In this document: positions 1 through 64,000 of the stretch, piece by piece | How positions within the stretch are numbered: the stretch's first letter is position 1 | How the letters are laid out: each line of letters opens with the position of its first letter | Assembly (NCBI RefSeq): GCF_988243305.1 | Contig: NZ_OZ547136.1 | DNA: 64,000 bases | Strand: one strand, 5' to 3' | Position numbers and translations under genes: made by a program | Notes under the pieces: generated by a model | The model's database searches: none | What the model was told of the DNA's origin: nothing | The model's input: only the letters and a program-made list of their open reading frames with translations

Positions 1-9700: not shown

Positions 9701-10824
9701 TATTGCATTTCCTCTTTCATTTTCAGGAACTCGGCTTCGGTTTTACCCAGCAGATGGGCGGCGGCGATATCTTCAGCCGACAGCGCAGCGGTGGCGGTCT
9801 TTTTATCCGGCACGGTTACGGTGTCGGTCTGAAGAGTGGTCAGAGCCGCAACCGGCTGGCGGGCGTCAAGCTGTGCAGAAAGTGCCGCAACACCAATCTG
9901 TTGTCCGAGTCCTTCCATGTATCCGCGTTCGCTTTTGAAAATGCGTCCTTCGGACTCGGCCTTATCCAGCAACTGCTCCAGCGTGGTGCAGCCGTGTTGT
10001 GCCGACAACGCGACATATTCGGTACGCAGGGCGTTATACGTCTCAACGGGCACGTATTTCGTCAGATCAATAGTGCCGCCAGTTGGTGTGCCTTTTGCGG
10101 TTTCCAGCTCTGCCGACAGGCTGGCAACCTGCGTTTTCAGGGTGTCGTGCGCATCCGCACGGGTTTTGAGCCCGGTAAGGGCAGACAGCGCCGCCGTGCC
10201 CAGTTCCGGTGTAAATTCGTCACCGTCGGCCACGGTCAGACCGAGCGCCGTCAGCAACTGGCGTAATTGCTCATTCATGGAGGTGTCCTTTAAAGGAGGG
10301 TTTAAGGCGTTATAAAGGTCATCCGCCGACAGTGCGGCGACAGGATTCATGCCAGTCAGACCGGGGTCACCGGTAATAGCCAGCATCCGAAGCTCAACAG
10401 GTTCACCGGTGATTTCGTCATAACCAATCACCGGGGAAAACCAGGGAAATTCGTTATTGCGCAGGTGTTCAATGGCCGGAGGGTTCCAGTCCGGACGCAC
10501 TTCAAAACCCCGCTCTTCACTGAAGCGGAAGTTTTCCGGTGAGGCCATGACAAAACCGGCAGCCGGTGCCGGATGCCCCTTAATCAGGGTCTGGTGGTTG
10601 TAGTCAATTTTTACCGGCTGATTGAGCGCCACAACCCGGGATACCATGCGCTCAACGGCCGCATGGTTAATCAGCCAGCCTTCCGCCGGTTTTTCCGGGC
10701 GACCGTCACGGGCCTTTACCCGACCGGCTGGCATGATCTGACACCAGTCACCGTCCCCGTCTGCGGACAGGCTGATGGCATTCAGAATGGCATAAGCAAG
10801 TTTGGGCGTGTTTTTCGTCTTCAT
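9700..10824 (-). CDS. head maturation protease / scaffold (Mu gpI-like)
   Basis: 374-aa ORF preceding the capsid gene, with Ala-rich coiled-coil-like C-terminal half typical of scaffold. Confidence 0.7.
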   Translation of the reverse strand: MKTKNTPKLAYAILNAISLSADGDGDWCQIMPAGRVKARDGRPEKPAEGWLINHAAVERMVSRVVALNQPVKIDYNHQTLIKGHPAPAAGFVMASPENFRFSEERGFEVRPDWNPPAIEHLRNNEFPWFSPVIGYDEITGEPVELRMLAITGDPGLTGMNPVAALSADDLYNALNPPLKDTSMNEQLRQLLTALGLTVADGDEFTPELGTAALSALTGLKTRADAHDTLKTQVASLSAELETAKGTPTGGTIDLTKYVPVETYNALRTEYVALSAQHGCTTLEQLLDKAESEGRIFKSERGYMEGLGQQIGVAALSAQLDARQPVAALTTLQTDTVTVPDKKTATAALSAEDIAAAHLLGKTEAEFLKMKEEMQ

Positions 10825-11001
10825 TCCGGCAGCATAAGCCGGTGTTTTTCGGGGCCGGTTTTGCGGGACTTCAGAAAGTGCTGACAGGGGAAAAATGAGA
10901 AAGGCGCTTCACGCAGATTTTAAAGCCCGTTAAATACAGGTTAGAAAATCACGACACGCGCCTGAAGAGGGTAAGGTAATGCGTTTGTATACCTTAAACC
11001 A

Positions 11002-11475
11002 TTACGGCGTTTCTGTGGCCTTTTTAAAGCGTTTTCTGATTTCGTCCATGATCTCCTGTTCTGCCACCTGATCAAAGCCCATATACGGACGTGCGCCAAT
11101 GGCCGCCGGTCCCGGTGGCATACCAGGCAGGCCACCCCACTGATGAATGGCCGCATAAGGTTCATTTGATCCAATCAGCGCCCAGGTATCGCCATAATCC
11201 GTGGTCAGGCGGCGGGCCAGATCGCCGTTCAGTGTCAGGATTTTGCCGGGCGTGTATCCCTTACGGGTACGCCACTTGCGGTAAGGATCTGACCAGTCAT
11301 GCCAGCGTTCGCCGTCCGGCTCTTTTTCCTGTTCAAACGCCATTTCTGACGATGACAGAAGACTCTCCGCCACACTGCGGGCCAGGTCTTTTCCGCCGCC
11401 CACAAACTGAAGCCGGGCAAACACCCGCTGGAGACGCGTAACGTCAACAACGACAGTGGCATCAATGGATGACAT
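11002..11475 (-). CDS. virion morphogenesis protein (Mu gpG-like)
   Basis: 157-aa ORF between F-like and I-like genes. Confidence 0.6.
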   Translation of the reverse strand: MSSIDATVVVDVTRLQRVFARLQFVGGGKDLARSVAESLLSSSEMAFEQEKEPDGERWHDWSDPYRKWRTRKGYTPGKILTLNGDLARRLTTDYGDTWALIGSNEPYAAIHQWGGLPGMPPGPAAIGARPYMGFDQVAEQEIMDEIRKRFKKATETP

Positions 11476-11596
11476 ATTGCCTCCGCATAAAGGATGAATA
11501 TAAAATAAACAGGCGGTCAGTGTACGCTTAACTGGTAAAGTCGGTGCCTGCCTCCGGGTGGATCATGTATGCGGGTTCGACCCCCGCCACTGACCG

Positions 11597-12928
11597 TTAA
11601 TCAATTTGTCCTTCCAGCACCTCAAGCATTCCGCCCCGGATATCCGATTTCAGCTTATCCATATTGATAACCCGGTAAGCATTCACAATCACATCCAGTT
11701 TGTCGGGCTGATGTTTCAGACTGTACGGTGCATTAACGGCAATCTGCACACTGCCATCCTTATTTTCCACGATATACATCAGATTTTTGTGCCGTTTGTC
11801 CCACAGCACCGCTTTTGGCTTTGCCAGCATTGCCGGTAAGCGCCCGAAGTCCTCTGGCATCAGGGCGATGCCGTCATTCTGATGTTTCACACTGTCTGCA
11901 TGGAGCACATTTTTACCGCTCATCGCCAGCAGGCGGGCCGGTGGCGTTCCCGTCCGGCTTTCCACTGCCTGCGCAATGCTTTCAGTCATAAAGCCCAGCG
12001 TGCGGATATCGTTACCACCTCGCCGGGTCTGCATGATGTTTTTTGCCCAGATGCGGAACGCCAGCTGCCGCTCCGGGCTGTTGTTCATCTCCTGAACCAC
12101 CATTTCCCGTAACGCCGGGCTTTTCACCTCGATCAGTTTGCGGATCAGCGCCTGGTCTGTGCCGAACGCTGCCGAGCCGGGGTTATATGACCAGCCCACA
12201 TCCGGTGTCATGGTTCTGGTGCCATCTGAATATGTGGTCACCGGCATTTCTCTGACTTCTCCGGTCTGTTTATCCACGCCAGCCTCAACATTGCGGGTGG
12301 AGAGATGATCCTCACCGGATGAAACGGATAACCCCATTGCATCCAGACGAGCCTGAGACAATGGCCGCACACGGCAGCGGCAGTTCCAGCCATTAGGTGG
12401 GTAGTGTGTTTTCCAGAACGGATCGTCATAGCGGAATACCAGACCGTTAAGGGCGGAATGCGACGGGCGGGTACGGCTGTCCATGACCGCCACATACTGC
12501 CAGAACGGATGCGTGTCCGTGTTGTTCATCATCTGCGTGTAACGCCCGGCATTGTAAGCCACACGGGTGTTCACGTTGTAAATCAGCGCCAGACGACGGG
12601 GACTGCCCAGTTGCACTTCTTCCGCGTTACCGTCGCTGTCCACCACAATCTGCTTTCCCCACCATCCCAGCTTTTGCAGGCGTGGCGTCAGCGTGCGGAT
12701 AAATGCTTTCTGTGAAATTCCCTCATCAATGGCCCGCTGCACTTCGGCCTGTAACGTGGTCACCACATCCAGGCGTGCCGCTTTTGCTGCCGTGAATGAG
12801 CGGGCATGAACATCCGCGGCTGTTTCGAACCAGTTCCAGCTGATATGCGCCCCTTTGACACGGAAGTATGCTACCGCCTCTTTTGAGGGAAGCGTGGCGG
12901 CATAACCTAAATCAATCCCCTGTGTCAT
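11597..12928 (-). CDS. head morphogenesis protein (Mu gpF/gp30-like)
   Basis: 443-aa ORF directly downstream of portal. Confidence 0.75.
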   Translation of the reverse strand: MTQGIDLGYAATLPSKEAVAYFRVKGAHISWNWFETAADVHARSFTAAKAARLDVVTTLQAEVQRAIDEGISQKAFIRTLTPRLQKLGWWGKQIVVDSDGNAEEVQLGSPRRLALIYNVNTRVAYNAGRYTQMMNNTDTHPFWQYVAVMDSRTRPSHSALNGLVFRYDDPFWKTHYPPNGWNCRCRVRPLSQARLDAMGLSVSSGEDHLSTRNVEAGVDKQTGEVREMPVTTYSDGTRTMTPDVGWSYNPGSAAFGTDQALIRKLIEVKSPALREMVVQEMNNSPERQLAFRIWAKNIMQTRRGGNDIRTLGFMTESIAQAVESRTGTPPARLLAMSGKNVLHADSVKHQNDGIALMPEDFGRLPAMLAKPKAVLWDKRHKNLMYIVENKDGSVQIAVNAPYSLKHQPDKLDVIVNAYRVINMDKLKSDIRGGMLEVLEGQID

Positions 12929-14501
12929 CCAGCATCCCCTTCATTTCCGCAGCAAACATGGCATCACTGAGCAGCGTCATCAGGCGGGAATCATCCATTT
13001 CACGATAAAGGGCAGGCAGGTCTGCCAGCGCATCCGCCAGCCCCCGCGTTCTGATGGCATCAATGACCGGCTCCAGTACCGGGTCGATGGCCTCCTGTAA
13101 GCGGCGGGCAGGCACCGCGTCCCCCATATCATCCAGTTCATCACGCGGCGTGCTTTTCGCTTCCGGCAGTCTGGCTGACAGCGCCGTCTGCTCTGTTTTT
13201 TCCTGTTTTTCCGGTGGTGTTTCCCTGTCGGTCTGAGCCGGTTCATTGCCACTCTGACGGACACGGAATATGGCTTCACCGGGCGTGGGCTGCGGAATAC
13301 CGGTCTGCTCCCGTATCCAGGGATCAGAAATATCCATCCCCGTACTGAGCTGCATCACCGCACTGGTGATTTTGGTGATATCACCTGGTTCTTTGGTCTG
13401 GAAGCAGATACGTGGCAGACGGCGGATATCAATAGTGTGCGTGGTGTTCAGGGCGTACAGCGGATACACCAGATCGCGGTTCAGGGTTGCAGCCAGCTGC
13501 CGTAAATCAGAATCCCTGATTTCCCGGCGCACCTCGTTATGCACCTCACCCAGCGAGCGCGCGCCTTTGTCTCCGGCTTCCGTGGTCAGCGTGCCGCCGA
13601 GTATTGCTTTGGAGATGGAACGCTCCCCCCACGAAATCATGGTTTCAAATGGATCGGCCTGACCGTTTGCTGCCGCCTGAAATTCCAGCGACATCCCGGC
13701 CGGGATGATCCCGCCTGTACGTCGCCCGATATCCATCACCGCCCGCATCAGGGCGCTTTTCTGCTCCGGTGTTGCCCCGGACGGGTATTTCCCGACCTTC
13801 ATCGGCAGTCCGTACACCTCCAGAAATTCGGCCAGATCGCGCACGGAATAGTTTTTGAAAATGAACGGCCAGATAAGCGTCCTGACAAGCCCCGTTGCGC
13901 CACCGTAACCGGTCCGTGAACGTGACTGATGCACTATCCAGCCAAAAGGCTGAAACGCCACCCCGGCATGGCTGCCGTCACGCAGCCGCAGTTCGCTCAA
14001 ATCATCCGGGTTAAGGCAGAAATGCCCGCTGTCACGCCAGCGGATGGCGCGGATGATGTGCATTTTACCGAGCATCCCGTGCTCAATTTCCATGCAGGAA
14101 TAGCCCTTCAGGATGGCATCCGTGGCGTCAAACAGCATGGCATCAAACCAGTCTGCGGAATGCAGATATTCGTCGAGCATTTCCGCGTCCTTTTTCTCAT
14201 TCGCGCTGGCGTTCGGTGGCGGCTCAATACTCCATGGCACCCCCTGAATGGCAAGACGTCGCTTGCCCAGCTCCGCAAAAAGGTGGGTGTCCTTTTCTTC
14301 AATATCAGCGGCCAGATCGGACTGGGCAATCAGATCGCCACGTTCAGCCCCGCGAAGGCACTGCGCCGCCCGGTTCGGGGTGATACCCGAAGCCGGATGT
14401 TCAATATAACGGCTGGCAATCTGCGGAATATCCAGCGCGGCACTCTGCATCTCCGGGTCAAAGGAGAAAGGTTTTCCGTCAGTATCAATGATGCGTCCCA
14501 C
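12912..14501 (-). CDS. portal protein (Mu gp29-like)
   Basis: 529-aa ORF directly downstream of large terminase. Confidence 0.8.
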   Translation of the reverse strand: MGRIIDTDGKPFSFDPEMQSAALDIPQIASRYIEHPASGITPNRAAQCLRGAERGDLIAQSDLAADIEEKDTHLFAELGKRRLAIQGVPWSIEPPPNASANEKKDAEMLDEYLHSADWFDAMLFDATDAILKGYSCMEIEHGMLGKMHIIRAIRWRDSGHFCLNPDDLSELRLRDGSHAGVAFQPFGWIVHQSRSRTGYGGATGLVRTLIWPFIFKNYSVRDLAEFLEVYGLPMKVGKYPSGATPEQKSALMRAVMDIGRRTGGIIPAGMSLEFQAAANGQADPFETMISWGERSISKAILGGTLTTEAGDKGARSLGEVHNEVRREIRDSDLRQLAATLNRDLVYPLYALNTTHTIDIRRLPRICFQTKEPGDITKITSAVMQLSTGMDISDPWIREQTGIPQPTPGEAIFRVRQSGNEPAQTDRETPPEKQEKTEQTALSARLPEAKSTPRDELDDMGDAVPARRLQEAIDPVLEPVIDAIRTRGLADALADLPALYREMDDSRLMTLLSDAMFAAEMKGMLDDTGD

Positions 14502-16168
14502 TACCAGCCCCCCCGATCAAATTCATGATATGCCTCATCGTCATCACGATAACCGCCCTCCATTGCCCGCGACCGCTCCGGTAGCGCCTGACAGGCTGAT
14601 TCATCCAGGATGAAGCCCTCCATGTATGACGCCCGGTTTGCCATACAGAGCGCCACGGCAAAATCACCATGGCGGCGGGCGTTCGCAGCCGTTGCGTTCT
14701 GGTCCTTCGTGCGCCCCTTGTCGATTTGCGGGATACCATTCACTACCTTCACATGGCGCAAATCATCAAGCGTGGTCTGATGGCGGGCGACGAGGATATT
14801 CTGATCTTCAAACTCGGCTTTCAGTTTTGGCATCCACTCGCCGTACCACTTCGGCGACAACATCACGCAGTCGATGATATCCGGGCCAAAGGCCAGCAGT
14901 GCGGCCTCTGCCAGATAGCCGCCGTTACCGGTGGCGTCGAACGCCGCACCGACCAGCGCCGGAACGCGGGTCAGGATGTACATCATCACCTGTTCCTGCT
15001 GGGCATACGGCAGGTTGCGCAGCTCCACGCGAAACACCTCGCGCTTTGCCAGGGATTCGGTGATTTCCAGCAGCACAAAGCAGGACAGGTCACCGGTGCG
15101 GGCAAAGTCTTCCCCGAAGCTGAAGCGGGAACGGGGATTTAATTTCTCTAAAAGCGGTTTTAAATGTTCTTCACACCAGGTTAAAACTTCCGATTCACGC
15201 AGCCATGCGGCACGGCTGATGAAGTTGTCCGGGGCTTCAAACGTCAGAATCGGGATGTCGCGGATCATCGCCATTTCAATAAGCGCGTGGGGGATATAGG
15301 CACCGCCGGATTTTTTCGGGATACAGCCGTATTCCTCGTCGGCATCCTCACGGGTCGGGGCGTTTTTGTAGAGATCATCACGCCATTTCTGCTCGCTTTC
15401 CGGTGACCATTCCTGATCGGTGACGTAACAGATACGACGGTACAGCCCGTCCGCAATGGCATCATCCAGGGTTATGCGGTGGACGCTGTAATCCTTGCGC
15501 CCCTCGCGGGCTTCCTGAATGTACTGATTAAACAGATTATCGACGCCGTTATGCGTGGAGATAATACGCACGCGCGCGCCCCACATAGTGAGCGCCATTG
15601 CCGCCTTGAGAAGCTCATCCAGTGACTCGTGGAACGCGGCTTCATCAATCACCACATCCCCCTGAAGGCCGCGCAGGTTTGACGGACGGGAAGACAATGC
15701 CTGAATTTTGAATCCACTGTTCGGAAAGCGGATCATGTAGGTCAAAATTTCTTCTTTTTTATCCCGATCCCAGAATGTCTGCTCATACACATCAGCATCT
15801 GCCAGCTGGTTAAAGGCACGGGAGAACAGCGCGCAGGCAGAAATATATTCCAGCGCCATCTCCTGCTTTGATCCCACATAAAACACATTGCGGCCACCAC
15901 GACGCTTCGGTTTTGCAGCAGTAATGACGTTACGCCCGGCTTCCGCCCAGGTAAGACCGGTGCGGCGGGATTTCTCCGCGATGCAGACCTGACTTTCATC
16001 TGCAAACCAGCGGGCCTGATAATCCAGAAACACCGGCATATCACCGGGCAAATCAAGGCTGTCCGGCACATCCACGCCCAGCAGGGCTTTTTCACCTGAC
16101 AGATCAATTTTGCGGGGAGGCGTCATTTGCATCAGTGAAGGCGACGTTTCTCTGGCTTTGTTCATCAT
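14501..16168 (-). CDS. terminase large subunit (Mu gp28-like)
   Basis: 555-aa ORF preceding portal. Confidence 0.8.
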   Translation of the reverse strand: MMNKARETSPSLMQMTPPRKIDLSGEKALLGVDVPDSLDLPGDMPVFLDYQARWFADESQVCIAEKSRRTGLTWAEAGRNVITAAKPKRRGGRNVFYVGSKQEMALEYISACALFSRAFNQLADADVYEQTFWDRDKKEEILTYMIRFPNSGFKIQALSSRPSNLRGLQGDVVIDEAAFHESLDELLKAAMALTMWGARVRIISTHNGVDNLFNQYIQEAREGRKDYSVHRITLDDAIADGLYRRICYVTDQEWSPESEQKWRDDLYKNAPTREDADEEYGCIPKKSGGAYIPHALIEMAMIRDIPILTFEAPDNFISRAAWLRESEVLTWCEEHLKPLLEKLNPRSRFSFGEDFARTGDLSCFVLLEITESLAKREVFRVELRNLPYAQQEQVMMYILTRVPALVGAAFDATGNGGYLAEAALLAFGPDIIDCVMLSPKWYGEWMPKLKAEFEDQNILVARHQTTLDDLRHVKVVNGIPQIDKGRTKDQNATAANARRHGDFAVALCMANRASYMEGFILDESACQALPERSRAMEGGYRDDDEAYHEFDRGGW

Positions 16169-16413
16169 GCTTTACCTGTCAGAATGCTTTTGATTCGGGA
16201 CTCAAGCTCTTCAGTCATCACGTCCACGCCGCTCAACTCATCAGTGGCAGCCTCTGCCAGCAGCGAATGCAGTTGTTCCAGGGATATTTCCCCGGCAATG
16301 CTGAGTTCAGTCAACTCACGACATACCTTTATGGTTTCAGGAGGTAACTGTGTTGCAAGACTGAATGCTTTCTGATGGGCACTGCTCATCAGTGAGCGGT
16401 TATCTGTTGCCAT
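16165..16413 (-). CDS. small protein whose C-terminus copies the C-terminal motif of the adjacent terminase small subunit
   Basis: 82 aa ending ...DELSGVDVMTEELESRIKSILTGKA versus upstream protein ending ...DELRGVDGMSEQIEFRIRQMLLGKA. Confidence 0.5.
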   Translation of the reverse strand: MATDNRSLMSSAHQKAFSLATQLPPETIKVCRELTELSIAGEISLEQLHSLLAEAATDELSGVDVMTEELESRIKSILTGKA

Positions 16414-16423
16414 GATTCACCTC

Positions 16424-17005
16424 CTACGCCTTACCCAGCAGCATCTGCCTGATACGGAATTCGATCTGCTCGCTCATGCCATCCACGCCGCGCAACTCAT
16501 CGGTGACCGCATTCGCCATCTCTTCAGCAAATGCGGCCCGGATTTCTTTTTCACGCTTAATGCTGCGCTCGGCGGCACTTTCTGCACGCTGTGCCGACAG
16601 GAGGATGTCCTTAATAAGGCGCATATCCACATCGCTGTCGCTGTTCAGGGATTCGGTGGCGGCACGCAGACGGCGGTACATCAGGGCACGGGACATCTCC
16701 AGAATCAGTGCCGTGGTTTCACCGGTCGGCTTATCCCCCAGTTCGGCCATCATGGCTTTTGTCTGCTCGCGTAAATCACGCAGATTACGGGCAATCAGCT
16801 CATTACGGGAGGCTTCCCGGCTGATGGCCGCCGGTGAGAGCTGCTGCTCTTCCGGCAGACCTGCTTCACGGATCAGACGGTTGATTTCCTCGCGGATCTG
16901 GACCTGCGTCAGACGTTTTTCACGCAGCATTTCCAGCAGCGGCTTACGGATGCTGTCGGGGAGCAAATCCACCTTGCGTACACGGCCACGCGTCGGCTTA
17001 TCCAT
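16424..17005 (-). CDS. terminase small subunit-like protein (Mu gp27-like)
   Basis: 193-aa ORF upstream of large terminase. Confidence 0.6.
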   Translation of the reverse strand: MDKPTRGRVRKVDLLPDSIRKPLLEMLREKRLTQVQIREEINRLIREAGLPEEQQLSPAAISREASRNELIARNLRDLREQTKAMMAELGDKPTGETTALILEMSRALMYRRLRAATESLNSDSDVDMRLIKDILLSAQRAESAAERSIKREKEIRAAFAEEMANAVTDELRGVDGMSEQIEFRIRQMLLGKA

Positions 17006-17007
17006 CG

Positions 17008-17298
17008 TTACCCCCTTGCGCGTGGTTTCTTCACACCCGGAACAGTGGCACGACCTTCCGCCACATCCTGACCCCGGCCGGTCAGTTCAGCGATGAAATA
17101 ACCGTTAACAAGCGTGCGCTTACGCACCAGTCCCTGCTCAGCAAGCCAGGCAATGTGGGTGTGAACGGTGTCGCGGGACACGCGGTGGCCGTAATCATCC
17201 AGGCAGTCCTGAAGCACGGATTCGCCCAGTTCGCCGTTGTAATCCGCCAGCGACCGCAGAATGACAAGACGCTGATCTTCAGTAATGAAATCACTCAT
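17008..17298 (-). CDS. hypothetical protein, possible winged-helix DNA binder
   Basis: 96-aa ORF tightly packed in late operon. Confidence 0.4.
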   Translation of the reverse strand: MSDFITEDQRLVILRSLADYNGELGESVLQDCLDDYGHRVSRDTVHTHIAWLAEQGLVRKRTLVNGYFIAELTGRGQDVAEGRATVPGVKKPRARG

Positions 17299-17602
17299 TG
17301 TGTTTTTTCCTTACAGCCTGCTCCAGCAGCAGTTCGTTCTGGTGGGAGACGGATTTCAGGGTGGCATTGGTGGCCTTAAGCTCACCGCGCAGGGTGGTGA
17401 TTTCGATATTGAGTCTGTTCACCTCCTGCTGCGTGGGCAGGCCGGAAATCCGGCTCTCCACCCGCTCAACCCGGTCGGAGAGTTTTTCAAAGGCCTCGCG
17501 GGGGACAAAGGTTTTGCGCATCAGCGCCATAAAGATCCCCCCGGCCGTGGCTGTTGCCGACAGGATCGGCACGACATAATCTTTAACGATGCTGACCCAC
17601 AT
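17291..17602 (-). CDS. hypothetical membrane/coiled-coil protein
   Basis: 103 aa with N-terminal hydrophobic segment followed by coiled-coil-like region. Confidence 0.45.
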   Translation of the reverse strand: MWVSIVKDYVVPILSATATAGGIFMALMRKTFVPREAFEKLSDRVERVESRISGLPTQQEVNRLNIEITTLRGELKATNATLKSVSHQNELLLEQAVRKKHNE

Positions 17603-17810
17603 GACCGGCCTCCATGATGCTCTGGCAGTTCACACAACGGATGGCATCCGGCACGGCAACCAGACGGGCGGCCGGAATGTCACCCCCGCAGTCTGCGCAT
17701 ACACGCCTGCCCGGAGTCTCCTCCACCCGGCACTTACGTGTCAGCCGGTCACAAAGGGCGCGTTCTGTTGCCCGCTCCACGACTGCCTGAGCACAATCTG
17801 AATCATCCAT
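17583..17810 (-). CDS. TraR/DksA-family C4 zinc-finger protein
   Basis: CxxC-(17)-CxxC motif (CADCGG...CVNCQ); start placed at internal Met (MDDSDCAQ) because the longer ORF overlaps the o-spanin gene. Confidence 0.6.
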   Translation of the reverse strand: MDDSDCAQAVVERATERALCDRLTRKCRVEETPGRRVCADCGGDIPAARLVAVPDAIRCVNCQSIMEAGHVGQHR

Positions 17811-17820
17811 ACCTTTTTCC

Positions 17821-18147
17821 TTACTTCGTCTTTCCTGCCGGAACAGCAGTCGTTCCGGCCATATCAGTAAATTCATGCTGTCGCTGTGCCTCCAGACGGC
17901 GGATGCTGGCCTTGTCCACGTTGCAGTTCTTAATCACCGCCAGCAGTTGCAGGTTGTAAGTGACCGATGCGCCAAACGTGAACGGCTGCGGCACAGGAGG
18001 AACCAGACAGTCAGCCAGCCATTCAGCGGGGATCGGCACCGGCTTCACCGGCACGTATTTCACAGACGGCCCGCCGCACCCGGTCAGCCACATCATCAGG
18101 CACAGGAACAGAGGCCGCAGGCACCGTTGCCAGCGACCGGCGGACAA
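17821..18147 (-). CDS. o-spanin (Rz1-like outer-membrane lipoprotein)
   Basis: Lipobox L-T-G-C after a hydrophobic stretch, proline-rich mature region; candidate TTG start; overlaps 3' end of i-spanin gene in another frame. Confidence 0.4.
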   Translation of the reverse strand: MSAGRWQRCLRPLFLCLMMWLTGCGGPSVKYVPVKPVPIPAEWLADCLVPPVPQPFTFGASVTYNLQLLAVIKNCNVDKASIRRLEAQRQHEFTDMAGTTAVPAGKTK

Positions 18148-18373
18148 TGCTCTGCTGTTCCTCGCTGTGCTGCATGTTCTGCTGTTTTTCATTCGTGGCC
18201 GCCTTACTGATTTGTGAAATGAGTTGCAGGGTACGTTGCTGGTTTGCCAGCACCAGACGGGCTTCGTCCCGTTCACGCACAAGCACATGATTATTGTCTT
18301 CAAGACGCTGTGTCTTCTGGTGCATTCCCCATACCACGGCAGCCAGCACGCTCATCACCCCCAGCGCCGCCAT
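18023..18373 (-). CDS. i-spanin (Rz-like)
   Basis: N-terminal TM segment (AALGVMSVLAAVVW) followed by Gln/Glu-rich coiled coil; start uncertain (ATG at 18373 or upstream GTG). Confidence 0.4.
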   Translation of the reverse strand: MAALGVMSVLAAVVWGMHQKTQRLEDNNHVLVRERDEARLVLANQQRTLQLISQISKAATNEKQQNMQHSEEQQSIVRRSLATVPAASVPVPDDVADRVRRAVCEIRAGEAGADPR

Positions 18374-18485
18374 ACACCCTCCGGCAATCAGGGCCGGTAA
18401 GGGATTATTCACCGCAGCCACAGCACACCCCGGAGCACCACAACGACACACAACAGCGCAATCATGAGTGGTCGCCAGAAGCGGT

Positions 18486-18986
18486 TCAGACTTTCGGCAA
18501 ATCGTAGCGACATAACCATTCATCCGCCGAACGGCGGGCCTCAAGACCGGGGAGTTTTACCCCCTTTGAATAAATCCAGCGGATATACTGCTTACAGGAC
18601 GCGGGCATCTGCCCGGCATTGATCAGGCGCAGAAGCGTGGAGTTGCGAAAGTTCGTTTCACCGGCCCAGAAGATCCACGAAGCCAGCGCCACCGTCTGAC
18701 CACGGGTAAGCGGCACCTGAACATGACGATCGATAGCCGCAAAGGCCCATTTCATGTCCTTTTCCAGCAGTTCCAGACATTCTTCATCGGTTTTTGTCAT
18801 ACCCGGTTTCACATCCGGGCCGGTATGGCCGTGGCAGATGGTGGGGGTGCCGGTGGGGTCGAGATACGTGGTGTTTTCTTTCCCTTCCCAGTAGCCGGTG
18901 TAGTGCGTGGCAATAGTGAACGTCCCGGCTCCGGCCAGAACAAGGGCAATCAGCTTTTTACGCAGTGGCGCGGGGAGTTTTGGCAT
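18486..18986 (-). CDS. endolysin, lysozyme-like with N-terminal signal-anchor-release (SAR) segment
   Basis: 166 aa; hydrophobic N-terminus LIALVLAGAGTFTIA then lysozyme-like body. Confidence 0.7.
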   Translation of the reverse strand: MPKLPAPLRKKLIALVLAGAGTFTIATHYTGYWEGKENTTYLDPTGTPTICHGHTGPDVKPGMTKTDEECLELLEKDMKWAFAAIDRHVQVPLTRGQTVALASWIFWAGETNFRNSTLLRLINAGQMPASCKQYIRWIYSKGVKLPGLEARRSADEWLCRYDLPKV

Positions 18987-19057
18987 TGTTACGCTGTCTC
19001 ATGGTGTTCTCTGAGCCAGCGTAACCGTGGGAAAAAGGGGGCAGGATTTGCGGAATA

Positions 19058-19480
19058 TCAGAAAAGCCGGGGCTGCGTGCGCTCCTGATGCAGGCGACGC
19101 TGGTTGCGGATAACGGAGTAAATCTGCGTCTCTGACATCTGGTAATGGCGGCGCAGGGTTTCAATTTTTTCGCCCTGGCTCCAGCGGGAAAAAATTTCAT
19201 TATTGCGCAGTTCGGTGAAAAGGGATTCACCGACCGGGAGATAATAACCACGCCCGCCCATGTACCCGGCCTGTGCGGCTGCAACCTTACGGGCAAGCAT
19301 TCCCGCCTGAGCAGGTTCAATCCCCTGACGGTGCAGTTCAGCACTGATCACATCAACCAGGTCCCGCAGCGTGCCGGGCCAGTTCTTTTTCAGCTCATCA
19401 TCAGGAATATCATCCAGACGGTCAATCAGCGCGTGCAGCTGTTCGCTGTCACCAAACATGCTCATCTGTGTTTCAGCCAT
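19058..19480 (-). CDS. Mor/C-family transcriptional activator
   Basis: 140 aa, C-terminal region resembles Mu Mor/C as I recall it; located between gemA-like gene and lysis genes. Confidence 0.7.
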   Translation of the reverse strand: MAETQMSMFGDSEQLHALIDRLDDIPDDELKKNWPGTLRDLVDVISAELHRQGIEPAQAGMLARKVAAAQAGYMGGRGYYLPVGESLFTELRNNEIFSRWSQGEKIETLRRHYQMSETQIYSVIRNQRRLHQERTQPRLF

Positions 19481-19550
19481 ACCCGCCTCCGGTCATCATT
19501 ACACAGGGCAAGTTTAAAATAAAAATCCCGCGCTGTGGCGGGATTTGGGG

Positions 19551-20063
19551 TTAAAAGGGGGAGGATTCTTCATACAGCCTGCAAACGCGCTCATAACTCA
19601 TCACTGTACGCGCTGACATCCCCAGCACATCCAGCATCTTGCGGCGGTGCCAGCGTTTGAGACGCTCCAGCACATCAGAGGCCAGCGCGGGGTGTTGTTC
19701 CAGCCACTGCCAGTTAGCCACACCTTCGCCGCCGTTCTGAGCGACCGTCTGCGATTTCACCCAGCGGTTAAGGGCTGTTTCCCCGCCATCAGAGATAAAG
19801 CCCTGCCGGTGCATCACCTTCCAGATGGCGCGAATTTTGGCGGTCACCGTACCCGGTTTTAAGGCCCGGTTAACCGGCTTCTGACGCACTTTAAAACCGC
19901 GTTTTTTGAAAACATCCAGCACGCGGGATAACTCATCCGGTGACATATCCCGGCAACTGGGTTTACCGGTGGCTGCCAGTAGTACGGATGTGTAGGTCTC
20001 ATGGTCAAGCTGTAGATCGCGTTTTGCGACATGTATTAAGGTAATCAGGGAAGCGCGATTCAT
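19551..20063 (-). CDS. GemA-like protein (Mu gp16 family)
   Basis: 170-aa ORF immediately upstream of the Mor-like gene, Mu order. Confidence 0.65.
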   Translation of the reverse strand: MNRASLITLIHVAKRDLQLDHETYTSVLLAATGKPSCRDMSPDELSRVLDVFKKRGFKVRQKPVNRALKPGTVTAKIRAIWKVMHRQGFISDGGETALNRWVKSQTVAQNGGEGVANWQWLEQHPALASDVLERLKRWHRRKMLDVLGMSARTVMSYERVCRLYEESSPF

Positions 20064-20127
20064 TATCGTGTCTCCGTAACAACAGGCGGCATGGCAACGC
20101 CGCCCGGATAAAACTAAAGGTATCGAT

Positions 20128-20475
20128 ATGAAAATAGATTACGATGAAGTATTAAGTATTCTCACAACTTTTCAGGATGCTGAAACACCTTTCCTTACAC
20201 TACAGGATCTGGGCATGGCTGAGGCAGAAGGAGAGGAAAAGGATAAAAAAGTTTTTCATCTTATGCTTCTCGCTGATAATGGCTCAATTGTTAATGGTGA
20301 TATGCAGTCAGAAACACCCAAATATATTGGTTTCTTTTTCCATTCTCTGGGCGTTGGTTTCAGAAACACGCCCATTATGCTTACCCAGCAGGGGCATGAT
20401 TTAGCTAACGCCCTGAGAAAAAACCAATCCTTGAAAGAATCAAAAAGGAGTTTACAGACGCACCATTTGATCTAA
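20128..20475 (+). CDS. hypothetical protein, opposite-strand AT-rich cargo gene
   Basis: 115-aa ORF with AAAGG ribosome-binding site 8 nt upstream of ATG; only plus-strand gene inside the minus-strand phage operons. Confidence 0.55.
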   Translation: MKIDYDEVLSILTTFQDAETPFLTLQDLGMAEAEGEEKDKKVFHLMLLADNGSIVNGDMQSETPKYIGFFFHSLGVGFRNTPIMLTQQGHDLANALRKNQSLKESKRSLQTHHLI

Positions 20476-20498
20476 TTAAAGAAGTTACCAAATCAATG

Positions 20499-20807
20499 TT
20501 AACCAGGTTCGTCAAAGAACGTATTGGGATTGACTGAACAACTTAATTCAGCCAGTAATCGCAGGGCGGCGACAGCCGCCTGCTTGTCACTTCTTTTAGC
20601 TATTTCCGCAAGAGTATGCACAATCCATAACGGACTTAACGCCACGGCTGAATCCAGAATCATGTCATCCATAATAATTTCTGGCATATCCCGCTTGTCA
20701 CATTCTTTATCCATAAAAGAAACGAATTTCTCTGCATCTTCCGGTTTCATGCCTCCGGCGATAAGGATTTTGCGATATTCATAAGACGATCTTAATTCAA
20801 TACTCAT
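20499..20807 (-). CDS. hypothetical protein (AT-rich cargo block)
   Basis: 102-aa ORF with AGGTGA RBS 5 nt upstream of ATG. Confidence 0.55.
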   Translation of the reverse strand: MSIELRSSYEYRKILIAGGMKPEDAEKFVSFMDKECDKRDMPEIIMDDMILDSAVALSPLWIVHTLAEIAKRSDKQAAVAALRLLAELSCSVNPNTFFDEPG

Positions 20808-20822
20808 TATTCACCTGCCTGC

Positions 20823-21215
20823 TTAATCTGTTTCCAGTGCTTTGCTACGGGCTATAGCCTCACATTCAAAAAATACCGACTCCGGCACGCGCTCTTTTAA
20901 TTCACGAACAAGGAAATCATTAACGCGTTCATGACGTCTTATATTTCTTTCCTTTTCCTCCTGGCGCAATACAGCAAGGCGGTATTCAACAGCCCGGCGT
21001 TGTTTCTGAAAGACAGCCAGTGCTTTTCTGGCAGCATTACGCCATGCATCATCGCCACATGGTGCGTATTCAAGCTGAAATTTAATCTCTTCAATAGTTT
21101 CTTTGATTTTTGCCAGCAAGCTAAGACAGTCGCTTATTGTCTCCAGCTTTTCATTATCAATATAACTTCTCACGCATTCACCTCCCGTAATTCCGGTAAA
21201 GCCGAAATATGACAC
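20823..21215 (-). CDS. hypothetical coiled-coil protein (AT-rich cargo block)
   Basis: 130-aa ORF; start may instead be GTG overlapping upstream stop. Confidence 0.5.
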   Translation of the reverse strand: MSYFGFTGITGGECVRSYIDNEKLETISDCLSLLAKIKETIEEIKFQLEYAPCGDDAWRNAARKALAVFQKQRRAVEYRLAVLRQEEKERNIRRHERVNDFLVRELKERVPESVFFECEAIARSKALETD

Positions 21216-21499
21216 CAGTGCGTCACCTGTCCGTCTTCATCTTCAAGGCAGGCTCCGGTTTCTTCATCAACAAAAAAGCCTTCATACCCCATATGGCCGA
21301 TGCGCAGCTCCTGACGGTGACCATACTGAACAATCAGCACGACAGCCTCCATATCAGGTGGGAAAGTATCATTCAGTGAATGCCAGGGATAACCGCGTAA
21401 ATCCCCGAAATAAACACCGGTCAGCGTTCCGCCACAGAGCGGCATTCCGGCGGCACACACAAGAGGTTCATCTGATTCAACAAATAAGGTCGTTATCAT
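21170..21499 (-). CDS. hypothetical early-region protein
   Basis: 109-aa ORF, start overlaps upstream stop. Confidence 0.5.
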   Translation of the reverse strand: MITTLFVESDEPLVCAAGMPLCGGTLTGVYFGDLRGYPWHSLNDTFPPDMEAVVLIVQYGHRQELRIGHMGYEGFFVDEETGACLEDEDGQVTHWCHISALPELREVNA

Positions 21500-22047
21500 G
21501 GCGTTAACTCCCGTAATACAGCGTCCTCGGCAGTCCGGCGACGGTAATAAACTGCGTGAGCAGAATGTTCAGATATTCCAAACTTTTCGCCAATTTCCCG
21601 GAATGACAGACGGCGTGGGTAATCGGAATCACGCAGCGCACGTATAAGACGTACATCATCATCAGATATGCGCGTGCCGGGGCGTAACTCTCCGCACTTT
21701 GTTAATCCAGCACCAATCATTCCTGCCCGACATCTGACAGAATCTTTATTACGTCCGAGATATTCTCCCATTTGCTGGCAGGTCATTGTTCTGGCATTTT
21801 TTCGAATAAACTTATCTTCATCAGGTGTAAATCTTGGGTGTTTATATTTCAGTAACTCCGGGTATGAACTGCGCAATACACCAGTCCGGTTATATACAGC
21901 CCAGACAGTTCTTTTTATTCTGGCAGCAATATCCTTAACCGGGGTGGATGAATAAAGCGCAATCAGCAGCGCATCTTCTTCAGGTGTCCACGGACGGACA
22001 TGAGCGGGGGCGCGACCTTTTAGTCCCATGGGTTGTAATTTCATCAT
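21496..22047 (-). CDS. hypothetical early-region protein with Myb/SANT-like WTPEEDxxL motif
   Basis: 183-aa ORF; motif resemblance only. Confidence 0.5.
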   Translation of the reverse strand: MMKLQPMGLKGRAPAHVRPWTPEEDALLIALYSSTPVKDIAARIKRTVWAVYNRTGVLRSSYPELLKYKHPRFTPDEDKFIRKNARTMTCQQMGEYLGRNKDSVRCRAGMIGAGLTKCGELRPGTRISDDDVRLIRALRDSDYPRRLSFREIGEKFGISEHSAHAVYYRRRTAEDAVLRELTP

Positions 22048-22050
22048 GCA

Positions 22051-22566
22051 TCACCCCCTGACTCGCTTTTCAGCAGCATAAAACTCATCAGACAGTATTT
22101 CGGTCATTTTCTGTTTTGCGGGTTTTACGCCGCACTGAAGGTAAATCACATCGTCAACGCAGAACCACTTCACAGGGCCAAACAGGATTGCCGAGAAATC
22201 AATACCCAGCCAGAACAACAGCGCATCGGTTCTGGCATACGTGACGGGCGAATATTCACGCCACAGACTGTTCAGTTCATCAGAGGCAACACGCAGGGTT
22301 TTAGGGATACGTGATGTGCGCGGTGTGCAGCTCCAGCCATTCGACGCAGTCGGTTTTCGCCATAAGTCGCGATGAAAAGGATATTTGTCCTCCGTAAAAC
22401 GCAGTCCCTTAAAGCAAAATCCACTGATACCGGATACAAATACCGACCGGCACGCAACATTCAGCACGGCCTCAAGGCGTTTTGCCTCATCCTTAACTTT
22501 CTGGCAGTCCTGCTGGTATTTTTGCCACGCAGCCAGCGCGGAAGGGTTTGATGTTTTAAAGAACAT
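22051..22566 (-). CDS. hypothetical early-region protein
   Basis: 171-aa ORF. Confidence 0.5.
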   Translation of the reverse strand: MFFKTSNPSALAAWQKYQQDCQKVKDEAKRLEAVLNVACRSVFVSGISGFCFKGLRFTEDKYPFHRDLWRKPTASNGWSCTPRTSRIPKTLRVASDELNSLWREYSPVTYARTDALLFWLGIDFSAILFGPVKWFCVDDVIYLQCGVKPAKQKMTEILSDEFYAAEKRVRG

Positions 22567-23099
22567 TACGCCACCTCCGCAGATATCCCGGCAGGCGCTG
22601 CTGTCCGGTCAACAATCAGGTAGCGCAGAACATGTTCAGTGATATTCCAGCCGCTTAAACCGCAGATAATGACGCCCAGGCGTATGTCGATATACGCCAT
22701 CACAAACTGGGGCACGCCTTCTTTCATGGCCTGCTCATCAACTTCAGCCACCACATAAACGGTTTCACAGGTCAGAACGCCCTGAGCAAATTCCCACGCC
22801 ATCGACGGAATATCATGCCCCTCAATCCATGGCAGGGATTTTCTGAAGCCGCACCACTGAACATCATCAGCCGCAGATTCCTGGCTGCATTTGCGACGAA
22901 CCGGCTGCACCGGGCGGGGGCGCGGAATATCATAAAAACCGTTACATTCCGTCAGCACGCCTGCATCAACCGCATCACGCAGAAAATAAACCATGGAGGA
23001 TGGCGGCATATTCATTTTTTCAGCCAGTACACCGCAGGTCAGGCGGCCATAAATACGCAGCCAGTTTTTAACCCCTTCAAGCACTTTTGCATCAATCAT
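22566..23099 (-). CDS. hypothetical early-region protein
   Basis: 177-aa ORF. Confidence 0.5.
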   Translation of the reverse strand: MIDAKVLEGVKNWLRIYGRLTCGVLAEKMNMPPSSMVYFLRDAVDAGVLTECNGFYDIPRPRPVQPVRRKCSQESAADDVQWCGFRKSLPWIEGHDIPSMAWEFAQGVLTCETVYVVAEVDEQAMKEGVPQFVMAYIDIRLGVIICGLSGWNITEHVLRYLIVDRTAAPAGISAEVA

Positions 23100-23244
23100 G
23101 ATTTATTTCCCCACCACATTATTAATGACGATATAAACGTATTTCATATTTCTTAACCCTTATTTTCTGTTTTCAGGCGCAAGCAGTCCCCTGACGCGAG
23201 CGCCATAATTAAAATGAAGTGATATTTAATTGATTAATGCGGTG

Positions 23245-23775
23245 TTATTTATTCAGTCCGGCGTCCTGTTCAAAAGGCTCGACATAAAAACTTTCAGCGC
23301 CTTTATTCACCTTGATACCGGCAATGCCTTTCACCGCATCCGGCTCCGCCAGGACGGCTTCCTTGTTCACTTCCTCTTTCGTGCGGATGAAACGCTCAAG
23401 CCCCATACGGCGCAGCATTTCAATCACACCTTCCACATCACGGCTGACGCTGCATGATGGCGTTCCCAGCCGCCATGACACCGTTCCGGTGGTCAGATTG
23501 GCTGTTTTGGTTTTGCCGCCGTTCGTCAGCTCATCACGGTTGGTTTTGCACCAGTCCTGAATCCCTTTAAAAAGCACTTTGATTTGCTTTTTAAGATTTT
23601 CAATCTGCGGCGTATAACGGGCGGTGATTTCTGCCACTTCGTCATTCATCGCCGTTTCCAGGCGCAGCGCCTCTCGCTGAATATCTCCCAGGGTGCGGAT
23701 ATCACGGCTGACTTCTTCCCGGGTCTGCGGTGCCGCCTCGGCTGCGGCCTTTAATTTTGTAACGCGTTTAGCCAT
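23245..23775 (-). CDS. gam: Gam host-nuclease inhibitor (Mu Gam-like DNA end-binding protein)
   Basis: 176 aa; translation closely resembles Mu Gam as I recall it (…DELTNGGKTKTANLTTGTVSWR…). Confidence 0.85.
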   Translation of the reverse strand: MAKRVTKLKAAAEAAPQTREEVSRDIRTLGDIQREALRLETAMNDEVAEITARYTPQIENLKKQIKVLFKGIQDWCKTNRDELTNGGKTKTANLTTGTVSWRLGTPSCSVSRDVEGVIEMLRRMGLERFIRTKEEVNKEAVLAEPDAVKGIAGIKVNKGAESFYVEPFEQDAGLNK

Positions 23776-23786
23776 TTTGTTTTTCC

Positions 23787-24080
23787 TTATTGCAGTGTGC
23801 CTGATGCTTTATGCACGCGGTGGCGTTTAATGATGGCATCCGCTCCAAAAGACTGTGCAGATGCCTGAAATTCCGCTGAGAGAAACTGAATAATTGCAGG
23901 ACTGTGATACTGGAGAATACTTGCATAAACGTCACAGAGTGACGTCGGCCTGTTATCCGTATCACGTTCTGTTTTCACATCCACTCCAATCTTTTCATGC
24001 ACTTCAACACAGTCATTGCCTGCCAACTTTTCGTCATGCGAAACATGATTAAATTCAAAAATAACGCGTACTTTGCTCAT
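23787..24080 (-). CDS. hypothetical small protein, paralog of adjacent ORF
   Basis: Starts MSKVRVIFEFNHVSH, adjacent ORF starts MSKVVHIIFEYKEHVIH; start set at internal Met. Confidence 0.5.
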   Translation of the reverse strand: MSKVRVIFEFNHVSHDEKLAGNDCVEVHEKIGVDVKTERDTDNRPTSLCDVYASILQYHSPAIIQFLSAEFQASAQSFGADAIIKRHRVHKASGTLQ

Positions 24081-24084
24081 GGAA

Positions 24085-24357
24085 TTACCCCTGTTGATTA
24101 AATTCATTACCGTTAATAACCCCGGAAGCCATGCCTCTGTCTTTCATGAATGCACTGGCTTTCATTGCCACAAGCTCTGCGAAGTTTCTGCTTTCCGCGA
24201 GCATAACCACCCCAAAAATCATGGCGGGTCCATCACCTTTCTGCTTTATCCCGGTTGAACGTATGTCCAGACTTACCCCCATGCGCACTGTTCCATCAGC
24301 GTTTTTATGGATAACGTGCTCCTTATATTCGAAAATAATGTGTACGACTTTACTCAT
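24085..24357 (-). CDS. hypothetical small protein, paralog of adjacent ORF
   Basis: 90-aa ORF, shared N-terminal motif with 23787..24080. Confidence 0.5.
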   Translation of the reverse strand: MSKVVHIIFEYKEHVIHKNADGTVRMGVSLDIRSTGIKQKGDGPAMIFGVVMLAESRNFAELVAMKASAFMKDRGMASGVINGNEFNQQG

Positions 24358-24635
24358 CCTCTGGTCCTCGTTCTGTTTGGATAACTGACCCGGCGTCTGA
24401 CCTCACGGCAGAACCGAATCATGGCATTAAAGGCTTCTTCCTCCGTCACCGCTTCCGGTATCCCCGGAACCAGTAACTGCTCCTGTTCATCACGTCCATG
24501 ACGCGCCATAACCTCAATCACATGCCGTACCGTGGCAGGCTTTCCGGCAACTATCGGCAATGCACCTTCCGGCAGGACGTAACCAAACTCAATAAGACCA
24601 CTCGACCACGCCCATGCAATGAGATTTTTTTTCAC
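24354..24635 (-). CDS. hypothetical early-region protein
   Basis: 93-aa ORF. Confidence 0.5.
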   Translation of the reverse strand: MKKNLIAWAWSSGLIEFGYVLPEGALPIVAGKPATVRHVIEVMARHGRDEQEQLLVPGIPEAVTEEEAFNAMIRFCREVRRRVSYPNRTRTRG

Positions 24636-24636
24636 C

Positions 24637-24903
24637 TCACACCTCCCAGTAAACCGTGCAGCCGCTGATGCGGGTGGCCTTCACACGGCGGCGCAGGCCG
24701 TTGGTCTGTATGGTGATTTCAATTTCACCGGTTCCCTGCACGTTGCCTACCGGCGGCGTGGTTTTCAGTGCAAAACGTTGCGGATAGCGCTTACTGCGTT
24801 CCAGTACCGCACCGGCAAGTTCGGTCAGACGGCGCGCGCTGTTCAGGGAGTCGAATAAATTCATTTTGTTACCGCAGGATTGCATATTCATATAACACCT
24901 CAT
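24637..24903 (-). CDS. hypothetical early-region protein
   Basis: 88-aa ORF. Confidence 0.5.
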   Translation of the reverse strand: MRCYMNMQSCGNKMNLFDSLNSARRLTELAGAVLERSKRYPQRFALKTTPPVGNVQGTGEIEITIQTNGLRRRVKATRISGCTVYWEV

Positions 24904-25131
24904 TTAGCTGACTTGTTTCGCACCAACAGAACGGCATATTCCGCTGTAAACTTCTGTCGCACCTTCGCGATCAAGTCCGGCAGATATCACCATTCGTGTG
25001 CGGTCATTAAATTCAAAAAGTAAATCGCCACATTCTTTATTTTCGGCCAGTGAAATCACCTTCACGTTATCGAAATTAACCAGGTAAAAGCGTCCGTAAA
25101 TATCAGGAATATTAAATACCGCCATAATCAC
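24904..25131 (-). CDS. hypothetical small protein in the Mu kil position
   Basis: 75-aa ORF immediately downstream of B; positional inference only. Confidence 0.45.
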   Translation of the reverse strand: MIMAVFNIPDIYGRFYLVNFDNVKVISLAENKECGDLLFEFNDRTRMVISAGLDREGATEVYSGICRSVGAKQVS

Positions 25132-26069
25132 ACCTGTGAGAGTAATTCAGGGTTGGTATAAACCTCTTTAAAGGCCGCATTAATATGTTTTTCTGTCAGC
25201 GCCGCGCCTTCACCGCTGGCGGTGAGCCACGCCTGGTTAAGCGTATGTGTCAGAACGCGTAACGCTCCCGGCTTTTCAGCGATAGCCTGCATGACGGCCA
25301 GCTCAGCCTCACCACTGATCCCCCACGCCATGGCAATGGCCAGCACATCCGCCTTTTTGGCCTTGCGAAGTTGTTTTGTACGGGCAAGACGGCTGAACAG
25401 GCGCGATAAATCATCAAAGGCGCGGCGTCCACCTTTAAACAATCCGCGCGGGTTACCAATAAGCACCATCCCGATCCCCGTGGCGTCCTGAATTGCCCGG
25501 AGTTGCTCCAGACCGTCAATACCAAGATGATCCGCCTCATCCACAATCACCAGTCCACGCGTTCCCATCAGGCGACGGCGGATGGCGCGGGATAATGCCC
25601 CTTTGTTCGCGCGGGTGTAATCAATCCCCAGCGCATCGGCCAGCTCCAGCAGACACTCCGTGACGCTGGAGTGCGCGGGTGACAGGGTGATCATCCAGGT
25701 GTTTGGTTGCTCCTGGCAGTAATTACGGGCAGTGGCCGTTTTACCCACACCCGGTACGCCCACAATAACGTTAATACAGCCCATCAGGCGAACCGCCTGA
25801 AACAGTGCGCGCAGCTCCTGGACTGTCTGAGTTTCCACAAACTGCGGCGGTTCCGGCAGTGCGCTTTGTTTATTCCAGTTCTCATACCAGGAGCGCAGGG
25901 AAGCAGCCACAGCAGCGTTATCGCCTTTATATTTTCCCTTACGGAAAGCCGATAATGTGCCGTCGGAAATTCCCGCCTCTCTGGCGATGGCATACTGCGT
26001 CAGTACGCCGCCATCAATAAGTTCATCAATGGTCTTGATTACATCGTTAATATCGGTCATATTATTCAC
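25128..26069 (-). CDS. transposition ATPase B (MuB-like AAA+ target DNA activator)
   Basis: 313 aa, Walker A GVPGVGKT, translation resembles Mu B. Confidence 0.9.
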   Translation of the reverse strand: MNNMTDINDVIKTIDELIDGGVLTQYAIAREAGISDGTLSAFRKGKYKGDNAAVAASLRSWYENWNKQSALPEPPQFVETQTVQELRALFQAVRLMGCINVIVGVPGVGKTATARNYCQEQPNTWMITLSPAHSSVTECLLELADALGIDYTRANKGALSRAIRRRLMGTRGLVIVDEADHLGIDGLEQLRAIQDATGIGMVLIGNPRGLFKGGRRAFDDLSRLFSRLARTKQLRKAKKADVLAIAMAWGISGEAELAVMQAIAEKPGALRVLTHTLNQAWLTASGEGAALTEKHINAAFKEVYTNPELLSQV

Positions 26070-26142
26070 CTCGCTTGAGACAGCATTCTCCGAGACTGAA
26101 ACCTCAAATAACCTGAGTCACTCCTCGGGTTATTTTTTTATT

Positions 26143-28233
26143 TCAGGCCAGCGGATCACTTTCTTTTAATTTCGCTTCGAGCAACTGCAATCCCCGCTGG
26201 AAATTACGCTCGTATTCTTCATCAGGTTCATCGTCAGCGACCGGTTGCTGAACGATCACCGTATTACCCACAGGGCGGTATATATTTTCCAGCCACGGCT
26301 CCTGTGGCTTGTGCTCCAGCACGTTGACAATCTCATCCTCGGCATCACGGATTTTTTCCTCTGCGCGTTTACGCATGCCTTTAAGGCGCTGCTGCTGTTT
26401 GTGGTATTCCGCGCTGACCGGGAAGGCTTCGCGTTTATTGCCGTCCCATACCGCCTCGCAAATCACGCTGCCATCCAGGCGACGTACGGTAATTCGTTCG
26501 GCATCATGAATGTCATAGCTGATAAGCACCTTACGACCATGCTCGTCACGCAGCTCGGGCGCGTAGTAAATATTATTCAGCCAGCGTATTTCACAGCGTC
26601 TTACAGGGCGCTCCACCATCGGCCGGAACATATCCCGCAGTTCAACATCGGACAGCCATTCAATTTCCGTGTCCTCTTCCGCCAGGCGTTTTTTTCTGAA
26701 CTCCGCCGGGCTGTAATGTTTACCGTTCGGCTTCATGGGTAATTCATCGTGCGGCCGGTTGTTGTACCACTCAACACCATCACGAATGGCATCAATCAGT
26801 TCAGCCCAGGACGGTGAATCACGCATCGCTGACTGCTGCCGGGCGTTCAGCCGTTTGCCCTGTTGCAGGGCAGTAAATGCCGAGCGTAAATCGCGGTTGG
26901 TTTTGCGTAACGTCTCGCGATCTGCACCTTTCCCGAAATAGGTGCGGTATTTACGGGCTATGCGCATCGGTAATGTGCGGTTAAGCCGTTCGATAATGCC
27001 TCGTCCCTGCGGATTACCGGCAATCCCGGTCGGGTGATTAATCCCCAGTCGCGGCAGTATCCCCACAACCTCCTTATCCAGGATGTCGGCGGTTTCCCCG
27101 GAGCCGTTATCCGAGTAATACAGAAACGGTTTGCCGTGATGGCGAATGCCGTGCTGTATGGCACCGGCTACGGCGAAAACATTTTCAGCCAGGTCAAGGC
27201 TCCAGCCCACCACAAAGCGCGTGCCACCGTCGATAACAAAGGTCACTTCCGGTGCAAATGGCCGACCGTGAACCGGGTGTGCGCATTTCAGCTTCATGCC
27301 GTGACCGTCACCAATCCAGACATAATTCACCGGCATTTTTGACCAGTCGCGGCGCGTGAATCCCTCAAGCTGGCGGTATTCACTGCCGGTCACCCGGCCT
27401 TTTTGTTTCACCACTTCCGGCAGTTTCTTCATTGCGCGGCGAATGGTGTCATAAGACGGCATGATATCGAGCATATAAGGCTCATCAGCGTGCCGGTGCT
27501 GCCATTCAGCGACAAAATCCTCGTAAGCCTCGGTCATTGGTCGGCCGTTTGACTGGCGATACTGCGCCAGAAATTCGGGCAGCCAGTTAATATCTTCGGC
27601 TTTTATTTCCTGGCGCTTACCCGGTGCCAGTAAAAGCAGGCGTTCAGCGGCGTTCTGCGCCTTGTTAAAGGCCGCAATCCAGCGTTTCAGCGTGATTTCA
27701 CTTAACGCGCGGCTGTTTCCCTTTTTGGCGTTCGCCGTCTCAACCATTGCCACAATGCGCTCGTCCAGCTGCGAACGTGCCAGGTTGTCAACGATAAACC
27801 GGATAGCCTTCGCACAGCTGAAACCAGGTTGTTGCGCGACTTTCAGAACTTCGCTGACGATCGCGATTCGTGCATCAGCCACCTGGCGCTGGTTTTCAGT
27901 CAGGGCATTAAGGCGTTCGACCATCAGTTGTGGTGATCCGCGATATGCCTCCACCGCATCAACCACGGCAGGCGAGCGTCTGGCCTTTGTCACCACTGGA
28001 GCCGGTGATTCATCGACTTTTTGAGTCATCAGTTGCAGGGCGTAGCGTTCACGTAATGCCTGCTGCGTCACTTCAGGTAAACAGTCGATGCTGTATTCAG
28101 TTGCTTTAGAGCCTGAGCGACGACGGGAACAACAGCTTTTCCCTTGTACGTAACGTTGTAATGCCTGGCGAATACCTTTTGTTGTAGCAGGCATTCCGGG
28201 CGCACCAATCAGTTCTTTTGCAATGACATACAT
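26143..28233 (-). CDS. DDE transposase A (MuA-like)
   Basis: 696-aa ORF between ner and B. Confidence 0.85.
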   Translation of the reverse strand: MYVIAKELIGAPGMPATTKGIRQALQRYVQGKSCCSRRRSGSKATEYSIDCLPEVTQQALRERYALQLMTQKVDESPAPVVTKARRSPAVVDAVEAYRGSPQLMVERLNALTENQRQVADARIAIVSEVLKVAQQPGFSCAKAIRFIVDNLARSQLDERIVAMVETANAKKGNSRALSEITLKRWIAAFNKAQNAAERLLLLAPGKRQEIKAEDINWLPEFLAQYRQSNGRPMTEAYEDFVAEWQHRHADEPYMLDIMPSYDTIRRAMKKLPEVVKQKGRVTGSEYRQLEGFTRRDWSKMPVNYVWIGDGHGMKLKCAHPVHGRPFAPEVTFVIDGGTRFVVGWSLDLAENVFAVAGAIQHGIRHHGKPFLYYSDNGSGETADILDKEVVGILPRLGINHPTGIAGNPQGRGIIERLNRTLPMRIARKYRTYFGKGADRETLRKTNRDLRSAFTALQQGKRLNARQQSAMRDSPSWAELIDAIRDGVEWYNNRPHDELPMKPNGKHYSPAEFRKKRLAEEDTEIEWLSDVELRDMFRPMVERPVRRCEIRWLNNIYYAPELRDEHGRKVLISYDIHDAERITVRRLDGSVICEAVWDGNKREAFPVSAEYHKQQQRLKGMRKRAEEKIRDAEDEIVNVLEHKPQEPWLENIYRPVGNTVIVQQPVADDEPDEEYERNFQRGLQLLEAKLKESDPLA

Positions 28234-28234
28234 A

Positions 28235-28483
28235 TCATGACGCCTTTCTCATATAGCTCTTAACCTGGTATCGACTGGGCCAGATTTCTTCAGGCGATAC
28301 CCCAAGAGCATCAGCAATTATTTGCTGATACGGTCGGCAAGGAGTACGTAATACGCTTTTCAGCGAATCCCTGCTGTAACCAGCCTTTAAAGATAAAGAG
28401 CGCAGTGATAAGCCAGCCATGTGTAAGCGCGCCTTGATGATTTCAGGCGGCCAATCGTGATCTGAAACTTCTCTTCTACTCAT
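28235..28483 (-). CDS. ner: Ner-like DNA-binding regulator
   Basis: 82 aa; ...SPEEIWPSRYQ matches Ner family C-terminal motif. Confidence 0.8.
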   Translation of the reverse strand: MSRREVSDHDWPPEIIKARLHMAGLSLRSLSLKAGYSRDSLKSVLRTPCRPYQQIIADALGVSPEEIWPSRYQVKSYMRKAS

Positions 28484-28650
28484 ACTTCCTCTATTCTAAA
28501 AAGTTACCCGCGCGGATATTCGTGCGGATATCTGTACGGGTAAATAATAGAACAAACAAAAGAACCAAATCAAGGTATTTTGTTCTTTTTATTCTTTGCG
28601 GTGTTTTTGTTATTAATATCAATAAGATAAATAAAAAGGAACCTGAGAGC
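28484..28650. promoter_or_regulatory. divergent promoter/operator region between ner and repressor
   Basis: Direct repeats GCGGATAT at 28512 and 28524; inverted repeat AAAAGAAC (28556-28565) / GTTCTTTT (28582-28590). Confidence 0.5.
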
Positions 28651-29235
28651 ATGAACATGAAAAACAGTTCTTTTCTCGACGAAGGAAAAGAACCAGTGAT
28701 CGAACGGATTTTTCGTCTTGCAGAGCGTTACAAATCGAGAAGTGAGGCGGCTAGAGCATGGGGAATAAACGTTCAGACATTGCAGAACTACTACAAAAGG
28801 AGAAACAATCAGCCGCCACCACAACCAAGAAAGCACCATCTCCAGAACATTGCAGAAAGAGAACATGTATCTATGGAGTGGCTGGTCAATGGTTATGGTG
28901 ATGAGCCAAGCATGAAAAAAGAACCAATTGAACAAACAAAAAGAACAAAAAAACAAAGAATTGATGATAGTGATTCCATCATCATGAGGGCGTGGGACTC
29001 GCTAACTTCATCTGAACAAGAGATTTTGTCCAACTTATTGATCAGAAAAGGGGCCGAACTACTAACCGTTTTGCTTGATACAGATATTCAAAAACTGCAC
29101 TCATTGAGCGGAGTCAAAAGAGCACTAGCATTGAGTCTACAAGAGTTACCCGATGATACTGTAAGAGAGATTTATGAAGAATGTGAAGCTAAGGTTAATC
29201 ATTTAAATGTAACCCAGAAAAAGGCTGGTGCGTAA
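28651..29235 (+). CDS. prophage repressor (Mu c position)
   Basis: 194 aa from ATG with AAGGA RBS; divergent from ner. Confidence 0.6.
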   Translation: MNMKNSSFLDEGKEPVIERIFRLAERYKSRSEAARAWGINVQTLQNYYKRRNNQPPPQPRKHHLQNIAEREHVSMEWLVNGYGDEPSMKKEPIEQTKRTKKQRIDDSDSIIMRAWDSLTSSEQEILSNLLIRKGAELLTVLLDTDIQKLHSLSGVKRALALSLQELPDDTVREIYEECEAKVNHLNVTQKKAGA

Positions 29236-29319
29236 GGGAGTGGTGCAATTTTTGTGCTGTAGTACACTCCTTTAAAGACAATCTGGAGAAAAACGTTTTA
29301 AGCCTTTTTAAGCGTCAAT

Positions 29320-31105
<1,786 letters not shown>

Positions 31106-31192
31106 ATTCACCCCGAATGTTGTTATGTCTGTTTGCAGTGTAGAGCCATTGTTTGTAAACACAAAAACAACTCCGCTACATCTTATTCTTAT

Positions 31193-31744
31193 TTAATATA
31201 TATCAGAAGCAGGCAGGCTGGAGGATTTCTGCACAAGTCCGGTACACGTTTGACGCTGATAGTGTTGATACTTCCGTAACGCAATGCGGTAATTGTTGGT
31301 GCTGGTGGTGGGCAGCCACGGGGCGAGGATTTCATCAAGGAAACCGTCCTGCAGCTGATCGAGGGAAATATTTTGCTCGTGTAGATGATTACCCAAACGG
31401 CGCAGACGAACGACATATTCACGCACCGTACCTGGGCTCATTTCAGTTTGTTCAAAAAGAAATTGCTTAAAGCCGATAATATCGAAAAAATCACTTTGCG
31501 TTTTGCAATGTAAATCACCGCAGAATCGGCACAATGCCGCCCATGATTTTTGTTCCACTTGCCAGCCATTTTCATCAAGCAGCATGTCCAGGCGGGAAAT
31601 CTCGATTTTATTCACTATTTTGCCGTCGCGAACGAGGGTAATGCGGTCGAGTAATTTACGGCAATGCGCGCAATGAGTCTGGCTGTGTTTAAAGTCTTTA
31701 AGATAGCGGCTTAATGGCCGTCTTTTCAGGTGCTGCACCATCAT
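31193..31744 (-). CDS. fliZ: regulator FliZ
   Basis: MMVQHLKRRPLSRYLKDF... 183 aa. Confidence 0.9.
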   Translation of the reverse strand: MMVQHLKRRPLSRYLKDFKHSQTHCAHCRKLLDRITLVRDGKIVNKIEISRLDMLLDENGWQVEQKSWAALCRFCGDLHCKTQSDFFDIIGFKQFLFEQTEMSPGTVREYVVRLRRLGNHLHEQNISLDQLQDGFLDEILAPWLPTTSTNNYRIALRKYQHYQRQTCTGLVQKSSSLPASDIY

Positions 31745-31789
31745 TAAGAACTCCTGGTAGTCAAAATTAAAGTGCGGCATTTACTGACG

Positions 31790-32509
31790 TTATAACTTAC
31801 CCAGTTTAGTGCGTAACCGTTTAATGGCCTGGCTGTGTAACTGACTGACCCGCGATTCCCCGACCTCCAGCACCGCGCCAATCTCTTTGAGATTCAGCTC
31901 TTCCTGGTAATAGAGGGTTAATACCAGTTTTTCGCGCTCCGGCAACGTTTCGATAGCTTCCATCACCCGCTGGCGCAGATTACTGTCCAGCAGCTGTTGT
32001 AGCGGGTTTTCTCGCTGATGATCATCAGTAACCAGTTCAATGCTATCGCCGTGCTCTTCGCGCCACTCATCGTAGGAGAAGAGCTGGCTGTTATTGGTGT
32101 CGAGCAACATTTGGCGATAATCGGCAATATCGATCCCTAAACGTTCCGCTACCTCAGTTTCCGTGGCGTTACGGCCAAGTTCCTGCTCCAGTTGCCCTAT
32201 TGCCTGTGCCACTTCACGCGCGTTGCGTCGCACGCTGCGCGGCACCCAGTCACGGCTGCGAAGTTCATCCAGCATAGCGCCACGTATACGCTGCACTGCG
32301 TAAGTTGTAAATGCCGTTCCTTGTAGGGCGTCATAGCGTTCGACGGCATTAAGTAACCCAATGCCGCCCGCCTGTAGCAGATCGTCAAGTTCCACGCTCG
32401 CGGGCAGTCGAACCTGCAGGCGCAATGCTTCGTGACGCACCAGCGGGACATAACGCTGCCACAGCGAGTGTTTATCCATTACACCTTCAGCGGTATAGAG
32501 TGAATTCAC
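31790..32509 (-). CDS. fliA: flagellar sigma factor sigma-28
   Basis: 239 aa. Confidence 0.95.
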   Translation of the reverse strand: MNSLYTAEGVMDKHSLWQRYVPLVRHEALRLQVRLPASVELDDLLQAGGIGLLNAVERYDALQGTAFTTYAVQRIRGAMLDELRSRDWVPRSVRRNAREVAQAIGQLEQELGRNATETEVAERLGIDIADYRQMLLDTNNSQLFSYDEWREEHGDSIELVTDDHQRENPLQQLLDSNLRQRVMEAIETLPEREKLVLTLYYQEELNLKEIGAVLEVGESRVSQLHSQAIKRLRTKLGKL

Positions 32510-32630
32510 GATAAACAGCCCTGCGTTATATGAGTTATCGGCATGATTATCCGTTTCTGCAGGGTTTTTAATCGGACGATTAGTGGGTGAAATGAGGGGT
32601 TATTTGGGGGTTACCGGTAAATTGCGGACA

Positions 32631-32657
32631 GAAAAAACCCCGCCGTTGGCGGGGTTT
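32631..32657 (-). terminator. intrinsic terminator downstream of fliC
   Basis: Hairpin ccccgcc/ggcgggg flanked by A6 and T-run. Confidence 0.75.
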
Positions 32658-32673
32658 GAGCGATAAGTGTAAA

Positions 32674-34134
32674 TTAACGCAGCAGAGACAGTACGTTCTG
32701 CGTGGTCTGGTTAGCCTGCGCCAGAACAGAGGTACCCGCTTGTTGCAGGATCTGCGCACGAGACATGTTAGACACTTCGGTCGCGTAGTCAGCATCTTCG
32801 ATACGGCTACGGGCAGAAGACAGGTTGTTTACGGTGTTGCCAAGGTTGGTGATAGCAGAGTCGAAACGGTTTTGTACTGCACCGAGGTCAGAACGCAGAT
32901 TGTCAACTTTAGCCAATGCCTTGTCGATGGTTTCGAGCGGGTTGGTAGTAGATTGCAACGATTTTGCTGCATCTTCTTTTACCAGAATCGGGCTACCACC
33001 TTCTGATTTGCTCAGATACATAGTTTTGCCAAGCCCAGTTACTGTCTTACCATCAGCGCTAACTTCATAATCAGCGCCATTTACAACTAAAGAACTACCC
33101 ACTTTTTTAGCGTTATTTAAGTCCAGATCCGATGCTGTAGCGGCTTTGTTTTCAACCTTAGTTGTAGTGAACTGACCTGCACTATTTTTGTAAACAGGAT
33201 CAGACGTTTTTAATGTTGCGTCCTTCCCTGTCGCATCAATAGTAAAGGTTACATCTTTGCCATCAATATTAGCGGTTAGAGTGCCGTTACCACTGCCATC
33301 AAATGCATCAGTGCCTTTGTTGGTGAAAGTAATACCTTGGTATTTAATTGAGGCATCTTTAGCTAAAGAAACTGCGGCTTTTGCAAGCCCAGTCGCATCA
33401 ATACCTGTACCACCGACTTTTGTATCACTCTTAGTAGTCAGAGAACCATCGGTAGCGCTAACAAAAATTGCGTCACCATCCTCATTTTGAACTGCTCCAC
33501 TATCTACATTAACAGTATAGTTATCAGTACCGTTAATTTGATAATTATCAGTACCTGTCGCTTTAAATTTAGAAATCAGGTCACTGCCAGTTGCTTTCTG
33601 CGCGCCATCGATATTAAAGCCGTCCAGGCCGAGAGTTTTCGCATCAATTTTTGCCAGATTGATAGTGATGGTTTCCCCATCATTAGCACCAACCTGAATT
33701 TTCATTTCATTATTTTCGGCAAGGACTTTCACGCCGTTAAACTGAGTTTGCTCAGATACACGGTCAATTTCTTCCAGACGTTGAGTAATTTCTGCCTGAA
33801 TAGAAGAAAGATCGCTGTCAGAGTTAGTACCGTTAGTTGCCTGAACAGTCAGTTCACGTACACGCTGCAGGTTGTTGTTAATTTCATTCAGCGCACCTTC
33901 AGTAGTCTGCGCAACAGAAATACCATCATTCGCGTTACGGGAAGCCTGAGTCAGACCTTTAATATTTGCCGTAAAACGGTTAGCAATCGCCTGACCTGCT
34001 GCGTCATCTTTAGCACTGTTAATACGCAGGCCAGAAGAGAGACGCTCAATAGCAGAGCTAAGAGAAGACTGAGATTTGTTCAGGTTATTCTGGGTCAACA
34101 GCGACAGGCTGTTTGTATTAATGACTTGTGCCAT
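32674..34134 (-). CDS. fliC: flagellin
   Basis: MAQVINTNSLSLLTQNNLNKSQ... conserved N and C termini, variable middle; 486 aa. Confidence 0.95.
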   Translation of the reverse strand: MAQVINTNSLSLLTQNNLNKSQSSLSSAIERLSSGLRINSAKDDAAGQAIANRFTANIKGLTQASRNANDGISVAQTTEGALNEINNNLQRVRELTVQATNGTNSDSDLSSIQAEITQRLEEIDRVSEQTQFNGVKVLAENNEMKIQVGANDGETITINLAKIDAKTLGLDGFNIDGAQKATGSDLISKFKATGTDNYQINGTDNYTVNVDSGAVQNEDGDAIFVSATDGSLTTKSDTKVGGTGIDATGLAKAAVSLAKDASIKYQGITFTNKGTDAFDGSGNGTLTANIDGKDVTFTIDATGKDATLKTSDPVYKNSAGQFTTTKVENKAATASDLDLNNAKKVGSSLVVNGADYEVSADGKTVTGLGKTMYLSKSEGGSPILVKEDAAKSLQSTTNPLETIDKALAKVDNLRSDLGAVQNRFDSAITNLGNTVNNLSSARSRIEDADYATEVSNMSRAQILQQAGTSVLAQANQTTQNVLSLLR

Positions 34135-34204
34135 GATCTTTTCCTTATCAATTACAACTTGATGTTATTGGGCTGTTGCCCACGGTTTCTCACCGTACCC
34201 CTTG

Positions 34205-34230
34205 TATCGGCACCTGAATTTCGAACTTTA
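34205..34230 (-). promoter_or_regulatory. sigma-28 promoter of fliC
   Basis: TAAAGTTCGAAATTCAGGTGCCGATA on minus strand. Confidence 0.8.
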
Positions 34231-34323
34231 GAAAATTTTAGTTTCTCTCCTGTTTTTTCTTAACGGCTGAAATATCCGTAATATACAACTCTACTCTGCG
34301 CATCATCTTCGTGAATCAACTAT

Positions 34324-34350
34324 TAAACTTTGCGCACAAATTGCCGATAA
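34324..34350 (+). promoter_or_regulatory. sigma-28 promoter of fliD
   Basis: TAAACTTT-N11-GCCGATAA. Confidence 0.8.
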
Positions 34351-34388
34351 CCCGCTTATCTACTGTTTGCAATCAAAAGGAATTAGGT

Positions 34389-35801
34389 ATGGCTTCATTT
34401 ACATCTCTTGGCGTTGGTTCGAATCTGCCGCTGGATACATTGCTAAACAACCTGACCATCGCTGAAAAAAAACGCTTAAACCCAATTACTCAGCAACAGA
34501 GTGACAACACCGCACGTCTGACAGCCTATGGCACATTAAAAAGTGCATTAGAAAAATTCCAGACTGCAAATACTGCGTTAAATAAAGCCGATCTGTTCAA
34601 AAGCACTACCGTTACCAGTAGCAATGAAGACCTTAAAGTTTCCACCGAAGCAGGTGCTGCCCCCGGTATCTATACCATCAGCGTAACCCAACTGGCGCAG
34701 GCGCAATCTTTACGAACTGATTCCCCGACAATCATTGCATCAACAAAAGATGCACTGGGTGATGAGTCATCAGATACACGCACAATAAAAATTACCCAAG
34801 ACGGCCGTAAAGAGCCGCTGGAAATCAAGCTCAATAAAGATCAGACGTCATTGGATGAGATCAGCAAAACCATTAACGATGCCGATAGTGGAATTTCCGC
34901 TAGTATCGTTAAAGTCAAAGATGGTGACTATCAATTGGTATTGACCGCCAGTGAAGGTCTGGCCAATAAAATGACCATATCTGTTGAGGGTGACAGTAAA
35001 TTAAATGATCTGCTGGCTTATGACAGCAAGACCAACACCGGGAATATGAAGGAACTGGTTAACGCGCAAAATGCACAGCTAAACGTTAACGGTATCGATA
35101 TTGAACGTTCAAGTAACAAAATTACCGATGCTCCTCAGGGAGTGACTCTCGATTTGACCAAAAAAGTCACTGACGTCCGGGTCACGGTGACAAAAAGCAA
35201 CGATAAAGCAACCGAAGCAATTAAAGGCTGGGTGGATTCATATAACTCCCTCATTGACACCTTTAACACCCTGACAAAATATAAAGAAGTAGACCCAGGT
35301 GCTGAAGCACAAGATAAAAATAATGGTGCACTTCTCGGAGACAGCGTTGTACGTACAATTCAAAGCGGCATCCGCGCACAATTTGCAAACGGTGCCAGCG
35401 ACGGTGCCTTCAAAACATTAAACGAGATCGGGATTAAGCAGGACGGCACGACGGGTAAGCTGAAAATTGATGATGATAAACTCAAAAAAGTCCTGAATGA
35501 AAATACAGCATCCGTACGTGAATTGCTGGTAGGCGATGGTAAAGAAACAGGAATTACCACCAAAATTGCCACCGAGGTAAAAGGTTACCTTGCCGATGAT
35601 GGCATTATTGATAGCGCACAGGACAGTATTAACGCCACACTGAAAAAACTAACCAAACAGTATCTATCCGTCAGTGCCAGCATTGATGACACCGTGGCGC
35701 GTTACACTGCACAGTTTACGCAATTAGATACCATGATGAGCAAACTGAATAACACCAGTACCTATCTCAGCCAACAATTTACTGCAATGAGTAATTCCTG
35801 A
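34389..35801 (+). CDS. fliD: flagellar filament cap protein
   Basis: MASFTSLGVGSNLPLDTLL... Confidence 0.95.
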   Translation: MASFTSLGVGSNLPLDTLLNNLTIAEKKRLNPITQQQSDNTARLTAYGTLKSALEKFQTANTALNKADLFKSTTVTSSNEDLKVSTEAGAAPGIYTISVTQLAQAQSLRTDSPTIIASTKDALGDESSDTRTIKITQDGRKEPLEIKLNKDQTSLDEISKTINDADSGISASIVKVKDGDYQLVLTASEGLANKMTISVEGDSKLNDLLAYDSKTNTGNMKELVNAQNAQLNVNGIDIERSSNKITDAPQGVTLDLTKKVTDVRVTVTKSNDKATEAIKGWVDSYNSLIDTFNTLTKYKEVDPGAEAQDKNNGALLGDSVVRTIQSGIRAQFANGASDGAFKTLNEIGIKQDGTTGKLKIDDDKLKKVLNENTASVRELLVGDGKETGITTKIATEVKGYLADDGIIDSAQDSINATLKKLTKQYLSVSASIDDTVARYTAQFTQLDTMMSKLNNTSTYLSQQFTAMSNS

Positions 35802-35815
35802 TCACGGAGGTCAGC

Positions 35816-36226
35816 ATGTATACCGCGAGCGGCTCAAAAGCCTATGCACAAATTGGCGTCGAAAGCGCCGTAATGAGCGCCAGCCAGCAGCAGCTGGTCA
35901 CCATGCTATTTGATGGAGTGCTGAGCGCACTGGTTAGAGCGCGCCTGTTTATGCAGGACAACAATCAGCAAGGCAAAGGCGTCTCTTTGTCAAAAGCGAT
36001 CAACATCATTGAGAACGGACTGCGGGTGAGTCTTGATGAAGAGAGCAAAGACGAATTAACCCAAAACTTGATTGCTCTTTATAGCTATATGGTCAGGCGC
36101 TTGCTGCAAGCCAATTTACGCAACGATGTCTCCGCAGTCGAAGAAGTGGAAGCATTAATGCGTAATATTGCCGATGCCTGGAAAGAGTCGTTACTCTCCC
36201 CTTCTTTGATTCAGGACCCAGTCTGA
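35816..36226 (+). CDS. fliS: flagellin chaperone
   Basis: 136 aa. Confidence 0.95.
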
Positions 36227-36591
36227 TGAACCATGCACCGCATTTGTATTTCGCCTGGCAACAACTCGTCGAAAAAAGCCAGCTCATGTTACGCCTGGCA
36301 ACGGAAGAACAATGGGAAGAACTCATCGCCAGCGAAATGGCGTATGTGAATGCGGTGCAGGAGATTGCACATCTGACTGAAGAGATTGACCCGTCCACCA
36401 CGATGCAGGAGCAGCTCCGCCCGATGCTGCGCCTGATTCTCGACAACGAAAGCAAGGTAAAGCAGTTATTACAGATTCGGATGGATGAACTGGCGAAACT
36501 GGTCGGTCAGTCATCGGTGCAAAAATCGGTGTTAAGTGCCTATGGCGATCAGGGCGGCTTTGTGCTGGCTCCGCAGGATAACCTCTTTTGA
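36226..36591 (+). CDS. fliT: flagellar export chaperone / anti-FlhDC factor
   Basis: 121 aa. Confidence 0.9.
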
Positions 36592-36668
36592 ATCTGAACG
36601 AGTCGATGGCTCGCGAATAATCCGATTACGGCTACGCTTCTAATGTTCCCCTTGAATGGAGTCGAAGA

Positions 36669-38156
36669 ATGCGTAATCCCACGCTGTTACAATGTTTTCA
36701 CTGGTATTACCCGGAAGGCGGTAAGCTCTGGCCTGAACTGGCCGAGCGCGCCGACGGTTTTAATGATATTGGTATCAATATGGTCTGGTTGCCGCCCGCC
36801 TATAAAGGCGCATCGGGCGGGTATTCGGTCGGCTACGACTCCTATGATTTATTTGATTTAGGCGAGTTTGATCAGAAAGGCAGCATCCCTACTAAATATG
36901 GCGATAAAGCACAACTGCTGGCCGCCATTGACGCTCTGAAACGTAATGACATTGCGGTGCTGTTGGACGTGGTAGTCAACCACAAAATGGGCGCGGATGA
37001 AAAAGAAGCTATTCGCGTGCAGCGTGTAAATGCTGATGACCGTACGCAAATTGACGAAGAAATCATAGAGTGCAAAGGCTGGACGCGTTACACCTTCCCC
37101 GCCCGTGCCGGGCAATACTCGCAGTTTATCTGGGATTTCAAATGTTTTAGCGGTATCGACCATATCGAAAACCCTGATGAAGATGGCATTTTTAAAATTG
37201 TTAACGACTACACCGGTGAAGGCTGGAACGATCAGGTTGATGATGAACTCGGTAATTTCGATTATCTGATGGGTGAGAATATCGATTTCCGCAATCATGC
37301 CGTGACGGAAGAGATTAAATACTGGGCGCGCTGGGTGATGGAACAAACACAATGCGACGGTTTTCGTCTTGATGCGGTCAAACATATTCCGGCGTGGTTT
37401 TATAAAGAGTGGATCGAACACGTACAGGAAGTTGCGCCAAAGCCGCTGTTTATTGTGGCGGAGTACTGGTCGCATGAAGTCGATAAACTGCAAACGTATA
37501 TTGATCAGGTGGAAGGCAAAACCATGCTGTTCGATGCGCCGCTGCAGATGAAATTCCATGAAGCATCGCGCATGGGGCGCGACTACGACATGACGCAGAT
37601 TTTCACGGGTACATTAGTGGAAGCCGATCCTTTCCACGCCGTGACGCTCGTTGCCAATCACGACACCCAACCGTTGCAAGCCCTCGAAGCGCCGGTCGAA
37701 CCGTGGTTTAAACCGCTGGCGTATGCCTTAATTTTGTTGCGGGAAAATGGCGTTCCTTCGGTATTCTATCCGGACCTCTACGGTGCGCATTACGAAGATG
37801 TCGGTGGTGACGGGCAAACCTATCCGATAGATATGCCAATAATCGAACAGCTTGATGAGTTAATTCTCGCCCGTCAGCGTTTCGCCCACGGTGTACAGAC
37901 GTTATTTTTCGACCATCCGAACTGCATTGCCTTTAGTCGCAGTGGCACTGACGAATATCCCGGCTGCGTGGTGGTCATGTCGAACGGGGATGATGGCGAA
38001 AAAACCATTCATCTGGGAGAGAATTACGGCAATAAAACCTGGCGTGATTTTCTGGGGAATCGGCAAGAGAGCGTAGTGACCGACGAAAACGGCGAAGCGA
38101 CCTTCTTTTGCAACGGCGGCAGCGTCAGCGTGTGGGTTATCGAAGAGGTGATTTAA
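36669..38156 (+). CDS. amyA: cytoplasmic alpha-amylase
   Basis: 495 aa, [21 protein letters not shown]... Confidence 0.95.
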
Positions 38157-38162
38157 ATTCAT

Positions 38163-38181
38163 CCCCGGCGGCAAGCCGGGG
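38163..38181. terminator. hairpin between convergent amyA and yedD (candidate bidirectional terminator)
   Basis: ccccggc-ggcaa-gccgggg. Confidence 0.45.
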
Positions 38182-38189
38182 AGATTTCA

Positions 38190-38603
38190 TTACGGCAGTG
38201 GCGTCGGTAACGGCGCTTTATCCAGCGCGGCGGCACACTCTGCCGTCGGGCGATCCACACGCTCCATCGTCATACCATCGTACTCAATGGTGTTACCGTC
38301 ACGCTCAACCTCGTACAGCTCACGTTTTACGGTAACGTTAGTGAGATCATCAGACATCAATGTCAACTTGCCCGGCACGGCAATCACCCGCTGCCACTGA
38401 CGGCAATCCAGGGTATCGCCCTCTTTAGTGACAATCAGGCTGCCTATCGCTTCCGGACTGACCAGCGCACGTTGCGGCCCTTTGGTCTGCCAGTAGCCCG
38501 CCAGCCAGTCCGGCGCGGGGGTTTTCACGACATTGTTATAGTTTTCGACTTCGGCACAGCCCGCCAGCAACATGAGCGCGCCTGCAATTGCGAGTTTTTT
38601 CAT
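38190..38603 (-). CDS. yedD: lipoprotein YedD
   Basis: MKKLAIAGALMLLAGC lipobox. Confidence 0.9.
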   Translation of the reverse strand: MKKLAIAGALMLLAGCAEVENYNNVVKTPAPDWLAGYWQTKGPQRALVSPEAIGSLIVTKEGDTLDCRQWQRVIAVPGKLTLMSDDLTNVTVKRELYEVERDGNTIEYDGMTMERVDRPTAECAAALDKAPLPTPLP

Positions 38604-38789
38604 CATTCGTCCTGCATGAGAAGAAAAGAGGATTGTGGCATTAAAGCCCTGATGTCGCCAGCCTTTCCAGGTTCAGAGAGAAATTTGATCTAACTATTAT
38701 TTTTGTGAATTATTACCCCGAAAATAAATTTGCATGATGTATGATTCGCGATTCTTGTTTCAAACCTTCTGAGTTCAGAGGCTACATTC

Positions 38790-57143: not shown

Positions 57144-58061
57144 TTAATGTGCCTGACCGCGCATTTTCGCTACGGCTTTCACTCCCAGCACCACGATGCC
57201 GCCGATGATAAATCCAAGAATCAGATTTAAAACAGTCGGTAATATCATCGCCACCACTGCACTTTGCTGCCCGGCGAAATGTTCAATGGCGTGATGCAGC
57301 GGCGCAATACCATGTACCACAATACCGCCGCCGACGAGGAACATCGCCAGCGTGCCGACAATCGATAACGCCTTCATCAACCAGGGCGCAATGATCAATA
57401 ACCCTTTACCTAATGCCTGCATCAGCGCGCTGGATTTTTCCGCCAGCCAATACCCCAGGTCATCAATCTTAACGATAACCCCTACCAGACCGTAGACGCC
57501 CACGGTCACTACCAGCGCGATGCCTGAAAGCACCAGCACCTGATTAAGCAACGGCGCTTCGGCCACAATCCCCAGCGTGATGGCGACGATTTCGGCAGAC
57601 AATATAAAATCGGTACGAATCGCCCCTTTTATTTTGTCCTTTTCAAACTTCAGCGGATCCTGCGCCGCCAGCTTCTCCAGACGCTGCTGGCTCTGCGCCG
57701 GATCTTCTTTATGTTTACGCGCCTCCAGCATATGCAGCACTTTCTCTACTCCTTCAAAGCAGAGAAACGCGCCACCAATCATCAACAGAGGCGTAATCGC
57801 CCACGGGATAAACGCACTGATGATCAGCGCCAGCGGCACCAGAATCACTTTATTAATCAGCGATCCTTTCGCCACGCCCCAGACCACGGGAAGTTCCCGG
57901 TTGGCCCGCACGCCTGAAACTTGTTGCGCATTGAGCGATAAGTCATCCCCTAATACACCGGCGGTTTTCTTCGCCGCCAGTTTGCCCATCACGGAGATAT
58001 CGTCCAGTAGTGTGGCGATATCATCGAGCAACGTCAGTAAACTACTCCCGGCCAAAAGCAT
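57144..58061 (-). CDS. yedI: inner membrane protein YedI (DUF808)
   Basis: 305 aa. Confidence 0.9.
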
Positions 58062-58233
58062 TCCCTCTCATTTTTATTGTTGAAGGGTGTAAGTATGAAG
58101 CAAAAACGGCAGCTCTGATACTTGCTTCACAGGTCAACATTTTTTTAACAATCAAGTGCAATTATATCTCTCGCCAGCAGAATGATTTTCACGTTTACTA
58201 TGAACCACCTTTTTATTTCCACCGTGAGGGATT

Positions 58234-59154
58234 ATGCGTTTCCGCCAGTTGTTACCGCTTTTTGGCGCGCTGTTTGCGTTGTATATCATTTGGGGCTCAA
58301 CCTATTTTGTCATTCGGATTGGCGTGGAAAGCTGGCCTCCGTTAATGATGGCAGGCGTTCGATTCCTGGCAGCCGGTATTTTATTGATGGCATTTTTGCT
58401 ACTGCGCGGACACAAGCTCCCCCCGCTACGTCCGCTGCTCAATGCCGCGCTGATTGGCCTGTTATTGCTGGCTGTCGGTAATGGCATGGTGACGGTTGCC
58501 GAGCATCAAAATGTTCCTTCCGGCATCGCCGCCGTTGTGGTTGCAACCGTGCCCCTCTTTACCCTGTGCTTCAGCCGCCTGTTTGGCATTAAAACGCGCA
58601 AACTGGAATGGGTGGGTATCGCCATTGGGCTTGCCGGAATCATCATGCTCAATAGCGGTGGAAATTTAAGCGGCAATCCGTGGGGCGCGATTCTGATTTT
58701 AATCGGCTCGATTAGCTGGGCGTTTGGCTCGGTTTATGGCTCGCGCATTACCTTACCTGTAGGGATGATGGCGGGTGCGATTGAGATGCTGGCGGCAGGC
58801 GTGGTGTTAATGATCGCGTCGATGATTGCAGGTGAAAAACTGACGGCGCTCCCTTCCCTTTCAGGCTTCCTTGCGGTCGGCTATCTGGCGCTGTTTGGTT
58901 CGATTATCGCCATCAACGCTTATATGTATTTAATCCGTAATGTCAGTCCGGCTCTCGCCACCAGCTACGCCTACGTTAACCCGGTGGTCGCGGTCTTGCT
59001 GGGTACGGGACTGGGCGGAGAGACGCTGTCGAAGATTGAATGGCTGGCGCTCGGCGTAATTGTCTTCGCGGTGGTACTGGTCACGTTGGGAAAATATCTC
59101 TTCCCGGCAAAACCCGTAGTTGCGCCAGTTATTCAGGACGCATCAAGCGAGTAA
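58234..59154 (+). CDS. yedA: EamA-family transporter YedA
   Basis: 306 aa, ten-TM profile. Confidence 0.9.
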   Translation: MRFRQLLPLFGALFALYIIWGSTYFVIRIGVESWPPLMMAGVRFLAAGILLMAFLLLRGHKLPPLRPLLNAALIGLLLLAVGNGMVTVAEHQNVPSGIAAVVVATVPLFTLCFSRLFGIKTRKLEWVGIAIGLAGIIMLNSGGNLSGNPWGAILILIGSISWAFGSVYGSRITLPVGMMAGAIEMLAAGVVLMIASMIAGEKLTALPSLSGFLAVGYLALFGSIIAINAYMYLIRNVSPALATSYAYVNPVVAVLLGTGLGGETLSKIEWLALGVIVFAVVLVTLGKYLFPAKPVVAPVIQDASSE

Positions 59155-59613
59155 ATGAATCCCCTGCGTGTCGATCTGCGCGCTGGCACCTTCGCCGCAG
59201 ATCCACTCTTCCAGACGCTCGGTAAGCGCTTCATCCGTCAGCTTCTCGCGCCCACGTAATGCACACTCCCAGACAATCAGTACGCGCCAGCCGAGTTCCT
59301 GCAAACGACTGATATCGCGGCGATCGCGTTCAACATTTTTACCTATCTTCTCCAGCCAGAACTCGGTTCGAGTCGCAGGCACTTTAAACAGATAGCAGTG
59401 ATGATGATGCCAGAAGCAGCCATGGGTAAATATCACGCAGCGATATTCATCAACGACAAAATCCGGGCTTCCGGGCAGACTGGCGTCCTGAACGCGAAAC
59501 GCCAGGCCCTGCCCGGTTAACAGACTGGCGAGGCGCTTCTCAATCGCCGTATCACGCGTGGCAATCGCGCGCATATTTTTGCTGCGAGTGGCCTTATCGT
59601 GAACGTCGGCCAT
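59143..59613 (-). CDS. vsr: very-short-patch repair endonuclease
   Basis: [17 protein letters not shown]..., overlaps dcm 3' end as in E. coli. Confidence 0.95.
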
Positions 59614-61012
59614 GTTGTGCCTCTTGCTGACGCAACGCCACCGCCTGTTTGATTTTTGGCTCAAGCAGTTTTGCCACCGCGGCAAAGACCGGCACGACCA
59701 CCGAGTTACCGAACTGGCGATAGGCCTGAGTGTCCGAAACCGGAATGCGGAATTTCGCTTCTCCCGGCGCTTCAAAACCCATTAAGCGCGCGCATTCCCG
59801 AGGCGTTAACCGACGTGGACGATGTTGCTGATTCAGCGGATCGTCAAAGTCTTTCTCACCTTTGGCCATATCCCAGCCGCGATCGATTAAAATTTCCGCG
59901 CCATCTTTGTAATAACGCGCAGACAGCGTACGCGTGACGCTTTGCGGATTGTTCGGATAAACCATTCCATAACCGAAGCCGTTACCGCGCGCCTGATGTT
60001 TTTTCGCATATCGATAGAGGTACTTCCACAGCACCGGCGTCAGGATATATTTCGCCTCGACCATCGGGTCCAACAGCTGCGCCAGCGTCACTCGCTGTGC
60101 AGGGAAACATTCGCTGATATCACGCAGAGTAAAATCGGCTTTCAGATTAAGATCGCGACGAAAACCCACCAGCACGATGCGTTCACGGTGCTGCGGCAGA
60201 AAATGTTTACCATCGATGATTTTCGGATCGTCCGGCCCGTTATCTTCTGCATCAGCCACGTCATAGCCCAGTTCGTCCAGCGTCTGCATGATGATGCGGA
60301 ACGTTTTACCCTGGTCGTGACTTTTCAGGTTTTTGACGTTTTCGAGCACAAACATCGCCGGACGACGCGCGTCGATAATGCGTACCACATCAAAAAACAG
60401 CGTGCCCTGGGTATCGCAGGCAAAACCGTGCGCCCGCCCGAGCGAGTTCTTTTTCGATACGCCAGCCAGCGAAAATGGCTGACAAGGGAAACCGGCCAGT
60501 AAAACATCGTGTTCAGGAATGTGTTGACGAATATGTTCCGCCGCCGCCTCATCACTCACGCCTTCTTTATGGCTGAGGGTGATATCGCGGATATCTTCAT
60601 TAAAATGATGCGTCGCCGGATCGCAATAATGGTTGGCTTTATAAGTGCGTACCGCATGTTTGTTCCATTCGCTGGTAAACACGCATTGTCCGCCAATCGA
60701 TTCAAAACCGCGACGGATGCCGCCAATTCCGGCAAATAGATCGATAAAGCGAAACGCATAATGCGGATGATGTGCCGGTGGTTTGGGTAACAACGTTTGC
60801 AGATGGGCGAACTCTTTCTCACTTAAACGGTGCCATGCCGAGTCATTCGCCAGCGCACGTTTTAAAATTGCCGCGCTCCAGTGATTCTCACCCACACCAT
60901 TAAGCTGCGCCACCAGCGTTTTAACATCATAAATTTGCAGCAGTTTCTCCAGCATTGCCTGTGCGGCATTCCCGGTGCTGTATGAATCGGTTACTGATAT
61001 ATTTTCCTGCAT
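59594..61012 (-). CDS. dcm: DNA-cytosine methyltransferase Dcm
   Basis: 472 aa, FAGIGG and PCQ motifs. Confidence 0.95.
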
Positions 61013-61078
61013 AGATTTAACCGGCCATCTGAGATGGCCGACAGGTTAACATAATTACAGCCATTTAGGGCCACGCGC

Positions 61079-61774
61079 TTATCCCGCGGGTGAAAACGCA
61101 TCTATCACCTTGTGATCGACACCTTCATTCTCCCCCGCCAGTTCGGCACTGAGCTTCGCCATAAACTCGACTAAAAAATGCGCGTTGTGCTGCGCCAGCT
61201 GCTTGCCTCTTGCGGTTTGCATGGTTTGCGGTAGCTTCAGCAACTTAGTCTGGAAATGATCCAGCGCGTAGCGTTTATCATCAAGCGGGCGATGCTGTGC
61301 GAACGGATCTTCACCATCAAACAGCGCCACGCCCAATGCCCCTGAAACGGCAAACACGCGCGCCAGGCCAATCGCCCCCAGGGCTTCCAGCCGATCCGCA
61401 TCCTGGACGATTTTAGCTTCCGTTGTTAAGGGGGCGATTTGCGCGCTGAAACTGTGAGCGGCAATGGCATGACAAACGGCCTCGATTTTCTCCGCCGGAA
61501 ATTGCTCGAACTCTTCACGGAGCAGGCGACGCGTCTCTTCTGCCGCCAGGATTGAAGAACGCTGCCTTTGCGGATGATTTTTCGCCAGGCTCACAATATC
61601 GTGAAAATAACAGGCGGTTAAAATCACCAGCATATCGACATCGTCATCTGCCGCCAGCTTCTGTGCCGTAGCCCAGACGCGGCGAAAATGACACACGTCA
61701 TGGGCCGCGTCCTGGTGCTGATGATGGTTTTTCAACCAGTTTTCGAACTGTGCCTGCCAGTGTTGTAAGTCCAT
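61079..61774 (-). CDS. yedJ: HD-domain phosphohydrolase YedJ
   Basis: 231 aa. Confidence 0.9.
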
Positions 61775-61813
61775 ACGCGCTCCGTTGCCAAAGAGTCGCC
61801 ACCTTAGCAGTTT

Positions 61814-62180
61814 TTATTCATAGCGTCTGCTACGTGCGGGACGAGGTCGGGTGTACCAGGCAATGCTGCCTAACAATGCCCCGACCAGAGCCATAAATAA
61901 AAATCCGACCAGTGCCCCTAACCACTTTCCCGCGGTAGAGCCTAAATCGCTTTTCAAATCCCGACACCGGGGCATCAGGGATCCGGCTCATCACCCAGAT
62001 GTAACGCGCCATTGCCCAGACGAAATAGCCACACCATGTATAGAAAGCCCACAAAGCCAATTTGCCGCCAGGGCTGCGAGAGAGTCTCTCTTCCATCTTT
62101 GTCGAACCGTATTCCATTTTGAGATAACCCGGAAAATTCAGACATAGTACTATTATGTGATAAAAGTCACATTTTTCCAC
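61814..62180 (-). pseudogene. yedR: yedR with apparent +1 frameshift in an A/T homopolymer (possible pseudogene or sequencing error)
   Basis: N-terminal part through ...PVSGFE is in one frame; the hydrophobic C-terminal helix SDLGSTAGKWLGALVGFLFMALVGALLGSIAW...RRYE* is in the +1 frame after tttt at 61951-61954. Confidence 0.6.
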
Positions 62181-62745
62181 ATTGGATGAGCCAGTCAAGA
62201 CTCAATCATTTTTTGAACAAATAGATAAATTTTGCGCAACGGCAATAATTACTGGAAAAACAGCAATAAAGATTTATTTATATCCTTGGTAATAGTTTTA
62301 TTAATTCACCCAAACAATATATTAGCACTGAATACAATTATACCTTTTTTGATTTCTGTGTCATGATAACCCCGTTATTAGCCTTTTATCGTCTTGTTTA
62401 TATTTTTTGGGCCGGCATGATGCCGGCTTTTTTTATACCTTCATTAATGTGCGCGTGATCACGCCTGCCGTTTGGCGCAACAATCATTGATACTCCCTAT
62501 CTTTCCATTCAACTCATAACATATTGATATACATTTATAATTTTCATGAATGTTTATATTTAGAATTCATAATTCTGAATTATATTAAATAGATTAGAAA
62601 CATTTTGAAATCTTTTAAATACATTTGTTACATGTAATCCTTAAAATAAAATGAACTTCATAGAATAGTATCCAAATGTGCTTTTTTTTGGATAACGGCA
62701 CTTATTGATATATTCATGAAGATTATAATCACAAGGGAATACATA

Positions 62746-63933
62746 ATGAAAAGAAAAGTTCTGGCAATGCTGGTCCCGGCGTTATTAGTTGCTGGCGCAG
62801 CAAATGCGGCTGAAGTCTATAATAAAGATGGTAATAAACTGGATTTGTACGGAAAAGTAGCGGGCCTGCACTACTTCTCTGATGATGCTGGCAGCGATGG
62901 CGACATGTCATATGCCCGTATCGGTTTCAAAGGTGAAACTCAGATCGCTGACCAATTCACTGGTTATGGTCAGTGGGAATTTAACATTGGCGCAAACGGT
63001 CCTGAAAGCGACAAAGGTAATACCGCAACGCGTCTGGCATTTGCAGGTTTAGGCTTTGGTCAGAATGGTACTTTCGACTATGGTCGTAACTACGGTGTCG
63101 TATATGACATCGAAGCATGGACCGATATGCTGCCAGAATTTGGTGGCGATACCTATGCTGGTGCCGACAACTTCATGAACGGTCGTGCTAATGGTGTTGC
63201 AACCTACCGTAACAATGGCTTCTTTGGTCAGGTCGATGGCCTGAACTTTGCTCTGCAATATCAGGGTAATAATGAAGATGATGGATTATTCGGTCAGGAA
63301 GGTTCTGGTAACGGTAATGGCCGTAAGTTAGCTAAAGAGAACGGCGACGGCTTCGGTATGTCCACTTCCTATGACTTTGACTTTGGTTTAAGTCTGGGCG
63401 CTGCTTACTCTAACTCTGACCGTACCGACAATCAGGTTCACAAAGGTACTCATAACACTCGTTATGGAGATCGCTTCGATGCAACTGCTGGCGGTGAAAC
63501 AGCAGAAGCATGGACCGTTGGTGCTAAATACGACGCTAATAACGTTTACTTAGCAGCTATGTATGCTGAAACCCGTAACATGACTGGTTACGGTGATGCT
63601 GATGCGATCGCTAACAAAACCCAAAACTTTGAAGTTGTTGCTCAGTATCAGTTCGACTTCGGTCTGCGCCCGTCCATCGCTTACCTGCAATCTAAAGGTA
63701 AGGATTTAGGCGGTGTAAATAGTGATAACTTCGACAGCCAGGGCAATCATCATTACACCAACAAAGATCTGGTTAAATATGTTGATATTGGTATGACCTA
63801 CTACTTCAACAAAAACATTTCCACCTACGTTGATTACAAAATCAACCTGCTGGACAACGACGACGACTTCTACAAAGAAAACGGCATCGCTACCGATGAT
63901 ATCGTAGCTGTGGGCTTAGTCTACCAGTTCTAA
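62746..63933 (+). CDS. yedS: outer membrane porin, OmpC/OmpF/PhoE family (yedS position), intact
   Basis: Signal peptide [21 protein letters not shown] then [17 protein letters not shown]..., C-terminal ...VGLVYQF; AT-rich upstream region. Confidence 0.8.
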
Positions 63934-64000
63934 TCAGCCAACGCGCCGCGGCGTGTTACTGTAAAACTTAACAATAGCCTGAGTTCGTCCCTCATCGAAC

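Follow-up and report, generated by a model that had tools for sequence, protein, structure and literature searches.

A small gene at the gp27/large terminase junction in a Mu-like prophage of Escherichia coli, a probable chimera of a junction ORF and a diverged gp27 3' end

Introduction

Little is known of the machinery by which Mu-like transposable phages package their DNA. Gp27 (PF11985, formerly DUF3486) is named small terminase subunit (TerS) mostly by position and by annotation in Mu-like phages, and a literature search on the function of Mu gp27/DUF3486, including pac-site binding and stimulation of the large terminase (TerL), returned nothing relevant. Terminase specificity domains have been mapped with lambda/21 hybrids. 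Small proteins such as SaPI Ppi, PICI Rpp and SaPI TerS act on terminase subunits and thereby divert or inhibit packaging. In phage P22, the C-terminal tail of TerS is required for TerL binding (PMC7672466), whereas the TerS tail of PaP3 does not mediate association with TerL.

In the window analysed here (a stretch of 64,000 nucleotides), an E. coli Mu-like prophage carries a small open reading frame of 82 codons (ORF82) between gp27 and TerL, the two DNA-packaging genes. Like gp27 in phages without this ORF, it lies directly upstream of TerL with an ATGA overlap, and its approx 31 C-terminal residues are homologous to the tail in which Gp27-family proteins end. Two features of Gp27, the helical (HTH-like) N-terminal domain and the long helices in the centre, are absent from ORF82, and its tail is substituted at the invariant G176 and the near-invariant L190. 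ORF82 is encoded by the phage itself, in contrast to SaPI Ppi, PICI Rpp and SaPI TerS, which are encoded by satellites, target the helper TerS and are unrelated in sequence.

Results

In transcriptional order, ORF82 follows gp27 and directly precedes TerL (Table 1). Its Shine-Dalgarno sequence shares the final base of the gp27 stop codon TAG (16424-16426), and the GGAGG signal is likewise present in the related loci L004 and L008. The ATGA junction between ORF82 and TerL is the one that joins gp27 to TerL in relatives without the ORF. Of the 66 gp27/TerL loci that could be scored, 43 have a gp27 stop codon that overlaps the start of TerL, and a stop/start overlap with TerL is retained by ORF82 as well as by two other junction ORFs, ORF65 and ORF87. 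TerL itself gave no Pfam match, and its first approx 17 codons fall within a patch that diverges from ORF-less relatives. A consensus scan of positions 15800-17700 revealed no sigma-70-like sites, and no convincing terminator flanking ORF82 was found on the gene strand in the same region; ORF82 is therefore not an autonomous moron, as far as such a scan can tell. No Rfam family was found in the ORF82 region.

Table 1. Features of the gp27/TerL junction in the window
Feature	Position	Strand	Basis
Gp27-family protein, 193 aa	16424..17005	-	ORF; Pfam PF11985 Phage_Mu_Gp27 E=3e-33; phrog_426 'terminase small subunit' E=9e-55
Tail copy 1, Gp27 residues 163-193 (MANAVTDELRGVDGMSEQIEFRIRQMLLGKA)	16427..16519	-	BLASTP alignment
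ORF82 Shine-Dalgarno sequence GGAGG	16420..16424	-	6 nt before ATG; read directly from the sequence
ORF82, 82 aa	16165..16413	-	ORF between gp27 and TerL
ORF82 N-module, residues 1-51	16261..16413	-	Junction-ORF homology to approx residue 55; predicted three-helix bundle
Tail copy 2, ORF82 residues 52-82 (LAEAATDELSGVDVMTEELESRIKSILTGKA)	16168..16260	-	BLASTP alignment
ATGA overlap	16165..16168	-	ORF82 stop TGA 16165-16167 and TerL start ATG 16166-16168
Large terminase TerL (Mu gp28-like), 555 aa	14501..16168	-	phrog_2 'terminase large subunit' E=6e-43
Divergent/mosaic patch relative to ORF-less relatives	16110..16526	-	Second half of tail 1, ORF82 and TerL codons 1 to approx 17

The sequence-only reading had noticed that ORF82 and the adjacent Gp27-family protein end in a shared tail, and both the coordinates and the two C-termini that it quoted proved exact, with both ORFs on the minus strand. 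ORF82 residues 52-82 align without gaps to Gp27 residues 163-193 (18 of 31 identities, 24 of 31 positives, E=3e-10 in composition-adjusted BLASTP), and phrog_30922, a profile built on ORF82 relatives, matches Gp27 residues 162-193 with E=6e-8. The two tails (90 nt each) share 67% of their nucleotides, and their local alignment score of 33 compares with 7.9 +/- 1.3 in shuffled sequences (n=2000). The shared stretch is not of low complexity. The repeats are direct, on the same strand and 259 nt apart, and copy 2 includes its stop codon, which overlaps with the start of TerL; a repeat search at default stringency did not report them. Profile-profile alignment (hhalign) of the ORF82 and Gp27 families joined only ORF82 residues 48-82 with Gp27 residues 159-193; the idea that ORF82 as a whole is a diverged C-terminal half of Gp27 was rejected, since the tail alone is aligned.

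Since the tail similarity reflects genuine homology, a duplicated gp27 3' end exists at this locus, as had been proposed. The accompanying suggestion of a partial tandem duplication in its simple, local form is a poor fit. The ORF82 tail is 78% identical at the nucleotide level to the gp27 tail of the ORF-less locus L002, compared to 67% for the tail next door; the closest relative of tail copy 2 is thus not its neighbour, as a recent local duplication would demand. The divergence between the two tails of the window equals that between gp27 tails of different genera. Furthermore, the N-terminal part of ORF82 is unrelated to gp27, and the divergent patch of approx 400 bp that contains ORF82 is set in flanks with 95-98% identity to ORF-less relatives. 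Sliding comparison of the window with L002 gave 56-60 identities per 60 positions in the flanks, while the patch was either absent or reached 39-47 per 60. In line with this mosaic, TerL is 98% identical to the L002 protein across the C-terminal 480 residues and differs at the N-terminus. The L002 tail was also considered as a product of unequal crossover between the two window tails; its halves show 81/69% and 79/76% identity to them, which is not chimeric, and this origin was rejected.

ORF82 residues 4-46 are similar to the Salmonella-type ORF65 (E=4e-7, BLASTP). A profile search retrieved only E. coli proteins of 82 aa, rare proteins of 67 aa and Salmonella proteins of 65 aa, the last of which phmmer had not recovered. 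The Salmonella 65-aa and the rare E. coli-like 67-aa proteins are both encoded at the gp27/TerL junction, and both lack the tail. Profile-profile comparison revealed no homology of the N-module to Gp27, and merely 31-35 C-terminal residues of ORF82 align with the Gp27 family. Judged from these alignments, ORF82 is a chimera of a junction-ORF N-module and a diverged gp27 3' end. The profile phrog_30922 covers it entirely (E=6.9e-52, residues 2-82 on profile positions 2-82 of 82), whereas PF11985, with a gathering score of 28 bits, did not match ORF82 and gave 116 bits with the neighbouring 193-aa protein. ORF82 occupies the position of a TerS gene directly upstream of TerL with an overlapping start; an N-terminal HTH domain and an oligomerisation core were not found, there being neither homology to the Gp27 body nor a family match.

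An AlphaFold2 (AF2) model of ORF82 places helices at residues 3-21, 25-39 and 45-60 followed by a tail helix, and the helix-turn-helix layout of the tail is kept. Searches for a function at the level of family or fold were uninformative; they covered Pfam, NCBIfam, PHROGs, PADLOC, PDB sequence profiles and Foldseek, the latter run on the PDB for Gp27 and on BFVD for ORF82; ORF82, ORF65 and ORF67 matched no PADLOC defence model at E<=1. With phmmer, only the ORF82 family and P0132 were recovered from 1.84 billion representatives, and tblastn against 50,697 phage records returned matches to the tail only.

Related phages carry the small ORF in part. Among 229 E. coli genomes that harbour a prophage of this type, 24 carry the full ORF82; approx 90% of the prophages nearly identical to this one lack it, as do Mu, D108 and SfMu. 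E. coli 102651 and STEC299 harbour a prophage with 99% identity, and the Mu-like prophage of O157 and other STEC strains (as in LC727881) is a relative without the ORF. Mu, L002 and most other loci have no ORF at the junction. In L004, it is occupied by an ORF67 without the tail, and in L008 by a deletion scar that retains ATGGCAACAGA only. A Salmonella-type ORF65 and an ORF87 are found in L032 and L031, respectively, and unrelated small ORFs in L067 and L071. Since the loci compared included no donor lineage whose tail and TerL N-terminus reach >90% identity, ORF82 may be the ancestral form and ORF67 the derived one, or vice versa.

ORF82 carries several signs of a gene. In addition to the GGAGG placed 6 nt upstream, the start codon is conserved as ATG or GTG, and variants with amino acid identities as low as 79% keep the 82 codons, the two length variants being in-frame deletions. 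The Salmonella junction ORF is constant at 65 aa, and the N-module is recognisable across E. coli and Salmonella prophages. Frameshifted copies of ORF82 (P0010 and P0011) are present in assemblies.

ORF82 is weakly constrained and evolves fast. It shows 24 nonsynonymous and 15 synonymous changes, compared to 14 and 82 in gp27 and TerL combined (Fisher p=1e-7), and this ratio lies just under that expected at neutrality (p=0.04; p=0.19 for the N-module alone). Pairwise dN/dS values range from 0.1 to 0.5 (0.1-0.3 among closer variants). In tail 2, five synonymous and five nonsynonymous changes segregate and dN/dS is 0.2-0.4, somewhat below neutral (p=0.06), while tail 1 has none at the amino acid level among the six loci that bear ORF82. 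The fast evolution of ORF82 could also reflect diversifying selection instead of relaxation.

The AF2 model of the Gp27 monomer (mean pLDDT 69) consists of an N-terminal helical domain (residues 11-80, pLDDT approx 88), long helices (96-171), a turn and a C-terminal helix (179-192). This predicted architecture is compatible with a TerS; at this model quality, Foldseek against the PDB gave nothing at E<1, and a profile search against PDB sequences gave no match either. Within tail 1, G176, I185 and G191 are invariant in the family, and L190 and A193 nearly so. All ORF82 variants have Val at the G176 position and Thr at the L190 position, and the Arg of the DELRG motif is replaced as well; I185, G191 and A193 are kept.

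Gp27 tail type and TerL type match without exception in 18 GKA and 35 GIA distinct gp27/TerL loci, with identities quantified for 21 loci. In the natural hybrids L045 and L049, the lineage switches at Gp27 residue approx 160-165, which is the boundary between body and tail. Both observations fit a role of the tail in TerL docking, and the Gp27 tail is, judged from these sequences, most likely a TerL-specific docking element. In this the Mu-like tail resembles the short flexible C-terminal segments that lie next to TerL in P22 gp3 and lambda gpNu1 (with the N-terminus of gpA), and the evidence from tail types and hybrid breakpoints parallels the mapping of specificity domains with lambda/21 hybrids. 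It differs from them in that no sequence relationship exists and docking is predicted from sequence.

Discussion

The interpretation favoured here, with confidence somewhat better than even, is that ORF82 is a real, weakly constrained and lineage-restricted accessory gene, a chimera made by recombination, whose tail is mainly a scar. The gp27/TerL junction would be a recombination-prone site. The last approx 30 residues of ORF82 would represent the gp27 3' end of a different, diverged Mu-like lineage, which stayed joined to its TerL when recombination put the ORF module in front, and the incoming module would have arrived together with its upstream gp27 and that gene's own tail. ORF82 is presumably translated from its own strong Shine-Dalgarno site within the late operon. 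Because it terminates at the ancestral ATGA overlap, TerL would retain its native initiation region and the coupling to an upstream ORF; since TerL initiation is thereby preserved, the tail might be mainly a scar, tolerated or useful at the level of DNA or translation. Coupling alone fails to explain why 90 nt of tail were retained, because the Salmonella ORF65 overlaps TerL without it. Any activity of ORF82 as a protein would reside in the N-module and be dispensable for the phage, and the tail, which has drifted at conserved positions, would bind TerL weakly or not at all. A role of the tail at the protein level is nevertheless possible, given its dN/dS and the predicted helix-turn-helix layout, and some residual TerL affinity may persist because the gp27 tail is most likely a docking element.

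A modulation of packaging by ORF82, as raised in the sequence-only reading for the case that the tail docks to TerL, is possible, yet unsupported. In that case ORF82 would be a decoy or adaptor that binds TerL via the TerS tail and either competes with Gp27, tuning terminase assembly or packaging initiation, or tethers the N-module to TerL. Coupling of its termination to TerL initiation would tie the production of such a protein to that of TerL. The strong Shine-Dalgarno site and the ATGA overlap speak for this reading, as do the zero mismatches between tail and TerL type, the hybrids L045 and L049, the P22 precedent, and the preserved turn and amphipathic helix (AF2) with I185, G191 and A193 at a tail dN/dS <1. 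This reading is considered unlikely: ORF82 is absent from most near-identical prophages and deleted in L008, homologous N-modules work, or at least persist, without the tail, three conserved residues are substituted, amino acid changes accumulate in its tail and not in the true Gp27 tail of the same genomes, and TerS tails do not bind TerL in every phage, as PaP3 demonstrates. Quite improbable is a phage microprotein with a captured TerL-docking peptide that is co-translated with TerL and occupies the TerS-binding site. It could time or limit holoenzyme assembly, act as a tether between TerL and the three-helix module, or hide TerL from host sensors of terminase; if true, this would be an undescribed self-regulation of the packaging motor by a phage and would pinpoint the Mu-like TerS-TerL interface.

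Two further explanations assign ORF82 no such role. It might be a non-functional spacer, translated or untranslated, that was left by recombination and is being lost, for which the near-neutral substitution pattern, the minority distribution, the deletion derivative L008, the frameshifted copies and the lack of a family, fold or defence-system match can be cited. The conserved ribosome-binding site and start codon, the constant length with in-frame variants only, the conservation of the N-module between E. coli and Salmonella and the low dN/dS of closer variants make this improbable. An in-situ partial tandem duplication of an ancestral gp27 3' end, with long divergence and occasional gene conversion between the copies, would account for direct repeats on one strand; the sequence between them would later have become, or been replaced by, the N-module. 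Val56 and Phe72, which occur in some ORF82 variants, are also the residues of the neighbouring Gp27 tail (..AVTDEL.., ..EFRI..); either shared ancestry or conversion could account for this. This origin is likewise improbable, as the copies are no nearer to each other than cross-genus tails and tail 2 is nearer to a tail from an ORF-less locus, the N-module bears no trace of Gp27 ancestry and is found elsewhere without the tail, and the L002 tail is not a simple recombinant of tails 1 and 2.

With its relatives, the locus constitutes a natural experiment in which the C-terminal approx 30 residues of Gp27 act as a module of their own, making them a candidate TerS-TerL interface. If the recombination origin favoured above applies, ORF82 illustrates that a small protein with an inherited partner-binding peptide can arise by recombination where two genes are tightly coupled. 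Should this peptide still bind TerL, ORF82 would offer a natural tool to probe or inhibit the assembly of terminase; should it not, the locus would represent a mosaic scar preserved for the translation start context of the downstream gene. Like other junction ORFs and morons, ORF82 (phrog_30922) is small, present or absent between conserved genes and replaced by alternative occupants at the same site. Unlike these, it has captured in frame the 3' end of an orthologue of its upstream neighbour, which is unusual.

The tail shared by ORF82 and Gp27

The sequence-only reading had noticed that ORF82, the 82-aa ORF between gp27 and the large terminase gene (TerL), repeats the C-terminal motif of Gp27. 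This similarity was confirmed: residues 52-82 of ORF82 (tail 2) align ungapped with residues 163-193 of Gp27 (tail 1) with 18 of 31 positions identical (BLASTP, E=3e-10), the PHROG profile of ORF82 relatives matches the Gp27 tail (E=6e-8), and the DNA local alignment score is 33, compared to 7.9 +/- 1.3 for shuffles. With hhalign, the alignment of both families was limited to ORF82 48-82 and Gp27 159-193.

The window contains an E. coli Mu-like prophage. An annotated prophage of E. coli 102651, 99.4% identical and apparently complete from transposase genes A and B to the tail genes, encodes ORF82 as WP_000179787.1 (labelled 'hypothetical protein'). A GGAGG Shine-Dalgarno (SD) sequence 6 nt 5' of the ORF82 ATG overlaps the gp27 stop codon, and the ORF82 TGA overlaps the TerL ATG (ATGA). 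Mapped on a near-identical prophage (NZ_CP189662), the element extends from the window start, within the baseplate genes, to approx 29.8 kb. The DsrA and RseX sRNA genes (53922-54008, minus strand, and 62345-62434, plus strand; scores above Rfam gathering) are located in host chromosome. TerL had no Pfam-A or NCBIfam match and was identified by PHROGs only; RefSeq annotates it as 'hypothetical protein' in genomes of E. coli, and NC_000929 names the Mu orthologue, Mup28, a 'putative portal protein', though the portal is Mup29. RefSeq calls a 'tRNA-OTHER' on the opposite strand of the near-identical prophage (L089:25798-25885, window approx 11516-11603), between its Mu F-like and G-like genes; ARAGORN detected no tRNA in the window.

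Genes around ORF82 in transcription order, and gp27/TerL loci (L-numbers) of Mu-like phages and prophages used for comparison
Feature	Location	Strand	Remarks
DUF2730 protein	17602-17291	-	first in transcription order among genes of interest
gp26-like winged-helix protein	17298-17008	-	NCBIfam VpaChn25_0724
Gp27-family protein, 193 aa	17005-16424	-	Pfam PF11985, E=3e-33; phrog_426 'terminase small subunit'
ORF82, 82 aa	16413-16165	-	between gp27 and TerL
Large terminase (TerL)	16168-14501	-	phrog_2
Mu-type portal	14501-12912	-	after TerL
Junction occupant ORF82	L009-L016, L088		
Junction occupant 67-aa ORF (ORF67)	L004		P0132
Deletion derivative of the 67-aa ORF form	L008		ATGGCAACAGA is the sole ORF remnant
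Salmonella-type junction ORFs	L032, L031		65 aa (L032), 87 aa (L031)
Unrelated small junction ORFs	L067, L071/72		
Natural hybrid phages	L045:2983-5204, L049:2974-5192		compared with L069/L086

A mosaic junction between gp27 and TerL

Of 5,426 complete E. coli genomes, 229-230 have this prophage type. The full ORF82 is carried by only 24 of these; the remaining ones match the tail part only, as the end of gp27. Exhaustive protein searches found ORF82 in E. coli only, none of the deposited phage genomes encodes it, and in Mu, D108 and SfMu gene 27 is followed by gene 28 with no ORF in between. In the ORF-less form, gp27 ends with ...DELRGVDGMSEQLESRIKGILLGKA, its stop codon sharing bases with the TerL start codon. 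An example is L002, a Mu-like element within Stx phage LC727881. Window and L002 are 95-98% identical on both flanks, while the patch from approx 16526 to 16110, comprising the Gp27 tail from its middle onwards, all of ORF82 and TerL codons 1 to approx 17, is absent in part and otherwise only 65-78% identical.

The junction was sampled in Mu, 80 loci of IMG/VR and further loci. Among the 66 that could be scored, an overlap of the gp27 stop with the TerL start (gap -1 or -4) occurs in 43, and both genes abut exactly in five more. ORF67 shares SD, start and residues 1 to approx 55 with ORF82, lacks the tail, and a spacer of 120 nt separates it from a TerL with a different N-terminus. At L008:3582-3615, compared with L004:3990-4324, the SD and 11 nt from the ORF start (ATGGCAACAGA) are left, joined directly to the last approx 14 nt ahead of the TerL start; the scar shows that phages can lose the junction ORF by deletion. 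More distant Mu-like phages carry unrelated small ORFs (L067:3576-3898, 63+43 aa; L071:3582-3788, 68 aa, starting MGIKKPSPPKILQYFKY...), which marks the junction as a recurrent small-insertion site.

Origin of the ORF82 tail

The Salmonella 65-aa ORF is homologous to ORF82 residues 4-46 (E=4e-7), and none of the 65-aa Salmonella proteins retrieved by profile search has a Gp27-like tail. This homology of the N-module (the first approx 51-55 residues), together with the gp27-like tail, makes ORF82 a chimera, in which a junction-ORF N-module is joined to a gp27 3' end. In 90-nt comparisons, tail 2 shares 67% of positions with tail 1 and 78% with the L002 tail, tail 1 shares 76% with the L002 tail, and the tails of Mu, Salmonella-type and other enterobacterial Mu-like loci are in the same range (59-78%). 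Tails 1 and 2 are thus not mutual closest relatives, and the partial tandem duplication proposed earlier is only partly right, as homology of the tails holds and a sister relationship of the copies does not. The L002 tail as a simple recombinant of tails 1 and 2 was rejected on half-by-half identities.

Judging from these comparisons, the most economical reading would be recombination of two parents, one a phage with gp27 (IEF-type tail) followed by the ORF, the other a diverged phage with TerL immediately following the gp27 3' end, by which the ORF would have been fused in frame to the resident gp27 3' end. A search for the donor lineage of tail 2 did not find it, and we therefore infer the direction of events. 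The Salmonella-type ORF87 (L031:3590-3853) ends with ..FVGKTS*, its last approx 24 nt resembling the ancestral gp27/TerL junction (p~0.005), and ORF67 (L004:4001-4204) ends with ..RRGKT*; both ends may, on this marginal similarity, go back to the same captured gp27 3' end and have kept less of it.

Constraint, predicted fold and role of ORF82

Segregating changes were counted in six ORF82-bearing loci. There are 33 synonymous and no nonsynonymous changes in gp27, 49 and 14 in TerL, and 15 and 24 in ORF82. The test of ORF82 against its neighbour genes gave p=1e-7, and that against neutrality gave only p=0.04 (pairwise dN/dS 0.1-0.5). Tail 2 has five changes of each kind, tail 1 no amino-acid change. 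All ORF82 variants have Val at the family-invariant Gly176, Thr at the near-invariant Leu190 and Ser at the Arg of DELRG. These substitutions and the change counts suggest that the ORF82 tail no longer does the putative job of docking to TerL. ORF82 retains the SD, the start (ATG or GTG) and the 82-codon length, except for two length variants that are in-frame deletions; these features argue for a real gene. In the AF2 model, helices 3-21, 25-39 and 45-60 (pLDDT 68-87) are followed by a disordered loop (60-67) and a terminal helix (68-79), a predicted end mirroring the turn-plus-helix end of Gp27. No matches were obtained for ORF82 in fold, family and defence searches, nor for Gp27 in the fold search.

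On balance, we lean towards ORF82 being a dispensable, weakly constrained accessory ORF with the Gp27-like tail as a recombination scar, which would have been kept along with the native translation-initiation and coupling context of TerL. A functional TerL-binding decoy or adaptor is unlikely, and the putative packaging competitor of the sequence-only reading is somewhat disfavoured.

Several IMG/VR copies (L011, L013, L016 position 3593) have GTG for the ORF82 start ATG and Val for Ala at the second codon. Divergence peaks locally over the first approx 16 codons of ORF82 (16370-16413, minus strand, compared with L088:2511-2560; MATDNRSLMSSAHQKAF vs MEKNIRALIISARHEAF); the 100-nt block is 81% identical between window and L088, the neighbouring blocks 92-100%.

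Gp27 tail and TerL type

Two Gp27 tail classes were found, ..DELRG.DGMSE.LE.RI..LLGKA (GKA) and ..EKIVKQAGLTAE.AA.IK.QILGIA (GIA), which co-segregate with TerL class in all distinct loci tabulated (18 GKA-type and 35 GIA-type rows; identities measured for 21 loci). GKA-class TerLs have an extra N-terminal segment (..PRKIDL...LGVD..), which GIA-class TerLs lack. L045 and L069 (GIA class) have Gp27 bodies of 97% identity, yet the L045 tail is GKA; the L045 TerL is 69% identical to the window TerL, that of L069 only 47%. L049 shows the same hybrid pattern (Gp27 body 68% identical to L069). Both are natural hybrids, with the Gp27 body of the GIA-tail lineage and tail plus TerL of the GKA lineage. 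The DNA breakpoint of L045 is at Gp27 residue approx 160-165, directly past the conserved EKEIRAAFA motif.

In P22, TerL binding requires the TerS C-tail (PMC7672466). The Gp27 pattern parallels this and is as expected for a TerL-specificity module. This reading carries the caveat that the conserved motif 5' of the tail is an obvious crossover site, and co-inheritance is favoured by linkage alone because the tail physically adjoins TerL. On inspection of the sequences, part of the extreme C-terminal 'LG' conservation may stem from the TerL ribosome-binding region rather than the protein. The more useful outcome is a by-product, the evidence for a separable stretch of the last approx 30 Gp27 residues, matched to TerL type, which gives a concrete hypothesis on the interface between TerS and TerL in Mu-like phages.

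One Logan assembly has a predicted gp26-gp27 fusion (P0013, 291 aa, ..KKPRARGVTMDKPTRG..), which stems either from a sequencing error or from an indel of 1 nt where gp26 and gp27 overlap.

Follow-up and report, generated by a model that had tools for sequence, protein, structure and literature searches.

We found that the minus strand of the window (the whole 64,000-nucleotide stretch of DNA analyzed here), on which all genes of the cluster lie, encodes a protein pair that is best explained, with high confidence, as the two-component spanin of a Mu-like (transposable) Escherichia coli prophage, in an overlapped gene arrangement. Membership in the overlapped class of two-component spanins was judged by the definitions of Summer 2007 and Kongari 2018. 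Both proteins match curated spanin families and adjoin a SAR-type lysozyme in a Mu-like gene order, which bears out the identity proposed in the initial annotation. The comparison with curated sets that it recommended gave PHROG Rz-like spanin matches of 1e-40 for the o-spanin and 3e-30 for the i-spanin and a Pfam LysC match of 8e-17. The frames, the genes, their family membership, the conserved starts, the signal features, and the predicted helices are established for this region. The pair belongs to an already known family, that of Mu gp23/gp23.1, P2 LysB/LysC, and SfV Rz/Rz1, and thus its novelty is low; biologically, it is one further Mu/SfV/P2-type overlapped spanin and nothing new. The prophage that carries it is present in 230 of 5,426 complete E. 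coli genomes and may not be inducible; O157:H7 Sakai Sp18 belongs to its family.

As previously claimed, the two spanin genes use different frames (ORF 18303..17821 and ORF 18544..18023), and the o-spanin frame begins within the 3' part of the i-spanin gene. The genes overlap by 170 nt (18192-18023), and the o-spanin gene extends 202 nt past the i-spanin stop. The relatives' spanin genes have the same overlapped layout, and the overlapping frame, its ATG start, and the lipobox are kept down to about 35-40% identity. With this conservation and the lipoprotein signal described below, neither outcome that the initial annotation named as refuting the pair was observed. We analyzed selection (pN/pS) frame by frame in 27 distinct relatives. 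The part that encodes only the o-spanin has a pN/pS of 0.17. Within the overlap, the i-spanin frame dominates up to the lipobox Cys (pN/pS, 0.10-0.27), and beyond that Cys, both frames are constrained. We also found periplasmic Cys residues in both subunits: Cys120 in the i-spanin and Cys24 and Cys52 in the mature o-spanin, where Cys52 lies in a C-N-x-D-K-A motif and is invariant across the family. A periplasmic Cys occurs in most spanins (PMC6139136).

The o-spanin gene (17821..18192, minus strand) encodes 123 aa from ATG 18192 to a TAA stop at 17823-17821. The protein matches the Pfam LysC family PF23793 at 7.9e-17 (61.4 bits; gathering threshold, 27), phrog_3001 at 1.1e-40, and phrog_456 at 6.5e-19. 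Its lipoprotein signal peptide (18076..18192, minus strand) is 38 aa long and leads into the L-T-G-C lipobox (18087-18076) noted in the initial annotation, which ORF 18303..17821 encodes as CTG ACC GGG TGC, with the Cys codon at 18078-18076. The predicted lipoprotein signal was found in a check that was rule based: the lipobox was judged only against the consensus [LVI][ASTVI][GAS]C (PMC6139136). Relatives carry LTGC, LSGC, LIGC, LTAC, or LVAC at this site. The signal peptide has an n-region with seven Lys/Arg and no Asp/Glu, and a 10-residue h-region (PLFLCLMMWL). The candidate for lipidation is Cys39, counted from ATG 18192. Under the Lol-pathway rule, a lipoprotein with no Asp at position +2 after the lipidated Cys is sorted to the outer membrane. 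The +2 residue here is Gly, not Asp, and the o-spanin is therefore predicted to be sorted to the outer membrane. The mature part of 85 aa is proline rich, as had been described, with 10 Pro (11.8%), 9 of them within the first 35 residues.

The initial annotation had the o-spanin start at a TTG. We found that this codon, at 18147, is kept only in the close E. coli clade and that the start used family-wide is ATG 18192, which is most likely the start here. An ATG stands 38 codons ahead of the lipobox Cys in nearly all of 70 unique family variants. ATG 18192 lines up with the o-spanin starts annotated in Mulock, SfV, and SfIV, and it agrees with the residue numbering used in the experimental work on Mu gp23.1 (W65 and Q61, from MMQNKK; PMC9239132). 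The ATG also persists even though the i-spanin frame reads different residues across it (N-E here, H-A in SfV). It is improbable that the same spanin pair uses TTG 18147 instead of, or besides, ATG 18192. From the TTG, the lipoprotein signal would be a canonical one of 23 residues (MSAGRWQRCLRPLFLCLMMWLTG, followed by C), with the Cys at position 24, as is typical in length; the 38-aa signal from the ATG is unusually long, and Cys39 falls beyond the 15-35 allowed for the Cys in the PROSITE lipoprotein rule. TTG 18147 is found in 27/27 close relatives and has a GAGGA upstream. However, that GAGGA is about 11-12 nt from the TTG, itself a weak start codon, whereas a TAAGG lies 9 nt before ATG 18192. 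Furthermore, the next clades (L043, L045, L046, and L050) have no TTG at the corresponding site, and no start in them other than the ATG at -38 lies far enough upstream to provide a signal peptide; in L043 and L050, a GTG or TTG codon at -39 adjoins this ATG.

For the i-spanin gene (18023..18421, minus strand), the most likely start is GTG 18421, which falls outside the range given in the initial annotation; from there, the gene encodes 132 aa up to a TGA stop at 18025-18023. Alternative starts are GTG 18412 (129 aa) and ATG 18373 (116 aa); the latter is the RefSeq model and was the boundary of the initial annotation. That boundary is probably not the start: substitutions in codons 18412-18374 follow a coding pattern, and in alignments, the start codon of diverged relatives, ATG or GTG, falls at GTG 18421. 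The pN/pS in the i-spanin frame is 0.20 for 18412-18374 and 0.28 for 18373-18193. GTG 18421 sits 4 nt after a GGGGTG Shine-Dalgarno sequence, and in Logan contigs, gene callers put the start of the homologous i-spanin at this position. We found that the i-spanin matches phrog_214, an Rz-like spanin family, at 3e-30. Searches of Pfam and NCBIfam gave no meaningful match for it, close homologues carry a weak precomputed PF10828 assignment, and a word-based protein search returned only near-identical E. coli and Citrobacter proteins.

The transmembrane segment that had been assigned to the i-spanin is supported. The segment spans about residues 8-33 counted from GTG 18421 (mean Kyte-Doolittle value of 2.22 over residues 12-30), and no basic residue precedes it. 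The coiled coil that had also been assigned was not shown by a crude test, in which heptad a/d hydrophobicity was no better than in shuffles (p, 0.3-0.5). The AlphaFold2 model (mean pLDDT, 77) has a helix at residues 8-98 that takes in the transmembrane segment, a Pro-rich break or hinge at 99-108 (TVPAASVPVP), and a second helix at 109-127. Thus, the periplasmic domain is predicted to be mainly alpha-helical, in two segments with a linker.

RefSeq (PGAP) gives different models, with a LysC of 72 aa (from GTG 18039) or 80 aa (from GTG 18063) and an upstream gene of 116 aa from ATG 18373. These are the deposited annotations of identical or near-identical sequence, and a strong GGAGG precedes ATG 18373 by 4 nt. 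Nevertheless, we consider it very unlikely that they are right. The lipobox Cys (18078) precedes both LysC starts; the product would have no signal peptide and would be unable to reach the outer membrane. In Pfam, the LysC model opens at the lipobox (o-spanin residue 34), and GTG 18039 reads GTT in two relatives. For the upstream gene, PGAP chooses three different starts in near-identical DNA. From ATG 18373, the hydrophobic stretch would be only about 15 residues, too short to span the membrane, and the codons ahead of it (18412-18374) carry coding-type substitutions. We conclude that the 72- and 80-aa LysC models in this prophage family, which lack the signal peptide and the Cys to be lipidated, are truncated. 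They occur on roughly a thousand contigs or more, and the i-spanin is labeled "hypothetical protein" or "endopeptidase," with three different starts. Kongari et al. warned that start-site errors hide spanins from automated searches (PMC6139136), and the practical value of the present analysis lies in annotation, in errors of this type.

Long ORFs in alternative frames often occur in GC-rich DNA, and mechanical ORF calling gave several that overlap the spanin region on both strands, but the reading in which there is only one protein and the alternative frame is merely open by chance, in or after a real gene, is already refuted, on sequence grounds, by the strong family matches in both frames (61.4 bits against a cutoff of 27 for LysC; 1e-40 and 3e-30 for PHROG), by low pN/pS, with purifying selection in the o-spanin frame past the i-spanin stop, by the conserved lipobox and start, and by the lack of any family match for the plus-strand ORFs across the region.

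The lysis cluster opens with the SAR-type lysozyme gene (18486..18986, minus strand), and the spanin genes lie just downstream. The lysozyme matches Pfam Phage_lysozyme at 6.8e-36 and the phrog_7 endolysins at 3.6e-51. Read from the sequence, its N terminus has K3, R9, K10, and K11, followed by a weakly hydrophobic Gly/Ala-rich region, LIALVLAGAGTFTIAT (mean Kyte-Doolittle value of 1.39 over residues 12-30). Its catalytic motif, E34-x8-D43-x5-T49, is of the E-x8-D-x5-T form shared by Mu gp22 (PMC9239132). Past the spanin genes lies a TraR/DksA-type zinc-finger gene (17583..17876, minus strand; Pfam zf-dskA_traR, 2.2e-11; TIGR02419, 6.9e-18), which by position is the counterpart of Mu gene 24. 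RefSeq starts this gene at ATG 17810 (75 aa). Its start is probably ATG 17876 (97 aa), judging from substitutions, which would give a 56-nt overlap with the o-spanin tail: across clades, a 36-nt stretch has a pN/pS of 0.37 in the +1 frame, which encodes MNLLxWPERLL, versus 2.32 in the o-spanin frame. The following gene (17291..17602, minus strand) encodes a DUF2730 protein (Pfam, 1.2e-22) with an N-terminal hydrophobic segment. By analogy, it would be the counterpart of Mu gp25, the "releasin" that frees the SAR endolysin from the membrane (PMC9239132).

A Mu-type lysis cluster is defined by a SAR endolysin, a DUF2730 releasin, and no holin (PMC9239132). In the prophage cluster, the DUF2730 gene is the fourth or fifth gene after the lysozyme gene and thus within five downstream of the endolysin. 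We found no holin-family match in the cluster; one membrane ORF of 34-36 aa sits between the lysozyme and the i-spanin. The gene order (GemA, Mor/C-family protein, lysozyme, i-spanin, o-spanin, zinc-finger protein, DUF2730, gp27) is syntenic with that of Mu. A promoter and terminator scan of 17200-19600 gave nothing above shuffles inside the cluster.

From the literature, we infer how the pair would be lipidated and sorted, form a complex, and disrupt membranes. The i-spanin would be held in the inner membrane by its N-terminal transmembrane helix, with its largely helical domain projecting into the periplasm. The o-spanin would be lipidated at Cys39 and then cleaved by signal peptidase II, and its 85-residue proline-rich mature form would end up in the outer membrane. 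[quoted passage not shown] The DUF2730 releasin, encoded downstream, would help to free the SAR lysozyme, encoded upstream, and the freed enzyme would destroy the peptidoglycan. The spanin complex would then collapse and disrupt the outer membrane, or fuse it with the inner membrane, and lysis would be complete. [quoted passage not shown] Mu 23.1 amber mutants arrest as spheres stabilized by Mg2+, and lambda RzRz1 rescues them (PMC9239132).

Mu gp23 and gp23.1 are spanins by experiment and are part of the holin-less lysis cluster gp22-gp25 (Chamblee et al. 2022, PMC9239132). Mu and the prophage share the order SAR lysozyme, i-spanin, overlapped o-spanin, small zinc-finger gene, and DUF2730 releasin. 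Both lysozymes have a basic N terminus ahead of the SAR domain and the E-x8-D-x5-T motif. The o-spanin is 43% identical to Mu gp23.1, with the LTGC lipobox and the C-N-x-D-K-A motif in common and a homologous ATG start (MMQNKK in Mu, MKNSR here). In contrast, the i-spanins are only about 20% identical. The gene overlap is 140 nt in Mu and 170 nt in the prophage, the prophage o-spanin has a signal peptide longer by 10 residues, and the C-terminal tails of the o-spanins differ. Moreover, the Mu i-spanin starts in the 3' end of the lysozyme gene, whereas the prophage has a 36-codon ORF there and its i-spanin starts 98 nt further on.

The Rz-Rz1 pairs of SfV, SfIV, and SfII and the spanins of Klebsiella phage Mulock, a group of lambdoid and other temperate phages of enterobacteria, are also overlapped; their o-spanin ATG, too, stands 38 codons ahead of the lipobox Cys, and they share their PHROG and Pfam families with the prophage pair. 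The o-spanin is 35-38% identical to this group over residues 1-105. Unlike the prophage genes, however, these genes follow a holin and an endolysin in lambdoid cassettes, and the start of their i-spanin gene overlaps the endolysin stop. Their o-spanins lack the HEF...AG tail and the second periplasmic Cys, and their i-spanins have a conserved hinge Cys that is missing here. P2 lysB/lysC are also an overlapped pair. The likeness to P2 is drawn through the family model, since LysC is the namesake of PF23793 ("Rz1-like lysis system protein LysC") and the o-spanin exceeds its gathering threshold; the P2 cluster, which includes a holin (Y) and LysA, is of a different type from that of Mu. In lambda Rz/Rz1, the prototype two-component spanin, the component types are alike and the mechanism is presumed to be alike (PMC6139136, PMC5295617). 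Each pair combines a type II inner membrane protein with two helical periplasmic segments and a short Pro-rich outer membrane lipoprotein with periplasmic Cys residues. The likeness is drawn from component type; lambda rz1 is wholly embedded in rz, whereas the o-spanin gene here runs 202 nt beyond the i-spanin gene.

The ORF between the lysozyme and the i-spanin (MVMSLRFAESLNRFWRPLMIALLCVVVVLRGVLWLR; 18409..18519, minus strand) is unannotated and has 36 codons from ATG 18519 or 34 from ATG 18513. It begins within the 3' end of the lysozyme gene, and its TGA stop (18411-18409) lies 10 nt past the i-spanin start codon. We consider it probable, though not proven, that this ORF is a gene. It is open, at about equal length, in about 20 peptide variants, including one from Edwardsiella anguillarum, and all length changes among the variants are in frame. 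Its pN/pS is 0.22-0.29 within the E. coli clade and about 0.7 between clades, and a random-substitution test gave 0.09-0.15 in each of the diverged lineages and about 0.30 in the two close E. coli ones. Only Logan predictions call it, as a 34-36-aa protein. Pfam and NCBIfam gave no meaningful match for the peptide, and a scan of species-representative genomes with its alignment gave no confirmed match. A profile search of 1.84 billion proteins returned only two true clusters, along with two repeat-protein artifacts.

Several other readings of this interval were rejected. A programmed frameshift from the small ORF into the i-spanin has no slippery site, and RNA structure in the gap between the lysozyme and the i-spanin had a z-score of -0.66 and almost no covariation. 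The i-spanin frame is open to 18544, but an i-spanin that reaches further upstream was rejected by a pN/pS of 2-3.3 in that frame; its lack of stops arises because NTN codons of the small ORF make each codon in the i-spanin frame end in T. Where the small ORF and the i-spanin gene overlap, the sequence varies by clade, and an ATG or GTG always stands 4 nt after the Shine-Dalgarno sequence. We tentatively suggest, as a possibility that we would not favor, that the small ORF encodes a functional inner membrane peptide of the lysis cluster that modulates lysis, a derivative of the i-spanin 5' part that retains only the transmembrane segment and that Mu lacks, rather than a remnant. Such a peptide could pair with the i-spanin or with the SAR domain of the lysozyme, or its translation could set that of the i-spanin by coupling. 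The small ORF is thus a candidate for an extra membrane peptide in a type of cluster reported to be holin-less. The genes of the cluster probably form a chain of overlaps, in the order lysozyme, small ORF, i-spanin, o-spanin, zinc-finger gene, and DUF2730.

We found that the spanin region holds two genes in different, overlapping frames of the minus strand, as the initial annotation had proposed. The frame of the o-spanin (the outer membrane lipoprotein) is a mechanical ORF, 18303..17821, in which CTG ACC GGG TGC encodes the L-T-G-C lipobox already noted there, with its Cys codon at 18078-18076. In Pfam, it matched LysC ("Rz1-like lysis system protein") with an E value of 7.9e-17 and a score of 61.4 bits (gathering score, 27), with the Pfam model starting exactly at the lipobox, and two PHROG spanin families at 1.1e-40 and 6.5e-19. 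The second frame, 18544..18023, which contains the i-spanin (the inner membrane subunit), matched phrog_214 ("Rz-like spanin") at 3e-30. Plus-strand ORFs over the spanin region had no family match. We compared pN/pS among 27 distinct relatives that are 90-100% identical. Values were 0-0.09 in the lysozyme frame up to the lysozyme stop, 0.20-0.28 in the i-spanin frame at 18412-18193, and 0.17 in the o-spanin frame at 18022-17824. In the same segments, the remaining frames gave values of at least 1, save one uninformative 0.45 (three variable sites in the lysozyme tail). Among these 27 relatives, the frame under purifying selection thus switches where the gene models predict. This frame-specific selection, taken together with the family matches, shows that the two-gene, two-frame layout is real and rules out a chance ORF. 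The phrog_214 profile covers the i-spanin at positions 16-127 and the o-spanin at 138-175, which suggests that this family includes fused or read-through spanin gene calls.

The start candidates for the o-spanin were ATG 18192, TTG 18147 (presumably the TTG favored in the initial annotation), and the RefSeq GTG 18039 or 18063. In a tblastn search with the 123-aa ATG version, the alignments with the annotated o-spanins of Mulock (a Klebsiella phage) and of SfV and SfIV (Shigella phages) began at residue 1, and each of these o-spanins has its start at the equivalent ATG. The corresponding start in Mu (MMQNKK) yields the numbering of gp23.1 residues Q61 and W65 used in the mutagenesis of PMC9239132. 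Of 70 distinct variants of the family, drawn from genomes and viral contigs, nearly all have an ATG located 38 codons ahead of the Cys. In the closest of the diverged clades (L043, L045, L046, and L050), no other start is far enough upstream to accommodate a signal peptide, except for an adjacent GTG or TTG at -39 in L043 and L050. Retention of the ATG where the overlapped i-spanin sequence varies (N-E here, H-A in SfV) argues for selection on the start codon per se. ATG 18192 is preceded, at a distance of 9 nt, by TAAGG. TTG 18147, in contrast to the family-wide ATG, is restricted to the close E. coli clade; it may be a minor initiation site. Both RefSeq starts are wrong: they come 13 and 5 codons after the lipobox Cys, so that the product would be without a signal peptide. 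On these comparisons, we conclude that ATG 18192, and not the TTG, is the predicted o-spanin start. RefSeq names these LysC models "Rz1-like lysis system protein LysC" (72 or 80 aa; e.g., WP_005136374.1); they start at 18039 and 18063 (minus strand) in the window, and equivalents lie at 3562-3780 in L002 (the E. coli DLI.5a prophage) and 1998-2240 in the related locus L008.

Read from ATG 18192, the o-spanin has a 38-aa signal peptide with seven basic and no acidic residues and the h-region PLFLCLMMWL; this long signal is common to the o-spanin family. Residue +2 is Gly, which fits outer membrane sorting of the predicted lipoprotein. The mature part is proline rich, as had been described: 10 of its 85 residues are Pro, 9 of them within the first 35. 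It has two further Cys residues, one in an invariant C-N-x-D-K-A motif.

The last 56 nt of the o-spanin gene behave differently. Across clades, pN/pS there was 2.32 in the o-spanin frame and 0.37 in the +1 frame, which reads MNLLxWPERLL from ATG 17876, where the selected frame switches (17821-17876, minus strand). This suggests that the TraR/DksA zinc-finger gene probably starts at ATG 17876 (97 aa) and overlaps the o-spanin gene by 56 nt, rather than starting at the RefSeq ATG 17810, although ATG 17810 has the better Shine-Dalgarno sequence. The last ~17 residues of the o-spanin are outside the Pfam domain and look like a tail imposed by the overlap. In three related loci (L045, L048, and L139), the same 12-residue N terminus heads another, inserted gene.

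The i-spanin has three different starts in RefSeq, under the names "hypothetical protein" and "endopeptidase": ATG 18373 is used here, strains at 91% identity have the equivalent of 18451, and the Citrobacter protein is modeled at 132 aa. The ATG 18373 version has only ~15 hydrophobic residues ahead of the periplasmic domain. Codons 18412-18374 are coding-like in the i-spanin frame, and pN/pS farther upstream is 2-3.3. In diverged relatives whose i-spanins are 40-51% identical, the start is an ATG or GTG located 4 nt after GGGGTG, and it aligns exactly with GTG 18421. Gene callers on the external Logan contigs also choose the homolog of GTG 18421. Taken together, these observations make 18421..18023 (132 aa) the best i-spanin model, with GTG 18412 as a close alternative. 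The likely start at GTG 18421 falls 48 nt beyond the range first given for the pair. An AlphaFold2 model (15-sequence alignment; mean pLDDT, 77) has two helices, at 8-98 (the transmembrane segment plus a periplasmic helix) and at 109-127, separated by a Pro-rich break at 99-108. The predicted layout is Rz-like, and the model supports a helical periplasmic part.

The gap from the lysozyme stop (18486) to the i-spanin start contains a small minus-strand ORF, 18519..18409, of 36 codons (34 from ATG 18513). Its product, MVMSLRFAESLNRFWRPLMIALLCVVVVLRGVLWLR, is hydrophobic and has neither a RefSeq annotation nor a family match. The ORF shares 34 nt with the 3' end of the lysozyme gene and 13 nt with the beginning of the i-spanin gene. 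It is open at about equal length, with only in-frame length changes, in ~20 peptide variants that span E. coli-type Mu-like prophages, clades whose i-spanins are only 40-50% identical, and Edwardsiella anguillarum. Its pN/pS among members of the E. coli clade is 0.22-0.29. When the observed substitutions were placed at random, an open frame with an uncharged core persisted in 9-15% of trials for diverged lineages and in ~30% for two close E. coli lineages. The case for maintenance is weakened by a pN/pS of ~0.7 between clades, by the fact that the most invariant residues, L-R-G-V, are encoded by the i-spanin Shine-Dalgarno sequence, and by a profile search of 1.84 billion proteins that found two clusters only. 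We looked for an RNA structure that would account for the conservation and found none. The ORF occupies the position where the Mu i-spanin begins and is similar to the transmembrane segment at the N terminus of Mu gp23 (z of ~4 versus shuffles); it is absent from Mu, SfV, and one Mu-like relative (L051). We consider it probably translated and read it as a putative 5' remnant or duplicate of an i-spanin gene, still translated and coupled to the i-spanin start. One relative (L028/L136, IMGVR_UViG_2526164665_000023, locus ~1540-1660) has a 1-nt insertion that fuses the first 9 ORF codons with the i-spanin frame where it extends upstream; the insertion reflects either an error in sequencing or natural frameshift variation.

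The locus is part of the late region in a Mu-like prophage, with transcription along the minus strand. In that direction, the genes are GemA (20063-19551), a 140-aa Mor/C-family activator (19480-19058) and immediately after it the lysozyme (18986-18486), the two spanin genes, the TraR/DksA zinc-finger gene, a DUF2730 gene (17602-17291), a small gene of the RefSeq VpaChn25_0724 family (17298-17008; only subthreshold winged-helix [HTH] Pfam matches), and a gp27-family gene. At 140 aa, the Mor/C-family protein has the length of the Mu late activator C rather than that of Mor (129 aa), so it may be the late activator of the lysis operon. A terminator-like hairpin lies at 19546-19523. From the lysozyme through the gene after DUF2730, consecutive genes overlap by 34, 13, 170, 56, 20, and 8 nt, with no pair lacking an overlap. 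The lysozyme shows what is expected of a SAR endolysin: the basic residues K3, R9, K10, and K11, a weakly hydrophobic stretch rich in Gly and Ala, and the catalytic motif E34-x8-D43-x5-T49. The order from lysozyme to DUF2730 is that of the phage Mu lysis cluster, which Chamblee et al. showed to comprise the SAR endolysin gp22, spanins gp23/gp23.1, and the DUF2730 "releasin" gp25, without a holin (PMC9239132). With its SAR-type lysozyme and releasin-type DUF2730 gene, cluster 17291-18986 looks like this holin-less arrangement.

The anatomy of these genes was observed here, and we infer the functional steps by homology with lambda Rz/Rz1 and Mu gp23/gp23.1. According to this model, the two subunits would occupy different membranes, the i-spanin the inner one and the lipidated o-spanin the outer one, and would bind each other via their periplasmic domains. 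The DUF2730 protein would help release the SAR lysozyme, which would then degrade peptidoglycan, after which the spanin complex would disrupt or fuse the outer membrane.

The closest characterized system is Mu gp23/gp23.1, which has the same synteny and overlapped layout (43% o-spanin and ~20% i-spanin identity), followed by the SfV, SfIV, and Mulock spanins (35-38% o-spanin identity). P2 LysC is the namesake of the Pfam family matched by the o-spanin. The functional prototype is lambda Rz/Rz1, in which the o-spanin gene is embedded, whereas the one here is overlapped. All the other spanin features that we checked were present; for a candidate coiled coil in the i-spanin, a crude heptad test of periodicity was not significant. 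The pair is a known kind of system in an already sequenced, partly annotated prophage, and the useful output is the corrected gene models. The 781-nt spanin region is ~91% identical to a Mu-like element of O157:H7 and other STEC strains that is also within two Stx-phage records; the prophage is carried by 230 of 5,426 complete E. coli genomes. E. coli DLI.5a matches the window at 100% identity across 1,860 nt. The DLI.5a prophage (NZ_CP103972, locus 4310-4765) breaks off just past the DUF2730 gene, where it is joined to a tail gene that is truncated, whereas the window runs on into gp26/gp27/terminase-like genes and thus comes from a more complete copy of the prophage.

Follow-up and report, generated by a model that had tools for sequence, protein, structure and literature searches.

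Lysis cassette of a Mu-like prophage with a SAR-type endolysin, a releasin homologue and a conserved membrane micro-ORF

A lysozyme with a hydrophobic N-terminal segment of the signal-anchor-release (SAR) type is encoded in the window, which is the whole stretch of DNA analysed here (64,000 nucleotides of contig NZ_OZ547136.1, assembly GCF_988243305.1), and no obvious canonical holin gene stands next to it. The locus raises the question of how such an endolysin would be freed from the membrane. The most likely answer, with a probability of about 0.8, is that the genes belong to the lysis cassette in the late operon of a Mu-like transposable prophage and that lysis follows the holin-less mode of phage Mu. 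Phage Mu has no holin and uses gp25, a "releasin", instead (Chamblee et al. 2022, mBio 13:e00813-22, PMC9239132). Since the puzzle of a SAR endolysin without a holin was solved for Mu in 2022, the present locus opens no new question. The cassette is an ordinary new member of the Mu lysis system, except for one unannotated gene encoding a membrane peptide.

The cassette and its Mu-like setting

The part of the prophage located within the window comprises 29 kb (positions 1-29500). The window ends inside the baseplate genes, and about 9 kb of prophage, including the tail fibre and the right end, lie beyond its left edge. The Mu-type genes GemA, Mor/C, Gam, Gp11_C and Gp27 were detected in the window, all on the minus strand. 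An ORF of 82 aa adjoins ORFs of 696 and 313 aa on the same strand; these were likened to Ner, A and B of Mu by size alone. The features of the cassette, in the order of transcription, are as follows.

19058..19480, minus strand: Mor/C-family late transcription activator (Mu C equivalent), directly upstream of the lysis genes (PF08765)
18987..19057, minus strand: intergenic region, putative C-dependent late promoter (Plys-like), from the alignment with relatives
18486..18986, minus strand: SAR-type endolysin (GH24 muramidase), homologue of Mu gp22 and phage 21 R; ATG start, 166 aa
18409..18519, minus strand: unannotated micro-ORF, single-TM peptide; 36 aa from ATG 18519, likely start ATG 18513 (34 aa)
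[quoted passage not shown]
17821..18192, minus strand: o-spanin (Rz1/LysC-like outer-membrane lipoprotein; PF23793 LysC, E=1.3e-16; PHROG 3001)
17583..17810, minus strand: TraR/DksA-type C4 zinc-finger protein in the position of Mu gene 24 (PF01258; TIGR02419, 65 bits, cutoff 59.7)
17291..17602, minus strand: DUF2730 membrane-tethered cytoplasmic protein, homologue of the Mu gp25 releasin (PF10805)

The cassette is collinear with Mu genes C, 22, 23, 23.1, 24, 25 and 26, and the order shared with Mu runs from the C activator through the endolysin gene (lys), the overlapping spanin genes, a small zinc-ribbon protein and the DUF2730 protein to gp26, gp27 and the terminase. The identity to the Mu homologues is 40% for C, 40% for gp22, 25% for gp23, 43% for gp23.1, 33% for gp25 and 62% for gp26. 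Several differences from Mu were also found. The identity of the lysis proteins is only 25-43%, the window yielded just one gene of the Mor/C family, and the position of gene 24 is occupied by the TraR/DksA-type zinc finger, the start of which was taken from the RefSeq annotation of an identical sequence.

The activator encoded directly upstream of lys matches PF08765 Mor (E=6.7e-31) and PHROG 532, the late transcriptional activator, and shares 40% identity with Mu C and 28% with Mu Mor. In an alignment of the intergenic region 18987-19057 with six relatives including Mu, the motif TAnnCT is invariant (TACGCT in the window, TAGACT in Mu), and an upstream CCGCAAATCC / CCATAATCCC box is likewise conserved, which suggests that the region may function as a promoter. 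A sigma-70 scan did not reveal a consensus promoter upstream of lys, as is expected of an activator-dependent late promoter.

The spanins are encoded by two genes that overlap by 170 nt in different frames. The i-spanin is similar to Mu gp23 over the whole length (25% identity, E=6e-6), and its TMD has a Kyte-Doolittle mean of 2.22 over 19 residues, compared with 1.39 over 19 for the N-terminal segment of the lysozyme. The probable start of its gene is GTG 18421, which aligns with the ATG start of the L028, L043 and L045 clades and is preceded by GGGG 6 nt upstream. The starts at 18544, 18523 and 18451, given in some RefSeq annotations, were rejected: the pN/pS ratio of the frame is 1.95, the residues before the TMD are scrambled and a stop codon occurs in L043. 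The o-spanin has the features of an outer-membrane lipoprotein, with the lipobox LTGC, Cys39 and a mature part of 85 aa containing 10 Pro, and is 43% identical to Mu gp23.1. In the RefSeq records the lysC start is placed after the lipobox Cys, the i-spanin start is inconsistent and the micro-ORF is not annotated.

The endolysin and the releasin homologue

An earlier note on this DNA had described the ORF 18486-18986 as a SAR-type endolysin; its coordinates proved exact, with 166 aa on the minus strand, and the assignment is borne out by the comparisons given below. The protein matches PF00959 Phage_lysozyme (E=6.8e-36, cutoff 22.3 bits) and PHROG 7, endolysin (E=3.6e-51). The catalytic triad is present as E34-x8-D43-x5-T49, and in 23 lys homologues E34 and D43 are invariant and T49 is nearly so. 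The N-terminus starts with MPKLPAPLRKK, followed by LIALVLAGAGTFTIAT (residues 12-27), a charge-free segment in which 9 of the 16 residues are A, G or T. The Kyte-Doolittle mean of the SAR segment is 2.16 over 15 residues and 1.39 over 19, the latter being under the threshold of 1.6. The tail before it contains K3, R9, K10 and K11 and no acidic residue, and the R9-K10-K11 cluster abuts this weakly hydrophobic segment. All 23 homologues display one or more basic residues and then an A/G/T-rich segment before the catalytic Glu. By these features, the N-terminus of the lysozyme looks like a SAR domain.

The closest solved structures by sequence are those of the full-length phage 21 endolysin R (R21, 3HDE) and DLP12 RrrD, aligned from residue 5 with E=4e-26; both have the same catalytic triad and a SAR architecture at the N-terminus, and the TM values are 0.83-0.85 over 161 residues. 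In the AlphaFold model (mean pLDDT 93), the N-terminal 30 residues have values of 89-97 and lie within the globular fold; residues 6-34 form two helices that are built into it in the same way as in R21 in its full-length, active form. Comparison of the model with full-length R21 gave a TM of 0.84 over 161 columns, versus 0.60 over 129 columns with truncated R21 (3HDF). The lysozyme is 40% identical to Mu gp22, which is a proven SAR endolysin, and both R21 and Mu gp22 are uncleaved (PMC9239132; PMC6116005). As in Mu gp22, a pair or cluster of basic residues adjoins the SAR helix, whereas the helix contains two Gly here versus five to six in Mu and has a more hydrophobic core (LIALVLA).

In Mu, the release of gp22 requires gp25, and this dependence is conferred by paired basic residues adjoining the SAR domain (PMC9239132). 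The product of 17291-17602 was assigned to DUF2730 by PF10805 with E=1.2e-22 and 80.4 bits (cutoff 24.9), residues 6-97 covering positions 3-101 of the 102 in the profile. It shares 33% identity with Mu gp25 over 94 aa (E=2e-18), which places it at similarity type I as against types II and III; the two proteins align end to end, and 26 columns are invariant in eight sequences including Mu. A single N-terminal TMD, at about residues 9-28, has a Kyte-Doolittle mean of 1.80, and the N-terminal tail has a net charge of 0. The junction between the TMD and the cytoplasmic part reads M28-R29-K30 and belongs to the conserved M-R-[KR] motif shared with Mu, a twin-basic motif as described for gp25. Judging from the positive-inside rule only, the topology would be N-out/C-in. 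The gene has GGAGG 7 nt upstream of its ATG and is the fifth after lys, being separated from it by the micro-ORF, both spanin genes and the zinc-finger gene, which fits the "within five genes" rule (PMC9239132).

One property of the DUF2730 protein is different from Mu gp25. Its cytoplasmic domain is not anionic and has a net charge of +3 (14 K+R versus 11 D+E in 75 residues), while that of gp25 is net acidic (9 K+R versus 12 D+E in 72 residues). The net-basic domain is a misfit with the "acidic microenvironment" model proposed for gp25; the anionic domain is used to describe gp25 and underlies one of the mechanisms proposed, and the authors give it no defining role (PMC9239132). It is likely that the DUF2730 protein is the releasin of this prophage and acts on a SAR partner carrying R9-K10-K11 beside the helix. 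The earlier note had named 17291-17602 as the nearest candidate membrane protein; the ORF is real and has an N-terminal TMD, but the i-spanin, the o-spanin lipoprotein and the micro-ORF are encoded closer to lys. It had also suggested that lysis timing may depend on a pinholin-like or non-canonical component. The second term agrees with the homologue of Mu gp25 encoded by this ORF, but nothing was found in favour of a pinholin-like one. The spanin pair (18023-18421 and 17821-18192), the Mu-like context and the experimental explanation of 2022 were missing from that note.

The following course of lysis may be proposed. The C-like activator would switch on the late promoter directly upstream of lys. 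The lysozyme would be exported by Sec, and its uncleaved, weakly hydrophobic N-terminal SAR helix, locked by the basic cluster R9-K10-K11 on the cytoplasmic side, would keep the enzyme inactive in the inner membrane. The DUF2730 protein, with its one N-terminal TMD and a cytoplasmic coiled-coil body, would then promote the exit of the SAR helix from the bilayer. The freed lysozyme would refold so that its N-terminal helices pack against the catalytic domain, and would degrade the murein, after which the outer membrane would be disrupted by the overlapping i-spanin/o-spanin pair. What the present analysis shows is the homology, the order of the genes, the features of the sequences and the predicted fold; tethering in the membrane, the need for the releasin and the lack of holin-type triggering would hold here by analogy with the experiments on Mu.

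Search for a holin and the membrane micro-ORF

The absence of a canonical multi-TM holin, as proposed in the earlier note, was confirmed for the 29 kb of prophage examined. A Kyte-Doolittle scan of every ORF of at least 25 aa on both strands of positions 1-29500 revealed no ORF with two or more hydrophobic segments that lies free of other genes; it gave only antisense or embedded shadow ORFs. No ORF or micro-ORF of the cassette matched a holin profile of Pfam, PHROGs or NCBIfam, the 29 kb of prophage likewise yielded no holin-profile match, and tblastn found no homologues of Mu gp19 and gp20, the membrane proteins of the middle operon, which is a further difference from Mu. The ORF 20177-20404 on the plus strand has hydrophobic stretches and was considered as a holin; it was rejected as an alternative frame within a PHROG-supported DUF2513-like gene and has no family match. 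The shape typical of holins, with 1-4 TMDs and a charged hydrophilic C-terminal tail, was not found next to the endolysin, where the only unassigned TM ORF is the 34-aa micro-ORF, ending one residue past its hydrophobic stretch. In contrast, a non-Mu phage with a 50%-identical lysozyme (L051) carries immediately upstream of it a 64-aa hydrophobic ORF that resembles a two-TM pinholin, by eye alone. In phage 21, the two-TM pinholin S21 is encoded immediately upstream and frees the endolysin, whereas here the transcription activator takes this place and no pinholin was found in the window.

The conserved TM micro-ORF between lys and the i-spanin gene is what is new in this cassette. The peptide predicted from ATG 18513 is MSLRFAESLNRFWRPLMIALLCVVVVLRGVLWLR. 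At its 5′ end the micro-ORF overlaps the end of lys (3′), and its final four codons extend over the start of the i-spanin gene. It is open over a constant 36 codons in E. coli, Citrobacter and other relatives, with 24 different nucleotide versions in all, among which the peptide identity falls to about 45%. The pN/pS ratio is 0.52 in its frame, compared with 0.86 and 1.95 for the two other frames, and variation is lowest at the second codon position. The peptide has no match in Pfam, PHROG or NCBIfam. One true match among called genes (P0021) came from a profile search that covered 1.84 billion representatives, standing for about 15 billion predicted proteins, and tblastn against phages found only two Stx-phage records, both carrying an inserted Mu-like element. 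The motifs 'FAxSL' and 'G.LW' resemble the N-terminus of Mu gp23 by eye; an origin of the micro-ORF as a relic or duplicate of the i-spanin 5′ end was rejected, with an hhalign probability of 1.8%.

It is conceivable, though on balance doubtful, that the 34-aa peptide (18409-18513) is a real component of lysis control, acting as a minimal depolarising trigger or by cooperating with, or opposing, the SAR helix or the releasin. A more far-reaching explanation, which seems unlikely, is that the lineage is not truly holin-less and that the peptide, as a minimal holin- or pinholin-like or type-I-toxin-like depolarising peptide or an antiholin-like retention factor, times the release of the endolysin alone or together with the DUF2730 protein. 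Its single hydrophobic segment, its location inside the cassette with translational linkage to both neighbours, its constant length, the low pN/pS ratio of its frame alone and the conserved second codon position are consistent with such a role, and SAR endolysin release is triggered by membrane depolarisation (PMC9239132; PMC6116005). However, the peptide has no charged hydrophilic C-terminal tail typical of holins, is about half the length of S21 68 (68 aa) and matches no holin or toxin profile. Moreover, the micro-ORF is missing from Mu and from L050, both of which have the pair of SAR endolysin and DUF2730 protein, so it is dispensable for this system. Some of the conservation, at the LRG...LWL end, falls on the i-spanin Shine-Dalgarno sequence and start, and the micro-ORF could therefore serve mainly for translational coupling.

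Another alternative would make the N-terminus of the lysozyme an ordinary cleavable Sec signal peptide, the product being a soluble periplasmic enzyme like Lys44 of Oenococcus phage fOg44 and controlled otherwise. A basic n-region followed by the strongly hydrophobic 7-residue core LIALVLA would suit such a peptide, and two possible SPase I motifs read from the sequence, A-G-A (18-20) and T-I-A (24-26), satisfy the -3/-1 rule. However, AxA-like motifs are also present in the SAR domain of R21, the catalytic Glu34 lies just 7 residues past the hydrophobic stretch, and the model confidently packs residues 6-34 into the fold. R21 is reportedly inactive without its SAR segment, as Sun et al. are said to have found in 2009. 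Together with the uncleaved state of R21 and Mu gp22, the two nearest relatives that have been characterised, this makes cleavage very improbable. Hardly any weight can be given to a conventional holin encoded elsewhere, in the 9 kb past the left edge of the window, which stops inside the baseplate genes, or in another resident prophage: a complete relative, E. coli CFSAN027343 (L048), does carry in its right-end accessory region a 60-aa DUF1378 protein of holin-like shape (one N-terminal TMD and a charged C-terminal tail), but this module is variable among relatives, L048 has no gene annotated as a holin, the TM proteins of Mu all cluster near lys with none showing holin behaviour, and confirmed holins all come from the late transcript and are usually clustered with other lysis genes (PMC9239132).

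Distribution and significance

Among 5426 complete E. coli genomes, 230, some of them from O157:H7 strains, carry the lysis cassette with 89-100% identity. The same architecture is present in Citrobacter (L045) and in contigs L041-L043, as well as in Salmonella and Serratia, the last two by the source names of protein matches only. A scan of the genome contigs with the DUF2730 alignment gave only three loci, because a single peptide pattern was used, and this number is of limited value for the distribution. The lineage is not represented among the isolated phages of the collection searched.

Further observations count against a plain Mu model. The identity to the Mu proteins is low (33-40%), and the additional conserved TM micro-ORF between lys and the i-spanin gene has no counterpart in Mu, so the system may differ from a simple copy of that of Mu. 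Holin-less lysis with a releasin is the preferred reading, and in it a divergent lineage of common prophages, with 33-40% identity to Mu, shares the releasin arrangement. The net-basic domain of the putative releasin and the extra TM micro-ORF could help to discriminate between the mechanisms proposed for releasins. The micro-ORF is a concrete case of a conserved small membrane protein overlooked by standard annotation. If the peptide does take part in lysis control, some 'holin-less' Mu-like phages would time lysis by a micro-protein that annotation pipelines almost never call.

The lysis cassette and its prophage

The window from 1 to ~29400 is a Mu-like transposable prophage transcribed from the minus strand. 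ORFs of 696, 313 and 82 aa correspond to Mu A, B and ner by size and order only. The prophage also encodes Gam, a Gp11 C-terminal domain, GemA, a Mor/C-family activator, Gp27, and head and tail proteins, and a 555-aa ORF with no Pfam match occupies the large-terminase position. The flanking host DNA contains the sRNA genes DsrA (53922-54008, minus strand, 102.5 bits) and RseX (62345-62434, plus strand, 97.8 bits), which marks it as an E. coli-type chromosome. The C-like gene, lys, the spanin genes and the genes for a small zinc protein, a DUF2730 protein, gp26 and gp27 follow the same order as Mu genes 21 to 27.

Features of the lysis cassette
19058-19480, minus strand: Mor/C-family activator (40% identity to Mu C, 28% to Mu Mor)
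18987-19057, minus strand: intergenic region of 71 nt, putative promoter; an invariant TAnnCT and an upstream box are common to relatives, including the Mu Plys region
18486-18986, minus strand: lys, lysozyme gene (PF00959 Phage_lysozyme, PHROG 7)
18409-18513/18519, minus strand: unannotated micro-ORF kept across relatives
18023-18421, minus strand: i-spanin (PHROG 214, E=5e-30; whole-length 25% identity to Mu gp23)
17821-18192, minus strand: o-spanin (PF23793 LysC; lipobox LTGC; 43% identity to Mu gp23.1)
17583-17810, minus strand: TraR/DksA-type zinc finger
17291-17602, minus strand: DUF2730 protein (PF10805)
Downstream of 17291, minus strand: gp26 homologue (62% identity), gp27 and the 555-aa ORF in the terminase position

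The o-spanin has 10 Pro in its 85 mature residues, and its gene overlaps the i-spanin gene by 170 nt. In three related loci (L002, L003 and L004), the RefSeq (PGAP) annotation starts lysC, the o-spanin gene, after the lipobox Cys, at the equivalent of window position 18039 or 18063, and therefore omits the signal peptide; the i-spanin start is inconsistent there (18373 or 18451). On comparative evidence, 18192 and 18421 are favoured as the true starts of the o-spanin and the i-spanin, respectively.

The cassette of E. coli DLI.5a (L002, NZ_CP103972.1) is 100% identical to that of the window over 1851 bp. The prophage of this strain is truncated, with a partial tail-protein pseudogene directly 3' of the DUF2730 gene replacing gp26, gp27 and the terminase. 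At a coverage of at least 80%, the cassette was found in 230 of 5426 complete E. coli genomes, including many O157:H7 strains, mostly at 80-90% identity. Only two deposited phage records contain close matches, both annotated there as an inserted Mu-like phage.

Two further loci of the prophage were noted. The segment 20100-21500 is AT-rich (GC ~0.45 vs 0.56 in flanking prophage DNA), contains an opposite-strand DUF2513-like ORF (20128-20475, plus strand, PHROG 585), differs from its counterpart in the early DNA of close relatives and was probably inserted as an accessory element. An 82-aa ORF (16165-16413, minus strand, PHROG 30922) between gp27 and the 555-aa ORF looks like a partial duplicate, since over its last 31 residues it shares 58% identity with the C-terminal end of the neighbouring gp27 (E=3e-10). 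Its distribution is patchy: FORC_043 has it and CFSAN027343 does not.

The N-terminus of the endolysin

The earlier note had described the product of 18486-18986 as a lysozyme-like protein with a signal-anchor-release (SAR) N-terminus, of which the lysozyme is confirmed and the SAR-type N-terminus supported. The ORF has exactly these coordinates, starts with ATG and encodes 166 aa; it matches PF00959 (E=6.8e-36) and the endolysins of PHROG 7 (E=3.6e-51), and the lysozyme triad E34-x8-D43-x5-T49 is present. Across 23 aligned homologues, E34 and D43 never vary and T49 hardly does. The N-terminal tail, MPKLPAPLRKK, with four basic residues and no acidic ones, is followed by LIALVLAGAGTFTIAT; Ala, Gly and Thr make up 9 of the 16 residues of the uncharged segment. 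The mean hydropathy of the segment is 2.16 over 15 residues and 1.39 over 19, compared to 2.22 over 19 for the adjoining i-spanin TMD. All 23 homologues have basic residues followed by an A/G/T-rich stretch that ends a few residues before the catalytic Glu.

By sequence, the solved structures closest to the protein are those of full-length phage 21 R (3HDE, E=4e-26) and DLP12 RrrD, with the alignment running from residue 5. The AlphaFold2 model (mean pLDDT 93.2) contains two helices at residues 6-17 and 22-34 (pLDDT 89-97). Foldseek aligned the model with full-length R21 and RrrD over 161 columns (TM 0.83-0.85, rmsd 2.1 Å) and with truncated R21 (3HDF) over only 129 columns (TM 0.60), which places the modelled N-terminal segment within the soluble fold. 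A cleavable signal peptide is highly improbable: A-G-A (residues 18-20) and T-I-A (24-26) meet the -3/-1 rule, and the LIALVLA core is more hydrophobic than the Gly-rich SAR domain of Mu, but the SAR endolysins R21 and Mu gp22 are experimentally uncleaved (PMC9239132; PMC6116005), and the closeness to full-length R21 and RrrD, the conserved N-terminal pattern and the confidently modelled helices all argue for a SAR domain.

Absence of an adjacent holin and the releasin homologue

No multi-TM holin was found by a hydropathy scan of all ORFs of at least 25 aa on both strands of 1-29500, in agreement with the earlier note, which had seen none next to lys; the candidates raised by the scan were only antisense or embedded shadows of supported genes. 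None of the cassette ORFs matched holin families of Pfam, PHROGs or NCBIfam. Homologues of the Mu middle-operon membrane proteins gp19 and gp20, former candidates for holin and antiholin, are absent from the window. About 9 kb of the prophage lie outside the window; a complete relative, that of E. coli CFSAN027343 (L048, inserted in lsrC), encodes just two more TM proteins, one from a 98-aa ORF of the early region and the other a 60-aa DUF1378 protein. The latter (L048 39093-39275, outside the window) has a holin-like shape, with one N-terminal TMD and a charged C-terminal tail, and belongs to a variable right-end accessory module comprising DUF6645, DUF1378 and DUF826. The conventional arrangement for this enzyme family is illustrated by a non-Mu phage contig (L051, lysozyme 50% identical), where a 64-aa hydrophobic ORF, two-TM and pinholin-like by eye only, lies directly upstream.

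Chamblee et al. (2022) showed experimentally that Mu gp22 is a SAR endolysin, with gp23 and gp23.1 as the spanins, and found no holin behaviour among Mu membrane proteins and no triggering by DNP, which delayed Mu lysis (PMC9239132). Release of gp22 requires gp25, a membrane-tethered cytoplasmic DUF2730 protein; this dependence is conferred by a pair of basic residues next to the SAR domain, K6 and K7, Arg being equally effective, and the DUF2730 gene lies no more than five genes downstream of the endolysin gene in all 34 DUF2730-carrying phages examined (PMC9239132). In the GenBank entry for Mu as it now stands, gp25 is called 'releasin', the small protein used in place of a holin.

The ORF 17291-17602, flagged earlier as the nearest candidate membrane protein when a non-canonical component of lysis timing was suspected, turned out to encode a homologue of this releasin (33% identity to gp25, E=2e-18) that matches PF10805 over its whole length (E=1.2e-22). 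It has one N-terminal TMD (~residues 9-28) followed by M-R-K, and the M-R-[KR] junction is kept in 8/8 aligned DUF2730 sequences, Mu included. Since R9-K10-K11 of the lysozyme directly abuts the SAR helix and the DUF2730 gene is the fifth after lys, the apparent puzzle most likely has the known Mu solution. A SAR endolysin without a holin is an arrangement already explained by the published Mu work, and the cassette is a divergent prophage-borne relative of the Mu system. A holin-less Mu-type mechanism in this prophage is probable (about 0.8).

Several differences from Mu were found. The cytoplasmic domain of the DUF2730 protein has a net charge of +3 (14 K+R, 11 D+E), whereas that of Mu gp25 is net acidic, and the SAR helix contains two Gly compared to five to six in Mu. 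A single Mor/C-family regulator was found in the window, which hints at a simpler regulatory cascade. Together with the absence from the window of homologues of Mu gp18-gp20 and the position of the C-like gene directly after GemA, separated by a strong terminator-like hairpin (19546-19523, 9 bp stem, then a T-run), this suggests that transcription proceeds in two tiers and not in three.

The micro-ORF between lys and the i-spanin gene

The one new thing in the cassette is a conserved 36-codon ORF (18519-18409, minus strand) between the lys stop (18486) and the i-spanin TMD. Translation probably begins at ATG 18513 and yields a 34-aa peptide, MSLRFAESLNRFWRPLMIALLCVVVVLRGVLWLR, with a single TM segment. 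The 5' end overlaps the last lys codons, and the last four codons overlap the i-spanin start. Its distribution and pattern of variation support a genuine protein-coding gene. The micro-ORF occurs in 39 of 45 sequences (44 fetched loci and the window), as 24 distinct in-frame nucleotide versions, all of 36 codons, and one frameshift fusion to lys. The carriers include L028-L035 (lysozyme 82% identical), Citrobacter braakii (L045), L041/L042, L043 (54%) and L049. Peptide identity goes down to 44%, with R6, R16, L23, V26, R30, G31, L33 and L35 invariant in all versions seen and P17 kept except in L049 (WRA). The summed Nei-Gojobori pN/pS for codons 13-32 is 0.52, compared to 0.86 and 1.95 in the other frames, the last being the i-spanin frame. 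Within codons 13-29, variability is lowest at the second codon position (0.138 vs 0.292 and 0.280), as expected of TM-coding sequence.

The fusion was found in an IMG/VR contig (L027, ~3435-3560), where a frameshift or deletion joins the lysozyme C-terminus in frame to the micro-ORF peptide (…DEWLCRYDLPKSLNRFWRPLMIALLC…). The change may be natural or stem from a sequencing error, and would add a C-terminal TM segment to the endolysin.

RefSeq either has no annotation at the micro-ORF or covers it with a spanin CDS extended in the wrong frame, and the peptide has no matches in Pfam, PHROG or NCBIfam. Searching 1.84 billion representative proteins (~15 billion proteins) with a profile returned one true gene call, P0021 (34 aa), a singleton cluster. 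Mu and two Mu-clade genomes, in which the i-spanin gene starts at the lys stop, lack the micro-ORF, as does L050 (lysozyme 64% identical); it is therefore an accessory gene of patchy distribution, outside the core of the SAR-plus-releasin system. Its role may be mainly translational coupling, as the conservation of its C-terminal end falls in part on the Shine-Dalgarno sequence and start of the i-spanin gene. The peptide has no charged C-terminal tail of the kind found in holins, and its action as a lysis modulator seems rather unlikely.

The value of the locus lies mostly in this unannotated micro-ORF and in the basic domain of the releasin homologue. If the DUF2730 protein is a functional releasin, its net-basic domain counts against the 'acidic microenvironment' model discussed for gp25.

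Follow-up and report, generated by a model that had tools for sequence, protein, structure and literature searches.

The question raised by this locus is what a lone plus-strand gene, lying in an AT-rich stretch of a Mu-like prophage, encodes, and whether it forms an undescribed system with the two minus-strand genes that face it, as a preliminary description of the DNA had proposed. The window (the whole stretch of 64,000 nucleotides from contig NZ_OZ547136.1 that we have analyzed) holds an Escherichia coli Mu-like prophage whose lytic genes are read on the minus strand, beginning at about 28.5 kb and continuing to the start of the window, and whose repressor end joins host DNA (the tcyJ-fliZ-fliA-fliC region) at about 29497. 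The early operon follows the order MuA, MuB, small genes, Gam, five early genes, the AT-rich block, gemA/gp16, Mor and lysozyme, with the following landmarks:

26143 to 28233, minus strand: MuA
25128 to 26069, minus strand: MuB
23245 to 23775, minus strand: Gam
19551 to 20063, minus strand: gemA (gp16 family; PHROG 286; "gp16 family protein" in RefSeq), the fixed left boundary of a variable slot
19058 to 19480, minus strand: Mor

Minus-strand ORFs tile positions 81 to 28483 almost without gaps, and the sole gap large enough for a gene is 20064 to 20498. The plus-strand gene is therefore, the repressor aside, the only one antisense to lytic transcription, as had been suspected. The stretch had also been described as AT-richer than the surrounding prophage, and windowed GC values bear this out. 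The GC content of 20100 to 21215 is 0.417 against a prophage mean of 0.547 in windows of equal size (standard deviation 0.046, z = -2.8), and the 1.1% of such windows that are equally low all fall in the repressor region, at 28.2 to 29.4 kb. By gene the values are 0.39 for the plus-strand gene and 0.43 and 0.44 for the two minus-strand ones, compared with 0.553 for the adjacent gemA and 0.575 ± 0.025 for the late genes. The GC step at the gemA boundary is sharp, yet low GC is a general trait of the small early genes, others of which are equally AT-rich (23787 to 24107, GC 0.431; 24904 to 25131, GC 0.422). An Rfam scan of 19000 to 21600 gave no RNA family except one chance match to a snoRNA.

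The block had been read as three ORFs, of 115 aa on the plus strand and of 102 and 130 aa on the minus strand. All of them are found where they had been placed, but two are not what they seemed, the 115-aa ORF being a frameshifted form of a 136-aa gene and the 130-aa one most likely a gene of 116 aa. Revised in this way, the features are:

20128 to 20475, plus strand: frameshifted DUF2513 ORF of 115 aa; residues 1-98 agree with the intact protein of 136 aa, and the final 17 are read out of frame
20418 to 20423, plus strand: A6 homopolymer, A7 in intact alleles, the frameshift site (by alignment with E. coli JKHS016)
20424 to 20537, plus strand: out-of-frame 3' remainder of the DUF2513 gene, encoding the authentic C-terminal helices, PILERIKKEFTDAPFDLIKEVTKSMLTRFVKERIGID and stop
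20499 to 20537, unstranded: convergent 3' overlap of 39 nt between the intact DUF2513 frame and p102, of the same length in homologues of 45-54% identity
20499 to 20807, minus strand: p102, the 102-aa early gene (phrog_1988 / SfMu gp14 family), all-helical, conserved tail-to-tail partner of DUF2513
20823 to 21173, minus strand: p116, the 116-aa early gene (phrog_6158), starting with a GTG that shares the sequence GTGA with the stop codon of the gene upstream

The frameshift became apparent in comparison with close relatives. The 1.15-kb stretch recurs in five complete E. coli genomes, with 98.6-99.9% identity and an additional base (the 1152 nt of the window align to 1153 nt in the relative), and there RefSeq annotates a 136-aa "DUF2513 domain-containing protein". 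When the next frame is translated past the A-run of the window, a convincing continuation appears, PILERIKKEFTDAPFDLIKEVTKSMLTRFVKERIGID up to its stop codon, whereas the PHROG 585 profile matches the ORF as it stands (E = 2.8e-12) over profile positions 1-102 of 128 only. Intact alleles are found in all five RefSeq copies and in eight of nine near-identical IMG/VR copies, the ninth (IMGVR_UViG_2619619134_000013) being identical to the window, frameshift included. E. coli strains whose allele is intact include JKHS016, TOE17, JE86-ST02, JE86-ST05 and 102651. A profile search against 1.84 billion representatives retrieved 256 DUF2513 clusters, typically of 130-146 aa and aligned end to end, so that 136 aa is the native length; with 115 aa the window ORF falls short of this full-length, single-domain form (about 130-146 aa). 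Judged by these alignments, a 1-nt deletion in the A-run has inactivated the window copy or at least truncated it. In the model the truncated product would retain the winged-helix part (residues 1-98) and lose two to three C-terminal helices. Since the copy is frameshifted, the function of DUF2513, whatever its nature, is probably not performed in the genome of the window. The intact frame would end at 20537, which yields the 39-nt overlap with the 102-aa gene. We also considered programmed frameshifting at the A-run and set it aside: the A6 of the window is not a slippery A7, and the relatives use a single frame.

A faint likeness of the 115-aa protein to an uncharacterized prophage DUF had been noticed before, and the DUF turns out to be DUF2513 (PF10711). 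The intact allele matches the Pfam model with E = 2.9e-4 (21.6 bits, residues 2-111), a weak score for the lineage; among 104 homologues, 58 reach E <= 1e-3 and 86 reach E <= 0.1. YjcQ (PF09639) is a distant relation. Within Pfam DUF2513 / PHROG 585 the window copy is a divergent member, frameshifted, without the C-terminal helices and with methionine replacing arginine 84. An AlphaFold2 model built with the 104 homologues (pLDDT 97.2, pTM 0.89) is laid out as a helix, a long helix, a four-stranded wing and three C-terminal helices, and the predicted fold is a MarR/PadR-like winged helix, with a recognizable winged helix-turn-helix. The protein nevertheless differs from the MarR, PadR and HxlR regulators, to which it does not belong at the sequence level (none of the 104 homologues matches a MarR or PadR Pfam model), and in the model helix 2 of the helix-turn-helix is replaced by an acidic loop. 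The family as a whole is acidic (mean net charge -4.4), and position 84, a wing arginine in 96% of its members, is methionine in the window protein. These two features weaken a simple DNA-binding reading; DNA binding is plausible from the modeled fold but not assured. A sequence-profile search of the PDB with DUF2513 gave no informative match, an NCBIfam scan gave none for DUF2513, p102, p116 or the alternative slot genes described below, and a literature search on DUF2513 (PF10711) found no paper. Domain fusions seemed to be present in some longer homologues (P0069, P0076, P0106 and others) but were discarded, as they apparently result from starts or frames called wrongly.

The two minus-strand genes have a different character. 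p102 matches PHROG 1988 with E = 1.3e-38, SfMu gp14 belongs to its family, and the part of the window from 20563 to 21215 is kept at about 93% identity in 211 of the 216 E. coli genomes with this prophage family. A scan anchored on a degenerate DNA motif and on narrower alignments (broad alignments had no conserved stretch) gave 41 IMG/VR loci with a gene of the p102 family, and every contig that reaches far enough also carries a gemA homologue. p102 is predicted to fold into a HEAT-like bundle of five helices, for which no specific structural neighbor was found, and a profile search of the PDB gave only a weak likeness to domain III of RuvA (E about 0.03). As to p116, extending it to 130 aa and position 21215 is an over-extension; the start is most likely the GTG at 21173, judging from its overlap with the stop of the upstream 109-aa gene, from the identical gene of 351 nt in RefSeq and from the PHROG 6158 alignment, which covers residues 15-130 of the longer reading. 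Pfam, NCBIfam and PADLOC hold no family for p102 or p116. Both count among the ordinary genes of the early region, which is mosaic and semi-essential.

The preliminary description had taken the three genes together as a cargo block, the plus-strand gene being arranged like a typical horizontally acquired moron, and had suggested comparing related Mu-like prophages at this position. We have carried out this comparison in E. coli genomes and in 80 gemA-anchored IMG/VR loci. In a three-way alignment with the majority relatives, which resemble O157 Sp18, the homology is interrupted from about 20050, at the 5' end of gemA, to about 20562, within the 3' end of p102; the 211 genomes mentioned above match the window over 20563 to 21215 only. 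The segment concerned is:

20050 to 20562, unstranded: segment without homology to the majority (O157 Sp18-like) relatives, comprising the slot cargo and the last 20 or so codons of p102

The slot is found in four states: with the antisense DUF2513 gene (13 loci), with an antisense 79-aa gene (alt79) placed tail-to-tail with a 95-aa sense gene (alt95; 10 loci), with a pair of small genes in sense orientation, 65 and 98 aa long (about 18 loci), or empty, with p102 directly abutting gemA (6 loci). In more distant phages the slot holds sense ORFs only. The DUF2513 gene itself was detected in five of the 231 E. coli genomes that carry the prophage family. Replacement does not respect the limits of the block. 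In the alt79 class (the E. coli 600029 type and L016) all three genes are exchanged for alt79 and alt95, while in another class of relatives the 116- and 109-aa genes are replaced and p102 is retained. To judge from the alignments, this is ordinary gene-by-gene mosaicism and not the exchange of one cargo unit. The comparison shows the DUF2513 gene to be accessory, present by sequence in some close relatives and absent from others. The idea of acquired cargo is supported for the plus-strand gene, which is accessory and sits in a variable slot, and fails for the three genes as a unit: p102 is a conserved Mu-like early gene and the minus-strand genes are embedded in the operon with coupled starts.

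That slot has a counterpart in phage Mu. Directly before gemA, Mu carries gp15 (Mup15, 88 aa, 7896 to 8162) on the opposite strand, its end overlapping gp14 over 62 nt; the orthologue in SfMu is gp16, and alt79 shows a weak similarity (28% over the N-terminus). Like the DUF2513 gene, these three are lone antisense ORFs directly upstream of gemA, convergent with the preceding early gene and overlapping it, all equally uncharacterized, and, as in the window, they are accompanied by a GC-rich hairpin next to the gemA ribosome-binding site. They differ in size (79-88 aa against 136 aa for DUF2513) and in overlap (62 nt against 39 nt), and between Mu gp15 or SfMu gp16 and DUF2513 there is no sequence homology, the equivalence being one of position only. 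A tblastn search with DUF2513 of 50,697 phage records matched only two Klebsiella phages, neither Mu nor SfMu being among the matches. Given the position and the hairpin shared with Mu, SfMu and alt79, the plus-strand gene of the window is, as far as sequence comparison goes, an unrelated protein filling the "gp15 slot". A literature search on Mup14/15/16 returned nothing on the phage genes, and we have found no reported function for Mu gp15. The hairpin, located in the 64-nt spacer between gemA and the divergent DUF2513 gene, is:

20084 to 20107, minus strand (the gemA-sense strand): GC-rich hairpin just 5' of the gemA Shine-Dalgarno sequence; the fold of a 71-nt segment has -22 kcal/mol

It is terminator-like in relatives, with the sequence GGCGGTG-N6-CACCGCC (GGCGGC/GCCGCC in the window), and occurs also in Mu, SfMu, L016, L028, L004 and L008. 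A U-run follows it in L016, L028 and L004; the U-tract is poor in Mu and degraded in the window, and homologues with a 30-nt spacer are devoid of the hairpin. A second strong terminator lies between gemA and mor. The possibility that the hairpin is an operator for DUF2513 was rejected, as it accompanies the unrelated gp15 and alt79 genes and is present in Mu.

The gene is oriented against the phage genes elsewhere as well: in 19 of 22 distinct loci DUF2513 is the lone gene opposite a long run of phage genes. Most loci are Mu-like, and their homologues of MuA, MuB, Gam, gemA and Mor have identities as low as about 40%; there are others: a cargo island between the tail genes K and I of a lambdoid prophage, a position between lysis and terminase genes in a Klebsiella phage, and the edge of an integrated inovirus. 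A convergent p102-family gene is adjacent downstream in about 19 distinct loci, with ends that overlap by 30, 29, 18 or 15 nt or directly abut where the overlap is not the 39 nt of the window. The same tail-to-tail pair is found at other places: in L046 it lies between gemA and mor, in L047, L049 and L050 it separates the spike/hub from the wedge genes of a myovirus baseplate cluster (the partner there being PHROG 1988 with E = 2e-13), and in L048 it has an ejection/transglycosylase gene on one side and ant on the other, a position resembling the immI region of P22. The divergences of the two genes are correlated (Mantel r = 0.73, p = 2e-4). All this suggests, from sequence, that DUF2513 and p102 may move as a unit. 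However, p102 occurs without DUF2513 in most Mu-like relatives, and DUF2513 without p102 in the lambdoid and inovirus contexts, so the pairing may be partly positional.

We lean toward the view that the plus-strand gene is an accessory antisense gene for a winged-helix DUF2513 protein in the gp15 slot, one that would be expressed in the lysogen as a regulator or exclusion factor and that is broken in this copy. As the gene faces the lytic transcription unit, it should be expressed well only when that unit is silent, i.e., in the lysogen, and after induction the convergent early transcription running through it would shut it off. Its product would act as a small dimeric winged-helix factor, which could regulate host transcription or that of an incoming phage, or could bind a protein partner and in this way exclude superinfecting phages. 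The gene resembles such classical morons of prophages as lambda bor, HK97 gp15 and P22 sieA in being small, accessory, deviant in composition (GC 0.39, below that of its neighbors), oriented against lytic transcription or independent of it, and patchy among relatives. Exclusion morons, though, are typically membrane proteins, whereas the DUF2513 product would be a cytoplasmic winged-helix protein. In the transposable phage Fc02, exclusion genes (olg1 / gene 10) lie on the opposite strand, overlap other genes and are expressed in the lysogen, and the accessory genes of its early operon have been described as a plasticity region (PMC9936078). By analogy, Fc02 offers a precedent for opposite-strand exclusion genes expressed in lysogens, the role that DUF2513 may share. 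The gene had also been credited with a promoter of its own, but a scan for the sigma-70 consensus upstream of it found no site, and manual inspection of the regions upstream of its homologues showed no shared -35/-10 pair. Hairpins flank the gene at 20084 to 20107 and at about 20562 to 20580, inside p102, neither of them convincing as a plus-strand terminator. Nor did the suggested defence function find a counterpart: PADLOC-DB 2.0 gave no match for DUF2513 or p116 and only a non-significant one for p102 (E = 0.068), and a PADLOC scan of the alternative slot genes gave nothing.

The recurrent pairing could be given more weight than we give it. DUF2513 and p102 might constitute a two-gene functional cassette, an undescribed system for exclusion, defence or the switch from lysogeny to lysis, in which p102 is made with the lytic genes, DUF2513 is made in the lysogen from the other strand, and the 3' overlap provides mutual antisense or transcriptional-interference control. 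The identical geometry at four positions (before gemA, between gemA and mor in L046, in the baseplate cluster of L047/L049/L050, and in L048), an overlap of 39 nt conserved at 45-54% protein identity and the correlated divergences all fit such a cassette. We nevertheless hold it to be a possible but rather doubtful reading: p102 stands alone in most Mu-like relatives (211 of the 216 E. coli genomes, for example), there are DUF2513 homologues at 30-47% identity without p102, and the fold of p102 has no informative match. Overlapping ends, moreover, link the two genes physically, so that co-transfer need not mean co-function. We think it unlikely that the convergent DUF2513/phrog_1988 pair represents a broader phenomenon, namely an undescribed mobile module that inserts antisense into unrelated phage operons, is ON in the lysogen and, in the lytic state, OFF or counteracted by its partner, and serves exclusion, defence or the control of lysogeny.

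Unrelated ORFs (the Mu gp15/alt79 family and DUF2513) share the antisense position and the hairpin beside gemA, and one could therefore suppose that the slot is chiefly cis-regulatory, the antisense unit and the hairpin insulating or timing gemA-mor relative to the early operon and the identity of the protein being secondary. The terminator-like U-runs of L016, L028 and L004 and the second strong terminator between gemA and mor would suit this role. Yet DUF2513 is a well-folded family of 256 clusters that is also found far from any gemA, the slot is sometimes empty or occupied by sense genes lacking the hairpin, the hairpin is missing from the homologues with a 30-nt spacer and its U-tract is poor in Mu and in the window, all of which makes the supposition improbable in our judgment. 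Very improbable is the arrangement originally envisaged, a horizontally acquired defence or anti-defence block made of the 115-, 102- and 130-aa genes. The whole of 20064 to 21215 is indeed AT-rich, and the joint replacement of the three genes by alt79 and alt95 in the E. coli 600029 type and L016 agrees with a block. But the differences from the majority relatives are limited to the plus-strand gene and the last 20 or so codons of p102, p102 is widely conserved in Mu-like phages, SfMu included, the 116-aa gene is coupled to its upstream neighbor by GTGA, one class of relatives swaps the 116- and 109-aa genes and keeps p102, and none of the three has a PADLOC match.

Returning to the account that we prefer, an accessory DUF2513 gene expressed in the lysogen, part of it is already known: DUF2513 is catalogued, and the arrangement of the slot is present in Mu itself as gp15. 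What could be new in the proposed undescribed system is the DUF2513/phrog_1988 pair only. For the window itself, the candidate is frameshifted, two of the three genes belong to the ordinary early region and no known defence system is matched. If the preferred account holds, the slot upstream of gemA would be a recurrent landing site for accessory genes expressed in lysogens, and DUF2513 would gain a first testable context, that of a prophage-borne winged-helix factor opposing lytic transcription and frequently paired with a small helical protein. For Mu, it gives a basis for asking what the gp15-type genes do. A deletion form of the locus is seen in one contig (L057), in which DUF2513 is deleted down to the portion that overlaps p102.

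The DUF2513 gene shares its position just upstream of gemA with a second family, likewise of antisense genes that stand alone, which is made up of Mu gp15, SfMu gp16 and alt79, a gene found in other E. coli Mu-like prophages. All three have an overlap with the 3' end of the early gene that precedes them, and we found no reported function for any of them.

2397-2663 of phage Mu (L217, NC_000929), antisense: Mu gp15
3014-3280 of SfMu (L216), antisense: SfMu gp16
2577-2816 of an E. coli Mu-like prophage (L016), antisense: alt79, 79 aa

Wherever an antisense gene fills this slot, Mu itself included, a conserved GC hairpin is present directly 5' of the gemA ribosome-binding site. In some relatives it is terminator-like, with a U-run after it, but not in Mu or in the window, whose copy carries one compensatory change in the stem.

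20084-20107 of the window: GC hairpin
2693-2712 of Mu: GC hairpin
3311-3330 of SfMu: GC hairpin
2531-2551 of L016: GC hairpin

Two further hairpins were detected in the window.

19523-19546, minus strand: strong intrinsic-terminator-like hairpin, 9-bp stem and T-run (-13.5 kcal/mol, z = -3.95)
20562-20580, within p102: palindromic GC hairpin GGCGGC-GACA-GCCGCC, about 25 nt beyond the intact DUF2513 stop

The former falls within the 70 nt that separate the stop of gemA from the start of mor, and therefore the expression of Mor would need a separate promoter or read-through past the hairpin. The latter coincides with the conserved motif AAVAAL of p102, the 102-aa convergent early gene product, and it is retained in relatives both with and without DUF2513, so that it probably arises from the alanine codons as a by-product and is not a terminator.

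DUF2513 genes also appear in other phage contexts, two of them as a pair with phrog_1988, the family of p102. In the lambdoid prophage the island codes for lipoprotein or secreted proteins, a TonB-C-like protein and a membrane zinc-ribbon protein, plus the antisense DUF2513 gene.

L042, 3500-7500: cargo island in a lambdoid prophage, about 4 kb long and flanked by tail genes K and I
L049, 5535-8291: DUF2513 and phrog_1988 pair within a myovirus baseplate gene cluster
L048, 4095-9031: the same pair in another phage, between an ejection/transglycosylase gene and the Ant anti-repressor gene

Among the relatives, the public IMG/VR contig IMGVR_UViG_2619619134_000013 (L026, L053 and L135) shows no difference from the window throughout the early region, the A6 frameshift included, and probably represents the same genome or strain. 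A deletion derivative was found in IMGVR_UViG_3300012089_000042 (L057, about 3394-3450), where only the p102-overlapping segment of the DUF2513 gene is left; thanks to this retained segment p102 stays intact.

At its repressor end the prophage meets host DNA at about 29497 of the window, adjoining the E. coli tcyJ-fliZ-fliA-fliC region, and the host flank there has 98.9% identity to many E. coli chromosomes.

Follow-up and report, generated by a model that had tools for sequence, protein, structure and literature searches.

The block of small minus-strand genes between B and gemA in the 64,000-nucleotide stretch of contig NZ_OZ547136.1 analyzed here (the window) very probably belongs to the early operon of a transposable, Mu-like Escherichia coli prophage, of which it forms the accessory (semi-essential) part; it is made up of twelve co-oriented small genes that are mostly translationally coupled. 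Homology, gene order, coding constraint, and a mosaic pattern among relatives were all observed. The initial annotation had placed the region in the semi-essential early part of a Mu-like prophage, and the order ner, A, B, small ORFs, gemA, mor, and lysozyme agrees with this; such a block is ordinary for the Mu-like prophages common in E. coli. By analogy with Mu, in which expression is from Pe, induction would presumably lead to transcription of the block from the early promoter, together with ner-A-B. The features are as follows.

25128..26069, minus: MuB-like AAA+ transposition protein, upstream boundary (phrog_296, E 6e-110; 48% tblastn identity to Mu; RefSeq 'AAA family ATPase')
24904..25125, minus: o1, 73 aa (phrog_3375, E 1e-46; pN/pS 0.24)
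24637..24891, minus: o2, 84 aa, Kil-family protein (phrog_2679, E 8e-46)
24354..24635, minus: o3, 93 aa, phrog_1518 member
24085..24357, minus: o4, 90 aa (phrog_4107, E 8e-59; pN/pS 0.33); start overlaps the o3 stop (ATGA)
23787..24080, minus: o5, 97 aa (phrog_2230, E 2.5e-38)
23245..23775, minus: Gam, 176 aa (PF07352, 143.7 bits against a cut-off of 28.3; 57% identity to Mu Gam, full length)
23100..23244, minus: intergenic gap, 145 nt, conserved with Mu 6326-6410 and containing two hairpins, one AT-rich and one GC-rich
22566..23099, minus: o7, 177 aa, Mu gp11 orthologue (69% identity; PF25754 Gp11_C, 139 bits; phrog_1949, E 8e-106)
22051..22566, minus: o8, 171 aa, Mu gp12/E13 orthologue (54% identity; phrog_2314, E 1e-84)
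21496..22047, minus: o9, 183 aa, predicted three-HTH DNA-binding protein (phrog_323, E 2e-52)
21170..21499, minus: o10, 109 aa, variable cassette (phrog_6925, E 9e-51)
20823..21173, minus: o11, 116 aa, variable cassette (phrog_6158, E 1e-54, match from residue 15 of the long ORF; RefSeq start)
20499..20807, minus: o12, 102 aa, variable cassette (phrog_1988, E 1e-38)
20128..20475, plus: DUF2513 moron, opposite strand (PF10711, 23.8 bits for the truncated form, under a cut-off of 29.6)
19551..20063, minus: GemA-like protein (gp16 family), downstream boundary (phrog_286, E 5e-53; 47% identity to Mu GemA; RefSeq 'gp16 family protein')

The ten consecutive minus-strand ORFs that had been claimed for 21170-25131 were present in the ORF listing, with initial bounds of 24904-25131, 24637-24903, 24354-24635, 24085-24357, 23787-24107, 23245-23775 (Gam), 22566-23099, 22051-22566, 21496-22047, and 21170-21499. 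Reading of the junctions, together with the starts that RefSeq gives for a copy 99.4% identical to the block, moved the starts of o1, o2, and o5 to the ATGs at 25125, 24891, and 24080, respectively. The gaps with these corrected starts are 3, 12, 1, -4, 4, 11, 145, -1, 3, and -4 nt, bearing out the tight packing and the stop/start overlaps described earlier, with the gap 3' of gam as the sole exception. The genes assigned to 21170-25131 are real, but the end placed at 21170 was wrong: the block continues to 20499 and thus holds twelve minus-strand genes, with a plus-strand DUF2513 gene between them and gemA. Alignment showed that the loss of 1 nt in an A-run has frameshifted the DUF2513 gene; its intact allele in E. 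coli TOE17 encodes 136 aa and is named DUF2513 in RefSeq, and the gene sits in the lowest-GC stretch (GC 0.42).

Genes shared with phage Mu

The identification of Gam was confirmed (143.7 bits with PF07352 and 57% identity to Mu Gam), and its sequence marks it as a Ku-like double-strand DNA end-binding protein predicted to block RecBCD. Most ORFs indeed have no assignable function, but the statement that Gam alone could be assigned one is too strong, given the Kil family, the gp11 and gp12 orthologues, and the membership of phrog_323 shared with gp9/E8. Nor did every ORF correspond to a characterized Mu early protein; only Gam and Kil are characterized, and no phage-family match with a tested function was found for seven genes (o1, o3, o4, o5, o10, o11, and o12). 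Searches of Pfam, NCBIfam, PADLOC, and the PDB gave no match for o1, the profile and structure searches made gave none for o4 apart from phrog_4107, and the PDB search gave none for either o8 or o10.

In the case of o2, the matching family, phrog_2679, is named 'Kil protein for bacterial septation inhibition'; o2 also matches phrog_2743, the family of Mu Kil (E 1e-3), and Mu Kil itself matches phrog_2679 (E 9e-5). A direct blastp comparison of o2 with Mu Kil gave a weak match (33% over 39 aa, E 1e-4). From this family membership, we infer that o2 inhibits host cell division or morphology. o5 may be distantly related to Mu gp7/E6: Mu gp7 matches the o5 family, phrog_2230, at only E 0.009, and direct blastp between o5 and Mu gp7 gave no match.

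Compared with phage Mu (AF083977, genes 5-15, kil to gemA), the block occupies the same place between B and gemA/mor, with equal orientation and tight packing, and has in common with it a Kil-family gene, Gam (57%), gp11 (69%), gp12 (54%), an HTH protein of the gp9/E8 family, and the conserved hairpin-bearing gap after gam. Conversely, gp6, gp8, gp13, gp14, and Mu_54 are without a counterpart in the window, the link to gp7 is marginal, and the seven window genes named above are without a Mu homologue; one of these, o1, is an additional gene between B and kil. An opposite-strand DUF2513 gene precedes gemA in the window, unlike in Mu.

The o3 family and its neighbors

Among the uncharacterized genes of the block, o3 is the most informative. 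Its family is large, has no name, and is found next to Gam in many Mu-like phages. The family comprises at least 1100 clusters, and neither a Pfam entry nor a structural match was found for it. The confident o3 model (pLDDT 89.9) combines a small beta-sheet with helices, and no catalytic set is obvious among the conserved residues. When 40 distant Mu-like loci were selected by Gam, o3 was found in 20 and was absent from the other half, its distance from Gam being at most 707 nt except in one locus (L068, 2268 nt); when 52 distant loci were selected by o3, Gam lay within 590 nt in 19 and DUF3164 within 1074 nt in 27, never both, although these counts overstate the independence of the loci, which are related by descent, and some adjacency is to be expected by chance in early regions as short as these. 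The partner, whether Gam or DUF3164, was found on either side of o3, with Gam always on the same strand.

In D3112-like Pseudomonas phages, the small protein directly after gam is 43-50% identical to o3 and likewise a member of phrog_1518. Its gene is either fused to gam or comes 1 to about 400 nt after it, whereas in the window o3 sits on the upstream side, separated from gam by two genes (588 nt). In JBD93 (gp12 and gp13), gam and the o3 homologue are two genes spaced TGAcATG, and in D3112 ('gam', 266 aa) and MP38 they form a single 266-aa polypeptide via a 1-nt deletion. The fusion drops the conserved C-terminal 16 residues of Gam. The name 'host nuclease inhibitor' given to the small protein most likely derives from the fused D3112 annotation, and no experiment on this protein was found in the literature searched.

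As a tentative hypothesis, o3 may work with a DNA-end-binding module, which would be Gam or, in loci lacking Gam, DUF3164; most likely, o3 would bind proteins as a small adaptor and would not be an enzyme. There is roughly an even chance, however, that the family is unrelated to Gam and DUF3164 and is an independent early accessory gene (e.g., a counter-defense or host-takeover factor with a target of its own), lying near them only because early regions are short and compact. This would fit the absence of o3 from half of the distant Gam-bearing loci, the 2.3 kb between o3 and Gam in one locus, and the relatives in non-Mu contexts without Gam, namely in BcepMigl, beside ArdA, and together with a Dam methylase in an integrase element. 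It would also fit the lack of o3 in Mu and its deletion in about a quarter of close E. coli relatives, from which it follows that o3 is dispensable and that Gam works without it. Such independence is harder to reconcile with a closeness that survives several arrangements (upstream or downstream, 8 to 590 nt) and two unrelated partner families that never co-occur, or with the natural in-frame Gam fusion in two independently sequenced phages, which could itself be a tolerated defect and not a functional fusion.

The multi-HTH protein o9

The WTPEEDxxL motif noted in the product of 21496-22047 was found there as WTPEEDALL (residues 20-28). The suggested Myb/SANT kinship is supported at the level of the family, but the window protein itself falls below the Pfam cut-offs (20.7 bits against 24.4 for PF00249, and 17.3 against 22.9 for a second Myb model). 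Of 16 o9 relatives, 10 match Myb_DNA-binding at E <= 0.01 (best 1e-5) and 6 match Myb_DNA-bind_6 (best E 1.9e-7), while 15 match HTH_AsnC-type and 12 match Sigma70_r4. The RefSeq name of o9 is 'SANT/Myb-like DNA-binding domain-containing protein'. According to the AlphaFold2 model (pLDDT 83), o9 has three three-helix modules (helices 22-59, 75-110, and 129-169), and it is predicted to be a DNA-binding protein with two Myb/SANT-like repeats and a sigma-70 region 4/AsnC-type HTH, a function to which its family membership also points. Mu gp9 falls in phrog_323 as well (E 1e-28; profile positions 143-244 vs 80-256 for o9), and o9 is an enlarged relative of Mu gp9/E8, with three HTH modules vs two in Mu and a position after gp12 instead of before gam.

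As in Myb/SANT repeats (PF00249 and PF13921), W-T-P-E-E-D opens helix 1 of o9, a three-helix module and tandem repeats are predicted, and most relatives match Pfam; unlike them, o9 scores under the Pfam cut-offs, has a non-canonical tryptophan spacing, is of bacterial or phage origin, and is fused to a sigma-70 region-4-like HTH. We consider it doubtful that o9 is instead a multi-HTH protein of a generic kind (e.g., a regulator resembling sigma-70 region 4 or AsnC) in which WTPEED arose by convergence. The subthreshold Myb scores, the preponderance of AsnC-type and Sigma70_r4 over Myb matches among relatives, the placement of W20 and W50 of repeat 1 off the canonical Myb spacing, and a Foldseek search against the PDB with nothing under E 1e-3 are all consistent with that possibility. 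Nevertheless, the AsnC and sigma matches fall on the C-terminal module (130-164) and the Myb matches on the N-terminal repeats (19-53), and these are therefore not alternatives; in addition, Myb_DNA-bind_6 reaches E 1.9e-7 among relatives, and the top Foldseek match is the SNAPc Myb-repeat subunit.

Mosaicism among close relatives and coding status

The element, a known Mu-like prophage lineage, occurs in 232 of 5426 complete E. coli genomes (best match 99.4%), of which 133 cover at least 80% of the 6.2-kb query, and two Stx phage records annotate it as 'inserted Mu-like phage'. An intact Mu-like prophage, Sp18, has been reported from E. coli O157 Sakai (PMC2669165). The TOE17 Mu-like prophage (NZ_CP069093) is 99.4% identical at the DNA level across all 6.2 kb of the block, and O157:H7 copies (putative Sp18 lineage) are about 94% identical in many genomes. 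The gene order is equal in these E. coli prophages, and RefSeq annotates the ORFs, mostly as hypothetical proteins. The O157-type copies differ in that only query positions 1-5638 are covered, an insertion follows gam, and o9 is represented by the other allele, named 'AsnC family' or 'DNA-binding protein'.

The expected variation in gene content between Mu-like phages was apparent as a constant backbone combined with cassettes that are exchanged or lacking. Gam, gp11, and gp12 occur in every one of about 40 close loci and kil is absent from a single locus (L036), while o1, o5, and o9 each occur as two alleles (o1 in all close relatives at 75-100% identity; o5 at about 60% vs 92-100%). Presence or absence varies for o3, o10, o11, o12, and DUF2513, with o10 missing from many close relatives. 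Some loci carry extra genes: a Mu gp8-like ORF after o1 and a 180-aa ORF after gam, whose insertion site is the 145-nt gap (23100..23244). The backbone kept in nearly all relatives consists of o1, the Kil-type gene, o4, o5, Gam, the gp11 and gp12 orthologues, and o9, and the exchangeable or dispensable cassettes are o3, o10, o11, o12, and the opposite-strand DUF2513 moron.

Since such variation resembles that of phage accessory loci, the block could be chiefly a counter-defense island in which most of o1, o4, o5, and o10-o12 inhibit specific bacterial immune systems, explaining the allele swapping and presence/absence. Gam being itself an anti-RecBCD factor, the GC content below that of the rest of the prophage, and the genetic interaction of the Mu-type Gam and GemA of phage JBD30 with Gabija (PMC12407980) would agree with this. 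We regard it as unlikely, as no ORF matches a characterized anti-defense protein in Pfam, PHROGs, or the PDB, and any dispensable early gene is equally expected to be mosaic.

All twelve genes of the accessory early block match PHROG phage families at E <= about 1e-38 (1e-38 to 1e-106 for the ten ORFs of 21170-25131), and allele comparison over about 40 related loci gave pN/pS values of 0.0-0.47 across the twelve and 0.10-0.47 for the first ten ORFs; for these reasons, we take the twelve to be real genes. That they are chance open frames or functionless, decayed remnants of a defective prophage, as several ORFs under 100 aa without a Pfam or NCBIfam family and the adjoining frameshifted DUF2513 gene might suggest, is highly improbable in light of these matches and pN/pS values, the Shine-Dalgarno motifs and stop/start overlaps read at the junctions, and the RefSeq copy at 99.4% identity, in which the identical frames are annotated and the overlapping alternative-frame ORFs, which have no homology support, are not.

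Layout and coding content of the early region

A Mu-like prophage on the minus strand has its left part at about 16.4-29.2 kb of the window. On the minus strand, the order is ner, A, B, twelve ORFs, gemA and mor, which places the twelve ORFs where Mu carries its semi-essential region, and homologues of both kil and gam are found among them. The gene order, the strand and these two homologues bear out the initial annotation in assigning the block to a Mu-type semi-essential early region.

Features of the early region (window coordinates, strand, identity; refined start codon and product length where the start was moved)
28522-29235, plus: repressor-like gene
28235-28483, minus: ner
26143-28233, minus: transposase A
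25128-26069, minus: B (MuB-like)
24904-25125, minus: o1; start ATG 25125, 73 aa
24637-24891, minus: o2 (Kil family); start ATG 24891, 84 aa
24354-24635, minus: o3
24085-24357, minus: o4
23787-24080, minus: o5; start ATG 24080, 97 aa
23245-23775, minus: Gam
22566-23099, minus: o7 (gp11)
22051-22566, minus: o8 (gp12)
21496-22047, minus: o9 (Myb-like)
21170-21499, minus: o10
20823-21173, minus: o11; start GTG 21173, 116 aa
20499-20807, minus: o12
20128-20475, plus: DUF2513 gene
19551-20063, minus: gemA
19058-19480, minus: mor
after mor, minus: lysozyme gene

The ORF listing confirmed ten minus-strand ORFs within 21170-25131, the extent originally given to the block, but the block proved to be longer: beyond 21170 and before gemA lie two more coupled genes (o11 and o12) and the opposite-strand DUF2513 gene, giving twelve genes and a moron. 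Start codons were refined by junction reading and by comparison with a 99.4% identical copy annotated in RefSeq, that of Escherichia coli TOE17 (NZ_CP069093), and four of them were moved. Counted from B with the refined starts, successive genes are separated by 3, 12, 1, -4, 4, 11, 145, -1, 3, -4, -4 and 15 nt. The genes are tightly packed as described initially, with several ATGA/GTGA overlaps, and the sole sizeable gap is the 145 nt following gam. Junction reading also placed Shine-Dalgarno motifs often within the preceding gene.

Two hairpins, the first AT-rich and the second GC-rich (GGCGC...GCGCC), lie in the gap between gam and gene 11 (23100-23244, minus), and the same two-hairpin fold is present in Mu (6326-6410 of the Mu record, L002) though the flanking DNA is only ~67% identical; the z-scores of the hairpins are modest (-1.4 and -2.3). 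An Rfam scan of the block gave no RNA family match, and promoter-like and terminator-like sites occur in the block at the frequency found in shuffled sequence. Separately, the 70-nt gap between gemA and mor carries a terminator-like hairpin (19523-19546, minus) of 9 pairs followed by a T-run. At a distance from the block, GC content falls to 0.39 (52001-53000) and 0.36 (62001-63000), well under the rest of the window.

All twelve ORFs have matches among the phage protein families of the PHROG collection (E 1e-38 to 1e-106). The pN/pS ratios, calculated between the window alleles and distinct full-length alleles from ~40 related viral contigs, were 0.0-0.47 for every block ORF versus 0.06 for B and 0.10 for Gam, the numbers being rough because the alleles share ancestry; they rule out non-coding sequence for the block ORFs. 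Only two Pfam models were matched above threshold: Gam aligned with PF07352 over its whole length (143.7 bits against a cut-off of 28.3; profile positions 1-149 of 149), and o7 matched the gp11 family domain Gp11_C (PF25754; 139.2 bits against a cut-off of 27). NCBIfam gave nothing above noise for the block proteins, the known anti-phage defence profiles of PADLOC-DB detected zero families among ten proteins scanned at E <= 0.01, and PDB sequence searches with o1, o2, o3 (as a profile), o4, o5, o7, o8, o9 and o10 returned nothing significant. A literature search found no paper on the function of the block ORFs or of DUF3164.

The DUF2513 gene (20128-20538, plus) differs from its TOE17 counterpart by a 1-nt deletion in a seven-A run near 20418, which shifts the frame after residue 97 and yields a product of 115 aa instead of 136 aa. 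The intact allele is named DUF2513 by RefSeq, whereas the frameshifted window allele remained below the PF10711 cut-off (23.8 versus 29.6 bits). The same A6 allele is present in at least two viral contigs (L003 and L007; L numbers denote viral contigs or loci fetched for comparison), and the deletion could represent decay, homopolymer slippage or an assembly error.

Counterparts of Mu early proteins

When the window proteins were compared with the early proteins of Mu by local blastp, four matched: Gam (57% identity, E 2e-71), o7 with gp11 (69% identity over 177 aa), o8 with gp12/E13 (54% identity) and, weakly, o2 with Kil (33% over 39 residues, E 1e-4). Profile cross-matches strengthened the assignment of o2 to Kil, as o2 belongs to phrog_2679, 'Kil protein for bacterial septation inhibition' (E 8e-46), and also matches phrog_2743, the family of Mu Kil itself (E 1e-3), while Mu Kil reciprocally matches phrog_2679 at 9e-5. 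A fifth protein, o9, is linked to Mu gp9 by their common family phrog_323 (E 2e-52 over profile positions 80-256 for o9; E 1.3e-28 over positions 143-244 for gp9); this link needed profiles, direct blastp between the two proteins being not significant. Hence the original view that nothing in the block except Gam could be assigned does not hold for the Kil homologue, gp11, gp12 and the gp9-family protein. Unlike these, Mu gp6, gp8, gp13, gp14 and Mu_54 have no counterpart in the block, and Mu gp7/E6 matches the PHROG of o5 at only E 0.009, their direct comparison being not significant. A paralogous relationship among o4, o5 and Mu gp7 was considered from their common MSKV..I.E start and set aside as unproven, with blastp E values of only 0.02-0.05.

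The WTPEEDALL motif, which had suggested Myb/SANT repeats, corresponds to residues 20-28 of the o9 product. For o9 itself, the matches to Myb_DNA-binding (PF00249; 20.7 bits, cut-off 24.4) and Myb_DNA-bind_6 (PF13921; 17.3 bits, cut-off 22.9) were both below threshold, as were matches of its C-terminal part to HTH_AsnC-type and HTH_10. Relatives of o9 occur in E. coli and Salmonella, with identities as low as 41%, and among 16 members of the family, Myb_DNA-binding was detected in 10 (E <= 0.01, best 1e-5), Myb_DNA-bind_6 in 6 (E <= 0.01, best 1.9e-7), HTH_AsnC-type in 15 and Sigma70_r4 in 12. The Myb/SANT resemblance is real at the family level but falls short of the threshold in the window protein.

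An AlphaFold2 model of o9 built on the family alignment (pLDDT 83) contains three three-helix modules (residues 22-59, 75-110 and 129-169) and a C-terminal helix. The helices of the first two modules (22-31/37-44/48-59 and 75-84/90-97/101-110) correspond to the three-helix bundle repeat of ~50 residues expected of a Myb/SANT domain. A Foldseek search of the PDB with the whole three-module model gave no match at E <= 1e-3 (best E 0.05, the Myb subunit of SNAPc), as expected from the uncertain orientation of the modules (pTM 0.48). The top matches were multi-HTH DNA binders, namely the SNAPc Myb-repeat subunit, the DNA-binding domains of the Tc3 and Mos1 transposases, Pax5 and sigma factors. Self-blastp of o9 detected no internal repeats, and the proposed repeat structure derives from the model and from reading the sequence. 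By eye, o9 appears to have two Myb-like repeats (RPWTPEEDALL... and PRFTPDEDKFI...) where Mu gp9 has one (KRWSREDREFI...), and the two proteins end in a C-terminal HTH of the same kind (TRISDDDVRLI... in o9, YRISEHDKYL... in gp9). Their genes differ in position, that of o9 following gene 12 and that of gp9/E8 preceding gam. We conclude that o9 is probably an enlarged gp9/E8-type protein, predicted to bind DNA.

Mosaic variation and distribution

Each window protein was tabulated across 80 retrieved viral contigs that encode a Gam relative, and the ~40 loci with Gam 93-100% identical were treated as close relatives. All close relatives retain gam, gene 11 and gene 12, and kil is absent from L036 only. 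Two sequence types were found for o1 (~78% or >= 93% identical to the window), o5 (~60% or >= 92%) and o9 (~72% or >= 96%), while o3, o10, o11, o12 and the DUF2513 gene vary by presence or absence.

Four representative architectures were read for further variation. Where o3 is deleted, its final 22 codons remain before o4. An extra 180-aa ORF (MAYFYFKLDRVQTNKYF...) is often inserted between gam and gene 11, a gap that is empty in the window (examples are L012 4828-5370, L020 3561-4103 and L038 5543-6085); this insertion probably accounts for the splitting of most E. coli megablast matches into two or three aligned pieces. Another ORF not present in the window, of 139 aa, lies between o1 and kil in a single relative (L038 3622-4041); by eye only, it resembles Mu gp8/E7 in length and N-terminal sequence. 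Small forward-strand genes replace the DUF2513 moron in many relatives, and L036 (7171-7422) carries an in-frame fusion of the o1 N terminus to the o3 C terminus, with kil deleted entirely.

Such swapped and absent cassettes substantiate the earlier statement that the content of this region varies between Mu-like phages, and the window represents one common arrangement of a mosaic region. Judged from sequence, natural variants without o3, o10-o12 or kil are consistent with dispensability of these genes. The block can be read as a map of kept genes (o1, Kil, o4, o5, Gam, gp11, gp12 and the three-HTH protein) versus exchangeable cassettes, which indicates the ORFs that experimenters should test first.

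Of 5426 complete E. coli genomes, 232 gave a megablast match to the 6.2-kb block; the match covered 80% or more of the query in 133 of them, and the best identities were 99.1-99.4%. Many O157:H7 genomes have a copy at ~94% identity, and an intact Mu-like prophage, Sp18, has been reported in E. coli O157 Sakai (PMC2669165). In the phage collection, the block was present only as an 'inserted Mu-like phage' inside two Stx-phage records, and the alignments of Mu, D108, SfMu and the Yersinia Mu-like phages were confined to B, gam and gene 11 (~67% identity). The block is nothing new in kind, its sequence being already annotated in RefSeq; as the expected accessory early region of a lineage annotated in hundreds of E. 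coli genomes, it adds little. Taken as a whole, the initial observation was confirmed and its interpretation was largely right, with the block size, the nameable genes and the Myb threshold corrected.

The block is the accessory section of an early operon of the Mu type, in which the Kil-type gene, Gam, gp11, gp12 and the gp9-type multi-HTH protein form the backbone, accompanied by several dispensable cassettes. By analogy with Mu, its genes would be transcribed together with A and B from the early promoter (Pe) on induction; Kil (o2) would arrest normal division or morphology, and Gam, a Ku-like protein, would bind the ends of linear phage DNA and keep RecBCD off. The remaining products (o1, o4, o5, gp11, gp12 and o10-o12) are small and would be expressed early, with o10-o12 dispensable, and a counter-defence or host-takeover role would be plausible for them.

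The o3 family and its neighbours Gam and DUF3164

Besides Gam, o3 is the one small ORF of the block that recurs in distant Mu-like phages, with homologues 37-59% identical to it where Gam is 50-58% identical. Family members from Mu-like phages of Pseudomonas, Burkholderia and others share 43-59% identity with o3. A ten-sequence alignment revealed the conserved pattern A-W-x2-G-L-I-x-F-G ... P-x-G-A ... R-H ... L-L-V-P-G-V-P-E-A. A word-indexed search returned only 7 near-identical proteins, and it took an exhaustive search of 1.84 billion representatives with a profile to recover the family, which comprises 1100 clusters at E <= 1e-3 (a lower bound; clusters at 50% identity) and 675 at E <= 1e-10. 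None of 56 diverse members had a relevant Pfam match; neither Pfam nor NCBIfam includes a model of the family, which also lacks any structural neighbour. The AlphaFold2 model of o3 (pLDDT 89.9) shows three strands, a helix, a loop with the conserved LVPGxPEA and a long C-terminal helix. The idea that o3 is a plasmid leading-region gene was rejected, as matches were found in only 6 of 72,556 plasmids.

o3 belongs to phrog_1518, 'host nuclease inhibitor' (E 3.8e-43), the name that both GenBank and PHROGs give to o3-type proteins. This name most likely traces to the annotated 'gam' CDS of D3112, a 266-aa protein in which an o3 domain follows Gam (L083 4476-5276). MP38 has a 266-aa fusion as well (L093 976-1776), whereas in JBD93 (L094 975-1773), Gam (gp12) and the o3-like protein (gp13) are separate and spaced TGAcATG. 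Alignment with JBD93 showed that D3112 and MP38 have lost 1 nt at a point 16 codons ahead of the gam stop, which joins the two frames, and that the fusion replaces the conserved C-terminal 16 residues of Gam. We found no paper on the small o3-type protein, and we suggest that the label 'host nuclease inhibitor' on such proteins is without experimental basis.

Among 40 distant loci selected by Gam, 20 contain an o3 homologue, which in all but one of them (L068, 2268 nt) lies on the same strand within 707 nt of Gam. Conversely, in 52 distant loci selected by o3, Gam is within 590 nt in 19 and DUF3164 (PF11363) within 1074 nt in 27, with both partners present in none and neither in 6. In five of these six partnerless loci, A, B, gemA and mor were likewise undetected, so that these five are probably not Mu-like; the partnerless loci include the BcepMigl genome (L142). 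The partner occurs on either side of o3 at varying distance, indicating that proximity survives rearrangement. Gam (PF07352) and DUF3164 co-occurred in none of 92 distant, mostly Mu-like, loci (L043-L082 and L114-L165), and DUF3164 may functionally take the place of Gam. Distant homology between the two was rejected, the profile-profile probability from hhalign being 1%.

The o3 family, found beside the mutually exclusive Gam and DUF3164 and joined to Gam in a natural fusion, is the one lead of wider reach in the block, and its linkage offers a concrete hypothesis on DNA-end protection in transposable phages. o3 would be a small adaptor working with an end-binding protein, either Gam or, where Gam is absent, DUF3164. 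A neighbourhood conserved with two alternative partners, translational coupling and the natural fusion argue for such an adaptor; nevertheless, Mu and many close relatives lack o3, as do half of the Gam-bearing distant phages, o3 occurs elsewhere without Gam, and chance adjacency is fairly frequent in short early regions, so that we hold the adaptor role only tentatively and consider it rather unlikely. Slightly more doubtful still is the fuller proposal that o3 represents a large uncatalogued family that serves the DNA-end-binding module of transposable phages as a dedicated partner, binding Gam or the unrelated DUF3164 and tuning end protection or widening it against RecBCD-linked defences such as Gabija. 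In JBD30, the Mu-type Gam and GemA individually make the phage sensitive to Gabija (PMC12407980), which makes the end-binding module a contact point with host defence. If o3 were indeed a dedicated partner, DUF3164 and Gam would be functional analogues.

Randomly chosen contexts of the o3 family agree with its linkage to the two partners, one member overlapping the start of gam and another following DUF3164 in a Mu-like prophage. There were also exceptions outside Mu-like phages: one member immediately follows an ArdA anti-restriction gene of a marine contig (L088 416-1223), and another, which bears a fused N-terminal domain, lies in an integrase-bearing element with a Dam-type methylase (L090 1429-4567).

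What the first reader, a model, noticed from the sequence alone, without database searches (positions are those of the whole stretch)
23100..23244. AT-rich gap inside the early operon, just upstream of gam
A ~145-bp non-coding AT-rich gap interrupts otherwise tightly coupled early genes and contains the palindrome ttaattgattaa (~23227-23238). It could hold an internal promoter, a regulator binding site or a small RNA.
Basis: seen in the sequence. Interest (0 to 1): 0.3.

Follow-up and report, generated by a model that had tools for sequence, protein, structure and literature searches.

The report
Conserved RNA hairpin after Mu gam

Summary
The gap is real: 145 bp at 23100-23244, 36% G+C against 51% for the early region. 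The operon runs on the minus strand, so the gap follows the gam stop codon and precedes a gp11 homologue. The palindrome (23226-23237) is imperfect, at chance level and not conserved.

The gap has two parts.
- **Conserved element (about 23224-23168, minus strand).** A 9-10 nt pure A/U tract abuts a two-tier hairpin, GGCGC..GCGUCAGGG..GCGCC. It occurs in Mu, D108, SfMu, about 6% of complete E. coli genomes, distant Mu-like phages whose Gam is about 55% identical, and a BcepMu-like phage. It is single-copy, always in the sense orientation, unannotated and absent from Rfam. The next start codon lies about 12-28 nt downstream, whichever of at least seven gene families follows.
- **Collapsed accessory gene.** The ribosome-binding site and ATG of a DUF5420-family gene survive, but the gene is reduced to a 14-codon ORF.

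No sigma-70 promoter, intrinsic terminator or conserved peptide is supported. My best reading is a cis-acting RNA leader in the early mRNA that sets processing, stability or translation of a variable gene slot. The conserved loop suggests a trans-acting factor. Function is inferred, not shown.

The parts
23245..23775 (-). gam (host-nuclease inhibitor, Ku-like); stop codon TAA at 23247-23245. The gap begins right after it.
   Evidence: ORF list; Pfam PF07352 Phage_Mu_Gam, E 5.5e-42; 57% protein identity to Mu Gam.
23225..23244 (-). A/T-rich spacer after the gam stop (CACCGC-ATTAATCAATTAAA). Poorly conserved.
   Evidence: Sequence; variants in relatives; chance level in shuffles.
23168..23224 (-). 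Full match to the covariance model of the conserved post-gam element: TATCAC motif, A/U tract, hairpin and 3' flank.
   Evidence: cmsearch with model R1: 74.6 bits, E 6e-15, the only significant hit in the 64-kb window. Homologues in Mu, D108, SfMu and distant Mu-like phages.
23205..23214 (-). Pure A/U tract UUUUAAUUAU directly abutting the hairpin. It is invariant in types A, B and C, and is a 9-10 nt U-rich A/U-only tract in all distant members.
   Evidence: Alignments A1, A2 and A6.
23176..23204 (-). Two-tier hairpin. P1 pairs GGCGC (23204-23200) with GCGCC (23180-23176). A 2x2 pyrimidine internal loop follows. P2 pairs G23197-C23183 and C23196-G23184, then, after bulged U23185, G23195-C23186, U23194-A23187 and C23193-G23188. 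The apical loop is AGGG (23192-23189). The family-wide conserved string GCGUCAGGG lies at 23197-23189.
   Evidence: Present in the MFE and centroid folds. All variants fold at -13 to -22 kcal/mol. Pair counts: 80-81% paired against 32-55% when slid, and 4-5 pairs with changes on both sides.
23148..23175 (-). 3' flank UGAAAACAGAAAAUAAGGGUUAAGAAAU: the retained leader and degraded Shine-Dalgarno of a lost DUF5420/phrog_2260-family gene.
   Evidence: 106 of 116 nt identical to E. coli STEC299 (L001) from the gam end up to and including that gene's ATG.
23103..23147 (-). 14-codon mini-ORF (MKYVYIVINNVVGK*). It starts at the retained ATG of the lost accessory gene and stops 3 nt before the gp11 ATG. 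This is a deletion scar.
   Evidence: Relatives carry a 180-192 aa gene here, and both tested versions match phrog_2260. Homology is lost right after the ATG and resumes at TCATGATTG.
22566..23099 (-). gp11 homologue, the next full-length early gene. Its Shine-Dalgarno GGGGAAA is at 23112-23106.
   Evidence: Pfam PF25754 Gp11_C, E 5.8e-41; phrog_1949.

Best explanation
The gap is the intercistronic region downstream of gam in the early operon of a Mu-like prophage. It has two components.

**1. A conserved RNA element.** It is about 57 nt long and acts in the sense early mRNA. An unstructured 9-10 nt A/U tract sits directly 5' of a G+C-clamped two-tier hairpin whose apical region carries the conserved string GCGUCAGGG. 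In every phage examined, the ribosome-binding site and start codon of the next gene lie about 12-28 nt 3' of this hairpin, whichever gene that is. I infer that it is a portable 5' leader for a variable accessory-gene slot. The proposed steps are:
- The long early transcript is cut in the A/U tract, in the manner of RNase E, or is otherwise separated there.
- The stable hairpin then forms the 5' end of the distal message. It protects that message and insulates the downstream ribosome-binding site from whatever lies upstream.
- Expression of the distal, semi-essential genes is thereby set independently of the transposition genes and gam.
- The sequence-conserved loop suggests that a protein or the ribosome also reads the hairpin.

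**2. A deletion scar.** This phage has lost the DUF5420-family gene that occupies the slot in its closest relatives. It keeps only that gene's leader, its ATG and a 14-codon ORF that ends 3 nt before gp11. This explains why the gap is 145 nt rather than the 84-98 nt seen in the annotated relatives.

**Shown:** anatomy, conservation, single copy, orientation, fixed distance to the next start codon, pairing with some compensatory changes, and the scar.

**Inferred:** that it acts as RNA, and the processing, stability or translation mechanism.
For: **Conservation**
- Window and Mu Gam proteins are only 57% identical, and gam-to-gp11 DNA is 67% identical.
- The element nevertheless matches Mu at 33 of 40 nt, with a 15-nt invariant run TTTTAATTATGGCGC.
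- Loci chosen without regard to the element, through Gam protein, show the same hairpin after gam in distant Mu-like phages: L236, L240, L243, L250, L266, L274, L276. A core-motif scan adds L311, L312, L319, L325, L333, L353 and L357.
- It also occurs apart from gam: one gene downstream of gam in L257, and in a DUF3164/BcepMu-like phage between unrelated genes in L040, L041 and L130.

**Structure**
- Every variant folds into the hairpin at -13 to -22 kcal/mol.
- 80-81% of cells pair, against 32-55% when partners are slid. Four to five pairs show changes on both sides. One or two of 500 shuffles reach the observed covariation score.
- Examples are C-G to U-A in P1 of L257 and G-C to A-U at the inner P1 pair.
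- The base flanking P1 pairs in 11 of 13 distant members, as C-G, U-A or A-U. This count is from my reading of alignment A6.

**Strand**
- There are 32 G.U cells against 13 A.C cells on the sense strand.
- The element is always co-oriented with the operon.

**Position**
- The next ATG lies about 12-28 nt after the hairpin, in front of at least seven different gene families.

**Copy number and annotation**
- One copy per phage.
- Present in 321 of 5426 complete E. coli genomes, with no annotated feature under it in any listed record.

**Scar**
-.
Against: - No experimental data were found: no transcript-end mapping or RNA-seq for this interval.
- The five outer pairs are almost invariant, so covariation rests on a few lineages and on related sequences. 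The alignments were fitted to the model.
- A mere stabiliser hairpin would not need a conserved loop sequence, so the simple processing or stability model is incomplete.
- gp11's 5' coding region is even more conserved between this phage and Mu (38 of 40 nt). Part of the conservation could therefore reflect recent recombination in this block rather than selection on the element.
- Pseudomonas Mu-like phages such as DMS3 have no gap at all after gam, so the element is dispensable for the Mu lifestyle.
Confidence: 0.4

Rival explanations
1. The hairpin is an operator or recruitment site for a trans-acting factor rather than a passive stabiliser. One version is a phage or host RNA-binding protein that represses or activates translation of the adjacent cistron, as in the T4 gene 43 or MS2 operators or a CsrA site. 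Another is a nut-like site (linear A/U-rich box plus hairpin) that modifies RNA polymerase for read-through of the distal early region.
For: - The 5' half of the inner stem and the loop (GCGUCA-G/U-GG) are conserved in sequence across all types, while the 3' half varies.
- The layout, with a conserved linear tract immediately 5' of a hairpin in an intercistronic position just after an early gene, resembles lambda nutR.
- A second UCAGGA often lies 5-8 nt after the hairpin and overlaps the next Shine-Dalgarno. That would fit a dimeric binder.
Against: - No candidate protein co-occurs with the element. The neighbouring genes differ between types A/B, C and E/F.
- There is no boxA-like CGCUCUUA and no GNRA-like pentaloop.
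- GGA, which defines CsrA sites, is missing from the loop in about one third of variants.
- No antitermination system is known for Mu (own knowledge).
Confidence: 0.2
2. It is a conserved recombination linker: a module boundary kept similar by repeated homologous exchange between Mu-like phages that swap accessory genes at this point. It has no regulatory role of its own.
For: - The element's 3' edge (GCGCC-U) is exactly where at least eight different downstream junctions begin.
- The other anchor, gp11's 5' end, is also unusually conserved (38 of 40 nt).
- The same element appears in an unrelated transposable-phage backbone.
Against: - Hairpin potential is kept through compensatory and register-shifting changes in diverged members.
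- The distance to the next start codon is constrained to about 12-28 nt.
- The flank stays A/U-only even where its sequence differs.
- A neutral linker would not keep these properties at 55% Gam identity.
Confidence: 0.15
3. It acts on DNA: either as an internal promoter (possibly activator-dependent) for the distal early or accessory genes, or as a binding site for a DNA-binding protein on the GGCGC-N19-GCGCC inverted repeat and A/T tract.
For: - AATTAT (4 of 6 matches to TATAAT, with A at position 2 and T at position 6) followed by a G+C-rich discriminator-like GGCGC is invariant in types A, B and C.
- A -35-like TTGACA, TTCACT or TTAACT lies upstream in many members.
- The element travels with downstream cargo, as a moron promoter would.
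Against: - The -35-like hexamer is 7-8 bp, not 16-18 bp, from the -10-like hexamer.
- The -10-like hexamer is lost in E/F types (TTATTTC, AAATAC, TTAAAAC).
- The scan finds no sense-strand promoter at the element.
- A start 6-7 nt after AATTAT would fall inside the stem and destroy the conserved hairpin.
- The element does not resemble the Mor- or C-dependent promoter regions of Mu.
- Irregular stems with G.U pairs and bulges fit RNA better than a cruciform or a dyad operator.
Confidence: 0.1

Closest known systems
RNase III processing hairpins between the early genes of phage T7 (R0.3 to R1.3)
   Same: Irregular stem-loops with internal loops sit in intercistronic regions of a long phage early mRNA, a few tens of nt ahead of the next start codon. 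They separate the stability and translation of neighbouring cistrons.
   Different: T7 sites have about 20 bp of helix, whereas this hairpin has 10-14 bp. T7 has one site at almost every junction, whereas this element occurs once per phage. There is no sequence similarity, and cleavage has not been tested.
RNase E site plus 5' stem-loop stabilisers (E. coli ompA 5' UTR, papBA intercistronic cleavage, T4 gene 32 leader)
   Same: An A/U-rich single-stranded segment lies next to a stable hairpin that would become the 5' end of the distal message. The ribosome-binding site follows shortly after.
   Different: Those elements are not conserved as a sequence family, and none has a conserved loop motif such as GCGUCAGGG. 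The comparison rests on my own knowledge of those systems and was not tested here.
Lambda-type nut sites (boxA plus boxB)
   Same: A short conserved linear tract is followed by a G+C-stemmed hairpin in the early transcript just after an early gene. It is read in the sense direction only.
   Different: There is no boxA consensus and no 5-nt GNRA-like loop. No N-like protein was identified, and Mu is not known to use antitermination. The hairpin is two-tiered and larger.
REP/BIME intercistronic stabiliser hairpins of enterobacteria
   Same: G+C-rich imperfect palindromes in untranslated intercistronic regions that can protect neighbouring mRNA segments.
   Different: REPs are dispersed in hundreds of copies on both strands of the host chromosome. 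This element is single-copy, phage-specific and strand-fixed.

Membership tests
Intrinsic (Rho-independent) terminator | Stable G+C-rich hairpin | tested here: met
   The hairpin is predicted in the MFE and centroid folds, at -13 to -22 kcal/mol across variants.
Intrinsic (Rho-independent) terminator | Run of U immediately 3' of the stem | tested here: not met
   The 3' flank is UGAAAACAG here, and GAAUUC, AAAUUU or UUAUUC elsewhere. The terminator scan finds none in the gap on either strand.
Sigma-70 promoter | -10 hexamer with A at position 2 and T at position 6, conserved in position | tested here: not met
   AATTAT is present only in types A, B and C. It is replaced by TTATTT, AAATAC or TTAAAA in E/F types.
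Sigma-70 promoter | -35 hexamer 16-18 bp upstream of the -10 | tested here: not met
   The -35-like TTNACN lies 7-8 bp from AATTAT. The scan reports no sense-strand promoter at the element. Its only hit (23147..23118) is in the scar, and hits are at chance frequency.
Mor/C-dependent Mu promoter | 16-bp dyad element upstream of a -10, as in Pm, Plys and Pmom | tested here: not met
   The Mu sequences upstream of Mup18, lys and com, where Pm, Plys and Pmom lie, were read directly. Nothing similar lies upstream of the element in types A and B. A partial GCCCAATAAC in type C has the wrong spacing.
Lambda-type nut site | boxA consensus plus a boxB hairpin with a 5-nt loop, and a cognate N protein | tested here: not met
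   By inspection of alignment A6 there is no CGCUCUUA-like box, and the loop is 4-9 nt with UCAGGG. An N-like protein was not searched for.
RNase III site of T7 type | About two helical turns (roughly 20 bp) of double-stranded RNA | tested here: not met
   10-14 bp in all variants.
RNase E site with protective 5' hairpin | A/U-rich single-stranded segment adjacent to a stable stem-loop | tested here: met
   A 9-10 nt A/U-only tract abuts the stem in all 27 aligned members. Folds leave it largely unpaired.
RNase E site with protective 5' hairpin | Cleavage in vivo and dependence of distal mRNA half-life on the hairpin | not testable with these tools
   No transcript-end data were found in the searchable literature.
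CsrA binding site | GGA in the apical loop of a short hairpin | tested here: not met
   GGA is absent from the loop in about one third of distinct variants (AGGGGUU, AGGGCUU, AUGGGUU, ACGGGCG, AGAGGGC, AGGUGAC).
Any Rfam 15 family | Score at or above the family's gathering threshold | tested here: not met
   There are no hits at the element even at E up to 10, in the window, in Mu or in an E-type locus.
Dispersed repeat (REP/BIME-like) | Many copies per genome on both strands | tested here: not met
   One copy per phage and none elsewhere in the 64-kb window or in Mu. The median is one place per E. coli genome that has any.
Small protein gene (leader peptide from the ATG in UUAUGGCGC) | Conserved start codon and reading frame | tested here: not met
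   A 1-nt indel shifts the frame between types A and B, giving unrelated peptides. The ATG is absent in E/F types (..UUUCGGCGC..AUACGGCGC).

The most novel reading that the evidence does not exclude
The hairpin, with its conserved GCGUCAGGG apex and A/U box, is a dedicated recognition site for a trans-acting factor: a phage or host RNA-binding protein, or RNA polymerase or the ribosome in a nut-like or standby manner. That factor gates expression of the variable accessory (possibly anti-defence) gene slot of Mu-like phages. This would be a previously unrecognised post-transcriptional control point in the Mu early operon.
Probability: 0.2. Interest if true: 0.65.

Novelty: new member of a known kind. 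Interest (0 to 1): 0.4.

Why it matters
Phage Mu is a paradigm system. Even so, the only sizeable untranslated interval inside its early operon (Mu 6326-6423) carries a conserved structured element that is not annotated in any record I inspected, is absent from Rfam and was not found in the searchable literature.

The element marks the exact boundary between the conserved transposition-gam module and a slot where Mu-like phages exchange accessory genes. If it controls processing, stability or translation, it would explain how the distal 'semi-essential' genes are expressed independently of the transposition genes. It would also offer a compact, context-independent expression leader.

For annotation, it is a reliable landmark for the accessory-gene hotspot in Mu-like prophages, which are present in about 6% of complete E. 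coli genomes.

Tried and rejected
It is imperfect, at chance level (31% of shuffles) and not conserved.
2. **Intrinsic terminator after gam.** No U-tract follows the hairpin on either strand.
3. **Sigma-70 promoter, sense or antisense.** The hexamer spacing is wrong. The antisense CATAAT has no -35 and is not conserved in E/F types.
4. **Mor/C-type promoter.** I compared the element with the Mu sequences where Pm, Plys and Pmom lie. The GCCCAATAAC resemblance in type C has the wrong spacing.
5. **Leader peptide from the conserved ATG.** The frame is not conserved and the ATG is absent in distant members. In-frame continuation into cargo in about 4 of 8 junction types is, by my rough estimate (about 1.7 expected), not above chance.
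6. **A second A/U-only hairpin upstream** (AAUUAAA/UUUAAUU). Changes in its 5' arm are not compensated, so I do not claim it.
7. **Sigma-54, CRP, IHF, LexA and CRISPR-repeat mimicry.** These were checked by eye against consensus sequences I recalled. None is a consistent match across types. This is a lead-level check only.
8. **Hairpin in L169/L188.** This metagenome hit has the same flank but lies between convergent genes of an unrelated contig. I treat it as a chance or unrelated hairpin.
9. **GTDB species-representative genomes.** The scan returned only chance hits. The exact A/B/C form is confined to prophages that are absent from the representatives.
10. **Literature and sequence-string searches.** They found nothing on this interval. 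One 13-mer hit was an unrelated Klebsiella qPCR primer.
11. **Solved structures and NCBIfam.** They gave nothing for gp11 or its neighbours.

Full report
**What is at the coordinates.** Window 18-28 kb is the early region of a Mu-like prophage, read on the minus strand.
- The gene order is transposase A (26143-28233), B (25128-26069), a run of small overlapping ORFs, gam (23245-23775, Pfam Phage_Mu_Gam), the gap, and a gp11 homologue (22566-23099, Pfam Gp11_C).
- More small genes follow, then GemA (19551-20063), a Mor-family activator (19058-19480) and a 166-aa ORF (18486-18986) in the position of Mu's endolysin gene; I did not test its family.
- The gap 23100-23244 is real. It is 145 bp at 35.9% G+C, against 50.6% for the region, and it is the largest same-strand intergenic interval between A and GemA.

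**The palindrome.** The string ttaattgattaa is at 23226-23237. It is two 5-nt arms around a 2-nt spacer, not a perfect palindrome.
- 31% of dinucleotide shuffles of the gap contain at least as many such repeats.
- Close relatives carry different A/T strings there, and distant relatives carry nothing comparable.
- I treat it as a by-product of A/T richness.

**The equivalent interval in Mu and relatives.** The annotated relatives keep a non-coding interval of 84-98 nt directly after gam.
- These are Mu itself (6326-6423, 98 nt), D108, SfMu and two E. coli prophages.
- Alignment shows that the first 75 nt or so after the stop codon are much better conserved than the flanking DNA.
- The window and Mu Gam proteins are 57% identical, and the gam-to-gp11 block is 67% identical at the DNA level.
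- The element matches at 33 of 40 nt, including an invariant 15-mer TTTTAATTATGGCGC.
- It is not the single best-conserved stretch. Two segments in gp11's 5' coding region reach 38 of 40 and 36 of 40, and I come back to this in the caveats below.

**Anatomy in the window (minus strand).**
- A TATCAC motif at 23224-23219.
- A pure A/U tract UUUUAAUUAU at 23214-23205.
- A 29-nt hairpin at 23204-23176. Its outer stem is GGCGC/GCGCC. A 2x2 pyrimidine internal loop follows, then an inner stem with a bulged U, then an AGGG loop.
- A 3' flank UGAAAA.
- The hairpin appears in the MFE and centroid folds on both strands.
- No U-run follows it, the terminator scan finds nothing in the gap, and the promoter scan gives a single weak hit in the distal part of the gap at chance frequency.
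- Rfam gives nothing, even at E up to 10.

**How wide the family is.**
- Exact-string scans of IMG/VR and JGI metagenomes recovered three forms.
  - Type A is like the window.
  - Type B is like Mu, D108 and SfMu.
  - Type C lies in a different transposable-phage backbone. There a DUF3164 gene and a 73-aa ORF lie upstream, a DUF2786/DUF7168 gene lies directly downstream, and a 3'-5' exonuclease gene follows further on.
- Those scans require the string, so they cannot measure its conservation. I therefore fetched 80 loci through Gam protein alone and read what follows gam.
- Besides types A and B, several phages with Gam about 55% identical to the query carry the same hairpin with diverged flanks: L236, L240, L243, L250, L266, L274 and L276. 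In L257 it lies one gene further downstream.
- A scan for the hairpin core added L311, L312, L319, L325, L333, L353 and L357 among many chance hits in G+C-rich contigs. The true members are easily told apart by their A/T flank.
- The family consensus, in order, is:
  - TTNAC, then 4-5 nt;
  - a 9-10 nt A/U-only tract;
  - GGCGC, then 2-3 nt;
  - GCGUCA(G/U)GG, a variable 3' half that pairs back, then GCGCC;
  - GAAW, often as AAUUCAGGA.
- Pseudomonas phages of the DMS3 type have no gap after gam.
- Haemophilus SuMu has a 58-nt gap with an unrelated strong hairpin whose 3' arm is the next gene's Shine-Dalgarno.
- The element occurs once per phage. It is the only hit in the 64-kb window and in the whole Mu genome.
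- It is found in 321 of 5426 complete E. coli genomes, with no annotated feature under it in any listed record.
- The species-representative genome collection gave only chance hits for the exact A/B/C string.

**Structure evidence.**
- All distinct variants fold into the hairpin at -13 to -22 kcal/mol.
- On model-fitted alignments of 30 and 27 distinct sequences, 80-81% of cells pair, against 32-55% when the 3' partners are slid.
- Four to five pairs carry changes on both sides, and only 1-2 of 500 shuffles reach the observed covariation score.
- Concrete examples:
  - C-G to U-A in the outer stem of L257;
  - G-C to A-U at the inner end of the outer stem in type C and L257;
  - the base flanking the stem pairing as C-G, U-A or A-U in 11 of 13 distant members, by my count on alignment A6;
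  - register shifts that keep the inner stem.
- The five outer pairs are almost invariant, the sequences are related and the alignment was fitted to the model. I therefore rate the structure as supported but not proven.
- G.U cells outnumber A.C cells 32 to 13 on the sense strand, which mildly favours folding of the sense RNA.

**Position relative to genes.**
- In every member the next start codon lies about 12-28 nt after the hairpin.
- The gene that follows differs:
  - gp11 (Mu, D108);
  - a DUF5420/phrog_2260 protein (SfMu and many STEC prophages);
  - an acidic 84-88 aa phrog_12368 protein;
  - a MazG-like NTP pyrophosphohydrolase fusion;
  - a phrog_24376 protein;
  - an arginine-rich 101-aa protein;
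  - a DUF2786/DUF7168 protein.
- Sequence identity between phages ends exactly at GCGCC-U.
- The element therefore behaves as a portable 5' leader, placed in front of whatever occupies a variable slot at the boundary between the conserved transposition-gam module and the variable distal early genes.

**Why the gap is 145 nt here.**
- From the gam end through the element to an ATG at 23147-23145, the window is 106 of 116 nt identical to E. coli STEC299. In that strain the ATG starts a 180-aa phrog_2260 gene that ends 3 nt before gp11.
- In the window, homology stops right after the ATG and resumes at TCATGATTG.
- What remains is a 14-codon ORF (23147-23103) that stops 3 nt before the gp11 ATG.
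- Twelve viral contigs show the same collapsed form, and the two listed E. coli genomes whose match is a single 551-bp piece of 99.5-99.6% identity must carry it too.
- About a third of the 'gap' is thus the scar of a lost accessory gene.

**Ideas tested and dropped.**
- The conserved ATG inside UUAUGGCGC opens a short ORF. However, types A and B differ by a 1-nt indel, so the peptides are unrelated, and E/F types have no ATG there.
- A sense promoter fails on spacing, and its -10-like hexamer is lost in E/F types.
- The antisense CATAAT has no -35 and is likewise not conserved.
- Comparison with the Mu sequences where Pm, Plys and Pmom lie shows no shared activator site.
- GGA is missing from the loop in about a third of variants, which argues against CsrA as the general ligand.

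**Interpretation.**
- My best-supported reading, at confidence about 0.4 for the mechanism and higher for 'cis-acting sense RNA element', is an intercistronic RNA leader.
- An unstructured A/U tract suits endonucleolytic entry of the RNase E type. It lies next to a G+C-clamped hairpin that would cap and protect the distal message and insulate the next ribosome-binding site.
- This would let the variable distal genes be expressed independently of the transposition genes and gam.
- The conserved apical sequence is not explained by that model alone. It points to a trans-acting reader (an operator-like or nut-like role, about 0.2).
- A pure recombination linker (about 0.15) and a DNA-level site or promoter (about 0.1) remain possible.

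**Caveats.**
- No transcript-end or expression data for this interval were found in the searchable literature. Older Mu papers in subscription journals are outside that library, so I cannot exclude an earlier description.
- The unusually high conservation of gp11's 5' coding region shows that this block has its own recombination or selection history, which could inflate the apparent conservation of the element between types A and B.
- The distant E/F and C members are what make selection on the element itself credible.

Noticed in passing
window 23103-23175; L001 1804-2346; L004 1791-2369; L003 1778-2332; L016, L057, L184, L236, L266 and L274 downstream of the element: The position right after the hairpin is an accessory-gene hotspot in Mu-like phages. 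At least seven unrelated gene families alternate there: gp11, DUF5420/phrog_2260, an acidic 84-88 aa phrog_12368 protein with a poly-D/E tail, a MazG-like NTP pyrophosphohydrolase fusion, phrog_24376, an arginine-rich 101-aa protein, and DUF2786/DUF7168. Some phages lack gp11 and gp12 altogether. The acidic and MazG-like cargo look like candidate anti-defence genes.
   Followed up: partly
window 22955-23045 (gp11 5' coding region) versus Mu around 6450-6560: The most conserved DNA between this prophage and Mu in the whole early region lies inside gp11's N-terminal coding part (38 of 40 and 36 of 40 nt identical, synonymous sites included). The rest of gp11 is about 67% identical. This suggests either recent gene conversion or a nucleotide-level constraint. 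The encoded segment looks like a winged-helix DNA-binding domain.
   Followed up: no
L163 1723-1780 (Haemophilus phage SuMu): SuMu has an unrelated, strong 10-bp hairpin (CCCCCUCUUUG-UC-AAAGAGGGGG) in its 58-nt gap after gam. Its 3' arm forms the Shine-Dalgarno of the next gene. This may be a convergent solution at the same position.
   Followed up: no
L040 4741-4783; L041; L130: In the BcepMu-like (type C) phage, the 21 nt between the upstream stop codon and the A/U tract contain GGGTTAACTTAGCCCAATAAC. This is an imperfect dyad that resembles the C-binding site of Mu Pmom (TTATGCCCCAATAACC), but with different spacing to any -10-like hexamer.
   Followed up: partly
window 20128-20475 (+): A 115-aa ORF lies on the opposite strand between the distal early genes and the GemA gene, in the same place as the reverse-oriented gp15 of Mu. 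It creates the 435-nt same-strand gap there.
   Followed up: no
window 28486-28700: This is the lowest G+C stretch (28-31%) of the 17-30 kb region, just beyond the 5' end of the transposase gene. It is presumably the operator and early-promoter region of the prophage.
   Followed up: no
L266 2110-2415: In one E-type phage the gene right after the hairpin encodes an arginine-rich 101-aa protein (..NRRVWRKWRRSVGK..), reminiscent of arginine-rich RNA-binding motifs. It is a single case.
   Followed up: no
E. coli genome hits H152-H191: The 61-nt element is found in 321 of 5426 complete E. coli genomes, including O157:H7, O111, O103, O121 and E. coli W. In every listed RefSeq record, nothing is annotated under it.
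   Followed up: partly

Follow-up and report, generated by a model that had tools for sequence, protein, structure and literature searches.

ORF1 and ORF2 are two adjacent small genes that lie on the minus strand just upstream of gam, among the early genes of a Mu-like prophage of E. coli. Both appear to be members of one fast-evolving superfamily of ∼85–97-aa proteins typified by the gene 7 products of phages D108 and Mu (E6 in the latter). ORF2 would be the D108-gp7-like copy and ORF1 a much more diverged, basic copy confined to this (Sp18-type) prophage type; taken as a whole, we regard this explanation as reasonably probable. It would join three separately catalogued hypothetical families (phrog_4107, phrog_2230 and phrog_10252) into a single Mu/D108 gp7 superfamily that is recognizable by a simple motif at the N-terminus. 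The pair itself is an ordinary, neatly polymorphic part of the accessory early region of Mu: the family was already known, the members are new and no new mechanism is involved.

The first ∼29 kb of the window (the whole 64,000-nucleotide stretch of DNA analysed here) comprise the left part of the Mu-like prophage, read on the minus strand, with the gene order A-B-p75-kil-p93-ORF1-ORF2-gam. The MuA transposase (26143–28233; Pfam Mu-transpos_C and HTH_Tnp_Mu_1) is followed by MuB (25128–26069; Pfam Phage-MuB_C), by a 75-aa gene, p75, between MuB and kil (phrog_3375), by kil itself (24637–24903; phrog_2679) and by p93, a 93-aa early gene (24354–24635; phrog_1518, annotated as 'host nuclease inhibitor') that is present in some related prophages and missing from others. 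ORF1 (24085–24357; 90 aa, starting MSKVVHIIFEYKEHVIH) belongs to phrog_4107 and is basic (pI 9.2), and ORF2 (23787–24080; 97 aa, starting MSKVRVIFEFNHVSHDE) belongs to phrog_2230 and is mildly acidic (pI 6.3). The gam gene (23245–23775; Pfam Phage_Mu_Gam, E=5.5e-42) starts 11 nt past the ORF2 stop, and downstream of it come a Gp11-like gene (Pfam Gp11 domain) and then the later genes, all of these features being on the minus strand. The two adjacent ORFs described in an earlier note on this DNA, with their coordinates, lengths and N-termini, were confirmed from the sequence as lying on one strand, and their description as early genes next to gam proved correct on both counts; MuA, MuB, Gam and Gp11 domains and a Kil PHROG flank the pair. 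[quoted passage not shown]

The genes are tightly packed. On reading the sequence, the p93 stop and the ORF1 start overlap in an ATGA (24354–24357, minus strand), and the ORF1 stop codon, TAA, sits 4 nt ahead of the ORF2 ATG, a spacing which suggests that ORF1 and ORF2 are translationally coupled. A longer form of ORF2, starting at 24107 and encoding 106 aa, is possible but disfavoured, because a Shine-Dalgarno-like AGGGG (24088–24092, minus strand; within the last ORF1 codons) lies 7 nt before the ATG of the MSKV start and because it is the 97-aa form that RefSeq annotates at homologous loci.

The two proteins share the N-terminus MSKV(V)R[IV]IFE[FY], which in the window reads MSKVVHIIFEY in ORF1 (codons 1–11; 24325–24357, minus strand), where it forms the predicted first β-strand, and MSKVRVIFEF in ORF2 (codons 1–10; 24051–24080, minus strand). 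So short a likeness between two small ORFs that are otherwise unrelated might be due to chance, and two results can be read in this way: a BLASTP comparison of the two proteins aligned neither their N-termini nor their full lengths, its sole match being spurious (14 residues, E=0.11), and an unanchored Smith-Waterman comparison reached p∼0.025. However, the anchored alignment of ORF1 residues 1–11 with ORF2 residues 1–10 scored 28, a value reached by 0 of 200,000 shuffled ORF2 N-termini, and hhalign of the ORF1 and ORF2 family profiles scored 35.2, ∼11 s.d. above the 10.7 ± 2.2 obtained with shuffled columns. Moreover, in the Mu/D108-type loci that we recovered, among them those of D108, phage Mu and SfMu, all allele types of the gp7 locus begin with the same motif. 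A chance origin of the motif is effectively refuted by these data. In its general form, M-[SA]-K-V-(x0-2)-[IV]-[IF]-E-[FIY] at the very start of the protein, the motif is the hallmark of the superfamily and is present in both ORF1 and ORF2; all 23 of the 23 Mu-type alleles start with MAKV[IV][IF]E[IF].

The motif is kept as a peptide and not as DNA. Across the allele types of the superfamily its residues are constant while synonymous codons and upstream regions differ, and ORF1 codons 1–11 combine a pN/pS of 0.06 with a normal pS (0.19), from which it follows that conservation is at the protein level. Alleles of ORF2 that diverge by 40% over the rest of the gene have nearly the same first 30 nt, where pS is 0.017 against 0.25–0.40 elsewhere, and each of the two genes is closely coupled to the one upstream of it, as would be expected if the shared 5′ segment were a nucleic-acid element (a binding site for a protein, a structure in the RNA or a signal for translation initiation or coupling) with the peptide likeness as its by-product. 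We consider such an element very improbable: the same codons diverge synonymously as normal in ORF1, the superfamily retains the peptide through changes of codons and upstream sequence, and the near-zero pS in ORF2 codons 1–10 is best explained by the recombination junction that lies there (see below). An RNA element in the operon was also rejected, since an Rfam search of the early operon gave no match and promoter- and terminator-like sites between 22.5 and 29.5 kb were no more frequent than at chance level.

Direct similarity between ORF1 and ORF2 ends at about residue 11. With the first 10–11 residues removed from both families, hhalign scored 10.8 against a null of 10.1 ± 1.9, and with the first 15–17 or 24–25 residues removed the score was the same as that of shuffles. 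Significant similarity past the first ∼15 residues, on which the earlier note had staked its proposal of a paralogous pair, was found neither by BLASTP nor by truncated-profile hhalign in direct pairwise comparison.

The first clue to a wider relationship was that Mu gp7 (E6) matches phrog_2230, the family of ORF2, over its full length (E=0.009); ORF2 itself matches this family at E=1.8e-38. Bridging sequences were taken from 80 Mu-like early regions, collected using Gam as the anchor. The gene-7 slot of true Mu-type phages holds sharply different alleles that all start alike and finish in ...[KR]H: the Mu-type allele (MAKVIIEIKN..., 87 aa, phrog_10252); a second type (MAKVIFEFN/T..., 89 aa, phrog_2230), which is gene 7 of phage D108 (97.8% identity) and whose alleles match phrog_2230 at 1e-39 to 4e-24; and a bridging allele, L127 (MAKVVFEFK..., 85 aa), which matches both phrog_2230 (4e-24) and the phrog_10252 of Mu gp7 (1.7e-5). 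We compared the families by hhalign, judging significance against column-shuffle controls, all of the family alignments being low in diversity (Neff 1.4–4). The ORF2 family aligned with the D108 type over 74 columns (probability 96.9%, E=1.6e-10) with a score of 57 against a null of 11 ± 2.6, and the Mu gp7 family aligned with the D108 type plus L127 over 77 columns (94.6%, E=7e-8) with a score of 43 against a null of 10 ± 2.3. The full-length match of ORF2 to D108 gp7, together with the link from D108 to Mu gp7, makes ORF2 a secure member of the Mu/D108 gp7 superfamily as judged by profile similarity.

Besides phrog_2230 and the full-length profile match, at 31% identity, ORF2 and D108 gp7 have in common the [IV]IFEF core at the N-terminus, a similar size (97 and 89 aa, respectively) and a location within the early operon, downstream of B/kil and upstream of gam. 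They differ in that D108 gp7 is single-copy, comes directly after kil/gp6 and is separated from gam by gp8 and gp9; it also has a MAKV start and a ...[KR]H end, whereas ORF2 starts MSKV-R, carries a 5-residue hairpin insertion and has another C-terminus. Mu gp7 (E6, Mup07), a semi-essential early protein, is encoded at the position taken by gene 7 in D108 and has the N-terminus (MAKVIIEI), size and predicted element order of the superfamily, but it has a PHROG of its own and its direct hhalign matches to ORF1 and ORF2 are marginal (14.4 and 12.6, respectively, against nulls of ∼10 ± 2; p 0.03–0.06). By size (85–97 aa) and by early-operon place between B/kil and gam, ORF1 and ORF2 both fit the superfamily. 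The C-terminal ...[KRC]-H of the Mu-type alleles is lacking from the pair, ORF1 ending in ...NQQG and ORF2 in ...GTLQ, and this feature may define just the Mu-type subgroup.

A D108-type allele also gave a sub-threshold match, extending over the helix and the C-terminal part, to the RNase E regulator RraB (PF06877; E=0.005, 17.7 bits), and both proteins end in ...RH. Kinship with RraB was rejected: the best score of 17.7 bits is below the gathering threshold of 23.3 bits, 2 of 20 superfamily members match while ORF1 and ORF2 give no match, and hhalign of the superfamily against E. coli RraB scored 9.3 (probability 0.1%).

For ORF1, the PHROG search gave no cross-match between phrog_4107 and the PHROGs of the superfamily. 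By hhalign, the ORF1 family aligned with the merged superfamily over 73 colinear columns (5–78 against 3–76; probability 86.6%, E=4.5e-6), scoring 34.2 against a null of 10.8 ± 2.2, with the motif contributing most of this. When the motif was cut from both sides, the ORF1 body gave a weak signal, scoring 17.7 (probability 5%, E=0.007) over 55 columns in the same register, against a null of ∼10 ± 2; this score was reached by 0 of 100 target shuffles and 2 of 300 query shuffles (p∼0.007), and the controls gave 6.9 for reversed ORF1 and 8–15 for decoy families from the same operon. Omission of ORF2 from the superfamily profile left the score of the ORF1 body unchanged (18.2), demonstrating that the residual signal stems from the Mu/D108-type members. 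In a further comparison, an HMM of superfamily bodies, made without the motif and without ORF1, placed ORF1 bodies at ranks 2–12 among ∼1200 background ORFs, rank 1 being taken by a frameshifted ORF2. These comparisons argue for ORF1 being a whole-length, very diverged paralogue, which we judge to be quite probable.

A competing explanation is that the genes share just their first 10–11 codons, copied or converted between neighbours at a recombination junction, and that the ORF1 body is unrelated to the gp7 family. The end of direct likeness at residue 11 is as this explanation would have it, as are the boundaries of the mosaic blocks described below, which fall exactly at the motif in both genes. 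One ORF1 allele and ORF2 even have a 16-nt exact run, CGCGTTATTTTTGAAT, in common, and the N-termini of ORF1 and ORF2 (Ser2 and an inserted Arg or Val) are more alike than either is to the Mu-type MAKV[IV][IF]E start, which is not true of the bodies. The charge of ORF1 is also opposite: its pI of 9.2 contrasts with the acidic pI (4.8–6.3) of all other superfamily members, ORF2 included. However, grafting of a 5′ module leaves unexplained why the motif-less ORF1 body should align colinearly, in the same register and above the null with the superfamily, why the order and boundaries of the predicted secondary-structure elements should agree, and why both genes should be of the same size class and in the same position. 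We therefore regard it as unlikely, and favour ORF1 as a diverged paralogue over its whole length.

The structural agreement comes from poor AlphaFold2 models (pLDDT 53 for ORF1 and 68 for ORF2), made with shallow family alignments. In these low-confidence models, both proteins are predicted to have the same elements in the same order with near-identical boundaries (E3-18/E24-34/H54-73 in ORF1 and E4-19/E25-39/H48-77 in ORF2), that is, a long β-hairpin (∼3–19, 24–39) followed by a long helix. The layout predicted for the superfamily is an N-terminal strand, a β-hairpin, a variable loop and a long amphipathic helix. A Foldseek search of BFVD and the PDB with the ORF2 model (pLDDT 68) returned nothing at E≤0.001, Pfam, NCBIfam and PDB sequence searches with ORF1, ORF2 and the family profiles gave nothing meaningful, and no structure of any superfamily member was found in the PDB searches.

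The earlier note took the two genes to be paralogous, the outcome of a local duplication followed by divergence. The first part of this proposal probably stands, by way of the D108/Mu gp7 intermediates (86.6% for ORF1 against the superfamily), with no direct support beyond about residue 11. The second part is not supported in the sense of a recent event, because gp7 of D108, which represents another phage lineage, is far closer to ORF2 (score 57) than ORF1 is, the comparison of the ORF1 and ORF2 bodies being at the null. The copy number also varies with phage type, Mu-type phages having one copy, after kil/gp6, and Sp18-type prophages two, directly before gam. The pair is compatible with an old duplication with strongly asymmetric divergence, with two alleles stacked by recombination, or with later conversion of the 5′ ends.

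We next turn to how the genes vary. ORF1 and ORF2 are under purifying selection that is looser than that on the neighbouring genes: pairwise Nei-Gojobori analysis of 18 ORF1 alleles and 22 ORF2 alleles gave gene-wide dN/dS values of 0.30 and 0.35, respectively, against 0.09–0.18 for gam, kil, B, p93 and p75. These values indicate that both are real coding genes. In ORF1, the low pN/pS of codons 1–11 (0.06) gives way to 0.53 in codons 12–27, 0.19 in codons 28–40, 0.23 in codons 41–66 and 0.48 in codons 67–90; in ORF2, pN/pS is 0.00 in codons 1–10, 0.45 in codons 11–37, 0.33 in codons 38–66 and 0.68, the highest of any region, in codons 67–97. The diversifying selection suggested by the earlier note finds no support in these estimates, which are 0.30–0.35 gene-wide and nowhere exceed 0.68.

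Comparison of closely related prophages points instead to exchange of cassettes. In one of them (L033), identity to the window is 100% from 24700 down to ∼24070, a stretch that takes in ORF1 and the opening ∼10 codons of ORF2, falls to 40–87% over the ORF2 body and returns to 90–100% in gam; another (L042) displays the mirror pattern, in which the ORF1 body has been exchanged instead. Allele types of ORF1 and ORF2 assort independently, and every combination was found. The variation arises, as these mosaic alignments show, by independent recombinational replacement of whole gene bodies, with the 5′ motif and the gene ends as junctions; in both genes the N-terminal motif is the left junction of the exchangeable body. 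The semi-essential early slot of Mu is a hotspot of cassette exchange and not of point-mutational positive selection. An obligate, co-evolving ORF1–ORF2 heterodimer is disfavoured, the alleles assorting independently and ORF2 occurring without ORF1.

The 571-bp pair was found in about 225–231 of 5426 complete E. coli genomes at 80–99% identity, many of these being O157:H7 strains, and the annotation there lists the two products as hypothetical (90 and 97 aa). When 5.8 billion proteins were searched by word index, close relatives of the pair came from E. coli only, and among phage genomes tblastn located ORF1 and ORF2 solely in Stx phages, within Mu-like elements that had inserted there. The ORF1 family, run exhaustively with HMMER against 1.84 billion representatives, yielded only two or three real full-length relatives, P0059 and P0028 among them, the former a diverged sequence that is 54% identical and comes from a different Mu-like prophage of E. 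coli; the remaining matches were gene fragments (P0060, P0029, P0062, P0065 and P0036) or long repetitive proteins, and no sequence bridging ORF1 and ORF2 was present. The ORF2 searches likewise gave E. coli sequences only, which form two allele groups ∼58% identical to each other, along with mosaics such as P0043.

Natural variants of the locus suggest that ORF1 and ORF2 are accessory genes, dispensable in nature and not essential. The prophage of E. coli CI5 (L043) lacks ORF1: its gene order is kil-spacer-ORF2-gam, the spacer being that found ahead of ORF1 in other prophages. Frameshifted alleles also occur naturally, as does an in-frame fusion, P0073, which joins ORF1(1–49) to ORF2(79–97). 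It is on the missing ORF1, the frameshifted alleles and the fusion that the case for dispensability is built. The natural allele set, with its five to six types, one- and two-copy states, deletions and fusion, lends itself to screening the early genes of Mu for host-takeover or anti-defence functions.

PHROG annotations of ORF1 and ORF2 gave no match to a characterised function, and a literature search found no functional study of Mu gp7/E6, ORF1 or ORF2. The host-takeover or anti-defence functions for which the earlier note named the genes as candidates would be a conjecture from their position. From the position, size and population behaviour of the genes, the most likely role, which we put forward tentatively, would be that of an early accessory protein binding a host factor or a defence component. 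The proteins are small and soluble. In such a scheme, both would be translated from the long early transcript and would act by binding a host protein or a component of host defence. The invariant N-terminal strand may serve as a structural core or an oligomerization edge, and the variable hairpin, loop and C-terminal parts may set the specificity of binding.

A bolder version of this scheme, which we think quite unlikely as it stands, would make the gp7 superfamily a polymorphic specificity locus of transposable coliphages, encoding interchangeable small binders directed against variable host targets, for example defence systems. The Sp18-type prophages would then stack an acidic, D108-gp7-like copy and a neofunctionalized basic copy, with the N-terminal strand as a common scaffold or oligomerization edge. 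If this were true, the host factor or defence that a phage neutralizes would be predictable from its allele type.

Transposable phages carry polymorphic accessory or anti-defence slots, such as the anti-CRISPR loci of Mu-like Pseudomonas phages. ORF1 and ORF2 resemble these slots in their small size, fast evolution, narrow distribution and fixed position, in being exchanged as cassettes between near-identical phages and in being, by all appearances, dispensable. They differ in that no regulator gene accompanies them and no known anti-defence protein matches them in sequence or fold. The location is different as well, ORF1 and ORF2 lying in the early operon, whereas the anti-CRISPR loci of Mu-like Pseudomonas phages lie in the head-gene region.

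The copy number of the small early genes upstream of gam varies among Mu-like prophages. In the E. coli CI5 Mu-like prophage (locus L043, NZ_CP011018.1, 2424-3046), kil is followed by a 74-nt spacer, ORF2 and gam, and ORF1, the first gene of the adjacent pair in the window, is missing. This spacer is homologous to the one found upstream of ORF1 in other prophages, demonstrating that the one-copy and two-copy states coexist. The two genes have also been joined: P0073, an E. coli protein of 67 aa from NCBI, is a natural fusion in which ORF1 residues 1-49 continue in-frame into ORF2 residues 79-97 (in the window, 24211-24357 fused to 23787-23846). The fusion point is a Phe-Gly common to ORF1 and ORF2, the remaining parts of both having been deleted.

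The surrounding early genes vary too. A 93-aa gene of the window (24354-24635, minus strand; phrog_1518, labelled 'host nuclease inhibitor'), for which Pfam and NCBIfam searches returned no match, is missing from three comparison loci (L036, L042 and L044) and immediately precedes gam in two more distant Mu-like loci (L127 and L133). A 139-aa gene resembling Mu gp8 (E7) lies between the 75-aa gene and kil in some prophages of the Sp18 type, the type with both ORF1 and ORF2 (L036, 2013-2432; L042, 3290-3709), and is absent from the window; this insertion adds to the mosaic character of the early region. Among phage-database records, the ORF1-ORF2 region occurs only in Stx1a- and Stx2c-converting prophages (LC727881.1, 69401-71401; LC727895.1, 10336-12516), whose annotation, 'inserted Bacteriophage Mu-like phage', indicates that other prophages have been targets for transposition by the Mu-like element.

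The allele type of D108 gp7, the phage D108 homologue of ORF2 (for example L104, 1471-1740), gave a sub-threshold match to Pfam RraB (E 0.005), and shares with RraB (E. coli rraB; L137, 4474-4890) an ending in RH. Homology between them was supported neither by a member census nor by hhalign. We also observed that LLFEFNDRTRM, within the 75-aa gene (24904-25131, minus strand; phrog_3375), resembles VIFEFNRMED at the D108 gp7 N-terminus. As an hhalign decoy this gene scored 15.0 over 7 columns, and its likeness to the D108 gp7 N-terminus is probably due to chance.

On the plus strand, a 237-aa ORF (28522-29235) divergent from the early operon occupies the place that the c repressor has in Mu; a Pfam search with it found no match at E ≤ 0.001. 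ORF1 and ORF2 are also overlapped by antisense ORFs encoding 45-85 aa, among them one at 24131-24388 (plus strand) and others on that strand across 23700-24400. These appear to be shadow ORFs of the genes encoded on the minus strand.

Follow-up and report, generated by a model that had tools for sequence, protein, structure and literature searches.

Putative two-module switch with candidate operators between the ner and repressor genes of a Mu-like prophage resembling Sp18

In the transposable phages Mu and D108, the divergent repressor and ner-A-B genes lie ~0.9-1 kb from the c-end, multiple repressor half-sites are placed over the early promoter, and a separate repeated element for Ner is found at and after the early start, directly upstream of ner. 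The early and repressor promoters of Mu, Pe and Pc, are arranged face-to-face. In lambdoid phages such as lambda, 434, and P22, dyad half-sites also cover the lytic promoter, Cro shares the operators of the repressor, and the repressor DNA-binding domain is exchanged together with its operators as a block between near-identical phages. Moreover, auxiliary operators that act by looping are known in other systems, such as lac O2 inside lacZ, gal OI inside galE, and the flanking sites of the 186 CI repressor. The locus described here shares the Mu and D108 gene order and, with an operator centre near 28570, lies ~926 bp from the prophage end at 29496; its half-sites over the early promoter are predicted, and a repeated element proposed to serve Ner likewise lies directly upstream of ner.

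The Mu-like prophages Sp18 and Phi804-3 belong to EHEC, and the element analyzed here matches them (PMC2669165, PMC7430833); Sp18 is reported not to be induced by mitomycin C. These phages and their relatives transpose in the genomes of EHEC and other STEC, where they interrupt host genes (dcyD in this case), and they also integrate into Stx phages; knowledge of their operators and immunity types would help to predict heteroimmunity, induction, and mobility. No operator, footprint, binding, or transcript-start study of this phage family was found in the literature, and the operator sites of this phage group have not been described previously. The control region is nevertheless of an ordinary kind and the switch proposed below is one to be expected in a phage, its description being of value chiefly for annotation and experiment design.

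A Mu-like prophage inserted in dcyD

The window, i.e., the whole stretch of 64,000 nucleotides that was analyzed, contains the left part, with the c-end, of a transposable Mu-like prophage resembling Sp18/Phi804-3, and a domain search of its genes revealed MuA-like, MuB-like, and Ner domains. The window begins within the prophage, which measures ~40 kb in related records, and the far junction and the target duplication fall outside the window. The genes and the prophage end were placed as follows:

25128-26069, minus strand: MuB-like ATPase
26143-28233, minus strand: MuA-like transposase of 696 aa, with Mu-transpos_C and HTH_Tnp_Mu_1 domains
28235-28483, minus strand: ner, 82 aa, with a Ner/SfsB-type HTH (Pfam HTH_35, PF13693, E=2.5e-19; phrog_769)
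28651-29235, plus strand: repressor gene, 194 aa, divergent from ner (phrog_3037 'transcriptional repressor', E=2e-59)
29236-29496: c-end region of the prophage, with the terminus ...CTGGTTACA at 29496, followed by host dcyD

The Ner protein is a true homologue of Mu Ner (43% identity) and the MuA homologue shares 22% identity with Mu MuA, so that, as judged from these protein sequences, the prophage is only distantly related to Mu. The c-end was set at 29496, as copies in other genomes match up to this position and continue beyond it into different host genes. The terminal 170 bp before the prophage end carry three copies of GTATCAAA (29325, 29377, and 29472), which are likely transposase end-binding repeats, and the terminal stretch 29325-29496 is 100% identical between the two immunity types, A and B, found among the E. 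coli copies. Copies of the segment running from ner through the repressor gene to the prophage end, 99% identical, were detected in 89 complete E. coli genomes, where they occupy unrelated positions on the chromosome or lie within Stx phages, and one of these matches falls inside the published interval of Phi804-3 (strain FRIK804), a relative of Sakai Sp18. The insertion in dcyD, which codes for D-cysteine desulfhydrase, leaves a truncated 270-aa ORF (29497-30296). It was also observed that at 29300-29312 the window lacks the 11 bp TTTTAAAGCCA present 3' of the repressor gene in other E. coli copies, these 11 bp being a single repeat unit in an imperfect tandem array of TTTTAAGC type.

Two groups of repeats and their exchange among relatives

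The ner start codon (28481-28483, CAT on the plus strand) and the repressor ATG (28651-28653) are separated by a gap, 28484-28650, of exactly 167 bp, in a region of 33% G+C. An earlier note on this DNA had proposed candidate operators in this gap based on two repeats, and the inverted one was confirmed at its coordinates, with AAAAGAAC at 28558-65 and GTTCTTTT at 28582-89, separated by 16 bp. This repeat exceeds local chance, as the gap holds two exact AAAAGAAC copies on either strand versus a mean of 0.02 in 1000 dinucleotide-preserving shuffles of the 167 bp, none of which reached two; in the whole window, 7 of the 10 AAAAGAAC copies lie inside 28212-28946. The direct repeat was also present, with GCGGATAT copies at 28512-19 and 28524-31, but these copies are more accurately regarded as the inner arms of a longer palindrome of 40 bp, P1, whose 19+19-nt inverted repeat (28504-22/28525-43) is complementary at 15 of 19 positions, a value equalled by 7 of 2000 local shuffles. 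By itself, the GCGGATAT count was not remarkable window-wide (7 copies vs 2.3 expected, with 1 of 100 shuffles reaching 7). The shuffles, together with the conservation described below, exclude chance as the origin of the repeats in the gap, whose features are the following:

28486-28503, minus strand: ner leader with the Shine-Dalgarno AGAGGAA and CTAAAAAG, read from the sequence
28504-28543, no strand: P1, a 40-bp imperfect palindrome (TTACCCGCGCGGATATTCG tg CGGATATCTGTACGGGTAA), an inverted repeat that holds both GCGGATAT copies
28544-28573, minus strand: candidate early promoter Pe, with the -10 TATTAT at 28549-28544, an 18-nt spacer, and the -35 TTGATT at 28573-28568
28546-28566, plus strand: candidate left-hand half-sites AATAGAAC (28546-53, one mismatch) and AAAAGAACC (28558-66), in the spacer and -10 of Pe
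28574-28598, minus strand: candidate right-hand half-sites GGTATTTT (28574-81, = AAAATACC), GTTCTTTT (28582-89), and the weaker ATTCTTTG (28591-98), upstream of the Pe -35
28614-28633, plus strand: candidate repressor promoter Pc, of low confidence, with the -10 TAATAT at 28614-19 followed by the conserved block CAATAAGATAAATA
28633-28643, plus strand: Shine-Dalgarno region of the repressor gene, AAAAAGGAACC, which contains AAAGGAAC, a half-site copy with one mismatch

The reading that we favor, with a probability of about 0.65, is that this gap would constitute the genetic switch of the transposable prophage and would be composed of two modules, one formed by P1 and Ner, and the other by the repressor and its half-sites (P2), which would be exchanged as a cassette.

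The comparison set comprised ~45 related loci from E. coli prophages, Pseudomonas phage VW-6B, IMG/VR contigs, metagenome contigs, and genomes of Mixta, Erwinia, Izhakiella, Cedecea, Buttiauxella, Symbiopectobacterium, and Pantoea, at least nine of them contributed by a scan of genome contigs. A collection scan with GGATAACNGNNNGGTTAT gave mostly chance matches and longer anchors were used instead, the ner leader serving as the anchor in the scans of viral and metagenome collections for P1. One positional layout was common to all ~45 loci, from Enterobacterales to phage VW-6B. Reading from ner, it consists of the ATG, the Shine-Dalgarno, CTAAAAAG (invariant or nearly so across all relatives), the P1 palindrome, a minus-strand -10, the left half-site, a 7-nt core with the minus-strand -35, T-rich right half-sites, an A/T hexamer followed by (T)CAATNRGATAA, the repressor Shine-Dalgarno, a second palindrome termed P3, and a conserved coding start, GKEPVIERI.

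The division into two modules was traced through three independent mosaics, in which ner and P1 are nearly identical while the repressor and P2 are exchanged, with the junction at ~28547 as placed by sequence comparison. In the first one, the window (type A) and L003/L005-L007 (type B) encode identical Ner proteins and have 100% identical DNA up to ~28545, diverge from 28550 to ~29325, where the repressors share 46% identity, and are again 100% identical beyond; in type B the inverted pair is replaced by AAAATACC/GGTATTTT. Similarly, L021/L030 and L025/L026 have nearly identical Ner proteins and identical P1 sequences and break at the same P1-P2 junction, the DNA-binding half of the repressor having been swapped and its C-terminal ~60 residues kept. 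In the third mosaic, one identical P1 (TTATCCGCGCGGATAACTGCGCGGGTATCCGTATGGATAA) is paired with at least four repressor/P2 types. P1 was ~100% identical across the immunity swaps and, on this evidence from alignments, it is part of the ner-transposase module, whereas the AAAAGAAC cluster is part of the cassette with the repressor. The candidate operators of the earlier note therefore gained comparative support as a group, except that the GCGGATAT pair segregates with ner and not with the repressor. These natural mosaics offer a testable map of site-regulator pairing, and they resemble the lambdoid cassettes, in which the DNA-binding domain and operators also move together between near-identical phages.

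The candidate early promoter and the P1 palindrome

Pe was the sole intergenic match in the window in a scan with a sigma-70-like consensus, and we infer from this match and its position that it is the candidate early promoter. Its start is predicted near 28537, within P1, which would then span ~+1 to +35 of the transcript. A minus-strand promoter of at least 8/12 matches with its -10 adjoining the P1 end (offset 0 or 1) was present in 14 of 18 family loci, and the equivalent promoter of the Mixta prophage L025 carries a perfect TTGACA -35. The bases of the Pe -35 are also part of AATCAAGGTATTT (28567-79), which by eye differs at one position from WATCAANNNNTTR in a comparison with the IHF consensus, from which VW-6B departs.

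In the case of the repressor promoter, no match was found in the window at the scan threshold, and TAATAT at 28614-19, which has a poor -35, was assigned as its putative -10 with low confidence. In L025, L020, L029, L003, L024, L031, and L022, a plus-strand promoter of at least 8/12 matches was located whose -10 falls between +58 and +77 relative to the P1 end, a position homologous to 28614-19 in the window. Pe and the putative Pc would thereby be arranged back-to-back, differently from those of Mu. A convergent repressor promoter of the Mu kind, in P1 or to its left, was also considered and rejected, as no plus-strand candidate was found there in the window or in most relatives; near the P1 end, plus-strand matches of 8-9/12 occurred in L007 and L024 only.

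P1 was represented by 17 unique versions in the family, with the consensus TTACCCGCGCGGATAACCG-CG-CGGTTATCTCTACGGATAA, in which the blocks TTA, GGATAAC, GGTTATC, and GATAA were conserved and mutually symmetric while the 4-6-nt spacers between them varied. It can be decomposed into four half-sites of GATAA/GATAT type in alternating orientation, ~11-12 bp apart. Most relatives have GGATAAC/GGTTATC where the window has the GCGGATAT pair, and GGATAT...GGATAT was seen in the E. coli lineage and L010 only, which indicates that the direct repeat arose secondarily from dyad symmetry: in the E. coli lineage GATAAC became GATAT in one arm and GTTATC became ATATC in the other, a symmetric change that produced a near-palindromic GATATC core and thereby the appearance of a direct repeat. 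The complete palindrome occurred only beside ner, in all 27 of the ner-adjacent viral matches listed and in all 14 of the ner-adjacent metagenome matches, whereas the scan matches without ner were non-palindromic chance matches.

The most likely partner of P1, based on its position and conservation, is Ner, for which it would act as operator. Module 1 would travel with ner and the transposase gene, with P1 placed directly downstream of Pe, and Ner bound to P1 would block or throttle early ner-A-B transcription from ~+1 to +35. In the Mu record, the annotated Ner-binding region similarly lies in front of ner, at the start of the early promoter's transcript and downstream of it. The Mu region 990-1100 contains no GGATAAC/GTTATCC-type motif, P1 is unlike the Mu Ner site, and the site sequences of the two regions are unrelated, a difference in Ner-site specificity that is expected given the 43% protein identity. 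Moreover, Ner would differ from the Cro proteins of lambdoid phages, since it would have its own operator outside the exchanged cassette instead of sharing those of the repressor.

The mosaics by themselves cannot tell Ner from the transposase as the partner of P1, as the junction leaves the two genes together on one side, and P1 was co-inherited with the transposase gene in all of them. It has thus to be considered that P1 is the transposition enhancer, or another site for the N-terminal domain of the MuA-like transposase, in which case the enhancer function, which in Mu resides in the repressor operators, would here have been transferred to an element of its own. The transposase N-terminus retains the Mu DNA-binding domain (PF02316, E=7e-6), and the Mu enhancer is located at a distance from the c-end similar to that of this region, ~0.95 kb. 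In addition, the repressor DNA-binding domain is unrelated to that of the transposase, which makes immunity-specific sites improbable as an enhancer. On the other hand, the conservation of P1 far exceeds that of the transposase N-terminus (42-72% identity), and P1 follows Ner more closely, the Spearman coefficient of P1 divergence being -0.83 against Ner identity and -0.63 against that of the first 80 transposase residues, with phylogeny confounding both values. Its position at +1 to +35 of Pe and in front of ner is that of the Mu Ner site, and four GATAA-type half-sites spaced by 11-12 bp suit a small HTH protein. An enhancer in place of a Ner operator is consequently unlikely, although the two roles are not mutually exclusive.

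Even less likely, by about half, is that P1 functions as an RNA hairpin in the transcript leader, affecting stability, attenuation, or ner translation, rather than as protein-binding DNA. The minus-strand leader 28540-28481 folds at -15.2 kcal/mol, a weak signal against shuffles (z = -2.07), and the changes in the P1 arms are symmetric between relatives. However, the conservation is blockwise, with unpaired and variable spacers, and the positions that depart from Watson-Crick pairing would be G-U in 19 cases in the minus-strand (early) RNA versus 43 in the plus-strand RNA, for which a promoter was not found. An Rfam scan of 28200-29500 gave as its best match the trpB-motif at chance level (E=0.34, 26.7 bits vs a gathering score of 59).

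Two other likenesses noted by eye, that of some P1 variants to a DnaA box and that of GCGGATAAC to lacO, were judged coincidental. Near the start of the putative repressor promoter, the conserved (T)CAATNRGATAA block (28620-28633) resembles an outer P1 half-site (GGATAAAT or GGGTAAAT), and it may be an additional binding site through which Ner acts on the promoter of the repressor gene.

The repressor, its candidate half-sites and their distal copies

The repressor was divided into an HTH domain of five helices (residues 16-80), a disordered linker (88-104), and a helical C-terminal domain (105-192). In its AF2 model (mean pLDDT 73), helices 16-24, 30-37, 41-48, 61-71, and 75-80 were predicted at pLDDT ~80, and a Foldseek search with the N-terminal domain retrieved 434 Cro, P22 c2, SinR, and DdrO as top matches (target TM-score ~0.7, E ~1e-2), supporting with moderate confidence a five-helix Cro/cI fold for the modelled DNA-binding domain. 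This predicted fold is shared with lambdoid phages and differs from the MuA-I-alpha-like winged helix of Mu c. By BLASTP, no significant similarity of the repressor was found to Mu c (E=0.19) or to the N-terminus of the MuA-like protein of the window (E=0.73); it gave no PF02316 match, its profile retrieved nothing significant among PDB sequences, and the NCBIfam matches, to DicA and SfsB, were weak. Since the repressor has no homology with either Mu c or the N-terminus of the transposase, the identity of operator and enhancer known from Mu is not transferable, and the overlap that the earlier note had drawn from Mu cannot be assumed for this prophage, where the sequence comparisons do not support it. 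The C-terminal residues 109-178 (28975-29185) were colinear with residues 103-174 of Mu c in a weak hhalign match (E=0.0026, probability 12%), which hints at a chimeric repressor with a Cro/cI-type DNA-binding domain and a Mu-c-like oligomerisation domain. This C-terminal domain is all-helical and not LexA/S24-like, which fits the reported absence of mitomycin C induction of Sp18.

The candidate repressor sites overlap the early promoter computed for the window, with AAAAGAAC and GTTCTTTT bracketing the Pe -35, and their best reading, which draws on position and co-segregation, is that P2 would be an immunity-specific repressor operator occluding this promoter. The repeats were kept in phages with the same type of repressor, as the earlier note would lead one to expect. 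In STEC2018-607, whose repressor is 90% identical, two CGGATAT copies and AAAAGAAC/GTTCTTT were retained, and more distant repressors with a TL.NYYKR[RK] helix had the inverted AAAAGAAC/GTTCTTTT pair, or variants with one mismatch, around the early-promoter -35. In the different NYYKR[RK]-type loci, AAAAGAAC and GTTCTTTT were separated by 9, 10, 16, 18, or 21 bp, without a fixed dyad spacing, which is a difference from lambdoid operators; at the family-typical N7 position, the partner in the window is GGTATTTT and not GTTCTTTT. T-rich repeats with a 9-bp period occupied the right-hand position in all relatives.

The left position was of AAAAGAAC type in loci whose repressor has Asn-46, and of AAAA(AT/AC)AC type in Ser-46 loci except L022. 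Residue 46 lies in the third helix of the AF2 model (41-48), the predicted recognition helix. The comparison of Asn/Ser-46 with AAAAG/AAAAA half-sites covered more than 25 loci that represent few independent lineages, and the half-sites of L196/L219 were less clear. A simple rule based on Tyr/Phe-48 was contradicted by L031 and L032, and Asn/Ser-46 was adopted instead. This rule is a small and directly checkable recognition code and, if true, an N46S substitution would shift the repressor specificity towards AAAAATACC.

In the switch that we favor, module 2 would be an immunity cassette covering ~28547-29325. The HTH domains of the repressor would occupy the half-sites at 28546-66 (plus strand) and 28574-98 (minus strand), over the -35, spacer, and -10 of Pe, occluding RNA polymerase at this promoter and maintaining lysogeny. 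A flexible linker would tether these domains to the helical oligomerisation domain, and such flexible tethering would account for the variable half-site spacing among relatives. Placed just upstream of the weak putative repressor promoter (-10 near 28614), the right-hand sites could mediate its autoregulation.

Besides the gap, half-site copies were found in the repressor gene:

28667-28694, 5' end of the repressor gene: P3 remnant, with GTTCTTTT at 28667-74 and AAAAGAACC at 28686-94
28917-28946, plus strand: AAAAGAAC twice (28917-24 and 28939-46), where the repressor gene encodes the linker

In the family, P3 has the form AAAAGAACC-N4-GGTTCTTTT followed by another AAAAGAACC, a palindrome conserved irrespective of immunity type, with arms at ~+108/+122/+141 from the P1 end (the latter two at fixed positions in most relatives), of which the window retains the last two only. 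It is coding (M.KEP.GSF...KEP) in some phages and part of the 5' UTR in type B, L029, L031, and L032, and its presence in other immunity types indicates that not every AAAAGAAC-type copy is immunity-specific.

Of the 17 NYYKR[RK]-type loci, 12 contain an exact AAAAGAAC between +348 and +395, counted from the P1 end; none of the ~20 loci of other types does. These intragenic copies were read in all three phases (KKEP, KRTK/KRTQ, and KKNT/QKNK), which suggests maintenance at the DNA level, and they are possibly a distal operator that may act as a looping site. The looping role is assigned by analogy with lac, gal, and 186, where auxiliary sites also lie away from the main operator; here, an exact half-site lies ~350-395 bp downstream, in the coding region, and the difference from those systems is its presence in 12/17 loci of the repressor type. 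A more far-reaching interpretation, tentative and rather improbable though less so than an enhancer in place of the Ner operator, is that the control logic has been rewired relative to Mu, with a Cro/cI-type cassette repressor, a separate immunity-independent enhancer (P1 or P3), and looping over ~350 bp; flexibly spaced half-sites would then be combined with a distal half-site in the DNA that encodes the repressor's own disordered linker.

The abundance of AAAAGAAC in a region of such low G+C content also raised the question of incidental copies, produced by A/T-rich low-complexity DNA and Lys-Glu codons (AAA GAA) instead of binding sites. Indeed, the copies at 28686 and 28212 fall in codons for conserved peptides, KEP and AKEL respectively, and the intragenic ones fall within the Lys/Glu-rich linker. 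Nonetheless, the two intergenic copies are non-coding and stand above the local shuffles (0/1000), the sites turn into AAAATACC/GGTATTTT when the repressor type changes, and the intragenic copy occurs in all three reading phases, so that this explanation is the least probable of those considered. For the favored switch, the half-sites are accordingly read as candidate binding sites. It was further observed that the copy at 28212-28219, on the minus strand and within the first transposase codons, lies 346 bp to the left of the main operator, a distance close to that of the intragenic copies on the right, and that it was also found in L028.
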